DNA of 64,000 bases, from NCBI GenBank assembly GCA_964016885.1, contig OZ024742.1, positions 121,954,001 to 122,018,000 on the forward strand, in the 5' to 3' direction. Position 1 is the stretch's first letter; each line of letters starts with the position of its first letter. A program made the position numbers and the translations under genes. Below the pieces are notes generated by a model, which saw only the letters and a program-made list of their open reading frames with translations, had not been told where the DNA came from and did not search any database. Positions 1-64,000 of the stretch are shown piece after piece. The stretch comes from Eledone cirrhosa. Its lineage: Eukaryota.

Positions 1-112
1 TTGGTACAAGACTAGCAATTATCGCAGTGCATTACTGGTACTTTATTTTATCGACCTCGTAAGGATGAAAGGCAAAGTTTACCTTGGCGGGATTTGAACT
101 CAGACCATAAAA
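1..112 (-). mobile_element. tRNA-derived SINE family A, partial
   Basis: Matches the reverse complement of the full-length copies at 38458 and 57218 (ctggtactttattttatcgacc..aaggatgaaaggcaaagt..gggatttgaactcag); B box GTTCAAATCC on the minus strand. Confidence 0.85.
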
Positions 113-1419
113 GGAAAGTAAAAGTAATAATAATAGGAGAAATCCAAAGGGAAAGTAAAAGTAATAATAATAAGGAGAAATCTAATAGTAATGTTTTCGG
201 ATTTAGGCTCATACAGTAAACGCTGTCCGGCGCGAATACATGCATAAACGAAGTTATAGTATATGAAAATTATATATATATATATATATACAGACATGTA
301 CATATGTGCCTGCACACATGTACACGCACGTGCCTTTACATGTGTGCAATCAAATGTATACATACATACAATAGCGGACTGGGTCTAAAAATATCGGTTG
401 CCAGGAGATAAGGAACCCCCCTCCCTCCTCACACACACATATAGAATGCTATCATTTAACTCTTATAATGAATGAATAACATTTTCAAAAAAAACATTAG
501 TGAAAACAAAACGAAGCAATCAAATTTCTGCGGGAAAAAATGTCTTTTTTAAAAATTATAGTGTATATATACTATACATATTACTGGCAGTATAAAGTAA
601 TACTAAATGTTAATACAGAATGTTATAATTGAATTTTAAAATAATTATGAATGTATAGTATACTGTTATTTTGAGTAGAGTATGCAAGTGACCGTCTTAC
701 CTTCTCCAATAAAAAAATAAAGAACCTTGCGAAACATCCACACCCAGAGCCTTTCAATAATGAACTTTGGTCATTCACATTCACTCAATATATATATCTG
801 GGAGTGTGTGTATATGTGTACATGTGTATTATATATAGATTTATATATATGTATGCATACATGTTTTCAACTTGTACAAATAATTGACCAAATGCTTTGC
901 TTATTTGTTTATTTATTTTTTAAAGATTTTTATTCTTTCTCTAGGACTTTTTGTTAAAGATATTTTTTGAAAGCAAAGCATTGGCCCCTAAAATACTACA
1001 GTGGGCTCCTTCAATGCTATCGTGGGCCCTTACAATGCGACATTTTTGTTCACAGGAATCACAGCTATTTGCAATACATTTGACATGAATTTCAACTGTT
1101 TGTATTACATTTTGAACGCCAGTTGTTTTCAAAATCTCTTTAACCTCTCGAGCGAATAGGGAGTCAACACACCATCACTTTACTTGCTAAAAATATTGGC
1201 TTAATCCGTCTCACATCACTTTTTCTCATCTTAAAACAACAAACACGACACACAAAAGATTTATTGGACAATGTATTGTATATGTCGACAAAGGCAAAGA
1301 TAGAATTGACAGCTGGAATGCCTGTAATCAGCCTCAGAGTTGACACATGGCTAAAAAAACAAACAAAACCACAAAAAATAACAAACAAAATAAAAACAAG
1401 AATAACAACATCGGTCACC

Positions 1420-1826
1420 TTAATATGTGCTGGCTCAGCTGAACTGCAAAGGGAGATCGAAACAGAAGAATCCCAAGAACCTTCCACACAAGTCACATCA
1501 CGAACGATGAGGTCCGCAAAAGTATCATCCAGCAAGTGAATCACTTTGGAGATCTGCTGATCACGGTGTAGAGTACAAAGCCGATGTGGTTTGGGCATGT
1601 GAAAAGATCGTACGGACTCACTAAGAGGATTCTCCAAGGAGGAGTGCGAAGAAAAGAAGGCGGACAGAGAGAGGAAGCGGTGAACGGACAACATAGCTGA
1701 GTGGACTGAGAAGAACTTTGCAATAACCCAAGAACTCACCCATGACCGCCACAGATTGAGGCATTTAGTACAGCGTTCGATCCCGAAAGAGGTTAAGGCA
1801 CCATGTTGATGATGATGATGATGATG
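1420..1826 (+). mobile_element. RTE-clade LINE 3' remnant
   Basis: Broken frames read SAELQREIE..HITNDEVRK..WFGHVKRS..TKRILQG..TDNIAEWT..HDRHRLRHLV, typical of the RTE ORF C-terminus, followed by a (GAT)n tail. Confidence 0.75.
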
Positions 1827-1969
1827 TGGATGATGGATATTTATTTTAGCTTATAATTTGTTCTAAATTGTCAAACGAATTGCACCCTGTCAATAATATT
1901 CCTAACATATGCTGTTATATGATCTTTCAAACTAGTGTAGATTTTTTGTATATCTATATCTGCTTTTCA

Positions 1970-2085
1970 TCAGGGTGGACTGCAGCAACGTGAAATAAAT
2001 TGCTTGGCTGAAGGACAAAAAACACACCGTCCGATTGGGGTTTCGAACCCACAACCATATTGTATTAATAGGTTGCACGCCTTCA
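1970..2085 (-). mobile_element. CORE-like tRNA SINE family B, degenerate
   Basis: gggtggactgcagcaacgtgaaataaattgcttggctgaaggaca..tttcgaacccac is the reverse complement of the head/core seen at 25691 and 44184. Confidence 0.5.
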
Positions 2086-2619
2086 AAAATATGTTATAAA
2101 ATCTGTAAATTACATTACTCACTCATTCGAAATGTACTTCTTCCAGCATGCATTCCTCCCAAACGGTTTCTATTTTGTTCTATAGATATGCATTTAGACT
2201 TCTTCATATAGAAAATGAAGACTTGAAAACAAATTTTCATTAAAATGTAAAATTTTGAAACGTGAAAGAGAAATTTCAATATTCTTATTTTTGCTTATCT
2301 AATTTATTTATGATTCACCGAAACCTCATTGGAAACTCTTCAGAGATTTTATAGTTAATAGATATTAAGAAAAATATTCCTTTGAATAATTAAAACTACA
2401 AAAGTTTAAAATATATAAACTACTTAAAGGATACAGAAAAAGCTATTTTGAGAAGAAATTTACTTACAAAAAAATGTTTCTGTAATTTAATAGGTTTTTC
2501 ATTTCAGTTTTATAAATTTCATTCATTAAAAAGAAGGTGTTCATTAAATAGAATATTGATAAAAGGAAACATCGTCGTACATAAGATTTACATTAATAAT
2601 CAAGTAAATAAGATATGAT

Positions 2620-2748
2620 CAGGTCAGGCTGTAACCCATAATAACCTGCTTCACGGTCGAGTGGTGACTATGGCCTGTCGAAAACTAAACAGAAAGCGGT
2701 GGAGGTCAACCTAAGAGGGTTTCCCTTAACAGGAATGAGAAGGCCCTA
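2620..2748 (+). repeat. Unclassified dispersed repeat, internally deleted homologue of 60340-60657
   Basis: Shares aggtcaggct, ataacc.cttca.ggt and aaacagaaagcggt..ggtca..gaggg.ttcc..aaca.gaatgaga with the reverse complement of 60340-60657. Confidence 0.6.
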
Positions 2749-4599
2749 GTTTAGTTTGGAAATAGGATACAAGAGTAGACCGTCAAATCTGTCACCCTAC
2801 CCTATATGGTATTGAAGGCACACCATCCCAACAGCCGGGTTCACCTTTCTTTATGTGTGCACCAGTGAATATATACTTCTCAATTGTAAATACTGTCAGC
2901 ACTCTACATATAATGAAGTCAAAGGGTGCTCACAGGGCAGATCTAACTTCTCTGACGGGCGAAATTACTCAATCAAATCTATGATGGACCATCTGCATGT
3001 GCTCTACCTTTCCTTGGTCAAATTCAAAAGCGAGTTTCTAACATGCTTGATCTTGGCTTGGTAAACAAACTTCAATCGTTTTCTGATATCCAGGGTATTC
3101 CTTCTGTATTTCTATTAAATAAATAGTCCTATGCTGGCTCTTTCCACGAACTTTATTGACTTGTTCCTTCCCATAAGCGTGTTCCTCGAGTTAATCGTCC
3201 TTCTACCAATTTCCATTCTTTCTCAATGGTTGTACTCTTATTAGAAGACCCACTAATCAAGTTATTTGTTTTTCTAAAACGTCTGTTTCATGCAAGCCTC
3301 TTCATTTTACTTATTGTCCTGATGGGTATAAATGTAATTCTTCTAAATTCTCTGTTTTCTGACTTTATAATTTTCTTGGAGCCTACTGTATAGCAGGTTA
3401 CTTGTCACCTTTTCATGAATGACTTAAGAAATACAAAATAATCTATAGATTAACATCCTATCCAATGAGCGATTAAATTCACGTCGGCGTAATGTTTCAG
3501 ATTTCAACAATAAGTACAGACTATGTCGATCCTTGTAATTCTGAAATTAATTCGGAAAGGGGCACGAAATAGAGATAGATCTGTGGCTGGAGGTTTTTAA
3601 ATATTTTCTTAGTATGATTCTTCTACATGTTATTTGCAGAGAGATGCTTTCAACAAGCTGTTTTATCCTAAATTCAGAAAGCAAAGACAAACACTCAATC
3701 AGTGCGGTGATAGACCAATATGTTATGGAAGACAAACCACCAATAATATGCAATAGATGCGACTATTTTTCTCTTAAGAATTTTGTGTATCAGAAATATT
3801 CCTAAAATATTGATGTTGAAGATCCTGAGTTATCCTAGTAGTTCAAATTTCTTCTTTATATACTTTAGAACAACTCAGTTCTGCGTAGTCCTTGTATTTC
3901 TCTAAAATATAAAATTAAAAACTTTGAACTTTATAGCGTTGAGATTGCCTGAAATACATAATGCAGCTATGGTGGCATTTGAGTGTTGCTTTTGACTCAG
4001 AAAGGATGTACAGGGGATAACTGCAGTCAATCCAATACTGAGGGTCTATCGACTTAGCTATCTTTGCATGCTCAAAACTGTTTAAAAGAAATATAAAAAC
4101 GCAGCTTCTTTTCTCCATTAAATAAATTTACTAATTATTAAATTATATAACTCAAAATCTATATAAAAATAAAATTATTAATATTTTATATGCTGTAATA
4201 TATTTGAAATTCGGTCAATGAAACAGTAGTTACATCTTAGCACAAATTTGTTCGGATTTAAATCAATAATAACAAACATGTAATAACACAATTACACGGA
4301 AAAATGTGTAGTTTGAAATTTAAATATTTGTTTTGATTAAGGTTGTGCGAGAAATTAAGTTGTTAATTTTTTCTGACCTCTGTTCTTTGCTCAAGGATGT
4401 TATTTATAAAAACAACAAAATGCACATAGCACATTGAGACTGTAGAATTTGAATAAAAATCAAATTTTAAATACAAATACATGTTTGGAAAACAAAGAGA
4501 TTTGGAAAAAAATTAAAGAAACATTTTTGAAACTATTTGCTTGCTTCAAGAAAAAATGATACACGGAGAAGTTTTCTGTTTTGATATATGCTAAAATAT

Positions 4600-5300
4600 T
4601 CTAAAATAGTTAGTTGAATAGATTGGATGGTAAAAAATCAGCTAATTGATCAGCGACCTGTCACCAGCTTTGCATGTCGTCCCTGGTCAATACAATCTGC
4701 TTTCAAGAATCAAATATGCCATTCTCTAAGTAAATAGATAACTTCCTGCTAATGTTTTTAATGTAGCTACTAGACAAATCCAGCTAATTAGTGAGAAGGA
4801 AAAGTAACTAGTAAAAACAAATAAAAAATCCCAAATCAATCAATCAATAAAAAACATGTGCTGAATAAATAATCTTGATCAAGAAAGGTTGGAGGCATAA
4901 ATTCGGAAGTTGAAATAATTAAAAGTTGCATGCAGGTTAGTTATGGAAAGTGATTTGTGTTTTTCGCAAAAACTGTGACAAGTCCGGGTATATTTCTGTT
5001 TAATCAGACCTTCTCAGCGGAACATGCTTACTAAAATTATTCAGAAAGATATAAAGATTTCGAGTGAAGAAAAGCTGATAGGTATCGCAACTTAAATAAT
5101 GTCTGACAACACTGCAAGCCTCACAATGTTCGCCCTATTGTAAAGCCGAAAAAATTATCCACTGATAAGAAATGTCCTCAGCTTTTCGCAAAAGATTGCC
5201 TTCTGTAATTAGACCATATTAATACGAAAATAAATTTCGCTTTGCTAACGTAGGATATTCACATCAACAAACCATCAAGTTCGAAAATGGTTATTAGTAC
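4600..5300 (+). pseudogene. Possible highly decayed pogo/Tigger-type DDE transposase relic
   Basis: Scattered peptides DWMVKNQLIDQRPVT, LPANVFNV, DCLL*LDH and LT*DIHINKPS occur in the order expected for pogo-like motifs (IFNxDET, LLxD, QPLDVxINKPFK); weak. Confidence 0.3.
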
Positions 5301-5347
5301 TGCCTTAACTATGTAGGAGATTATTGTATATATATATATACATTAAT

Positions 5348-5354
5348 CTCTCTC

Positions 5355-5403
<49 letters not shown>

Positions 5404-5417
5404 CTCTCTCTCTCTCT

Positions 5418-5500
<83 letters not shown>
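5348..5500. repeat. (CT)n-(TA)n compound microsatellite
   Basis: Direct reading. Confidence 0.95.
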
Positions 5501-5503
<3 letters not shown>

Positions 5504-5689
5504 CTGCAGGTATTTCTAGTGGCAGTAGATTGACCATTCCGCCTCTGCCTTCTATCTTTACACACGGCACTAGACAGAATTGCTTCTTCATCATACACTC
5601 TCATCTCGGGAACAATTTTGAATGGCGCCAGTTCGTGGTTTGAACTCGCAAATTTTATATATTCCGAGCGAACTTGCAATGGATTTCCG

Positions 5690-5790
5690 TATATCCAGAC
5701 TTGAAACCGTACGGTAAGAGTAATTACAGCAGGTACAGCGAACTTTTTAAAATTTATTTTAAAACTTTTTCTTATTTGCTAAACCTTGAT

Positions 5791-5793
<3 letters not shown>
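5690..5793 (+). mobile_element. PLE-type 3' end carrying the 3' half of a hammerhead motif
   Basis: GAAA-CCGTACGG (palindrome)-TA-agagt at ~5703, then an AT-rich tail ending in (TA)n; no CTGANGA upstream, so 5' truncated. Confidence 0.4.
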
Positions 5794-5850
<57 letters not shown>

Positions 5851-5863
5851 CATATATACATGT

Positions 5864-5909
5864 TCTTGTCTGATGTCTAGTAAACAGGCGAACCTCTAGA
5901 GTAACAAGA
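5864..5909 (+). ncRNA. Degenerate type I hammerhead ribozyme motif
   Basis: TCTTGT-CTGATGt-..-GAAc-CTCTAGAG (palindrome)-TA-ACAAGA: stem I is a perfect 6 bp, with two core substitutions and a damaged stem II; lies between TA tracts. Confidence 0.55.
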
Positions 5910-6083
5910 CTCACTAATTAGCCTTAATAAAACGAATATAGAAAACACTACTCTGGTATTGAATACTCTTTTCTCTCAACCATCAACCACATATGGATAC
6001 ATACATATATGCATATATGCATACATACATATATGCATATATATGTATATGCATATATATATATATATATAAGCATATATATA

Positions 6084-6140
<57 letters not shown>

Positions 6141-6332
6141 GGAATAGAATGAAACGAAATTTCATTTCTCACTCTTAGTACGGCACTTACTTAAATGTAA
6201 GTATGTATGTATACGTACATACATATATGTATACAGACGTACAGTAGCATGTATATATATATACATACAGGCACACATATATATATGCACGTATCAGTTT
6301 ACCGAACATTTATTATAATGGCAGAAAGGTAT

Positions 6333-6375
6333 ACGGTGCTGACGATAACTAACAAGCTTGAAACTAGTACATCGT
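6333..6375 (+). ncRNA. Minimal type I hammerhead ribozyme
   Basis: ACGGTG-CTGACGA-taactaacaagctt-GAAA-CTAG-TA-CATCGT; stem I 6 bp, palindromic CTAG loop, one mutation in stem II. Confidence 0.7.
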
Positions 6376-6776
6376 TCCTGTGTCAGTGTTGAACAAAAAG
6401 GTGACGTGGTTGTGTGAACATTGTACGGCGTAAATCAGGCTGTTCGTTTGTTTACAAACGAACAAAGCGAATATTATAATGATTGTTCGGTAAACTGATA
6501 CGTGCATATATATATGTGTGCCTGTATATATATATATATACATGCTACTGTACGTCTGTATACATATATGTATGTACGTATACATACATATTTACATTTA
6601 AGTAAGTGCCGTACTAAGAGTGAGAAATGAAATTTCGTTTCATTCTATTCCATTTATCGTTTTCGGTGCGCCTGGCCGACTGAACTCACTCCATATGCAA
6701 ATTAGGCTGCTCAGCCGTTAATTTTCATAAGGAAAGTATATACTTTCGGACGTTCAACCATCTGGCAGAAAGGTAT

Positions 6777-6819
6777 ACAGTGCTGACGATAGCTAACAAG
6801 CTTGAAACTAGTACATCGT
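6777..6819 (+). ncRNA. Minimal type I hammerhead ribozyme
   Basis: ACAGTG-CTGACGA-t-AGCT-aaca-AGCT-t-GAAA-CTAG-TA-CATCGT. Confidence 0.72.
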
Positions 6820-7052
6820 TCCTGTGTCAGTGTTGAACAAAAAAGGTGACGTTGTTGCCTGAACACTGTACGGCGTAAATCAGGCTGTTCGTTTGTTTAC
6901 AAACGAACAAAGCGAACATCATAATAAATGTTCGGTAAACTGATACTTGCATAGATATATGTGTGCCTGTATGTATATATATATATATATATATATATAC
7001 ATGCTACTGTACGTGTGTATACATATATGTATGTACGTATACATACATACTT

Positions 7053-7130
<78 letters not shown>

Positions 7131-8558
7131 GGTGTGGGATGCTTATAGCGTCCATATGCGGTAGGCCGTTTGAGCACTCGATGCTCTTACAGAGTAGATT
7201 ATAATATCACATAAACGGAGAATCAGTTGTGCGACGAATAACATTTATTTATTAGACATATTAAAATCGTTTCTCTGGCGACCAGCTCGAGGCACGATCG
7301 ATGCAATGATCGAACCTGACTAAATATATATATAGACAGATAGATAGATAAATAGATAGATATAGATAGATATATAACTGAGAGGTTTCGGCCAGTATTA
7401 GCCCAGGTCGTGTGTTACGTATTTGCACCATTTGGTGAAATCTTTGAAATCATAATTCAGACATCAGTTATATTTTGAACACTATGGCCCACTTTAGTAG
7501 TACTACGAAATTGTATCCTACCCGGAACTACATCGTTGCGAAACGTCCGACTAAATTACAATTATTCATGTCAACTGAAACTAAATGTTTGAAAATAGAT
7601 TTTTCGCTATTGATTGTTTATATACAAGATTAAATTTCCAACATTCAATTTTTTTTAATGTAGTTATCCTACTATTCCTCATCGTGTTTTATGCTGTGTA
7701 TTGAAGTTCGGGTGTTTTATGTTACATATGTGATAAGCACATGCATGGACGTGAGGTTTGAAGTTCAGTTAGCAGCTACATGGTTGGGGTTTTTATTCCA
7801 CGACACAGCATGCTATGCAAATCTCTTCTACTCCATCTGTTTTGTGAACGGAATTGGATGGATGCAAACTCTGTGTAGAAGTGCATGTGTCACCATTTCT
7901 GTTTTAGGATGTTAAACGTAATCCAGTTTGTGTTTGATCAGCAGAATCTATAATTTCGAAAATATTCGGACCAGTTTTTTGATATGAAGATAACTTCACC
8001 TCTTGCTACCACCCATGACCGACGTCCTGAATAGACTGTTCTTCCTTTGTGACATCCATAAAAATCATAAGATAATTGTCATTGTTTTCTATCTTATGTT
8101 CCCAAATATATCTCGAAAAAAGGTATATCCGATATATTCGCATTTAAATTCTTATCTCGGATACTCAGCCTAGATCTAAGAATTAATTTCCTTCTCGTCA
8201 GTTATTTATTTTAGAGGACTTATTTCATGATAATTCTTAGTTTCTTATCTAATTGTACGTTATTTACCTATTTATATCATTATCTGCTAATCTGTGTAAT
8301 GCCTTTCTGTTCTATTCTGGTAATTATGTACTTTTGAATTCCACTATTATTAGCGATCTGGTCAATCTGAAGAATTTAAGATCTAATGCTAAATTACTTT
8401 CGAATACTTTATCATGTACGTTGACAAAGCAAATAAGAATTACACTCATTTTCTGACCGGCGAGATATAGTCAATTGACGAAAGACTTGAGAAATGGTTA
8501 ATTGTTTTCCCAAACATCAGCGGATTATTTTTCATGTTATATTTTCTACAGAAGTAGC

Positions 8559-8603
<45 letters not shown>

Positions 8604-9124
8604 TGTATTAGTTGCTGTTGTATAGGAAAACCCCTGCCCTATTCGATCTATCTGTCCGAACACAGTAAATCTAGAATTACGTTGTTCAATTGTCTATGTC
8701 TTGTTTTTAAGAAACAAAGAAGAGTGTTTAATTTAAGGGAGGATTAGAAGCCATTGCTAGTATGTCGGGCAACGGTTTAGACAACTTCCTCACCGTTAGA
8801 TGAAATATATGGTGGCCAAATAAGGCGATAACGACCACTAGAGTGTTCCCATCATTTAAGGTACATATTCATTTACGAGAATTGTCGTATAAAAGATTAT
8901 CGATCTCCTAAACTTAAAGAAATCACATGCTATAGATTACTCTTCTCATACTTTTTTCCCTCTAACTCCCACATGAGTCGTAAGGACACCGTATTGACAT
9001 ATAGCGTTTCTAGGGCAATTTAAAACCGCGTGGAATCCATCACTACAGATTTGAATACAGCATATTCCTTCCAGTGGAATATAGAGAGTGAGAGAATAGA
9101 AATAAGAAAGAGATATAGAGGAAG

Positions 9125-9272
9125 AATTGACCCCATTATTTGACTAGTGCATTTTTTTCGACCCCGAATAATTGAAAAGCAAAGGAGACCTAGGCGGGAA
9201 TTGAACTCAGAGAGCCGAAACGAATAGCAAAAAGAATTTTCAGACCTTCTAACGACACGGCCAATTCGCCAC
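9125..9272 (-). mobile_element. SINE family A, degenerate
   Basis: cgaccccg..aaagcaaagg.gacct.ggcgggaattgaactcag..ctaacgac..gccaattcgcc. Confidence 0.6.
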
Positions 9273-10254
9273 TTTTGATTATTACCCACGTAGGCCAATG
9301 GCCTTCATCGATCTAGCTGTTAGCTTGTATTACTTACTCTATTGAACTAAATGGGAAAGAGCTTTCTCTATTAATTCTAGAAGTGCGGGCGATCATATAT
9401 GTTTGTTATTGTTTCAAAATAGAAAGAAAGCACGTTCAATCATAAAATCCCTCGGTAAACAATGACAAACAAATCAGATAGTTAGAGCTAGAATTCTAAT
9501 GGACAAAGACCTAAACATTCAGTTCTTATCTGGGGCTAAATAATAACATTCTCAATGGAAAGAAAATAATAGTCAACGATTTATAGGCAGTAATTTGCCA
9601 GAATCCTAACAACGAACAACAGAAAGCTTAATGGCAAGTTATTCCGGCGCTCTGCAATGGGAGTTCAAATGACGCAACAATTGGTCCAGCGTTCTGCTTT
9701 GAAGACACTATCCTCTCCTACTCCTAGTAATTTTGTAAGTCTCGAAAAATTTAAAAGATAATAGGTGTAAGAATTTCCTAAATGGAAAATTGGTAAAACA
9801 ATGAAAATGTGGTCAGATTTGAAATCATGATGGAAAGAGGTGGAACGAAACCCTTTTATCCGAATCTCTTCTTTATTTCCGAATCCCCCGTAATACTGTA
9901 ACCTATACGCTGAGAAAATATTCAAAAGTTCTATGCTAGAATATATTTCTATGACATGTCATATAACGTACGAAAGGACGGGGATACAGATGAAAATGTA
10001 TATGTATATAATAGTAGATACTACTACTACTACTACTACTACTACTACAAACACACACAGAAAATGACAGGAAAAGGTAAAGTGCACAAACATATACATA
10101 TATACATACATATACATATATATACTTGTATTTAAACACACACACACCTATATATATATACGCATAATAAATATATATATATATATATATATATACGCAT
10201 AATAAATATATAAATATATTACATATATATATATATATATATATATATGTAACT

Positions 10255-10319
<65 letters not shown>

Positions 10320-10842
10320 ACAAGTTATATATATATATATATATATATACTTGTGTATATACATATGTGTATGTATGTAATTGAATCAGTTGTTTGAGGC
10401 GATAACATTATTAATTACTTCTTCTCTTGGTGTCTGGTTTCGGTGTTGCTAGACTAAAGAATATGATTCCCATTAATTGTCATCTATTATACAGCCTTAC
10501 TTATTTTATTATACCTACTTACTCAAACAAAGAAAATCATTATTCCTTCCTACCTTCTCACTCTTCTTTTCATCGATTGTTGCCACAAATATCGATGTTT
10601 GCTTTTCTTATCTTTTTCATTTTTCTTCTTTATAGGCGATGGTCACTTTAAAGGATTTGCTCTTTTTTTTCTTTTGTTGTCTTACAAATTGTGTTGACTG
10701 TTTTTTTATTTTAATTTTCTTATTGGGGCGTGGGGCAATAATGTTACATCAGGGAATAATTGCAGATTTAAGATTTTAGATTTAGGGTTACAACAACAGC
10801 AACAACAAGAACTACTACTACTACTACTACTACTACTAATAT

Positions 10843-10880
<38 letters not shown>

Positions 10881-10939
10881 GTAGTAGTAGTTATTGTTGT
10901 AACCCTAATCTACTACTACTCGAGGATTGAGGAAAGTGC

Positions 10940-11290
10940 ATTACTGGTGCATTACTGATGCTTTATTTTATCGACTCCGTAAGGATGAAAGGCAAAGCTA
11001 ACGTCGACGAGATTTGAACTCAGAACCTGAAAAGCTTTAACTAAATAGTCTAATACATTTTGCCTTTCATCTTCTAACGTTTCTCCCAAACAATCACTTT
11101 TAATGTCATACGCACGCACAAAGTCAGGGATTGGTGTCAAGAGCTTAGTCGAATACATCAATACCAGTACTTGACTAATACTTTATTTTATATATTCCGA
11201 AATAGGAAAAAGAAGTTGATCTTCACGGGTTTGAACTGGGGTAAAAAGAATCGTTACTAAAATCAGTAAGGTATTTCGTGGGAATCTCTT
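10940..11290 (-). mobile_element. Two degenerate SINE family A copies after a (TAC)n tract
   Basis: ctttattttatcgactccgtaaggatgaaaggcaaagcta..gatttgaactcag at ~10960, with a second more diverged copy at ~11115-11290. Confidence 0.7.
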
Positions 11291-11754
11291 TTGCATATTC
11301 ACGTTCCTAATATTAATTTATAACTGAGGCAGAACAGAAGGCCAGACTATTTCAAGGAAGGAATTGTAGAATATATTTAGCACTTCACTATCTTTTCTTG
11401 TAATCCACAGGATTTAAACAGAGGGTTGACGGGGGATGTGAAAATGACAAATGCTTCATTGACGCAGCAAGATTAAAATCTTCTGGGATATGGTCTGGCA
11501 AATTCTATTACTCAAGAATATAAATTAATATTAGAAATTTATAATTGGAAAATAATATTAGAAATTTATGATTAGAAATTTTAGTATCCATACTTACATA
11601 AGTGACAACTGAATGTCACTAAAAATATGTGCTATGTACATATCTTTGGCATATGCTCCATTTTAGTTCACATAGTATAGCAACTCTATTGTAAGACGCT
11701 TTCTGTTAAGTGATAATACTAATGTTAGGAACAATTACACTAGGGTTGGTTAAA

Positions 11755-12050
11755 TAATTGTTTCTACTATTGGCACAAGCCCAGCAAATACCCAGTGCAT
11801 TACTGGTACATTATTTTATCGACCCCGTAAGGATGAAAGGCAAAGTTAACCTCGGCGGGATAGGCACAGGGTCAACAAATTTGTGGGAGGGGAAAGTTGA
11901 TTAAATCGACTCCAGTAAATTACTGGTGTTTTATTTTATCGACTCCATAGGGATGAAAGGCAAAGCTAACCTCGGAGGGATTTGAACACCGAACGTAAAG
12001 GGCCGTAACTATATACCGCAAAACATGTTCAACGCTCTAAGAATCCACCA
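11755..12050 (-). mobile_element. Two nested or tandem SINE family A copies
   Basis: Two cores (ttattttatcgac..ggatgaaaggcaaag..aacctcgg) at ~11810 and ~11930; head ..ctctaagaatccacc at ~12040. Confidence 0.85.
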
Positions 12051-14384
12051 CACTTAGGTTTGGTTGGTTGGTTAAATAATGGGATATTCTTATAGTTGAG
12101 TTTTCTTTAAGCCAGAAACCAGGCTTATGATACAGTTGTTGATAAATTTGAGGCTATTCTTGTAAAGATTTTTATAGTATTTGAGATTATGTCGAAGCTT
12201 TGCGGTAGTAGGCGTTAGCACGTTTTGACTATATTAGATGCTATTTCTAAGATTAAAGGAGAATTAAACTAGCTTATATTACACTTACGAAGTGTTTTAA
12301 TTGATTTTTGAAGTGTTACTAGGTATAAACAGGATTTTGTCATGGACTCTGCTAGATTCACGTGCGTTCATACAATACGGTTTTCATTATTTGAAATGTT
12401 TATACCTGACAAAGTTCTGGGCTTACGGAGGCGAATATTATTGACGGTATTATGTAAGGTTACAGGATATCAAGTTGTGGTCTTTCTGACATATAATCAT
12501 TTTGTATTTGACTTTCTATAAATGCAATACTAACATCTAACCTAATATATATCAAAAACCCCATTATAATAGTGATTGTAATTGCTTACTATATTAATTA
12601 AATACATTAATGAAATACTTCCTGAGCATAAAACTCTGAATATAATTGACTAGAACAATTTTCAATTCTTTACCCGACCTTTAAGACCAGGCATATGGTG
12701 TTATAGCGTTTACTCCACTCTATGTGCTTAGATATCAGCTTAGATTTTTTCATTGCCTCTCTGAACTTGTCCTTTGGGGGTATATAAAACCTTCCCACCG
12801 ATGACTTTGTGAGACAAAGGTATACTAGTTTTCTACTTACCCACCTGTCTGTTTCAGACTATTCTCTGACTACATTCATGAATTATTCAAAGGAGGAAAC
12901 TCAAACAAAAATGACTCGATGTCTGTCCATTTTTCATGACAACGTCTTTGTCTGTTTGTAAGAATACAGGTTATTTCTGCTGTGGGCATCACCCAGTGAC
13001 CCCTCAAAATCTCACAAATTACTACTACTTCTAACGTGAAGACACGTTCTGCCATTGTGAGCCACGCCAAATCTGTTTTATTTATGTTATTTTATTCACT
13101 CGAAAACACGTATGTGTAATTTGGTTTAGTGATATTGTAGTCGTCGTCGATGTCGACATGCATATCCCAACTTTCAAACATGAAAATGTGACTGCCTGTA
13201 ATTTTGAATGTATCTGTTTGTTTCATTGCCATGTTTTACTTTTTATTTTTTTATTTTTTTACATTGGCAAGTTTACATTTTGTAGCAGAAAGAGATGAAG
13301 AAAATTTCCCATAATTCTTGACTGTGGATTTATTAGTGGGCATGAATGGCGAGAACGAAACTAATGGGATTTGATCAGAGAATATCGATTCATGTAACCA
13401 TCCACCACATTAAAATTCCTGTTGAAGAGTATACATGATTACATCGACTCTAATAATTAAGTAACAATAATAATGATTTTTAATATAGAAATAGAAGTCT
13501 AAAATGTATTTTGAGAAAGATCGAACTTATCTTATTGATCCTATTAAGATTCCTCAACTGTGTTTAGCTAAAACCGCAATAAACTGCATAGGATCCATTG
13601 GAAGTAACAGTACATAAAATAAACGTGAAGGAAAAACAAAGCCAATTCACCAATAGGAGCAGAAACCGATGCAGCAATTGCCACGACGGCCACAGAAACC
13701 ACCGCATCAACAAAAATAACCACAGCAACAGCATTTTAAATTAGTTGCAACATCATTAATTTTAGCCAGAGCGATGGCTGCGGAAACATTGCAATTGAAA
13801 TATGAAGAATAGAAAAGGAAAACACACGTCAATAAAAAAAAACAAACAATGGTGATTTGCAATGAATTCTGGGAGACGAGATGCCTTTTCACTGATTTTC
13901 AGAATCGGTGACAAGGTGACCTTGTCCATAATCTCCGTCCTTCCATAGGGAACTGTTAACAAATGAGGAGTGGTAAAAATGTATCCATAAGTACTGCATT
14001 TCATTATCATAAGAATATCTTCAGAAGCGGAAGAGGAGAAAACTGAATTACTTTTGTTGCAGAAGTGTGGTGTGCGCGTTACTCTATGCTTTCAGAACAC
14101 TTAAGGGAGCTTTCAGATATCTGGGCTAGCACCTTGAAATTAGAGAAAGGAAAAGTCTACGGCACCGTTTGCTTTGGCTTCAAAGAGTTGCTTACAAATA
14201 TTGCCACAAACTTTGAGTTCAGACAATTATAATCTTGGTGAGAGATATTCCAAGATAGGGAAGATGGCTGGTAGCTATGGCTCGTATCATAGTTTCCTTC
14301 GCTCTTCTAAGAAAGATAGGGAGTTATGCGTCCTACCTGAAACCTACACTGGCTGTCTAAATCTCTGTCTCGAGCTCGGAGGTT

Positions 14385-14630
14385 TATCAGGTCGGTGCTT
14401 ATCCTGGTTTTCGTGGCGTGAAGCGACTAAGAGCACAATACGTCCTTCTGAATAGGACGCCAGTCCATCACAGGGTTCCCTCAGATGTTGCTGGTACTAA
14501 TTTTCAGCTGAGTATACAACAGCAACATGAAATGATGTATTTTGCTCAAGAACACAACACGCAACCCAATCCAGGAATCGAACCCACGACATTAGGATAT
14601 TCGTTCAACACTCTTTCACCAGGCTACACG
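14385..14630 (-). mobile_element. CORE-like tRNA SINE family B, near full length
   Basis: Minus strand reads gtgtagcctggtg..gtgggttcgattcctgg..gtgttgtgttcttgagcaa..cagctg..gtgatggactggcgtcc..; Pol III B box plus a CORE-like block. Confidence 0.75.
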
Positions 14631-15609
14631 TCTCCAATTCAATGGATGGTTGTAACATATTGAGGTTTATTGAAAACTTTCATGTAGCACGTTGGGGTGT
14701 TAAACTTGGTGGTGGATTAAATCTACAACTCAATAGAAGACTGGAATCAGAATAACAGAGGGCATGGGGAAAATGAAACAGCGGAAAGTAAAGACATGAT
14801 TTTGACTCTTCAATACCTTGTGTACGGGAGGAGTCGTTCTCAATGCGCAATAAATAAGGTTTCCCATATAGCTAGATATATAATTTGAACTTCTGAGGTT
14901 AGAGATTTCTTTGGAACATTACAGAATTCGTGGATAACCGATAAAAGTGTATCTTTGAAAATTCTGTCCGTGAATAAAACTGACGTTTGAGACAATGAGA
15001 GAGCCGATACGTGGTCTCTCAATCAGCTAGTGATATTAGCTAAATCCCACATGGGAAGGAGATATTAGATATATGTCAGTGATATACTGTTTGGAAATAT
15101 GATGTGTTGGCTATGGCTAGAATCTTTTAATGAAAGGTTTAAATGATCACAGCTTATCTGGGAATAAACAATAACATCCCTATCAATAACCGAGAGTCTC
15201 TCTTTACAGTCGCTCGATATGCTAGAAATAGCCTCCAATATCAATAAAAGACGTATGATAGTGGATAATGTAGTATTTGGTATACTTTAATTAGAAAAAA
15301 ATAATAAATTACTATGGCTGAGATACTTCGAAATTATGTCTATTCCATCAGTTGTTTAACCGAAGTTAAGCAACATTAAGTGCAGCAAAAACTGTGAAAG
15401 CAGGGATAGGATTTTGTGAGAGGCGCAAAAAGGAATGTGAAAACCACAAAGTTAGTTAGCGCCTGGAATGGATACTTCTTTTCACGAGCGGGGAAACTAA
15501 GAAAACTCGTTTAAAATACTCTCCGTTACGAACTTTGTCATTTGTATCATACATCCGGGAGTTGCAAACCATAACGCAAAGGAGCAGTCGTTACCACATA
15601 TATTCAATA

Positions 15610-15770
15610 TTACCACAATTACTGTTGAGACCTCCAGATTCCTCAGCACCCGCATTGCCGCCCTCCTCCAACAAATTGGGAGTAGGTTATCTCAACTAAG
15701 GAAGGAAACTTGTGCGCTGGAATGAGTTACTCAACAGTTTTTATCATGGGAACAAATTTGGTATAGTCGA
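15610..15770 (+). mobile_element. CRE-like non-LTR element C-terminal relic
   Basis: ITVETSRFLSTRIAALLQQIGSRLSQLRKE..LE*VTQQ..HGN resembles PxAVETxG..GxRL..QRLSxAxQRGN of the CRE-type restriction-like endonuclease end. Confidence 0.5.
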
Positions 15771-15989
15771 GATAGGCTGTTTGATTTAAGTTCTATAATT
15801 TACCTGCATCTTTTTTGCGCGGTTGGGTAAAGAGTAGCTTCCGCTGTGTACATTTAAAATAAAGAATTATCTCTATAAGTGCAAACATAAATATTTTTAT
15901 ATTTAGAGATGGACATGTTGCCAATTTTTGGCAATAAAAACACACGGAGTATATGACATTTACTTCAGCTTTACTATTAGTAGTTATTG

Positions 15990-16192
15990 ACAGTGGATTA
16001 GCAGTATTGGTAGAGCGCCGGACACCCTGTTTTACAGTATAGAGTTAAACCCTTTACGTTCTGAGATCAAATCCAGTCGAGGTTAGCTTTGCCTTTCACC
16101 CTTACAGTGCCGATAAAATAAAGCACCTGTAATGCACTGAGGTCGATTTAATCGACTTTCCCCTCCTCTTCAAATTAGAAAGAATTATTATT
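15990..16192 (+). mobile_element. SINE family A, near full length
   Basis: gtggattagcagtattggtagagcgccggac..gagatcaaatcc..ctttgcctttcaccc..ttagaaagaattattatt. Confidence 0.85.
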
Positions 16193-18589
16193 AGTTAGTG
16201 GTCATATCAACAAAGCTCTTCTGTCACCTATTTTTGACCTCCTCAATGACGATTTGACCTTTTTTCCGAGCCTCATCTTCTTTCTTTTCGTAATTTCTTT
16301 ACTACACAAATATAACAATATCTGTTTCAACACATGATTTCACATCTAGAGTCTTACAAAGTGAACACATAAACGTATAAAAATAAAATGTTACATGTAA
16401 AACCAGCCATAATGAGTAACACGAAAAGTATTACATTGATTAATATATCTAGTTTCATGCTTCTATGTAAATTTTGGTATTGTCAATCCTTAATGCAATG
16501 TCATATAAGAACTTACAGTCGATAATGTCTATACAGATTGTTTTAGAATATTGAACAAATTTGCAACAAATTCAATTGTTTTATTTGCTATTGAGTGGTG
16601 CTTGGCTTAACCTAAACATCTTGAGATTATGAATGGCTTCAAATTAGTACTTATATAATGAACTAATTAATTTTATTAAAAACATAGTTCATTAATGTAT
16701 ATCTGATAAGGCAGTAACAGTAGTAGTAGTAGTATTAGGGAATGAAGTGTCAGAAATGAAGAGTGGTGACACGTAATTTCAACTCTAGGTTTACAGATTA
16801 AATCTTGCCGAGTTCAACATTGGCTTCCATCCTTCAAAGGAGTGCCAGTCATATACCTAAGGCAGGTATTCTCCAATATCTCAATTCCCCAAATATGAGG
16901 TTTTGTGTCTAACCTAGAAATCAATATCTAAAACAATTATAAGAACTGCGGATTGTAGCATAAGTAGAACTATTTAGTTATGTGCCTTTATGTTCTGAGA
17001 TTAAATTTTATCAGAGACGTTCATCTCATCTGGGTTGATAACTAAATACCAGTAATATTGGGTGATATAATCTGTAGATTTGAGCCGATGGTAACATGCA
17101 TTAATATCTATCGATTACTATTATTTTGATACGTAGTTCAGTACTTATAATGTTGCTAATATTTAATTATACCCCTTTTCTGTTGTAGTAGAAATATGGC
17201 AGTAAATATTTTCAGAAGTGACCATCCTGTCCTATTGTGAATTATATTGTATTTTTTCAAGTTCTATGATAAAATATATTCTTATTTTATTTCGAAAGTA
17301 TTGTGTCGTTTGAGGGACTTGTCTAGTATTTCTAGAAAGTCTGAAGATGCTGCATAGAAGATTCCTCAATTATGAAAATACCCAATACTTACAATAAAAG
17401 AGCATACTCTATTAATATAATATTAGACTGTCTATTATGAAACTAAATATTGCCATTCGTGCTTGGAGACGTAATTTCTAAAGCAGTTTTACTATTTTTG
17501 ATCAACATGAGGAATGAAGTAAGAATTATTACTATATCATACAACTTTTATTAGTAACCAAATTTATAGATCTTGTTCATGTTAAATTAGAGCGAAATAT
17601 TTGAAAATGTGTAAATATATCTGAATTCAATTTGGTATGAAATCTATGAAAATGATAACAGAAAGTTCTGAGAGAAAATCGAAGTTTGAAATTGGGAAAC
17701 GAATCTATTGGAGTATAGGATTCATAGTAAGCAAATGACGACACCGAGATGTTAGGAAATAAAATAAAAAGAAAAAACTGCTTTTTAAAATACTTTCGAT
17801 TTTGTGGTGCTAAGAAGAAGAAAAATAGTTTTTGATGCAACATTAAGATCCTCAATGTTTATACAACTAAATCTATAGATACGAAATATTTTTTCAAGTT
17901 AGTCCTATAAAATGTATGATTTAAAGAACTGAGCACATTAAAAATGTTTTATTTTCGGGTGTTTTCTTTATTGTAAAATTCTTCTGAATTTATGTTGGTC
18001 TGCGAGAATATTTGTTTTATTAAACATATAACAAAACTGCATCAACCATCTTACACAGAAAATAACATAAAAAAGAGATGCAGTAAATGCTACGTAAGCA
18101 ATAAAGGTAAAGCAACAATTGAGAGTATTTCTGTCTATAGTAAGTACAAAGAAGTTTTAGATAATGAGAAAGCAATATATATTTTTGACTTGGCACCAAA
18201 GCAACTTTTCTAGGGAATACGATAGAATTGATTGAATTCAATACAATATATTAATGGGTCTTATTTTATTTACTCCACTCCGGAGATTTAAAGAAAAACA
18301 AACGAACAAATTAGAGGGGCCTGGAAATCTGTGGCGCAGAATCGGGATGATAGAAAAGTAAATACCGTAAGGTAATTATGTTCGGGACTCTACCTCTGCC
18401 AACACAGCGTTGTAATCGGAAAACGAATAAAAAAAAAGCCTATTTGGTACAAGTTTATTTTTTGTAAAAGGGGAATGGGCACAAATTACTCTAACTCAGT
18501 ATATAGGAGATAAAATGTTATCAACTAGTTTAGAATGGAAACCTAATATATTCGGCCGCAAACCCAAGCACTACCACCCACAGTACAGA

Positions 18590-18940
18590 GCAGAGGAAAA
18601 TTGCCAAATACCGGGGTTGTTTTTTACGCCAGTTGCCGTCGAGACTTCAGTTATACTAGGTCCCTGAACTGCCATTTCCTCCCGGAAAATCGGGAAAAAT
18701 GGTAGTATGCTTATGGAAGGAGCTTTGTGAGGCGGAGTGACTGGCCGATCTCCATGGTAATGCCTTCGCCATTTTGTCCGAACTGTGAGATACCTCTCTG
18801 ACGAGAGAGTATCTGACGCTCCCGCCCGCTCTTCTGTTTACTTTCGATGTTTAATTTCTGATTTCATTTTATTTCTTTTCGTTTTCCGCTATTCTTTATT
18901 TCCTTATTGCTTTATATGAATTTTTTTGTAAATAAAAACT
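18590..18940 (+). mobile_element. CRE-like non-LTR element 3' end
   Basis: FTPVAVETSVILGP*TAISSRKIG followed by DLHGNAFAILSEL*, then a T-rich UTR ending in AATAAA. Confidence 0.6.
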
Positions 18941-19849
18941 ATTTTTACTCTACATACTGCTAAACACTGCAAACACTTGGTTCAATTCCCTATTTATCTT
19001 TCTATACTCTACCGAAAAATCTATAGAAACATAGTGTATCACACGACCTGTTAAAAATAAACTCCAAATGCTCATGACGCAACACTTTCGTTTAATTTAA
19101 AATAGAGTCTATATTTGATAATGCAAGGTAGCAATCTAGTAGAAGCATGGGAAGAGCGAATGAAAGACCTAGTGATATATATTCCGGTTCTTTATATTCA
19201 AATGTCAAGTCCCACTGGGGTCAACGGTGGTTTGCATTATTTTTAATTCGATAAATATAACACTAATCGTAAACAGTGTGCTGTGGAATGTAGAATACGC
19301 ATCCAAAATATGACAAAAGGATTTTAAACTAGTATAGTTAATACGAAGCATTGTGAGGTATGTAATAAATGACTGATAAGTTTCAGAAAACTGGTAAAAG
19401 GCGGTAGAAATATATAAAGGAAAAAGTATGAAAAATAAAACAAACAAAACTAACTCATGTGTCACCCAGTATATTTCTTCATAATAGTTCAGGGTTTTAC
19501 CCTCTTTTCAAATTTAAAACGAAAACGGTTGAAACATTGTTTACGACAAATACCTGGAGATGAGGATCAAATATACACGGCAAACACATAAAAACAACCT
19601 TCGTGGACCAGCACATCTCACCTTTGACACCCACAGACAATGTAGTAGATGTGTTGATACGAAAAACAATCAGTAATATCCACTGGATATGATATTATAA
19701 CTGACAGAAACCATTCTCGTACATAATACCGTCTTCCTGATTTGGTGGAGAAAGGAGCAGTAAGTGAACCATAGACAGAATGATTCTCAACAGAAACCAT
19801 TCGCAGAATTTATATGGCAAAAATATACTAATGACTAAGACAAGCAGCA

Positions 19850-21400
19850 ACTCAGTTGATGTTCAATTAAGTGGTTAATACATTGAGCCAGGAGTGGGGT
19901 TATCATATTTATTGTGATGCAATTCTAAGGGAGGTGACGTTACATTTGTAGAGATATGACTAGACTCCGGAACTCATTGAATGCATGTGATATTGTGTCA
20001 GTCGAATTGATTAGCTGCGTCCCGAAAGTCGTACCGTCTTCAAAGTAAGTTCGAGGCAATAGAAAAAAGATGGGTTGGTGTCACCAAAGAAGTTATTGCA
20101 GGTAAAATCCATGAAATAACAGCAGTGGCGAGTCCTACGAGTGATTTTGTCTACAACATGGTATGATACTTAGTCAAAAGAAATTTCCGAAGAGTAGAGC
20201 AATTCGTTTTCAGAAAGAGTTGGGGGATAATAAATCAGGTGCAACTTGCGGATCATCTTTGTCAGTATCTCTCTTTTGATTTTCAGGTAATCTTACACGG
20301 TTTTGAGAGAATCGGTTAACTGTGATATATACCATCTCCTCGGGTCCAGTCCCAGTTCAGTCAGAATGTATAGAACGTAGCAGACTTTAGCTTTCCTCGT
20401 AGTTTATGTACATATGTCACTACTGAGTTTATCTCACGACCAAGTAGCGATACTAATGGAAATAAATTGGCTAGGTTATTTATGTCGTGCTGAATTCGAC
20501 CTATATCTCTGTCTTAGGACCTCCATTTAACAGACGCTGAACAGTGAATGAATATCAACAAAGTCTAACGCTAAGAAAAGCGGTCATCTCACTGTACACT
20601 GGCGATTGATATATCGATGATGCTAGAAGCGATTCGCATGGAAGTCATCCCATGCGAAAGAGAGGCTAGGAGGATTATTTAAGGGCCTCCATATCTCTGA
20701 CACTCTAAGTTATGATTACGCTTAACGCTAATAAAACATTTTTGCAAGTTCAACTTTAAAAGAAAGTGTGGGTAATCAGGTATGGTTATATTTACTGAAG
20801 CCTATAGGTAGGTGAGCGACTGCTTCAAATCTGCATTGGATATCAATACCGAGTTGGACAGGATGCAATTCTTTGTTTAGTGCGCCCATACGTGGTTTCC
20901 AGACTGTTGTAACTGCGAGTGGTCAGAATACGCTATCGACTACTAAGAGAAGGAAAATAGAATGGGAAAAAGTTTATGTTCATAGTAATGGAAGGTAGGA
21001 TTTGAAGAGGCTGTGTAAGGAAGCAATGATCTACTGAAGCAGACGTTAGCCGGTTTCAGTGGTACCTGGTAAAGTTACGTCATTGAGCTGGCCTGATCGC
21101 AAATTATCCACAGCTTTACTGTTGCAAACTATGAAAGAATTCAGAACAGCAATTAAATCTTCTTTGGCAGTGATTCTGAAGATTATCAGTATTGGGTGCT
21201 ATTATTGTCCTGGTATTGGCCTGGGCATGCAAGCGCTTTAGTTGGTACTTCTTTAGAATTTCGATTGGTGGAAGGAGGACTGTGTCATCTTTACAGTGTA
21301 ATGATATTTCTTGTGAACCTTGATCCGAAAGAGGTGTACAACTATCTTTTTGTTAACTGGGATATCAATGGCCAAGTTAGAGGCTGAGGCTCAAGGAGCT
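19850..21400 (+). pseudogene. Possible heavily decayed CRE-like LINE body
   Basis: Less AT-rich segment with *YIDD at ~20608 (cf. WYLDD), EFRTAIKSSL, SALVGTSLEFRLVEGGLC and LFVNWDIN in the order expected for CRE RT then RLE; many stops. Confidence 0.35.
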
Positions 21401-24400
21401 TTCCATAGGCACATACTATGATGTCGAGCCTGCTAAAAAATGGGAGCATTTCCATTGTTTTCAGAAATCCGATGCACGTTTTGCCAACTTAACGCAAAAA
21501 AGTTTTAAAGGATTATAACAGTTTGAAAAGATTCTTATTTTTCTCGGCTATTATATCTTCTTCATAGAATGACGATATCAATGTATTTCATTTACTTCAC
21601 AGGTGTATCTCACCGAGCGAATATTGTAAGAATGTCGACAGATGGGTCAATATCACATGTATCATCGTTAATTGACTGTGATATTTAAAGATAAAATATT
21701 TATTTCTCACTCAGCTCTATATAGATATGTATATTTCATATAAAGAAGGAGCATTGCTGTTCATAAGATTTTCTTTAGCTTTTAGAAATCAGTTTAATCT
21801 ATCAGAGCCGAATGACACCAGAAACCTGTCCAGTGACATTTACCATTAGCACAGCAAAGCAACTTCAATATGATTGAAACTGATTTATTGAGTACTTCAT
21901 AAAGAAATCTCCATTGTTGGTTAACAGGTAAATAACGATCAAATGGAGTTTTATTGATCTAGCAGACATCGAAATTTACCATAAAGAGAACGTTTATTAT
22001 TCAATTAATTGTGATTAATCTATTTCATACAGAAGGATTTTGTTGGTTTATTTTCGATTTGAGAATAAGCTTGAATATGAGGTGAGAACAAATTTATAGG
22101 ACGAAGTACATAAAACATTTGTAAGTAATGTAATGTTCACTTGGAACAAAGAAAAAATTAAACAAGAACATAATACATCTTTCTACTTTTTGTTTTCCGT
22201 TTTCGGGAAAACGCATTAGTATAACGAGATAAACACAAAGGAATGATTCAGTGTTGAAGGTAAAATAATTGGAAATAACAAAATGAAAAACAGAAAATTC
22301 TTTGATTTCATACAATCACTGCGGCGGATATATCCTTAGTTTAGTTTATGGGAAAGGAGAACTGCGATTGACAAAAACACTTGAAGGACACATTTTATTC
22401 GACTGGAATTTCAGAATATAATTTAATTAGTAGATAATATATTAGTCGTGTGGTACTAAACATGCGCAAAAATCTATGGTTTGAAACAATGAGTTTAATG
22501 TCTTAAGTAATTATCAGAATTACCAACAGGGAAAATCAATTGAAATTTCGACGTTTATAGCTCATTATTCTTCATGTAATGTGACTGACATTTTTTCAAG
22601 AATGATGGTGGGTAGAGAGAACATCTCTCAGTTAATGTGTAAAACAGCTTGGCGCTCATTTATATCTTTATATCAATAAATTCAGTCTTTATCACTTTAT
22701 AACCATGTCATTCCCATGGTACATTGTATATATCAATTTAAGGTAAATCTGTATACACTCTTTCTATTTACATCATTATTCTTGGGCATTAATTAAAAAC
22801 GATACCTTTAATTTCTTTATTGCTTAACAAGTGTTTTAGCTTCTGTTAAACATAAAAAACCTAATGTTTCTGGCAGATATACGAACGGAAATAATACAAC
22901 GAAGATAAGTAATTCTTGAAATTTCTTTTGGTAACACATGAGTCGACCAGGCTATTTCAACAATTGTTGTATTGCTGTTATGTCTATAGATTTTATTAGA
23001 CAGTTTCATTTTCGATGAAAGAAATGCCAGGACCATGAATACCTAACAAATACCTTATTAGTAAGATAAAAATAAATGGTGGTGTTACACAACTTTTCGC
23101 ACAGCTGGAAATTAGTTCTCTATTGAAAAAAAAAAAAAATGCATCTACCCGAAGGAATAGCATTGGTGAAATTGCATTCATCCTATCATCAATATTTTTT
23201 AATGTTTATTTTGGAAATTATTTATAATTTATTTAATTTACTTTTCTTGTTCCATTGTAATTCTCTTTCATGGCACTCCTAGTGAATGTGATTATCGATG
23301 ATTGTCTTCTAATGATATAGAATAGTTAAATTTAGGTTTACTTTAATGCATACATATATGGGGATTGAGAACGCGATACATGGTTCTAGATACAGCGGCA
23401 TGGCTAAGATGGGCATCAGCATGAATACTGTTGCAGTATGCATCTTCTGTTCGGTATTCAGTGAATAAGGACGTTTGGTGTCATTGCCTTTTTCTGTGTC
23501 TCCTGATATGGCATACGTTCATCCTCAATATTACACTTCTGTTGTTATTATATACTTAATCAAATATGTGTGCGAATATGAATAACATTCAATAGTAGTT
23601 AACATCTTTCGCGAGACTATATGATTATCATGTGGTGTAAAGAGACTGAGATTGCAAGACGTCGATTGACTGGGTGCCAGGTGTTGTAAGTTTGCACCCC
23701 ACCTGATGTTGGTATTCATTTTCAGTGACGTATTTTAATGTAGAATCTAGTCTTAATCCAGTAAGGTGTGAGAGGGACGTTTAGTATTAAGCAGTGGTTA
23801 TTAGCTCGGTGTGGGGTTGAAGCGTTGAACACATTTAATGCAGTTTTGTAAATATCTTCTTCGTATCTACCCCAGCTTTTTGCAGGTGAATCCAGGTTTA
23901 ATATCTTCAAACTAACACAGTTGTTAAAAGGGTGCGGAGGAAAACGATCTACATTAGTTGGGGACTGTTGGACCACTTACTCTTCAAGAACCGCTGAGTT
24001 GCTTCCGTTTGTTGTTTATCTCAAAATTATTCATATAAATTATATTTCTCTTATTAAGTTAATGTATTGCGTTATAATAATTTATATCTTCCTCCTCCTC
24101 CTCCTCCTCCTCCTTTAACAGGTTTATTAAACACGTAATGTGTGTCATTTTACTGCACAATGGTTTGAGAGACAAAAACAGTTTAACATAGAGACTAAAT
24201 AAATATTTTGTTGTTGATAATTAGCCGCTGATCATCCCTCTTTAAGTAGATCTATGATCTCAAATTTGCCTCAGATATAAGTGCATCTCGGTCTACATTA
24301 TTCAAACCCTTTAAAAAAAAAACTATAGTATAAAATATTTGAGATATTTTACTGTTTTCTCTGACCGATTACACGACCATATCAAATCTACGTTATTGCC

Positions 24401-25119
24401 TCCATTTATATAGACTTTCATGATAATGACGACAATTGCTCAAGATAACGATTACAATTGCCCGAAGACGGTTACAATTTGCAGGGTATTGCTGGAAAAG
24501 TAGGCAGGAAGATATACACAAGCTACTATTGGGTGAACTAACTCATGGGAGACGCAATAGATACAAACAAAAGTCGCAGAAGATACAAACCTCAGTAGGG
24601 AGCAGTTGCTAGGAGCAATGGAAAATCGTGAATTGTGGAGAGAATTTGTAAGGAGTGTTCGGCTGTGGTCGCAAAGATGATGTAGTCTTTAACATTCGGA
24701 GGTGGAAGGTTTAATAAGAACTTAGTAAAAACGCAAATATTTCGGTAAAATTACATCAATAATCTATTCGTTTTAATATCAACGTCCAAAGTATATATTT
24801 CTTAATACAAAATATACATTTATAGATTTGTTAGCACTCATTATTTATGTTTATGGTTTGAGAAGTTTCTTTACCTCTTTCTCATTTACATACGCTTTAA
24901 TATTTTGACAGAGTAAACAGGTGGGCCCCATGTTTTCTTTTTTATCATTATACAAATCCTAAATTTTCTTAAAGCTAGGGGCGAACAGAATTAGTAAGTA
25001 ATATGTCAAAAAATGTTACAGAATGCAGTTTACATATCTATTCTTCAGCAGTAGAAGTATTGATAAATCTAAACTCTAGGCTTAAAACACATCCCTAGAT
25101 TGCGATACTATATCTATGA

Positions 25120-26170
25120 TAAGTAAAACCTTACATAACCAATCCCAAAAGCAGCTGAATAGGGAAGAAATAAAAGGAAAATTTATTTAACTGGTTAAGA
25201 AGAGCTGGACTGAAAACCGAGACGTAAGGATTTTAATCGCAGCACAAGATCAAATCCTCTCAACTAGACACCACTAAAGGTGCATAATGCTGCATAACAT
25301 ATTAAGAAAGTACAGAATATGTGATGACGGAGAATAACCAATTAATTATATTGTCTCTGGCTATCCATTGTTTGCCAAAAAGAATATATCCACAGATATG
25401 ATGGAATAGGGATTTAGGCAGACCGAAACTTATGCTAGCTTCATGAAATATCAACATAAAAGAGGTGCTATAGGCATACCCGAGAAAGGGTATCAACGAA
25501 TTAAAACATAGCCAGGGATATACCAATATATGATACCAATCAACAAAATAATTTAGTCAAAACCACATAGAAAAGAAATGATTTCTCATTGACGTAGCCA
25601 TCTCCATAGACAGCAATTCATATCTAACAAAACAAATATAAAGATATGGACGTAGAAATAACCCCAATATATATGATGCCTTCACAAGTCGTGTGGCTGA
25701 ATGGTTAGAGAATTGGATTCACAATCCTGAGGTTGTGAGTTCGATTCCTGGACCGGGCGATGCGTTATGTCGTTGAGCAAGGCACTTTATTTCATGCTGT
25801 TCCTTCTACCTGGAGTTGCGAACGATAGATAGTACTAGCAATTGAAAAAACCAACGGAAACATTGTTTCCTCGGTCCGATTTGACGAAAGTCGATCGCTA
25901 TATATATATATATATATATATAATGCAATGTCAAAAACACAATGATAATAGATGTTATGTAGATGATACGAATACAAGGCTTACAAAAATATACAACATA
26001 CGGAACATAGCACGTCTAGGCGTTGCAGACTTATTACAAAGAGAAAATTCAATATAAACAACACCCAAAATATAACAACACCCAAATATAAACAACACCC
26101 AAAACAACACAGCATATACGCAAGGCACAATTGACTGCGCTTCATCTTTAGGTGAGAGTACTGAACGTAA
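25120..26170 (+). mobile_element. R4/Dong-clade LINE C-terminal fragment (zinc knuckle/RLE), interrupted
   Basis: WLRRAGLKTET*GF, IAAQDQILSTR, KYRICDDGE..YIVSGYP, EYIHRYD, LIDVAI, KYKDMDVEI and IARLGVADLLQR; a SINE is inserted at ~25691. Confidence 0.8.
25691..25821 (+). mobile_element. CORE-like tRNA SINE family B, 5' part
   Basis: A box TGGCTGAATGG, B box GTTCGATTCC, then gtcgttgagcaaggcactttatttca. Confidence 0.8.
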
Positions 26171-26274
26171 ATAAGGTTAAGGATAATAAAAATGATGAAG
26201 ACAATGATGGCGACGATGATAATAAAAACGATGACGACGAGGACAATGACAACGACGACAATAATGATAATAAT

Positions 26275-26690
26275 AATGGTTTCTAATTTAGGCACAAGGC
26301 CAGCAAATTTTAGGGGGAGGGGTAAGTCCATTAAATCGATTCTAGTGCGTGACTGGTACTTTATTTTATCGACCCTGTAAAGATGAAAGTTAAAGCTAAC
26401 CTCACCAGGATTTGAATCCAGAACGTAAAAAGCCGTAACTCTATGCTGCAAAGCATGTTGTCCGTTGCTCTACCGATACTGCCAATTCACCACCATTAAT
26501 GGTTTCTGATTTAGGCACAAAGCCAGCAATTTTGAGAGGTGAGGGTAAACTCAATTAACTCGACCCAGTGCGTGACTGGTACTTTTATCGAACTTGGCAG
26601 GATTTAAATTCAGAACATAAAGGGCCGTAACTCAATGATACAAAGAATTTTGTCCGACGCTCTAACAATTCTACCAATCCACCGCTCTAT
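26275..26690 (-). mobile_element. Two tandem SINE family A copies
   Basis: Two units, each starting ggtttct.atttaggcacaa.gccagcaa and ending ccaat.cacc. Confidence 0.85.
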
Positions 26691-26709
26691 GATGATAATA
26701 ATAATAATA

Positions 26710-27530
26710 GATCAAAATCATCTATACCCTATTGAGCAGAAAGGTTGTCGCCGTGGGTCTTACGTGTGCAAAGAGCAACTTCTAATTAAACGCATAATTC
26801 TGGAAACGGGTATAAAAAAGAAGAAAAATCTGAGCGCTGTTTGGATTCACTATAACTAAGCATTTGACAGTGTTCCCCAAACATGGATTTTGAAAAATTT
26901 GGATACTCTGAAAATGTTCCCAATAATATGAAACTTCCTGAAATACAACATGCCTGTCTGAAATACAAACCTATCATTGTCACACAGTGATGGAATTATA
27001 AATTCAAGCAGCATAAGTCTTAACTGTCGTAGTTTTCAGCGTGATTCGTTTTCTCCTCCGATATTTTGAATTGCATTCAATATGCTCAACAAAATATGTG
27101 GCTACAAAATAGATAGCAAAACAATACATAATCTGTTCTGTATGGATAACTTAAAGCTGTATGCCAAATATGATTTACGAATTGGAAGGTATTCAGTGGT
27201 GATATGGGGATGGAGGTTGGATTTGGAAAATGCGCCAAAGTAACATTCAAGAAAAGCAGAATGACAAGCACAAACTGAATGGAAATAGATGTGAATACAG
27301 TAATTAGCGAACTAGAACAAAAATAAGCCTACAGATATCTAGGAATCAATGAAGGACAAGGTATTCCCCATGTCAGCATGAAAGAGGGAATTAACTAGAG
27401 AAATAAATTCTTTTCCATAAATACGCTTGCAATCCATGTTATCACCTACAGTTTCAATATTATAAATTGGAATGTTAACGAAATTAAAATAATGGATACC
27501 AAAATAAGGAAACTTTTGACATGTAATAGA
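26710..27530 (+). mobile_element. R4/Dong-clade LINE reverse transcriptase fragment, decayed
   Basis: EQKGCRRGSYVCKEQLL, NLSAVWIHY..AFDSVP, FQRDSFSP, LFCMDNLKLYAK, DMGMEVGFGKCAK and YRYLG; collinear with 62850-63700; begins after (TAA)n. Confidence 0.85.
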
Positions 27531-27679
27531 AAAATTTGGTATCCAGACAACGGTAGTATTCCTCCAGAAAATGACATTCCACAGAATAGCTAGAATTTTG
27601 AGGTATGCAAACATAAACCCCAGGGGCAAGTATACAAAAATTCTTAGATCATTAGCTATCACCCATCCTCTTGTTATAA

Positions 27680-28630
27680 TAATTGTTTCTACTTTTGGCA
27701 CAAGGCCAGCAATTACTCCAGTGTATGCTGGTACTTTATTTTATTGATCCCTTAAGGATGAAAGGTAAAGTTAACCTCGGCGCGATTTGAACTCAGACTG
27801 TAAAGAGACGTAACTCTATGCTGCAAAGCAGGGCGTCAGACCCTCTAACGATACTGCCAATCCACCGTCCTCTTGTTATAATAATTGTTTCTAATTTTGG
27901 CACAAGGCCAGAAATTACCCCAGTGCATTACTGGTACTTTATTTCATCGACCCCGTAAGGATGAAAGGCAAAGTTAACCTCGGCGGGATTTGAACTCAAA
28001 ATGGCAAGGGCAAGGCCGTAACTCTATGCGTCAAAGCATGGTGTCCGACCCTCTACAGATACTGTCCTTGCGTCTAAAGAACCGCATGGGAAAGAAAAAA
28101 ATAATGATAATCTTTTCTTACTTAGGAACAAGGCCAACAATTTTGGATTTGGGAAAGTCTATTAAATCGACCCCAGTGGGTTTCTGGTACTTTACTCTAT
28201 CTACCCCGTAAGGATGAAAGGTGAGAAAGAAGTTATAATAATGGTTTCTGATTTAGGCACAAGGCCAACAATTTTAGGCGAGGGAAAAGTCGATTAAATC
28301 GACACCACTGCATTACTGGTACTTTATTCTATCGAGCCCGTAAGGATGAAAGGGGAGAAAGAAGATATCATAATAATAACGTTTTATGATGTAGGCAAAA
28401 GGCCAATAAATATTTGGGGTTAGGGGAAAGTCGAATAAATCGATCTTCGTGCGTTAGTGGCAATTTCTTTTATCGACCCCGTAAGGATGAAGGTGGGAAA
28501 GAAGAAATAATAATTGTTTCTACTTTTGGCACAAGGCCAGCAATTACCCAGTACATTACTGGTACTTTATTTTATCGACCTCGTAAGGATGAAAGGCAAA
28601 GTTAACCTCGGCGGGATTTGAACTCGGGGA
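27680..28630 (-). mobile_element. Cluster of about six SINE family A copies or fragments
   Basis: Repeated ggcacaaggcca..ctggtacttta..cgaccccgtaaggatgaaagg units at ~27690, 27890, 28110, 28245, 28380 and 28515. Confidence 0.9.
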
Positions 28631-29599
28631 ATAATAATAATAGTAACAACAATTGTTTCTAACTATGGCAAAACGTCATCTTACAGATATATATGGAATG
28701 GGTAGGAATCGTCAATAACCCCTCTCTACTTTATTGATACTTGTTTTACGAGCCTGAATGATAAAAAAGAAATTCAATCCCAATAGGAATAAAACTTCAA
28801 AGGTAAAAGAATGAGTATTGAGTCAGGCAACTCAACAATCGTGTGATAATCATATGAATAAAACCTTCAGTGAAGGCAGCGTTTGTCAGTGCAATACATA
28901 ACTAGTATCCTGCGTACGTTAGTGTGATTCATGATAAAATATACGAAATATTCATGGACAAAATGAAGAACGTCAATATACATTCAAATAATAGTGGTTG
29001 ATGAAGAGGTGGTAAACTTATATAGATAATCAATTTTGCAAGAAGTCGCCTTCTACCACTTCTATTCAATTAATCACTAACGTCTTTGATTACTTCGCAG
29101 AAAAAAAAAACTGCCTGTGAATACAAATATTATGGTATGGCTACAAATACCTCCTCTACATATATACACATATACACATATGAACACATACATACGCACA
29201 CATATATAAATTAATTATAGTTTATTCATGAATAAGTTGATAACTAGCCAGGCAGCTTATTAAAAACATTGCAGATATTCGATAGAAGTGTATATATGAG
29301 CATAATGGAAATATATGTAGACAGTACGTTAAAGAGGATTAGTTTAACAATCATTGCCTGATAAATGGGTATGGCTAAACACAGCAGCCTTGAATACGAT
29401 CGGACACAGCAAGGACGAATTAACAGTACTAGCAGCAAAACCGCCCACGGGCGGCTTTTTGCTAGCATATGCAGTGTGCGTATTGGTTTTATACGCAAAT
29501 ATATATGCTTATAGATATGATATGTAAATTGAAAAGTAAATTGACAATATCTTCTTCGCACACTTATTTCTGAGAAGGTCGTGGAGGAAGAGTCCTCAA

Positions 29600-30152
29600 A
29601 CACTCCTGCCAGCATGTCTGTCAGAAGCAAACATCTCTAACCGATCCAGCTGGATCCCAAAGCGTGACCAGTCAAGCTCATAGATGTTATCCAACTATAT
29701 TGCTCAGGGTCTACCTCTGGGTCTCTTGCTGGTTGGTTTTGCCTGTAAAATCTGTCCAGAGACATTCTAACCACATGCACATAGTATTGGAGCTGTGATC
29801 TCTCAATCCGGAGAAGTAGCGGCTCTACCAGGAGTGACTCTCTGATCGCTGAGCTATGCACTTTTTCGAGTAACGTTGCTCCAAAGAACCTTTGGAGGAA
29901 CCCCATTCCCGCCGTTTGTATTTACAGTTTTATTCTTTCGGTCATTACCCAAGGCCCATGACCCTCTGTAAGGGTTGGCGGAAATACCAGGAAAACAGCA
30001 AGTTTTGCTTTTACACCTACCTCCCTTCTGATTACTGAATGTTGCAGCTGGTACATTACTGCATCAGATTTTGCAATTCTTGCACTTAATTCAGCCTCCT
30101 GCCTTCCATCACTCATGAACACGGCGCTGAGATATTTGAACTTCTCCAACTG
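29600..30152 (-). mobile_element. RTE-clade LINE 3' fragment, Rex3/Expander-like
   Basis: EKFKYL..FMSDGRQEAELSARI..KAKLAV..PTLTEGHGPWVMTERI..MGFLQR..SSAIRESLLVEPLLLRIERSQL..HVVRM..RPRGRP. Confidence 0.85.
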
Positions 30153-30161
30153 GTTGTTCTA

Positions 30162-30545
30162 GCACTTGGCCTCGCTTTCACCCGAGGTAACGCTGCGAGC
30201 ATGTTCGGTTGCCTCAAAAATTATTAGATAGGTTTCCCAGTGCTCCCCGCGATATTGCTATCTTTTGCTCTGGTAGTACCTCGTTTGTCCACCCCTTTCG
30301 CCTGCCTTGTGTTATATGTGGTCCTAGATGTATGCATAACCTACTTGTGTGTTGTATGCGGTCCTAGATGTGAGTATAACCTGCTTGTGTGTTGCATGTG
30401 GTCCTAGATGTGTGTATTACCTGCTTCTCTGTTTTTTTCTCTTTCATTTTTTTACTTTCCCTTTCCTTTGTATATATTATATTTGTTTGTGTTTTCGTTC
30501 TGTAACCATTATATTATTATATTTTAATACAGCTGTGAATAAAAT
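30162..30545 (+). mobile_element. CRE-like element extreme 3' end with a 40-bp tandem repeat in its UTR
   Basis: ALGLAFTRGNAASMFGCLKNY* (30162-30227; cf. LSIAIQRGNAASI); gtcctagatg recurs at 30321, 30361 and 30401; AATAAA at ~30538. Confidence 0.6.
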
Positions 30546-30773
30546 CCGTAACAACAAATAATGTGTGAATGTATGTCTGTAAGTGTATATTTTTGTAAGT
30601 GTGCCTGTGTTTGCACGATTAGTTATAAACTCATACATATAAATGTATGTATATGCACATACGCACACACATACACGTCAGCGCGTTGAAAAACATCATA
30701 ATCTCTTTATTTCTCTCTCTTTCTGTCACTCTCTCCCTCTCTCCCTATCTACCTATTTATCTATCTATCTATC

Positions 30774-32332
30774 TACGCCGACGACGTGACAGTAATGGTG
30801 TCGAGCACCTCGCAAATCAGGGAGATCGGCACCTTACTGGAGGAATACGAAAGGTTCACAGGAGCGAAGCTGAAACGGGACAAATCCGTCGGTTTGCAAC
30901 TCGGAACGTGGCGAGGCAAACCGATGCCTTCTGATGACGTCGTCGGACGTTGGACGGAAGGACCGGTAAAGCTGCTCGGGGTCTGGTTTGGTCCTGACCT
31001 CCAGGTGGAGAAAAGCTGGAACGAGGTGACGGCCAAGGTGTTTGCGCTCACCCAGAAGTGAGCTGAGTGCAAACTATCCTTGAAAGGTCGAGCGGAGGTG
31101 GCGAACACTTTTATAGCGTCCGTCATCTACTACTGCTTGACCGTTGTGCCTTGTCCAGTGAAAACGCTCACCAAAATGGAGCGCGCGCTCTTCCAATTCC
31201 TTTGGAAGAAACGGGCTCCTTTGGTGAGAAGATCCATCTGCTGCCAACACTCTTCAAACGGAGGGCTGGGGATGCCGTGGCTGACGATGCTCAAACACGC
31301 GCTCAGGTGTGGGCCCCGTTCGGGAGGCGAGCCTTCCCACGACTCGTCTCGCTGACCGAGCTGTAGACCTGGGTCAAGCAAAACCGAGGAAAATAGGCGA
31401 CTGGCATATCGAATGTGCTCAGGCGCTCAAAGTCCTCTGGCAAACAGACCCGGCGATCAGTGGAGACTCCACTTCCACATTCTATAGAGGATTGATTCGC
31501 AGCAAGTGCGACAACACGCTCGGAGAAACTCTAGGCGTAGGGGAGGACGAACTGGCCAGTCTGTTCGGTAGGACCTTCCGCCCGGGACCAATGGACAACT
31601 TCCAAAAGTCCCTGGTCTGACAGTGCTACCGAGGAGCACTACCAGTTCGAAACAAGCTCTACAGACACGGGCACCCGGGTAGGGACCCTTCGAAAAAGAT
31701 CTGTCCGAGTTGCCTGCGCGACGACGAAACCGTCGCACACGCATTTCTACACTGCCCGGGCGTTACCGACCTGTGGGGCTATGTAGAACGACTATTGTCG
31801 CGGGTGGGACCAATCCAGTTGTTCACCGAGTCCATTGTCATGATCAAACCGCCACCCTCCTTCAAAAACGAGGGAGAGGCGGTTTTCCTATGGTGAAAGA
31901 AGTTATATGGCTGAAAGAAGTTATAGGGCTGAGGTCAGACATCTTTATCTTCGGCGAGCAACTGATTCGTTTTTTCAAATATCATTTTGGAAGAAGAATC
32001 AGGATGGAGAGAGAGGTGCTGTACCCCAGCAAATTTTATAAAAGGTGGGTGAATGTGGCAAAGATGGCCCGAGTGCTTGGGCCTTCTCTCTATATAAGCC
32101 TGTAGGTTGAGGAAAAAGAGGAAGAGAGGAAGGGAGTACTCACTCTTGGTGCTCCTGGAGATGAGGGTTGTAAATATTTTACGGGGTGTGTACAACCCCT
32201 GTGTAACACCTCCCCCCTATTGGGGATTTCAATTGTTATTTGTTATTGTATTAATAGTTTTATTTTCACATACCTGTATATAAACATTTGTATTTGTCCC
32301 CTTCTTTTGTGCCCTTGTGGCTAATAAAGAAA
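30774..32332 (+). mobile_element. Tx1-clade LINE, 5'-truncated at YADD
   Basis: YADDVTV..TGAKL..KLLGVWFG..LSLKGRAEV..FQFLWK..GGLGMP, a C-terminal CPSC..ETVAHAFLHCP zinc motif, and a 3' UTR ending in AATAAAGAAA; (CTAT)n on both sides. Confidence 0.9.
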
Positions 32333-32575
32333 TCTATCTATCTACCTATCTATCTATCTATCTTTCTGGGATGGACACACGCGTGAAAATTGCTGGGTAA
32401 GTTCTGCCTAAATTTCTATAGAAATTCCTAACTGTAAACCTTAATTTTTATACCAATTTGTAGAGGGACTGCCAGGTCAAATTTTGATCTGGTCAGTCTC
32501 TCAAAATATTCTACGCCTTTAGGCGAAATAGTTCACAAAATGTTTTTTTTTGAAAAGCTAACATTTAAAAAAAAA

Positions 32576-33600
32576 ATGGCTGAAGCTTCTTCACCAACAT
32601 TCGAAGGAGGAAAGTGGAAGATATGCGTACAGCTTCCATCTGCCACTGTCATAGTAGCAGATGTCAAAGACAAAGGTCAGCCAGAGGAAGGATTTTCTCC
32701 ACGTGCTGACCGACAACTTGACGTTGCCATGGCAACAAACCAAAAGTGTGAAACAATGAACAAAAACAACACTACCAGCGGCACCAGCAACAACAACAAC
32801 AACAATGCTATGAACGAAAACAACACCAACAACAATAACAATAACAACAACAACAACAACAAGACCAATAACTGCAACAAGGAAGTAAACGACAAAATAT
32901 CGTTTGCGCAAATCGTAAAGAAAGCGGTAAGCTACACTCCGGTAGATATTTCAAATGCAAATGAGCTTTTGAATAACGCCAGACAGTACATAACTTTGGG
33001 GGAGAACGGATCATTCTCCATAAACTCTCCCCCAGATTTGCGAAGAGAAGCTGCCTTGAAAACTGTGGTTTTCAGGACAGTCTCAAACAAAACCCTAAAA
33101 CCGACTCAACTTTCACAAGGCGAAATTGAGTTGGCTTTAGAAGATACCTTAAAAGACATTGCTTTCATTCAGAAGGGTAGACTCTACGGGGGTTTATCCA
33201 TTCTGATGAAAGACCAACTGACGGCACAGAAATACTCTGTGTCGCCATTGTATCACAGTTGTTCACCTTTTCCCCCACTTACATGTCGAAAAGAACACAG
33301 AAAATAAAAATCCAAAATATCACACCAAATATTGATATTTGGTGGGTACTATGTGGATTTTTAAACCTCGAAAAAGACACAATAATATCGGTAGGTAAGT
33401 CCTCCGGCGACCTGTTCAGAGGAACTAGCCTGGAAATTCTAGTCCAAATGACACCAGAACGAATAGCTAGGATCCCGGAACGTGTGCTTCTGGATGGGCT
33501 TATATACATAAACATTTCGGTCGAGAGTAGGCAGCCCTCATGTTACCACTGCCTAAGGAGGGGTCACCTAAGAGCTTCCTGTCCTCGGCTAACTAGCTAA
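32576..33600 (+). pseudogene. Tx1 ORF1 (gag-like nucleic-acid-binding protein), frameshifted
   Basis: SFAQIV motif, poly-Asn and SVESRQPSCYHCLRRGHLRASCP (CX2CX4HX4C); frameshift near 33270. Confidence 0.8.
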
Positions 33601-33706
33601 AAACAGGCATTACTGCCAACACCTGCAACAGCAGCATAACAATCACCACCACCACCACCACCACCACCACCACCACCACCACCACCACCACCACAACAAC
33701 AACAGC

Positions 33707-33740
<34 letters not shown>

Positions 33741-34504
33741 TAAAAAATAGTGACAACAAAATAAACGACACACTCAGTCCCACCCAACCTCTCCCTACCT
33801 AAAACAACTCCAGAAACACGCACACACATAACAGCTCCCCAAAATGTACCCCTCCCCAACAACACGGATGAGGTATCATCATCGTCACCCAGTGACGATG
33901 AGGGAGAGCCTTTCCGACCAGTAAAAAAATAAAAGAAAAAACATAACGCAAACGAAAATGCAACAAACACACAAACACCAACACAAGCGACGCAAACAGC
34001 ACAAACAAAAACACCCCCTCCTGCGTAAACACACACAAGAACCACAGACAAAAAGCAACACAACACAACAAAAATGTTACACCTACATAAATACTAACAA
34101 TAAAACTTTAACAGACACCATATATAAAAACCCTTCGGTGGAGACCGAAGGGAAAACTTTTACACACTCTTCGGAGAATCCTAATCTTAAAATTATTAGG
34201 ATCTCCATGGACACACACAAACAGTTAAAAGAAAAATTTCCTAACGACGTAGGTAACCCCTGCGTCAAACCCTATAACCGCGTCCTTTTGAAATGTTTCC
34301 CCACCACCACCCCAGACACTCCCACCCCAGACACCCCCGCCCCACCTGACACCTTCTCCAACATCTCCGTACCCACCCCACCAGAGCCCACCCCCTTACC
34401 AAACAACCCCTCCAACACCCCCATTGAATTGTGCAGCCTGGTCCCCAGGAGACGAAGAGTTGAGTGATTTCTTTTCCTCTTTTAACTTTTCAGCACCAAC
34501 ATAG

Positions 34505-35530
34505 CAAATATAAGAGTTGGATGTATGAATGTACGCGGCTTGGGGATGCCCTGGAAACAGGGCAAACTCTTAAACGACCTCAGGTCGCACAGCATGGATG
34601 TAGTAGCCATTTGCGAGTCCAAGATCCACAGCGAGCGACAACTGGCGCCCATCTTCGACGACTTTGAGATCTACGCATCTCTCTGTCAGCCGGGAGGTGG
34701 GGGTGGGGTTGCCGTTCTGCTGCGGAAACACCTGGATCTCGTAACACAGACGGTACATTTGGACCCGGAGGGTCGACTGATGGTGAAGGTGGAGCCTTCA
34801 GGCTGGTGGCCGCATATGCCCCATTCGGGACACCGCGGCCAGACTTCTTCAAACGCCTGGAGACTTTTCTGGGAACGTCCCGCTCCCTGCTGTTAGTGGG
34901 GGACTGGAATGGAATCCTAGATACACGTTGGGACTATGTGGGAGCATGTCTCGATAGAGGGGTGGGGGTGGGTGTAACCGCCTCAAACAGTTAATCGGCC
35001 GATTTGACCTGGCCGATAGATATCGACTAGATTTTCCGACTGTGCCACTGTGGACGTGGACTAATCATGGCGGAACATCTAGATCGTACCTAGATAGGGT
35101 TCTAGTTAGGAAGAAGGACATGTTAAGCTGTCCACAAATCTTCATGGTTGCCTATTCAGATCACAAATTAGTGACCTGCTTAGTCAACCTTGACAAACCC
35201 CATAGACAGGGACCCAGCTACTGGAAGCTGAACTTGTCGTTACCGACATGCAAAGCCTACAGTAGACGGATTAGCACTTTAGTTAAGCAGCACTTGACGG
35301 GGGCCATTGTCAACAACTGATGGTGGTACTCTCTCAAGAGGGCAGTTAGATTAGACTCGAGAGGTTTTAGTAAAGAATTAGTGTTATATAGAAATAAGAC
35401 CGAAAAGGAACTGGTAGATAAAGTAGAAGAGGAACTTAGGAGTGGCAACGTAGTTAGAGACGAGAACGGCCTTGGACCAGTTCTTCGACGCAAAGCATGA
35501 AGGCTGCGTTGTCAGAAGCAAAATACGTGC
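34505..35530 (+). pseudogene. Tx1 ORF2 apurinic-like endonuclease domain, disrupted
   Basis: MNVRGL, DVVAICESK, GGVAVLL, DPEGRL, AYAP, LVGDWNG, WTWTN, SYLDRVL, YSDHKLV and YWKLN. Confidence 0.88.
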
Positions 35531-36462
35531 AACTCGGAACGTGGAGAGGCAAACCGATGCCTTCCGATGGCGTCGTCGGACGCTGGACGGAAGGACCGGT
35601 AAAGCTGCTCGGGGTCTGGTTTGGTCCGGACCTCCAGGTGGAGAAGAGCTGGAACGAGGTGATGGCCAAGATGTTTGCGCTTACCAAGAAGTGGGCCGAG
35701 TACAAACTATCCTTGAAAGGTCGAGCAGAGGTGGCGAACACTTTTATAGTGTCCGTCATCTACTACCGCTTGACCGTTGTGCCTTCTCCAGCCAAAATGC
35801 TCACCAAAATGGAGCGCGCGCTCTTCCAATTCCTTTGGAAGAAACGGGCTTCTTTGGTGAGAAGATCCATCTGCTGCCAACACCCTTCAAACGGAGGGCT
35901 GGGGATGCCGTGGATGACGATGCGCAAACATGCGCTCAGGCTGCGGCACCTCCACAGGAGAGAGTGTGTGTGTATATATACATATATGTATGTATGTGGG
36001 GGTGTGTGTGTCTGCGCATGTAGACGTACGTGTGTGTATGCATAAATCTGTCGGTGTCTGCATGGGTGTGTGTGTGTATATATTAGTATGAGTGGGTGCT
36101 TAATATGAAGTGTGAACAGACGTGTTGAATGCTGAACCCAGCATGACTCCATCGAAATGTGTCGGACGGAAAATGGCTGATGACCAGTGCGGCAGTAGAT
36201 ACTGACCAGAACTTGTGATGACGTGGAGTAAAAACAGCCAATGGCATGACAAGAGTGGAAGTAGGGTTTTTTGAGGGTGTTTTTTGATGATAACACCCCA
36301 GTGATAAAATTTGCTCCTAACGAAATACTCATGTCTGAATGAACCTACAGAAGTAGAATCAGCCGGATCCATACAAGGACCACGTCTCGAGCTACCTGCC
36401 GGAGAAAGAATTGTAACACGCAATAAATTTAGTCCAGATGCATCACTGATTTTTCGTTTTCT

Positions 36463-36546
<84 letters not shown>

Positions 36547-36638
36547 AAAAGATATAGAGGTTAGAGTTATTTTGAAAATTAGATTTGTTTACAAACACCG
36601 GAAGTTATATTTCACTATCTAATTATATATATATATAC

Positions 36639-37456
<818 letters not shown>

Positions 37457-37458
37457 GA

Positions 37459-37522
<64 letters not shown>

Positions 37523-37954
37523 TGTATATATATATATCTGTCACATAGTCCCTTTATCTGTATCTCTCTTTTCACACACTCTCTCTTTCTTTCTCGCTTT
37601 GTCTCTCTCTATAAATATGGTGGTGGCGATATACCGGAAGTATTGAAATTTGAATATTTTAAAAGAAGTGAATCTTGAAATAAGAAATAAAATTATTTAT
37701 GTTTAATCATGTGTTACGTAATTTAGTACATAAATTATGTAATATTCACTCATTATGAAATTAGTGAACGATATTTTGGGTAATATGACTTGTCATTTAG
37801 GGCCCATTAATCGAAGTACGTTTGCTGTATTTTGGAATCTTTTCTGTACTAACAAGAAGCATACTAACTTACTTTTAGTCGTATATAAATCGAATATTTA
37901 ATACAAAATATCGTTCACAAATTTTATGTAACCTAGAGGGAAACATATTTTCAG

Positions 37955-38675
37955 TCATTAATAAAACATAAATTGTAGTAAGTAACACGCGAATACAAGA
38001 ATATATAAGAAATAAGCGAACAAATTATACTCATACTTACAAACACAAGACTTAGACACTTGCACACTAAAAGCATACATCTCTATACGAATACGCCCGC
38101 GCAGAGAAATAAATAAGAGTACCTGCCCCCAAACCCATACACATTCATACACACACACACATATATATACATTATAATACAATACAATAGGAGAGAACAT
38201 AATTAGAGTACCACTGATGATGTGCAACGAAAGAACTTTGATAGATTATATATATATATATTTATATATATATTTATATATTTATATTTTTATATATTTA
38301 TATATTTATATATATTTTTTAACCGTTGGTCAATCAATGATAAACATTGATTGCCAAATAAATTAACTATGGAGATATAAAAGATACAGAAGCGAAAACC
38401 AACCAAACAGTGAGTGTGTTCTGTTATTATTTATGGTAATATTATTACAACAATATGGGTGGTGGATTGGCAGTATCGGTAGAGGGTCGGACGCCATGCT
38501 TTCCAGCATAGTTACGTCCCTTTACGATCTGAGTTCAAATCCCGCCGAGGTTGACTTTGCCTTTCATCCTTACGGGGTCGATAAAATAAAGTACCAGTAA
38601 TGCACTGGGTAATTGCTGGCCTTGTGCCTAAAGTAGAAACAATTATTACAACAATATGACCCTCCCCAAGTATAA
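37955..38675 (+). mobile_element. 3' end/pLTR fragment of the PLE family at 54-60 kb, with a deleted hammerhead and a SINE insertion
   Basis: caatagg.g.aacataat..CTGATGAtgtgcaacGAAAgaacTT (38214-38238), aaaccaaccaaacagtgagtgtgttctgttat and atgaccctccccaagtata are collinear with 59880-60120. Confidence 0.8.
38458..38647 (+). mobile_element. Full-length SINE family A with a 17-bp target-site duplication
   Basis: A box TGGCAGTATCGG and B box GTTCAAATCC; ATTATTACAACAATATG at 38441-38457 and 38642-38658. Confidence 0.92.
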
Positions 38676-39785
38676 ATATATAAATATATATATAAATATA
38701 TAAATATATATATAAATATATAAATATATATATAAATATAATTTCAGCGACATCGTATTTCGGCGGCGGCCAAGACAAAACGAAACTCAATTTTCGAATA
38801 TGCCGGCAAGCGCTCAATGGACTAGGAAGAAACCAGAGCAATTAACATACGTTAAAAAGGCCAGACACATAAAAATGGCTGTGATGTGACAAGCCAGGCA
38901 GCCGAAAAATTACCTGGACCTTCCTGGAACGTTGAGGTAAAATCCAGTGTGAGGTTTCTGTGACTTCTAAATCTAGTATACTGTCTGCTTTCGTTGTAAG
39001 CTTTTGGTATAATGATCGAACAAGGTAAACACCTTGTCAACAGGTGTCTGCTCTCAACCGCCTACAAGGTTCAAATGAAGCATTAGTGAAGCCACTACCT
39101 CACGTGGTTACCCTGACATGAAGGTAACCCCTGTTTTGACGGGTGCATTCAAAATATGTAAAGGAATTGCAAAAAAGTGTTAAAGACTGCACAAATCGAA
39201 GTAAGCTCTCGACCAGGTTGTTTTTAAATAAACTTAAGCAATTTATCAGTCAATAGAATTGCCTATACATATATATGATGGCTGCCCCCACGTTATCGAG
39301 TACGGTAATTGCACAATATACCATTATTAATAATTATTAATCAATTCTATTGTGCAATGCCTGTGAGTGAAGATAATTTTTAAAGTGAGGAAAGACTGTG
39401 CACTGAGCCAATCCCACTCTCTGAGCAACAGTAGATATCACCCGAAAAGAAGAGAAGATCAACATCATCGGTAACTACTCAGCCGCAGGTTTTATATCGG
39501 AGTTACCCCAGTTTCCTAAACCGGCAACCTCACCAAGTTTACTTGGTGAGGAGGGTGATTTTGGACACCCTGCAGGACAAAAACAAAACCTGACAAAGGG
39601 CATCCAAAAGTGTTGTAAATATGTATATACACATGTACATATGTATGTATATGTGTATATATGCACATGGGTGCATGTGTATGTATATGCGCGGGTACAT
39701 AGAAATAGTCGGGCTGGACACCCGATCGCGCGGTTAAACCACTGGGAGTGAAGGACCCCTAGCCTTTGTCAGCGCATTCTTCTAG

Positions 39786-39873
<88 letters not shown>

Positions 39874-39914
39874 CGAAACATAAGTCAATTGCATGAACTC
39901 ATAATCCTTTATTT

Positions 39915-39970
39915 ACTGGTATATATATTTCGATGATAGCCATTAAATGGCTATGACCTCATTTGGCAGT
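39915..39970 (-). ncRNA. Degenerate type I hammerhead motif
   Basis: Minus strand ACTGc-CaaATGA-ggtcATAGCCAT-tta-ATGGCTATcatc-GAAA-TATATA-TA-cCAGT; the core has two substitutions; the tail runs into (TA)n at 39869. Confidence 0.5.
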
Positions 39971-40211
39971 TAGTCAGATCTTAGATATGCCAGCTCTGTG
40001 TTTATGGTGTTGATGGTATCAAATCCTTGGGACATATATATATATATATATAGAGTAAAAGAGTGAAGAATAACATGGTCTGCTGTACAAAAAGGGTTTT
40101 ATTTACATTATTAACAATTGTTTCATTGATCAGGTGAGTCTAAAGGCCGCCAATCACACGGAGTTGCGTCACTCGACCTTAAATACTGTGTGTGTCTCTG
40201 ATCAAATGATA

Positions 40212-40290
<79 letters not shown>

Positions 40291-40295
<5 letters not shown>

Positions 40296-40465
40296 TAACA
40301 GATTAAAGTTTAAAGAAAGAATCGCTGCTTTCACCCTTAAAGGGATCTTCTGAAACTAAAAAAATCAATCTGTGAACGCAGAAGTAAATATTTCGAAAAA
40401 CGTTGCAACCGAAGGAAGACAGAAGGGCGATACTTTAGTTCGCGGAGACGTTCCCTGGCAAAGAA
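40291..40465. repeat. Repeat shared with the Helitron-linked sequence at 49555-49865
   Basis: taaaataacagattaaagttta..aagaatcgctgctttcacccttaa.gggatcttct.aaactaaaaaaatcaatctg..cgatacttt.gttcg. Confidence 0.75.
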
Positions 40466-41264
40466 CGAAATAAAAACGAATATAATACGTCATTATTTGG
40501 ACCGGTAACAACAATTACACGCAAAGAGAAAACCACGTTTATAGTATAACCGAAGTCGTAGACTAAAATTCTATTTAGGAAACCGAATGATTCTCGGCTT
40601 CAGAGTTAAGAATAATGTAAATAAATTATAGAGGTTATTGAAATCAACAATAATTAAATATATTCATGCACGCATCCATATATGTACATACACATGCATA
40701 CGCGAAAACGCCCGCCATGCGGATGCAAATACAGGCACGTACACAAACATACGCGCACACATACAAAAAACCCCGCGACGCCTGCACCCGCACAGATACG
40801 AACGTATACATACACATAAAACATATATAAAAAAAATATATATATGCGTGTGTGTGTATGCGTGTATACATATAATTATATAAACGTATATAAATATACA
40901 CACATAAATACGTATATAACGCGCGCACACACATACCCACATGTAAATACACATATGTTCGCTAAACGTACGTCAACCAAACCACAAAGTACACATATAC
41001 ACACACCCTACATATGTGCAAACCCCCATACACACACAAACGCAAAACTCACATATACACATAACCATATACACATGTACCAGTATATATAATATAATAT
41101 ACACGCCTATAACAAATACAAGCAAATATACGTACGAGAAAGTATACGTAACTTTACAAAACATACAGGTAATATATACTTACCTATACAAATAAGTAAG
41201 GGTATAAACATAATATATACTTAGCTACCATAGCAATACGTAAATTATCCGCGTATTGTTCGTA

Positions 41265-42150
41265 CTATCCGTTAGGGTATAATGTGGGGCTGTAATACAG
41301 GAAAGTTTTGTGCAATTTATGTTTACAAGCCGAAATTGCCTCAGCTTTTTTGTTTAAGATGTGGTCATTGGCGTAGAGTATTTCCACGGCTTCAGCGACG
41401 CAGAGGCCACATGGTCTTTTATTTCCGTTATACGATCTAGCCTTAGCTAGGATCTTCCAGTGTAAATTATATTTGGTGTGGTTGTCTTTTAGACTCCAGA
41501 TATAAGCTGAAAGTGACGTCATATTCCTTCTTAAAGGGTTAAGAAAAGAATGGGTATGCATGTAAAGACGCTGCTTGAATCTATTGGCGGTTAACCCTAA
41601 AGGCCCTAACGGATGTGGGTGTTTCAACTTTACGTTTGTAGACAATGTTTCTAGAGAGGCATTTCCCGGATAGGGGGCAGTCAACCCGATTCTTACAATT
41701 ACAGTTAGTACTAGCTACAGGGTTGCACGTGTTCCTACGGATAGGTAATTTAGCTAAATTTGAAGCAGTGATGTTATGTGCAAAGTTAGGAGTCGTAGAG
41801 TAAGACATTTTAATGGTATTTCTATTAAAAATTGTATTATATTTATGTGCGGGGGGGGGGGGGGGGGCGTGCTTCATAATAAGGGAGAGAAAGACCTTAG
41901 CTAATGGTGTGGCCACCGCCATATTATAAGGTGGGTTATACGATATAATGCGTCGGGATCTATTTTTCCTGGGTCTATTCTCGTACTCTGTATATGCTAC
42001 CTTATCGACAAATCCAATCCGAGCAAGAGCTTCATTGTAATATGTGGAATGGTCGGTGAAAATATGGTCGTTTGTAGATAGACGGGAAAGCCTCAAAGAA
42101 ACGTTTCTTACCAGGTTCTTGGTTATGCTGGCAGCATGGTTAGAATCCTT
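41265..42150 (-). mobile_element. Penelope-like element 3' coding fragment (RT thumb, Cys linker, GIY-YIG endonuclease), frameshifted
   Basis: [91 protein letters not shown]; truncated at a (TA)n tract. Confidence 0.9.
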
Positions 42151-42695
<545 letters not shown>

Positions 42696-42752
42696 TTCGT
42701 TTCTGAATTTGTTTAGCAAGATTCTTTATCTGAAATCGTGTGTTGAAAACGA

Positions 42753-43143
42753 TATTGTTATACTTTGGGAGGGTCATGTTGCCAATAAGAAACACACGCA
42801 CCACGTGCTTTCACTTCAATTTATTATATATTTATAAATTTATAAATTTACAAATCTACAAACTTATAAATTTCTGGTTGGTTGGTTGGTTCCACAACCA
42901 GATAGTTGTTTATATATAGTCATAGTCCTTTCGTCACACGCTCAGTCACTGAAGAGGTCACAGAGTGTGTGACGGAAGGACTATGACTATATATAAACAA
43001 CTATGTGGTTGTGGATCCAACCAACCAACCAGAAATTTATAAGTTTGTAAATTTATAAATTTATAAATATATAATAAATTGAAGTGAAAGCAACTGGTGC
43101 GTGCGTTTCTTATTGGCAACATGACCCTCCCAAAGTATAACAA

Positions 43144-43145
<2 letters not shown>
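42753..43145. repeat. Palindrome A (~390 bp): inverted pair of PLE pLTR ends
   Basis: tattgttatactttgggagggtcatgttgccaataag.. is mirrored by ..cttattggcaacatgaccctcccaaagtataacaata; centre ~42950. Confidence 0.9.
42944..42988 (+). ncRNA. Type I hammerhead ribozyme motif with one core substitution
   Basis: AGTCA-CTGAAGA-g-GTCACA-gagtg-TGTGAC-GgAA-ggac-TA-TGACT; the mirrored arm retains GAAA. Confidence 0.75.
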
Positions 43146-43197
<52 letters not shown>

Positions 43198-43253
43198 GTG
43201 AGGTTTTTTTTACAAAATGAAAAATAACCGAGGTGTTCTACACGGTCGGAGTA

Positions 43254-43535
43254 TAAAGAAAAAGGGATGAAATCGAAAATGCAACTGAAGTCTTATTTAA
43301 AAAAAATATATATATATTTATTTGGTTCCTTTACCGGTTTCGCAGTTCTTCTGCTTTTCAAAAGGTGAGTTGAGATGGAGGGTCTGTGGTTTTGAAAAAC
43401 CACAGACCCTCCATCTCAACTCACCTTTTGAAAAGCAGAAGAACTGCGAAACCGGTAAAGGAACCAAATAAATATATATATTTAAAAAAAAAATAAGACT
43501 TCAGTTGCATTTTCGATTTCATCCCTTTTTCTTTA
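43254..43535. repeat. Palindrome B (~280 bp) with mirrored degenerate hammerheads
   Basis: Near-perfect hairpin centred at 43394; plus strand 43424-43461 reads CCTT-tTGAAaA-GCAG-aagaa-CTGC-GAAA-CCGG-TA-AAGG. Confidence 0.88.
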
Positions 43536-43537
43536 AT

Positions 43538-43599
<62 letters not shown>

Positions 43600-43627
43600 A
43601 TCAACAGATGGTTAAAGGAGTTCCATG

Positions 43628-43698
43628 TATTTTATTATGCGCATTTCAAAAACAAACATCATCATGCAATAATGTTTGTGTTTTCATCAGATAAAACA
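43628..43698 (-). ncRNA. Type I hammerhead ribozyme, mirror copy
   Basis: Reverse complement of 43761-43831. Confidence 0.8.
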
Positions 43699-43760
43699 GG
43701 AGAACATGATATGAAGGCTAAAAAACACTTGTGGATAGTGCAGTTTTAAATCACACCTCC

Positions 43761-43831
43761 TGTTTTATCTGATGAAAACACAAACATTATTGCATGATGA
43801 TGTTTGTTTTTGAAATGCGCATAATAAAATA
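43761..43831 (+). ncRNA. Type I hammerhead ribozyme with an intact core
   Basis: TGTTTTAT-CTGATGA-AAACACAAACAT..ATGTTTGTTTTT-GAAA-TGCGCA-TA-ATAAAATA; stem I 8 bp, stem II 11/12 bp, palindromic stem III. Confidence 0.82.
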
Positions 43832-43955
43832 CATGGAACTCCTTTAACCATCTTTTGATCTTATATTATGTATACTCCAGTCCTACAAACTGTAGAGTGC
43901 TTCTTATCCGATATCTGCATTGCTTTATTGTACTACAATAAAACTCACCTCCTAC

Positions 43956-44170
<215 letters not shown>

Positions 44171-44183
44171 ATATATATATATA

Positions 44184-44347
44184 TGGCTTAGTGGTTTAGA
44201 GTGTTGGGCTTACAATCGTGAGATTGTGAGTTCGATTCTTGTTGTGTTCTTGAGAAAGACACTTTATTTCAACTTACTCCAGTTCACTCAGCTGTACAAA
44301 TGAATTGCGATGTCACTGTTGCCAAACTGTCAAACTGTATCGGCCTC
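44184..44347 (+). mobile_element. CORE-like tRNA SINE family B
   Basis: A box TGGCTTAGTGG, B box GTTCGATTC, then gttgtgttcttgagaaagacactttatttc..cactcagctg. Confidence 0.8.
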
Positions 44348-44539
44348 TTCTGATGAAAGATTAACGTTGGAAACATTAAGACTCCCTTCCAACTATATCA
44401 AGCGATAAACCAATATATATCCTCATTGTATTATATCATTCGCTGTGTTGTATGCATGAATTCAATACGTTGCATGACATTAGTTTCTGATTCAATGTCT
44501 TTAAATATATATTATATTACCTTCATTATTTTACATTCA

Positions 44540-44750
44540 GTTAGGATGTTGAATATGTGTGATCGTTTGAGCATCGGACAAATGTTTTGCAGTAATTAAC
44601 CGGCTCTCTGCGCTCTCAGTTCAATTCTCGCCGAGGTCACCATTGCCTTTTGGTGGTCGATAAATTAAATCACTAGTAGGATTGAGATAATTTAATTGCC
44701 CCTCCCTTAAAATTGCGGGACTTCTGTCTAAATTTTTTACCGTTATTTTA
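44540..44750 (+). mobile_element. SINE family A, degenerate
   Basis: cagttcaattctcgccgaggtcaccattgcc..ggtcgataaattaa..ccctcccttaaaattgc. Confidence 0.6.
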
Positions 44751-47700
44751 CATCCGGTTTTCCTCATTATCGTTACATCGTGCTTAAACCAGCGAATATT
44801 TAGATTCACTATCAAAAGATTATGTTAACATGTTTAAATATAAAATGTACATATAGAGCAATGCGAGGAACAGTAGTCTATTTCTTCACCATATATCTGG
44901 AAGAATTCACTTAGAGACAACCGGCCACGAACACGTTCTTTGATGATCTCAATTCTCCGATAAAAACCTTTTATAATATATAAATATATATAAATATTAT
45001 TTCATTTAGATTACTTTCTGTGACGGAGACCTGCACCAGATTTCTTATATTTTAGGTTTTATCTTATAGCCTTATTGCATTTAGAAGTTGATGTATGCGA
45101 AATCCATTTAGAAGGCAAACAAATTAATGTGATTAGACTGAAAGATAAGAGAATTAAAGAAAAATTTAGAATGCACCAACCAAAATAAGTTAATAGATAT
45201 GTTATATCTCCCACGACCAGAAAGTTGAAGACGACATTTCAAACTTGAAACTTATTTTGCGATAAGTACTATTTACTATAAATTAAGTAAGAAAAGAGCA
45301 AAAGAGTACTCAAAATAGGAAACATGATGGGATGAATACAACAAAGTGTTCGCCATTTCGAACGTTCACGGTCTGACAATATAACCTCATTCAGTCAGGA
45401 CGGAGAGGAATATGATGAATTATATACATAAAGACTTTGGATGGCTTCCAGCTGTAGGGAACGAGATTTACACCAAACTATCTCCAAATACAGACAATAA
45501 ATTTACACGAACTGGGAAATAGGAGGCTTTAATGCAACTTATGAAATTAGACTGACATTAAAGGACAGAATTTTGCTATTAAAAATATTCTCAAAAAACA
45601 TAACGAAACAAAAGACAAAAACAAAACAAAACAAATACAATGTTGTTATGATCGGAAGAAGAACATTAAACAGTATTTGCAGAAAGTATACATAGTTGAA
45701 GCGACGTAATGGATGTAACATATAGACGAAGATAAGCAGGTATTTAATAGAATCGCATTCGATACCTTTCTTGGGGACAAACGATTGTTTACATTGATAA
45801 ATTGTATGGGCACATTGTGACAGTGTGAATTTATTGCGCTCTCTACTAAGCAGTCTATTCTCTACACCAGCAGATTCTACTAGACTGAACACAGGATACT
45901 GTTCATCCCAGCACAGTGGATCCAATGCTGCAACTTATGTTGCAGTTATTCCTCTGTGTTTCATGTAAATTTAATCTGATTGGGAAATCGTGTTTTTAGG
46001 ATGTCAGTGTTGTAGTACTCTGGGGTGTTGTATATGTGCCTTGTGATCTGGCTCTGGACAGCCGTTACCAAGCAACTGTATACTGTCATATCGAATAAAT
46101 AGAAATAAACATACGAACACGCGCACACCAGGTCCAAATACAGAGAAGCCAAACTCCCACTGTCATTACTTCCATCTCTCTCGCTCTCCTTATCTCTTTC
46201 TATTATGAGAAACGAAAGAAGGAAAGATTGAATGAGGGCAAGAGAGAAACAGGAAATGTGTGTACACGTGTATGAGAGGGAGATTGAAAGAGAGAGAAAG
46301 ATAGATAGATAAATATAGAGAGACTGGGTTGAATAGAGTAAAGGAATATGTAAGATATAGAGAAATACAAAGGGGTTAAATACATTACGAGAGAACTGGG
46401 TTTAATGGTCATATATTAAACATATCGATTCTGTTAGGTTTGCTAGAATTAAATAAAAACCTACGGCTTAACAGCTGTGATATCGGTATAGCAAGATTAG
46501 GTCAACAGCACAAATCTTTCGATTAATCACTTTGGCACTATTAGAAAGGATATGGTCAAACTTCGATTACTTATTTCTTTATTCACGAGAGTGGCAAATC
46601 TAGGCAGACGCTTGGAAATGACGAATAATATGGCAAATGGTTATGAGTTAAAACGTATAAGGTTATAACTATTAAATACGGCCTTCAGAAGGGTAAAACC
46701 TTTAAAATCGGTCCCTTTCAGCGTACTCGATGTTTTCACTGAATAGAATTGAAATAAGTATAGGAAAAAAATATGGATAGAAATTTCGCTCGGTAGCCAA
46801 GCTTAAATTTTTATTTTGAAAATTGTGCGAGGTGAACTCTCCTAGAATCAGGAACTGTGTACATTTGGGGTTATTTTATTTATTTTACTCGAGAGAAATC
46901 GGAAGTGACGAATGATAACCACTGTATTGCATGATACAAATGGATGAATTGAGATTAGATTTGTATTATTTTTAATTTATGTTGGTTTCACGAGAGAAAT
47001 TTATTATGATTTGTAGTTTAACCAGGCAAACCATGTGCAGCAATTTATAACTACATATGCCACATTCGTATATTAACTTAATTCCTGACAACCCTTAAGT
47101 AGTGGGATGAATTATACAAGTTTTCATTTACATTTAATTCATTCACGTATATATTTGTGTACAGTTAATGCTGAAATCCAAGAACAGAGAAGCTCTTTTA
47201 TGTACACATATAGAGACACACTCACCCACGCTCACAAGCACTCAAACACGCACACACACGTGCGTGCACACACACGTGTTTTAATATGACAATATCAAAA
47301 GCTAACGCGGATATTTGTTTCTAAATTCATTCTCTCTCTCTCTCTCTCTGTATATATATATAAAGGAACTGGGTGTTTGTATGTGTGTTTATATATATAT
47401 AAAACACATACAGACACACAGTACATTTATAGCTATATGTGACTATGTATGTTTATCTATGTCGATGAATGTGTATCTGTAAATATGTCGATATAAATGT
47501 AGTTTCACATATAACCATAATAATAATCTACCTTTATGTCAATATACATATTTTGAAAGACAAATATATCATGCAACAATGGTCACAGTTGCCACAATTT
47601 CTTCATATAAAATAGGTGGGCATTTACAACGAAATTTGTTTCGATATAAAACAGAAACTATATTCCAAGTTATATTGAACATTTAATTGAAGAAAACTTT

Positions 47701-47980
47701 TGCTAGAAAACTAATCTAGTTTAGTTTTAGAATGTCTCTCTGAATAAACAGGGGACGTGGAATAACTATCTTTTCTTCTTAGGAAACATAGATAAGCGCT
47801 GAATTAAATTGAAATGCTATTCCTGTTATGAATATTATTAAGTTGTTTCACCTCACTTGAAAGTACGTCATTATTGACTATACTCTACTGATATTAAATC
47901 TACGCTTTAATTACTTTTACACTCATATACATACAATTGTTAGCTCTTTCCTTTAATCGCCCCCTCACCCTCTCCCTCTG

Positions 47981-48040
47981 TATATATATATGTATATATA
48001 TATATATATATATGTATATTTATATATATATATATATATG

Positions 48041-48092
<52 letters not shown>

Positions 48093-48129
48093 TTATATAT
48101 ATATGTATATTTATATATATATATATATG

Positions 48130-48203
<74 letters not shown>
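47981..48203. repeat. Imperfect (TA)n microsatellite
   Basis: Direct reading. Confidence 0.92.
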
Positions 48204-48206
<3 letters not shown>

Positions 48207-49389
48207 GCAGCTACATAAAAAAGTATACATATATTGATTTATACCTACCCATATATGTATGTATGTATGTAAATTTATATATATGTATGTATATATATAT
48301 ATATAAAATTAGTTTTCACATTACCTTATATGTACACATACCCCTTCCCTATCGTTTATCTCTTCAATTATTAATCCAACATACATATTTCAAACACCAT
48401 ACCGACATATAGCCACATAGACACATGTATACATTGGACTAGCTTTTCAAACACACAGTCTTACTTGTTTTACGTCATAGATATTAAATATGCTAAGCTT
48501 AAGATAAATTGATCAAACATTTCAGAAACAGTAAGGAAAATCAATTTATCCTTTATTCAGAGGTTACATAAATGTTTTTGTGTTTTATGTCCTTCCTATT
48601 CCGCTTTCTAACTCTTCATACTCTTTTCTATTTTCTATATAACAACATTCGTCGCTCTTTTCCGCCATTCCAAAGTCTCTTCCTAGCTTTCTCTTTATAT
48701 TTGTCACTCACTATTTCAATCTAGGCTGTATTTACTTTCTAGCACCTTTCTATTTTAGGCGAAATGCAGCAAGAACCGAATTCTTAAGCTGCGCTGGATG
48801 TCAGAGAATAATTATTAATTGTTTACAGTTCACTGTATGTTGTCGTGACACCTCAAGCTAGCGGAAAATACTGGCGATGTACAAAGTCACGAATCATAAT
48901 ATAATCATTTCAAATCCCCTTCTCTCTGTCTTTGCTGACATTTATTGTTACAATTACTTTAATGTAGCCTACATGGACGAAAAGAAATAATAATGGCAAA
49001 TCTTCAACATCACAATTTGTCAACCATTTCGGATAATACCATAAACTAATGAGTACAAGAACCGGCGATTAAATGATTTAAAAATGTTGACAATGCTATA
49101 TTAATTGTAAGATTTTTAATCTTATTCCTAACTTTAGGACTGACCACTCTGATGTTGAGCAATAACAACTTACTAAGAATTTAACATTATAAATAATCGT
49201 TTCAAATCTGACATGCGCTGCATAGAGACTGTGATAGAAGCATACTGGTTCTTATGTAACTAAGCGACAGTGGCAATCATCTTTTGCCTTTCAGAAAGGA
49301 TAAAAAACACCCTGTGCTATATCATACAAATGTAGATTCCGGCACCAACACAGAAATCTAGGATTTCTTCTGAAAGTTTTATAAATATA

Positions 49390-49865
49390 CTAGCAGAATG
49401 GCCCGGCGTTGCTCGGGATTTGCTATAGGGTTCTTATATATTTGATATATATTTATCCTTATCGAACCTCGTGAAATAAATACGTTTGTTTATATTTTGT
49501 TATTGTGTATGCAAAACTATCTGTCCAAAAATATATAATTATATATATATATATATTAAAATAACAGACTAAAGTTTAAGCAAAGAATCACTGCTTTCAC
49601 CCTTAACGGGATATTCTACCTAAAAGCAGTATGAAGTACATACACTAAGACTAATTGATGTAATCTTTGGCCTTGTTTGTTTACATTTTGTTTTTGTGTA
49701 TGTAAAAATATCTGTATACGAATATCTATATTAAAATAACATATTAATGTTTAAGCAAAGAATCGCTGCTTTCAACCTTAACGGGATCTTCTTAAACTAA
49801 AAAAATCAATCTGGAAAACAGGAAGACGATACTTTGGTTCGTGAACACGTTCCCTTGTATAAGAA
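49390..49865 (-). mobile_element. Non-autonomous Helitron 3' terminus and adjoining body
   Basis: Minus strand CCCGAGCAACGCCGGG hairpin (49402-49417), 8 nt, then CTAG followed by T, the canonical Helitron 3' end; internal ~175-bp duplication (49555 and 49730); 5' end not located. Confidence 0.7.
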
Positions 49866-49961
49866 TATATATACACACACACAATGATCGCTTCATAATG
49901 ACGTAATGCAGACAGTCAGGCATACATACAGTTATTATGAAGGCGCGACGTCATATCTATG

Positions 49962-50412
<451 letters not shown>

Positions 50413-50617
50413 TATGTACACGTACATACATATATGTATACCGACGTACAGTAGTATGTATATATATATATATACATACATGCACACATATATATATGCA
50501 CGTATGGATTCACCGAACATTTATTATAATGCTCGGTGTGTTTGTAAACAAACATCCCGTATTAAGCTGTAGTGTCTAGCAACCACCGTTGCTCGTTTGT
50601 TCAACACTGACAAAGGA

Positions 50618-50660
50618 ACGCTGTACTAGTTTCAAGCTTGTTAGCTATCGTCAGCAACGT
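50618..50660 (-). ncRNA. Minimal type I hammerhead ribozyme
   Basis: Reverse complement of 51239-51281. Confidence 0.78.
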
Positions 50661-51238
50661 ATACCTTCCTGCCAGATTGTTGAACGTATATACTTACCTT
50701 ATGCATATTAACGGCTGAGTAGCCCAATTTGCATATCGAGTGGGTTAATCGGCCGGGTGCACCGAAAACGATAAACGGAAAAAATGAAACGATATTTCAT
50801 TTCCCACTCTTAGTACGGCTGTTACTTAGATATAAGTATGTACACGTACATACATATATGTATACCGATGTACAGTAGTATGTATATATATATATATATA
50901 TACATACATGCACACATATATATATGCACGTATGGATTCACCGAACATTATAATAAATGTTCGGTGAATCCATACGTGCATATATATATGTGTGCATGTA
51001 TGTATATATATATATACATACTACTGTACGTCGGTATACATATATGTATGTACGTGTACATACTTATATTTAAGTAACAGCCGTACTAAGAGTGGGAAAT
51101 GAAATATCGTTTCATTTTTTCCGCTTATCGTTTTCGGTGCACGCAGCCGATTAACCCACTCGATATGCAAATTGGGCTACTCAGCCGTTAATATGCATAA
51201 GGTAAGTATATACGTTCAACAATCTGGCAGGAAGGTAT

Positions 51239-51281
51239 ACGTTGCTGACGATAGCTAACAAGCTTGAAACTAGTACAGCGT
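51239..51281 (+). ncRNA. Minimal type I hammerhead ribozyme
   Basis: ACGTTG-CTGACGA-t-AGCT-aaca-AGCT-t-GAAA-CTAG-TA-CAGCGT; stem I fully paired. Confidence 0.78.
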
Positions 51282-52261
51282 TCCTTTGTCAGTGTTGAAC
51301 AAACGAGCAACGGTGGTTGCTAGACACTACGGCTTAATACGGGATGTTTGTTTACAAACACACCGATCATTATAATAAATGTTCGGTGAATCCATACGTG
51401 CATATATATATGTGTGCATGTATGTATATATATATATATATATACATACTACTGTACGTCGGTATACATATATGTATGTACGTGTACATACTTATATTTA
51501 AGTAACATCCGTACTAAGAGTGGGAAATGAAATATTGTTTCATTTTTTCCGTTTATATATATATAAATGGAAAAGAATGAAACGAAATTTCATTTCTCAC
51601 TCTTAGTGCGGCTGATACTTAAATGTAAGTATGTATACGTACATACAAATATGTATACAGTGTTGAACAAACAGGCTACGATGGTTGCCGAACACTCTAC
51701 GGCGTAATTCGGGCTGTTTCTTTACAAACAAATCGAATATTATAATAAATGTTCGGTAAACCCATACATACATATATATATATGTGTGCATGTATGTATA
51801 TATATACATACTACTGTACGTCTGTATATATATATATGTATGTACGTATACATACTCACATTTAAGTATCAGCCGTACTAAGATTGAGAAATGAAATTTC
51901 GTTTCATTCTTTTCCATTTATCGTTTTCGGTACTCCCGGCCGACTAACTCACTCGATATGCAAATTAGTCTGCTCAGCCATTAATATGCATAAGGAAAGT
52001 ATAGACTTTGAAACGTTCAATCATGGCAGGAAGGTATACGATGCTGACGATAGCTAAATGTCAGTGTTGAACAAAAAGGCGACGATGGTTGCCGACCACT
52101 GTACAGCGTAATTCGGGCTGTTTGTTTACAAACAAACCGAATATTATAATAAATGTTTGGTAAACCCATACGTACAGATATATATGTGTGCATGTATGTA
52201 TATATATATACATACTACTGTACGTCTGTATACATATATGTATGTACGTATACATACTTAG

Positions 52262-52297
<36 letters not shown>

Positions 52298-52432
52298 GTA
52301 AGTATGTATACGTATACGTATATGTAAGTGTGAATGAGAAATGAAAAAAGCTTTATAGTAATATATGTTGTATATGTATGGTATACATTATAGCCTGCAT
52401 AATGAATTACTGAAGCTCTATAGCCTACGTCT

Positions 52433-52494
52433 ATAAGCTCTATAGCCTACATAGAGCACCCTTTTTTCATGTACCTTTCCGACGAAAATACTTC

Positions 52495-52557
<63 letters not shown>

Positions 52558-52619
52558 GAAATATTTTCGTTGGAAAGGTACAGGAAAAAAGAGTGCTCTA
52601 TGTAGGCTATAGAGCTTAT
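52433..52619. repeat. ~65-bp inverted repeat enclosing a (TA)n tract
   Basis: ataagctctatagcctacatagagcac..cgaaaatacttcatt is mirrored at 52555-52619. Confidence 0.85.
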
Positions 52620-52652
52620 TAGTTATGTAATAAACAACATAAGATAATTATA

Positions 52653-52711
52653 TCATTTACCAGTGGTTTCTTGAAGGCAGATGTTATGTCTGTCTTCAGT
52701 CGTCAGTATGA
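52653..52711 (-). ncRNA. Type I hammerhead ribozyme, mirror copy
   Basis: TCATa-CTGACGA-ctgaagacaga-cataaca-tctgccttcaa-GAAA-CCACTGG-TA-AATGA. Confidence 0.68.
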
Positions 52712-53118
52712 ATAAAAAACATGGTGTTTTTATTAAAAATTAAATATGGATTTTAAAACAAAATTTTGGAAATATGAAAGTGACGCTGAAAAAACGGGCA
52801 AAGAGGAATTAGGGGAAATGTGTATGTGTGTATTTGTGTGTACATATTTGAGTGCATATATATTTGTGTATATATATGTGTATGTATTTATGTGCCTGTT
52901 CGTATTTCCATGTAGACGCAAATACGCTTATGTGAGAAAGTATACGTCTACGTACTATTACGTATATGCGCGTGGTTGAGTGTGTGTATGTTTATGTTCT
53001 GGATATATATTTATATTTTTTTCCCCCAATTCCTTTTTGCCCGTTTTTTCAGCCTCACTTTCATATTTCCTAAATTTCGTTTAAAATCCATATTTAATAA
53101 AAACACCATGATATTTAT

Positions 53119-53177
53119 TCATTCTGACGACTGAAGACAGACATAAAATCTGCCTTTAAGAAACCACTGGTAAATGA
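53119..53177 (+). ncRNA. Type I hammerhead ribozyme
   Basis: TCATT-CTGACGA-ctgaagacaga-cataaaa-tctgcctttaa-GAAA-CCACTGG-TA-AATGA; stem I 5 bp, intact core. Confidence 0.72.
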
Positions 53178-53917
53178 ACGAAACTGCATTCGTTAGTTTG
53201 GCTGCTACAAAAAGCTTCGTTGATGCTGTACTAAAATTTGTATTATTAACTCATAGAATTAACGATTAATTGGTTAATTTAATTAGACAATTCTATTGAT
53301 TGATTAATTGTTTATGTTTGTTTGATAACTTCTAGTTGAGTGCTTAGTTCGGTTTGTGTAAGGGAATTTTATTCCTTTGTTCCAAATTTCGAATTGACCG
53401 CCAAAACGGCGGGGATTACCTCCCTTTGGGAGAACCATGTGCCTCTGCAGTGTTTACTGCTAGAAAGCACACCCGTGAGGAACAGAACGAAAATCTTGTT
53501 GACGAAGTAAATTCCTTTGTTCTGTCGTCAAAAGCCATTAACTTACAGACCCCTGCAAGTGGATTTTCTCGATTTCGGATTTACAGAACCTAGCGGAGAT
53601 GTTGTATGTTGTATGTGATGTATATTGTATGGTATACATTATGTGTTTCATGCAATGTCTACGCGATGGTCCAGGTCAGTCAAAACTTTTTCCTGAGTTC
53701 AGTTTTTTTCGTCGCTATGGTCTCTGCGACCCGTCTATCGGTCGCTGTATTTGATTTGCAAAGCTTTCTAAACGTAATGTTATAACTCTGGGGTAATATT
53801 CTCCATTGAGTGCTTAGCTGTACACCGAATCTGCTTGGTTGCTACCAAAAGCTTCGTTGATGCTGTACTAAAATTTGTTTGTAAAATTTGCAAAAATTGT
53901 ATTTATATATATATATA

Positions 53918-54027
<110 letters not shown>

Positions 54028-54251
54028 TTGCGAGGTTTTTGATATGAAATCGTGTGTCGAAACAAATATTGTTATACTTGGGGAGGGTCATATTGCTAGA
54101 ATTAATAACAGAACACACTCACTGTTTGGTTGGTTTTCGCTTCTATATCTTTTATATCAGTTAATTTATTCGGTCCTCATTCTTTACCATTGACTGACCA
54201 GCGATAAAAAAATACAGATATAATATAGACACAAACACATATATATAGTCT

Positions 54252-54293
54252 AACAAAGTTCTTTCGTTGCCCATCTGCAAAATCGTCAGTGTT
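54252..54293 (-). ncRNA. Hammerhead motif in the PLE 3' region
   Basis: AACA-CTGACGA-ttttgc-agatgg-gcaac-GAAA-gaac-TT-TGTT. Confidence 0.62.
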
Positions 54294-57217
54294 GATATTA
54301 TTATGTTCCTCCTGTTGTATTGTATATCTACGCCATCTTTATTTAATCTGTTTATTTATTTATTTATTTATTTTTGTCGTCTTCTCAGCGCATGCGTTTG
54401 CGTGTGTGTATAGTGTTTGGTGTGTGTTCATGTTTGGGGGACTGTTTTGGTTATTGTATTCTATCTTAGTTTACTGGTGTGTGTATTTGTTGTTATTGTG
54501 CTTGTGTATATATTTATTTATTTATTCGTTTATATTTCTCTTAAGTCAATATTGTTTGTTTAGGTTTTGTTGTTATTCCATTCATTTCTTTCTGTTGAGC
54601 TTTGGCCTTCTAAGTTCTATTTCACTTGCCTCTCTGATTTGCTTATCTGCTGGGTCATTTCTATGTTTAGATATTATTTTAATTTCTATGTTGTCTATAT
54701 TACCGTCATGTTGTTGTCTGGCGTGTTCGTATAGTACTGAACCATTTTTTGGTCCTTTTAGTCCCTCCCCCAGTGTTGATCTATCCTTTCACCTATGCTA
54801 CGAGCTGTCTAACCTATGTATGTTGTTGTCATGTTTCTGCAAGTACCCTCTGTACATCTGATGCTATAGACTACGTTTCTAGTTTCACAGTTTATCCGGG
54901 GCTTCACTTTACATATAATACATTTCCTATTAGTACAGTGGGTTTACTTACTTAAAAGAGTATATTTTGCTGATCAGAGATTTCATGGTAGTTCCTGGCT
55001 TTTCTACCACTTTAATCTTTAAGTGGGTCTTTCTCAGAGTCTTTCTACACTGCTTAGCTAATTTCCCTCCAGGGGTAGCGTACACGAACATGACACTCTG
55101 GTATCTCTGGTTGTCATACCATGAGGTGGCTTTCCCTATCTTATGTTTAGTCCTATCTAAGCTATTCCATGATTTGCTCCTGTATAATGGACAAATTCCT
55201 TTCATGTCCAGTTCTATGATGGTCTTATTCTTCTCCGTGGCTCCTTCGTATACTCTGATTCTGTCTCTTTGGTTGTAGCCAGAGAACTGCATGCGGTTGA
55301 TGAAGTGTTGGATGTGTCTTTCCATTTCTGTTGCGTCGGTACATGCGGGATACGTTCTTCATCACACGTACCAAGTCTGCGATCAGAATATTAAACTTAG
55401 CAGTACTGGACATTGCTGAGTTTTTGAGTATCAGGTATTTGGAGGCCATGGGTTTAGCGTAGTGTGAGTGGAGAATTTGGGCCCTCTCGTCTATAGTGTT
55501 AATCCAGATTTCCGTGTCTAATACAGGTAGTCTACTGTTAAGGTGTTTGGAAGGGTAGTCGATAGTTGCAGTTATACTCTGGTATGCTTTCCATTGTGCT
55601 AGATTCTAAATCATGCTTGTTAGTACTCTCTTGTGGGGGTGTTCTTATTACTATATTAATGTCGTCTACGTAATGAGATTACATGATGAGGTCTATGGAG
55701 CTCTCATCAAGGAGATATTTAAGTCTCCTTTCTCACCATACCATAAAAAGGTTGGCAACGTCACCAGCTATCCTGACGGCAATGGCTGCTCCCTCATTTT
55801 GGGTGTAGATCTTCTCGTTGAATTTGAATATGTGGCCCTCTAGGGTAGTTTTGATACTAGCCCTTATTGCATGTGCGATTATTTTTCTTACCTGATCGTT
55901 GTATTTGGGGGTCCGTATGGCTTTGGTCCACCCAATCCACCTTCCCACATGACTCTTTTTTGCCATTGAGGTTATGGTGGGGGTCTACCTCTTATGGGTC
56001 TACTGGGGCAGAAACGGCTAAGGCCATGGCTGTCTAGGTAGTCAGTGTCATAGTTAAGTCTAAGTAGGAGGCCCAGTCCGTCTGTGTCGACGTCGCAGAA
56101 CTCCACCTCACTCTCACTGATCATCTCCACACATTTTTTCACAGCAAAATCAATGTTAATGGATGTGTATAGTGATACCACGTCCATACTGCCTATTATG
56201 CAGTTAGACAGGTTTTTGTTTTTGTTGCATTCATTGATTCTCCTGAGGAGGTTCTCTGTACTGTCACATACACCTGGGAACATCTTGATTATGGGGCGTA
56301 TAACCATTGAGAGGAAGTACGAGATCCTGTAGTTGCTAGAGATATTGGCTCCGCATACAGGTTTTGTTGGTGGTTCTGTTGTCGGGTCGACGACTGTCTT
56401 ATGGTCTTTGCGGAGCCCATACAAGGGTGATTTGTCATTGTTAGATGCCTGGAAGTTGTTGACAGTGCGTCTGCTTGGCTTTAGGATGTCGGTCCACATC
56501 ATCATGTGAGCGTTGAAGATCTTCTCTCTCCCCTCATGTATTTGCTGTGTAAGTTCGCTCGTCTTGGTGATGTGGGGTTTCATAGCCTTGATGTAGTTCG
56601 GCATGCTATTTATCGACATCCTACCAGATTTATCTGTGGGTAGACACACTACCTCACCATCCCTTGTGCGCTGCTTGAGGCTAACTAAGCCTTTTACAGG
56701 TTTCCTTCCAAGCTGTTGGAACTCTGGTTTGCTTTGTCTTTTAGTATATCGGTCTACTATATGTCTAATCTTATTTCTATCTATGGTGAACTGTGCCTCT
56801 GTCTCGTCATCTATTTGTTGTGGTATACAAACTCTTTATTAAAGGGTAACCTTGTAGGATAAATATTACTCATCTGATATGATTTGTCAGCTGGATTGAA
56901 GAATAGTTTCTCTAAAGAGTTGTCATTATATCTATCGTCATAGTTGTGTGTGTTGCTATTATTGTTATGATTGTTAGATGTATTGCTGTTGTTTTCTCTA
57001 TTGTTGTTGTTACTGTTATTTCTACCATTGTGGTTGTTACTTTTATTATTATGTTTCTTGTTTTTGTTGTTGTGTCTATCATTAATGTTGCTACACGTAT
57101 TATTTCCATTATTACTACTGTGGTTGTTGTTGTTGTTACTCGTATTATTTCCATTATTACTACTGTGGTTGTTGTTGTGTCTGTCGTTAATGTTTCTATT
57201 ATTATTATTGTGGTTGT

Positions 57218-57400
57218 AGGGCAGTGGATTGGCAGTATCGGTAGAGCGCCGGACGCCATGCTTTCCAGCATAGTTACGTCCCTTTACGGTTTGAGTTCAA
57301 ATCCCGCCGACGTTCACTTTGCCTTTCACCCTTACGGGGTCGATAAAATAAAGTACCAGTAATGTACTGGCCTTGTGCCAAAAAAGTAGAAACAATTATT
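57218..57400 (+). mobile_element. Full-length SINE family A with a 17-bp TSD, inside the PLE
   Basis: ATTATTATTGTGGTTGT at 57201-57217 and 57395-57411; A and B boxes present. Confidence 0.92.
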
Positions 57401-57708
57401 ATTGTGGTTGTTGTTGTTCTGTCTATCGTTAATATTACTACCATTATTATTACTATTTCTCACTCTCCTGCTATTGTCATTGTTATGACTATTACTCTTA
57501 TAGCTGTTATTTCTATACGCAGAGTTATTGTCCGTATAGTTGTTGTTGTTTATGTTCGCATTCCAACGTATTTTTGTGAAACACTTTTCCAGCTCCGTTT
57601 TGCACTCGATTGGATTTAACTTTTTGTAGATAGCAAATTTCGGTGGCAGCTGTGGAGATTGTAGTTCTTGTTCATTGATTAAAGTGTTCCCATAAATATT
57701 TATAGGAA

Positions 57709-59815
57709 CGCACTGTCAACAACTTCCAGGCATCTAACAATGACAAATCACCCTTGTATGGGCTCCGCAAAGACCATAAGACAGTCGTCGACCCGACAAC
57801 AGAACCACCAACAAAACCTGAATGCGGAGCCAATATCTCTAGCAACTACAGGATCTCGTACTTCCTCTCAATGGTTATACGCCCCATAATCAAGATGTTC
57901 CCAGAAGTATGTGACAGTACAGAGGACCTCCTCGGTAGAATCAATGAATGCAACAAAAACAAAAACCTGTCTAACTGCATAATAGGCAGTATGGACGTGG
58001 TATCACTATACACATCCATTAACATTGATTTTGCTGTGGGAAAATGTGTGGAGATGATCGGTAAGAGTGAGGTGGAGTTCTGCGACGTCGACACAGATGA
58101 AATGGGCCTCCTACTATGACACTGACTACCTAGGCAGCCATGACCTTAGCCGTTTCTTCCCCAGTAGACCCATAAGAGGTAGACCCCCCACCATAACCTC
58201 AATGGCAAAAAAGACACCCATGGGAAGCTAGATTTGGGTGGACCAAAGCCATACGGACACCCCAAAACAACGATCAGGTAAGAAAAATAATCGCACATGC
58301 AATAGGGGCTAGTATTAAAACTACTCTAAAAGGCCACATATTCAAATTCAACAAGATCTACACCCAAAATGATGGAGCAGCCATTGGCGTCAGCATAGCT
58401 GGTGACGTTGCCAACCTTTTTATGGTATGGTGGGAAAGGAGACTCAAAGATCTCCTTGATAAGAGCTCCATAGACCTCATCATGTACTCTCGATACGTAG
58501 ACAACATTAATATAGTAATAAGAACAACCCCACAAGATAGTACTAACAAGTATGATTTAGAATGTAGCACAATGGAATGCATCCAGCAGATAGCTAAATC
58601 CATACACCAGAGTATAACTGTAACTATTGACTACCCTTCCAAACACCCTAACAGTAGACTACCTGTATTATAAACGGAACTCTGGATAACACTATAGACG
58701 AGAGGGCCCAAATTCTACACTCACACTACACTAAACCCATGGCCTCCAAATACCTGATACTCAAAAACTCAGCAATGCCAGTAGTGCTAAGTTTAACATT
58801 CTGATCGCAGACTTGGTACGAGTGATGAAGAACGTGTCCTGCATATGCGACCCAACAGATATGGAAAGACACATCCAACACTTCATCAACCGCATGCAGT
58901 TCTCTGGCTACAACCAAAGAGACAATCAGAGTATACGAAGGAGCCACGGAGAAGTATAAGACCATCATAGAACTGGACATGAAAGGAATTTGTCCATTAT
59001 ACAGGAGCAAATCACGGAATAGCTTAGATAGGACTAAACATAAGATAGGGAAAGCCACCTCATGGTATGACAACCAGAGATACCAGAGTGTCATGTTCGT
59101 GTACGCTACCCTTGGAGGAAAATTAGCTAATCAGTGTAGAAAAGCCCTAAGAAAGACCCACTTAAAGATTAAAGTGGTAGAAAAGCCAGGAACTACCATG
59201 AAATCTCTGATCAGCAAAATATACTCTTTTAAGTAAGTAAACCAACTGTACTAATAGGAAATGTATTATATGTAAAGTGAACCCCCGGATAAACTGTGAA
59301 ACTAGAAACGTAGTCTATAGCATCAGATGTACAGAGGGTACTTGCAGAAACATGACAACAACATACATAGGTTAGACAGCTCGTAGCATAGGTGAAAGGA
59401 TAGATCAACACTGGGGGGAGGGACTAAAAGGACCAAAAAATGGTTCAGTACTATACGAACACGCCAGACAACAACATGACGGTAATATAGACAACATAGA
59501 AATTAAAATAATATCTAAACATAGAAATGACCCAGCAGATAAGCAAATCAGAGAGGCAAGTGAAATAGAACTTAGAAGGCCAAAGCTCAACAGAAAGAAA
59601 TGAATGGAATAACAACAAAACCTAAACAAACAATACTGACTTAGAGAAATATAAATGAATAAATAAATAAATATATACACAAGCACAATAACAACAAATA
59701 CACACACCAGTAAACTAAGATAGAATAGAATAACCAAATAACAGTCACCCAAACGCGAACACACTCCAAACACTATACACACACGCAAACGCATGCGCAG
59801 AGAAGACGACAAAAA

Positions 59816-59846
<31 letters not shown>

Positions 59847-60123
59847 ACAGATTAAATAAAGATGGCGTAGATATACAATACAATAGGAGGAACATAATAA
59901 TTGCACCACTGACGATGTTGCAGATGTGCAACGAAAGAACTTTGTTAGACTATATATATGCGTTTGTATCTATATTATATCTGTAAATGGTAAACATTGA
60001 GGACCGAATAAATTAACTAATATAAAAGATACAGAATCGAAAACCAACCAAACAGTGAGTGTGTTCTGTTATCAATTCTGGCAATATTATTACAACAATA
60101 TGACCCTCCCCAAGTATAACAAT
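57709..60123 (+). mobile_element. Penelope-like retroelement, inverted 5'-truncated partner of 54025-56468
   Basis: Begins cgcactgtcaacaacttccaggc (reverse complement of ~56446-56468); same RT/GIY-YIG motifs (RYVDN); ends atgaccctccccaagtataacaata then (TA)n. Confidence 0.9.
59905..59946 (+). ncRNA. Hammerhead motif in the PLE 3' region
   Basis: AcCA-CTGACGA-t-GTTGCA-gatg-TGCAAC-GAAA-gaac-TT-TGtT; perfect 6-bp stem II. Confidence 0.68.
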
Positions 60124-60339
60124 ATGTATATATATATATACACATATATATATACATATATATATATGTATGTATAAGGATAGAGAAAATTAAGTGAGAG
60201 AGAGGAATCAGGATTTTATTAGAAGCCAATTGTTTGTCAGTTAGATTGAACTAGAAACCACTTGGTTGCGAAGTAAATGCCTAAAACACATACATGGTCA
60301 TGCATGCACAGAACTTGAGTAGAAACAGGATCTAATCCA

Positions 60340-60657
60340 GGCACGTCTCATTCTTGTTGGAGGAATCCCTCCCTGGGTGACCTTTACCGCTTTCTGTTTG
60401 GCATTGGTCATATCTGGGGTGTAGCCGTACTCACAACGTTTGGACAGTTACGGGTTGGTGAGGTTATTTAACCCATAGCTGGGATGGCCGTTGACTCTGG
60501 GGAGTTAATCCGCTCTTATAGCAGCTCTTACATTTATGCTGCAGAGGTTCCCTCCTCACTAAACCAGGGTATGGTAGAGAAGCCGCTTTATTCATCGATC
60601 ACTTAACCATGAAGAAGGTTATATGGTACCTGTAACAGTCAGAAGCCTGACCTTACC
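60340..60657 (-). repeat. Unclassified dispersed repeat, homologous to 2620-2748
   Basis: See 2620-2748; GC-richer non-coding block. Confidence 0.6.
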
Positions 60658-61605
60658 TTAGAAAAGAGGATAAGTTCGATTAAATTAACTGCAGTAAATT
60701 ACTATTGTTGTACAGTAATATGTTCTAGAAAACCTGAAGGCAAACACTGACTGAATCAAAATCTGAGTTGAATGATGATAGCCATAATGATTTACATTTT
60801 GGCAAATCATCAGCATTCTATGTTGAATATTAAGTTTAGTGTATCGAGTTCTTAGATGCTTAAGTGTTTGTCTATAATTTAGAGTTGATAAAATATTTAA
60901 CAGGGGAATAAACATAAGAGTAACTATTTATCTATCCCGAAAGATAAAAAGAAAGAAAAAAACACTAGAAATAATTTAGATTAATGAATTGTTTCATCCT
61001 TTGATATCAGAATATCAATCAATGTGTGATCATTCTTAATCACTTCAAAAGAAATAATAATGAGGAAGTGATGCTCATGTATGTTTCAAGCACTTTATCA
61101 CTCTACGTAAAGGGAATGTGCGACAACTAGAAACAAAAAACCTGTGTGTGTGAGCACAAACATACACGCACACGTAAGAAGTCCAATATATACGCCTACT
61201 ATCACAATAGCTCGACACATACATATTCAAAACACACGATTGCATTCAAGCAAACGATACTTAGGCAGATTCACCAGGTACATATACTATATGAAACACA
61301 CAAAAGTACACATGGAACAGTAAACACGATTATATAGGCAAATAGTTATGAAAGAATATTAAACATATTATTGAGCTTTATATACTTCCCATTAATATGA
61401 TCTTGGAATTAAAATACAACAAAAATGAAAACTAAGGTTTCTGTACTTTAAATACATGGAACACATTTATTAAAATATGTTCCAGACTATAAATACATTC
61501 AGCCTCTACTTCTGTTATTTCTCCCTGAGATACATTAGAGTTAGGAGGCTGCTGCGATGTGTTAGTTTAAATGTATATGTGTGTATAAAGCAGGAAAATA
61601 TATAA

Positions 61606-61700
61606 TAATTGTTTCTATTTTGGCACTTGGCCAGAAATTAGCCAGTTGATTACTGGTACTTTATTTTATCGACCCCGTAAGGATGAAAGGCAAAGTTAAA
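61606..61700 (-). mobile_element. SINE family A, 5'-truncated
   Basis: aattgtttctattttggcac..ctggtactttattttatcgaccccgtaaggatgaaaggcaaagttaa. Confidence 0.85.
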
Positions 61701-61804
61701 CTATGTATGTGTATTAGATAAAACGCAAGTGATTTATAAGTAACTTACTTAAATTGAAAGTATTTATAATCTCATATATTTCAGCTCTGATCTGTTTTGC
61801 ATTA

Positions 61805-64000
61805 GAATAATGCACTTGCCAACTTGAAGGATGAAATTATGATCGAATGGATGAAAATGAAAGAATCTGACATGGGGGAACGAGACACCCTCCCTAAGAT
61901 CCAGAACTCCAAACAGAACCAAAAGATAATACACAAGACTAACATAATTCTCAAAAACATTATCATCACAAACAAACTAAACATTACTGATTTTAATCAT
62001 CTCTATTATGCATCGGCTAAAGTCACCACTCACTTATGTAGAGTGAAAATGAAAAAACAAAGGAATTCCCACAAGAAATCTACTTGGCAAGAGAACATCA
62101 ATCTCCAAATAAACCTTCTCCGATCTGACATAAAAATGTTAACAAACTACAAAGTAGGTGAACATGTTAAACAAACTAAACTTAGAAAATTGAAAAGAAA
62201 ATACAGTATAAAATCAACAAGTGACATAGAAATGCTGATAGAAATAATCAAGCAAAAAGTGTCGGCCAAAGCTGCTCGTATAAGGCGCTTTGAAAAACAA
62301 TCTAGATTCTATAAGGACAATGATATGTTCAAAAACAACCAAAGAAACTTCTACAGAAAAATTGGCAAGTCAACAATAACTGCTAAATCAATACCACCCA
62401 AGGAGGAAGTGCAAGAATTCTGGGAAAAGATCTGGGCCGAAGAAAAAGTTCATAATATACATGCCCCATGGATAGACAGACAAATGAAAGATACAGCACA
62501 CATTGAGGAACAAATATGGAAAAATATAACAGTTGAACAGTTGCGTTTGGCTCTTAGAAAAACCAGCAAATGGAAATCCCCAGGAAAAGACAAAATACCA
62601 AATTTTTGGATAAATGCTTTCACAGAGTCTCATGAGCTGTTAGCCCAACTTTAGAATGAAATAGTTAAGGAGCCAGAAAAGATACCACCATGGCTAGTTA
62701 ACGGCATTACATTCCTGCTTCCGAAGAATGATGAGACAAACAATCCCCAAAATTACAGACCGATAACTTGCTTGACCACAATGTATAACATTTTAACATC
62801 AGTCCTAACTGAATATACATATGACCACCTGATAACAAATGACCTATTTCCCAATGAGCAGAAAGGGTGTAAACGAGGCTCATATGGCTGTAAGGATCAG
62901 CTTTTGGTTAACAAAATGATACTGGAAGATTGTCATAATAGACACAACAATCTATTGCTTGGATAGATTATAAAAAAGCATTAGATAGTTTGCCACACAG
63001 TTGGATTGAAAAATGTTTAGAGATTTTCAAAATATGTCCCGTTGTCAGGAGGTTCTTGTCATTCAGTATAAAGACATGGAAAACGACACTCCTTTTGAAT
63101 AGTGAAAAGGAATCACTGGAAGCTGGAGAAGTTAATATTAATTTGGATTTTTTCAGGGCGACTCTTTATCACCGCTTTTATTCTGCATAGGTAAAATGCT
63201 CAATGAAATAAAACATGGATATAAAGTCTATGACAAAACCATTAATCACTTGTTCTACATGGATGACCTGAAACTATTTGCAAAAAATGATGAACAATTG
63301 CAAGGGCTATTATCCACTGTGGTGCAGTTCAGTGATGACATTAAAATGGAGTTTGGACTAGATAAATGCGCCAAAGCAACGTTCACCAGAGGAAAGCTGC
63401 TGAAAAGTTCAGACATTAATCTTGATCGGGGGAATGTGATAAGAGAACTTGATCAAGAGGAAACTTACAAATATCTAGGTGTTTGTGAAGGAGACGGAAT
63501 CAAGCACTCGACAATGAGGGAAAGGATAAGGAACGAATGTTACCGCAGAATAAGAGCAATATTAAGAACGGAATTGATCGATGCCATAAACACGCTTTCC
63601 ATACCAGTAGTAACCTACAGTTACAACGTCATCAACTGGTCCAACTGGTCAAGCACAGAGATCCGTAGGCTCGATACAAAAATTAGAAAATTCTTAACCA
63701 TGCATAGAATGCATCACCCGAAGGCAGATACAGATAGAATATATCTCCCTAGGAAAGAAGGAGGACGTGGGTTAATCCAGTTAGACATTGCGTTGAAAAC
63801 TGCAACAATTGAATTATCTACATATCTAAGGGAATCACATGATTGGATGATCAAACTCGTTTCGAAACACGAACGCATCAAAAGATCATGCTCCATTACA
63901 AAAGATGCACAAATATACAGTAATGGACTACAAATTTCAGAAGTCCCATTTACTGCTGAAATAGAAAACACAGAAAAAGCAAAGCAGGTAAAAGTAACTG
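61805..64000 (+). mobile_element. R4/Dong-clade LINE ORF with RT, disrupted; runs off the window end
   Basis: WKSPGKDKIPNFW, NYRPITCL, EQKGCKRGSYGCKDQLL, WIDYKKA, FQGDSLSPL, HLFYMDDLKLF, MEFGLDKCAK, YKYLG and RIYLPRKEGGRGL; stop at ~62652 and frameshifts. Confidence 0.93.

Follow-up and report, generated by a model that had tools for sequence, protein, structure and literature searches.

Three adjacent palindromes in a (TA)n tract of Eledone cirrhosa as stumps of Penelope-like elements, probably primed on both target strands

Insertions of Penelope-like elements (PLEs) are known to include inverted, 5'-truncated copies with a tail at one end and a preference for (TA)n targets (PMC8557442; PMC3846280), and in the latter Arkhipova et al. 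(2013) read the junctions of such copies as self-priming on an antisense template. PMC4209133 reports pairs of hammerhead motifs on opposite strands, 100-700 bp apart, for these elements and describes their minimal hammerheads as weak and cleaving as dimers, and a U3-A8 variant is a published covariant of the hammerhead core (PMC4209133; PMC3088659). Within the PLEs, the Hydra clade is defined in section 11 of PMC8557442 by DKT in place of DKG, CxCX5C, and a conserved E and N surrounded by CxxC and CxH, together with a lack of CCHH, a hammerhead and insertion into (TA)n. The transcription of Drosophila Penelope starts inside its pLTR (PMC2377424), and an anole PLE cuts and extends both strands in vitro from two start sites, the interval between them corresponding to the tail (PMC11167929). 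PMC8969392 and a preprint on non-LTR retrozymes (bioRxiv 10.64898/2026.07.22.740005) provided further context for comparison. The inverted arrangement, the tail on one side, the hammerhead pairs on opposite strands and the (TA)n target have all been published before. The copies described here add two fixed 3' ends, a rule for their pairing, the finding that either arm can be the longer one, variants shared between arms and a sharp 5' boundary.

We analysed a window of 64,000 nt, i.e. the whole stretch of DNA under study, from Eledone cirrhosa (assembly GCA_964016885.1; 3.0 Gb for the whole genome), in which three palindromes, A, B and C, follow one another within 1.26 kb (42696-43955; Table 1). 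Self-BLAST of the window resolved them as inverted repeats at 42753-43145 (A, 89%), 43254-43535 (B, 94%) and about 43595-43864 (C, 88%), and BLAST found no mutual similarity among the three. They are separated by pure A/T spacers of 46 bp (A-B) and about 60-62 bp (B-C) within a long (TA)n region, which bears out the three unrelated palindromes with A/T separators described in the first-pass annotation. A one-sided tail outside each palindrome (56 nt in A, 61 nt in B and 81 nt in C), absent from that description, extends the unit to its present limits, and the additional 5' part of the tail-less arm of C forms the non-palindromic centre of this palindrome.

Table 1. Features of the three-element unit and of its (TA)n flanks, in window coordinates
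Feature	Position	Strand	Remarks
(TA)n tract, left flank of A	42150-42695		Borders the 5'-truncated end of a Hydra-type PLE fragment as well
Element A, tail-bearing arm	42696-42942	-	Family positions about -237 to 0; 3' half of the hammerhead only
A tail	42696-42752	-	Coding; codons 9-27 of the family ORF
Element A, tail-less arm	42943-43145	+	Family positions -251 to -57; starts at the edge of hammerhead stem I
A hammerhead	42944-42988	+	Stem I, CUGAAGA, 6-bp stem II, GGAA (A13G), loop GGAC, UA
(A)n(TA)n spacer A-B	43146-43191		46 bp
Element B, tail-bearing arm	43192-43393	-	Family positions -202 to 0; tail 43192-43252; hammerhead 43328-43365
Element B, tail-less arm	43394-43535	+	Family positions -204 to -61; hammerhead 43424-43461, U3-A8 core, palindromic CCGG loop
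(TA)n spacer B-C	43536-43594		About 60 bp
Element C, tail-less arm	43595-43753	-	Family positions -249 to -81; hammerhead 43628-43698
Element C, tail-bearing arm	43757-43955	+	Family positions -198 to 0; hammerhead 43761-43831 (CUGAUGA, TGCGCA loop); tail 43875-43955
(TA)n tract, right flank of C	43956-44184		Flank

Several other repeats were observed in the window. The minus strand of 41265-42149 carries a 5'-truncated Hydra-type PLE of another family, with ~42% amino-acid identity to the endonuclease of C, which abuts the same (TA)n tract and is the fourth PLE at the site; an initial Naiad identity was dropped for this fragment, now assigned to the Hydra type by its CxCX5C linker. A 6.2-kb tail-out inverted pair at 53974-60176, with a tail on its left arm only, belongs to a relative of A among the Neptune-type families; in stem II of its hammerhead, two pairs are changed on both sides compared with A (by eye), and its tail encodes an N-terminus similar to that of A. 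A tRNA-like head lies at 44177-44250 (Rfam tRNA, 28.1 bits), and a dispersed repeat of ~190 bp, probably representing SINEs, occurs at many places (e.g. 27671-28625, 38441-38654 and 57218-57402), interrupting an A-related element at 38177-38680 and, elsewhere in the genome, the C tail of locus L152. Remnants of non-LTR retrotransposon ORFs (pieces of a gag-like zinc knuckle, of endonuclease and of RT) occupy 31683-36045 and 61806-62654, accompanied by a 413-bp direct repeat (30895/35528).

Searches of the genome with the arms drew on the best 40 scored candidates each, out of 76 to 1183, and on 30 loci each; the family samples are thus ranked by score and all copy counts are lower bounds. The copies of A, B and C recovered in this way have variable centres and the longer ones run into PLE ORFs, as had been predicted for a BLAST of the arms; many copies are single-armed. 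Judged from these copies, each palindrome is a tail-out inverted pair of a PLE terminal module (pLTR), A and B corresponding to two Neptune-type families and C to a Hydra-type family, labels that derive from motifs (for the Neptune clade, a CX2-5CxxC linker ahead of the EN and CCHH within it).

For A, four copies (L091, L092, L097 and L110) extend into an ORF combining RT, CX4CxxC and GIY-YIG, in which GIY-YIG reached a Pfam E-value of 1.9e-4 (22.1 bits for a cut-off of 22.6), RVT_1 gave no Pfam match and the RT motifs were recognised by eye; the linker reads CIDKKCITC and the EN holds two Cys and two His (CCHH, by eye). At L101 and L110 the A module continues straight into this ORF, whose ATG lies at -81, so that the A tail is coding. 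The pLTR lies upstream of the ORF, in tandem or partial tandem, at L101-L107, L109, L110 and L113, with a head-to-tail array of the full coding unit of about 4.06 kb at L104-L106. For B, copies L093, L230 and L270 reach an ORF with RT, GIY-YIG, DKG and CX4CxxC (linker CGRSNCGTC; two Cys and two His in the EN, CCHH, by eye), in which RVT_1 scored just below the Pfam cut-off (E 1.3e-6, 28.7 bits for 29.6) and GIY-YIG above it (E 2.1e-6); a PDB sequence search with this ORF returned 0 matches. Of 13 extended B loci, five (L269, L270, L272, L275 and L277) have the B module immediately ahead of the ORF, its tail ending 28 nt before an ATG; a coding role of the B tail was dropped. For C, copies L094, L170, L249 and L259 lead into an ORF with DKT (HSDKT), CxCX5C (CNCRIKNKC), CxxC/CxH (CNLC, CLH) and no CCHH, all recognised by eye, and near its N-terminus RLRWIA, i.e. 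RW without the K of the RWK motif of the Hydra clade; Pfam gave no match in this ORF, in any Hydra-type ORF or in the PLE fragments of the window. Of the C module, only the tail precedes the ORF, in 4 of 25 loci (L249, L251, L252 and L254).

These families display the variable 5' truncation, adjacent inverted copy, one-sided tail and pLTR hammerhead that are features of PLEs. Short, palindromic, high-copy and TA-flanked sequences might be taken for MITEs, or non-autonomous DNA transposons with TA target duplications, but variable centres, asymmetric ends, common single-arm copies and continuations into RT/GIY-YIG ORFs leave this interpretation a vanishingly small probability. The retro-origin preferred over MITEs in the first-pass annotation is supported by the same variable centres and ORF extensions and by conserved ribozyme cores.

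Family B also consists of two overlapping frames, an N-terminal ORF and an RT-EN ORF in the -1 frame, in all copies shown (L219-L243 and L269-L281), with T TTT TTA in phase within the overlap. Containing this classic slippery heptamer, family B is a candidate for programmed -1 frameshifting in an EN+ PLE, as read from its sequence; no prior report of ribosomal frameshift in Neptune/Penelope-like elements was found in the literature searched. In addition, the two B arms of the window differ by a T-run/A-run micro-inversion (43308-43320 vs 43479-43493), as at many B loci, A-run or mixed forms being carried by 18 of 22 tail-less B arms vs 8 of 38 tail arms, the latter having been selected for the T-run. 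The tails of B and C, though from different clades, end in a similar word, AAAA-CTCAC-T-CTA (by eye).

Arm ends were placed against a single natural reference copy per family, and duplicated loci were dropped before counting. Each family shows two fixed 3' ends (0 and -56 in A, 0 and -61 in B, 0 and -81 in C), and where both arms meet inside the reference span, an arm with a tail is paired with a tail-less one in 29 of 29 insertions of A, 18 of 18 of B and 25 of 28 of C. As for the other three of C, the tail arm was disrupted by a later insertion at L152 and L169, and L023 is tail/tail. The B sample and half of the C loci were fetched with tail-containing queries, for which tail-less/tail-less pairs are invisible. 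Genome queries lacking the tail gave no candidates for B, nor did a short one for C, although both sequences occur in the genome, and these blanks carry no weight. A tail-free A sample of 30 loci comprised 28 distinct insertions, 19 of them with both ends visible, and 18 of these 19 were mixed and one tail/tail (P 4e-5 under independence). The tail/tail insertions are two, L023 and L132.

Of 75 insertions, 33 have a tail-less arm that reaches further 5' and 19 a tail arm that does so, the two arms being level in 23. The arms of one insertion diverge by 1.1% in A and 1.6% in C, less than the 3.3% and 3.9%, respectively, measured between loci, and at diagnostic A sites the two arms agree in 167 of 177 cases, where 103 would be expected. 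B arms are no closer within than between loci (5.0% vs 5.35%), values that include the T-run/A-run micro-inversion, to which we attribute the missing gap. Such shared variants could also reflect gene conversion between arms or a single source active at a time. The arms mostly meet with an overlap of 0-7 nt or with a few to tens of added bases.

Building on the family identity, variable centres, two 3' ends, pairing, shared arm variants and local clustering observed in the copies, we read the locus, with a probability of about 0.88, as three independent 5'-truncated PLE insertions in one (TA)n tract, organised in inverted pairs that were likely primed on both target strands. The priming steps can be reconstructed from the genomic copies as follows. 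The PLE enzyme would nick both target strands and reverse transcription would be primed twice, by one nicked strand at an inner start site and by the other at an outer one, the tail being the stretch between the two. Both primings would probably take place on the same RNA, or on RNAs of one source, and both cDNAs would stop after 140-250 nt before their head-to-head joining, either through microhomology of 0-7 nt or with the addition of a few bases. On both sides of each insertion (TA)n would remain, a continuing target for the next PLE.

A second possibility retains the PLE origin and derives the inverted arm from self-priming or fold-back of antisense RNA or of the first cDNA, as proposed for rotifer PLEs (PMC3846280). 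It would account for variants common to both arms, and junctions often fall at short self-complementary words (e.g. CATATG in C and CAGTCACTG in A). However, the longer arm is often tail-less while the shorter one has the tail (L067, L088, L091, L139 and L153), the reverse being common too (19 vs the 33 above), and since a copied strand cannot hold sequence absent from its template, a single fold-back is unable to explain these arms; we consider this origin unlikely. The difficulty of assembling palindromes between long (TA)n tracts also raises the question of artefacts from fold-back long reads. Such artefacts would be symmetric, with ends anywhere, whereas the inner and outer ends are here fixed for each family and the tail is one-sided; moreover, several positions distinguish the two arms and the same rule is followed by 75 other pairs, which makes an assembly origin very improbable.

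The 5' ends of the arms pile up at -324 to -299 in A (23 ends), -213 to -201 in B (37) and -258 to -253 in C (23), with a sharp thinning upstream, the density at the boundary exceeding that just upstream 13-, 54- and 17-fold, respectively; B and C queries required arms to about -200, so that only the upstream edge of the boundary is informative. The partner arm passes beyond it in 2 of 42 insertions (L008 and L128). A smaller pile of A ends at -251 to -249 coincides with the stem I edge, where the A copy of the window starts. The boundary lies 40-80 nt upstream of the ribozyme core, and hammerhead cleavage was rejected as its source because the cleavage sites (~-210 in A, -141 in B and -132 in C) are well downstream of the pile-ups. 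Inferred from these copies, the combination of two fixed 3' ends, pairing, either arm being longer, shared variants and a sharp 5' boundary favours twin priming on a short leader RNA.

More tentatively, and at somewhat less than even odds in our view, the stumps would be twin-primed strong-stop products, in which each cDNA extends to a fixed 5' end of the RNA and runs off there. A PLE dimer would bind its own RNA leader, with one strand primed at the inner site and the other at the outer, and the RNA 5' end would correspond to the transcription start of the pLTR, at about -310 (A), -213 (B) and -258 (C). The pile-ups at the boundary and the rarity of partner arms beyond it speak for this reading. 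The word beginning at -305 in A resembles a YY1 site. Against such a transcription start, no upstream pLTR ends at the boundary in the 14 near-full-length copies (-502, -378, -250, -243 and -174 in A; -512, -627 and three beyond -699 in B; -72, -49, -42 and -29 in C), and in C the boundary coincides with a self-complementary AT word, which counts against the strong-stop reading. As Neptune-type and Hydra-type families follow one rule, palindromic stumps would, if this reading were true, allow PLE start sites and transcription starts to be mapped with nothing but a genome sequence. No prior statement of the strong-stop model or of the one-tail pairing rule was found in the literature searched, largely the main texts of non-subscription papers.

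The succession of three insertions was set against a background of forty arbitrary 10-kb stretches (400 kb), which held 277 (TA)n tracts of at least 20 bp and 7 insertions of the three families, extrapolating with wide error to ~50,000 insertions genome-wide. Relative to this background of 7 events, insertions of another family were enriched within the 3.2-kb locus (16 vs 4.0 expected over 128 loci; rate ratio 3.9, P 0.0016) and more closely still within 300 bp (8 at 128 loci; rate ratio 8.9, P 8e-5), a clustering that may partly reflect clumped (TA)n tracts. The A-B-C triple is a pile-up of independent insertions and not a designed unit, uncommon but expected from the shared (TA)n targeting. 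A composite moved together, or a unit selected as a source of dsRNA or small RNA, could be suspected from the very stable predicted hairpins and from the recurrence of the B-C adjacency at L008 and L171, where the two adjoin at 53-61 bp, tail-less end to tail-less end. Yet B and C have other centres and other variants there and were thus inserted separately, none of the 128 loci held a further A-B-C triple, the enrichment of neighbours extends to all three families in general and the ribozyme of A is damaged, all of which renders a composite or selected unit very unlikely. Among the independent insertions, arm divergence suggests that A is the oldest, its arms differing over about 180 nt by 6 substitutions and one 8-bp indel, for 1-2 substitutions in C and none in B except the micro-inversion.

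Outward-facing hammerheads with a CTGANGA-like core had been claimed for every palindrome. In the descriptor scan, B (UUGAAAA, CCGG) and C (CUGAUGA, TGCGCA) each showed a type I hammerhead facing outward in either arm, but A has only one whole motif, with GAAA changed to GGAA, the sole such arm among 82 family arms and predicted from its sequence to be inactive; the other A arm keeps only the 3' half because the inversion junction removes CUGANGA. The claimed core is canonical in C, whereas that of B is the U3-A8 covariant. A stricter descriptor matched both B motifs, with 0 matches in 300 shuffles of the locus, and returned 8 matches in 400 kb of arbitrary genome vs 0 in 3 shuffles; it missed C, whose stem II opens with only 3 A-U pairs followed by a mismatch. 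Rfam reported no family at gathering score in the window, and its sub-threshold matches at the locus were generic miRNA hairpins only. Among the retrieved family copies, the core is intact in 74 of 82 arms of A, 44 of 46 of B and 63 of 66 of C. The hammerheads would be passengers of the pLTR. Other hammerhead-bearing repeat families were encountered at L205:5300-6400, as direct and inverted copies ~470 bp apart, and at L010 and L008, showing that further families of PLEs or retrozyme-like repeats exist in this genome.

According to fold prediction, 89-93% of each palindrome is paired and forcing the hammerhead fold costs 47 (A), 69 (B) and 98 kcal/mol (C), an in silico support for the suggestion that the hairpin competes with ribozyme folding. 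Whichever way read-through proceeds, the antisense arm would be transcribed first, so that the hairpin is predicted to trap the hammerheads. If transcribed, such insertions would provide a large pool of near-perfect dsRNA stems of 130-190 bp, putative small-RNA or ADAR substrates as suggested in the first-pass annotation.

The locus itself, three dead retroelement stumps, is of little weight. For genome annotation, roughly 50,000 such insertions could be misfiled as MITEs or miRNA-like hairpins, and for the mechanism, the one-tail pairing rule and the sharp 5' boundary offer two testable predictions on the inverted ends and tails of PLEs.

In L1 twin priming, the second target strand primes on the RNA and gives an inversion, the two cDNAs copying different parts of the RNA. 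Here, one and the same part of the RNA would be copied twice, once from each of two fixed start sites, resulting in a palindrome. The EN+ PLE insertions documented by Craig et al. (2021, PMC8557442) and Arkhipova et al. (2013, PMC3846280) share the head-to-head pLTR pair, the one-end tail, the pLTR hammerhead, the (TA)n target and a pLTR/tail that overlaps the start of the ORF or leads into it. They differ by tails of 30-40 nt, against 56, 61 and 81 nt here, where both arms are ORF-less stumps, three families from two clades lie within 1.26 kb, and the pairing rule and 5' boundary are counted. With the minimal PLE hammerheads of Cervera and de la Pena (2014, PMC4209133), the present motifs share type I topology, a helix I of 4-6 bp, a tiny palindromic helix III (CCGG, TGCGCA), the U3-A8 core and opposite-strand pairs, but the A loop (GGAC/GAAC) is not strictly palindromic and helix II of C is long, bulged and opens with A-U instead of the usual G-C. 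The non-LTR retrozymes of bioRxiv 10.64898/2026.07.22.740005 are likewise short non-coding repeats with pLTR-related type I hammerheads, organised as head-to-tail tandems, whereas ours are inverted pairs continuous with coding PLEs; a retrozyme identity was set aside, the sole tandem seen being the coding unit of A. Finally, anole Poseidon PAc (Frangieh et al. 2024, PMC11167929) has the same two RT start sites near the ORF start and an AT-rich target, but in that study neither a difference in start site between strands nor homology at the start was seen in vitro, whereas the two-arm copies of Eledone cirrhosa pair one site with the other and a short AT word matching the target follows each of them.
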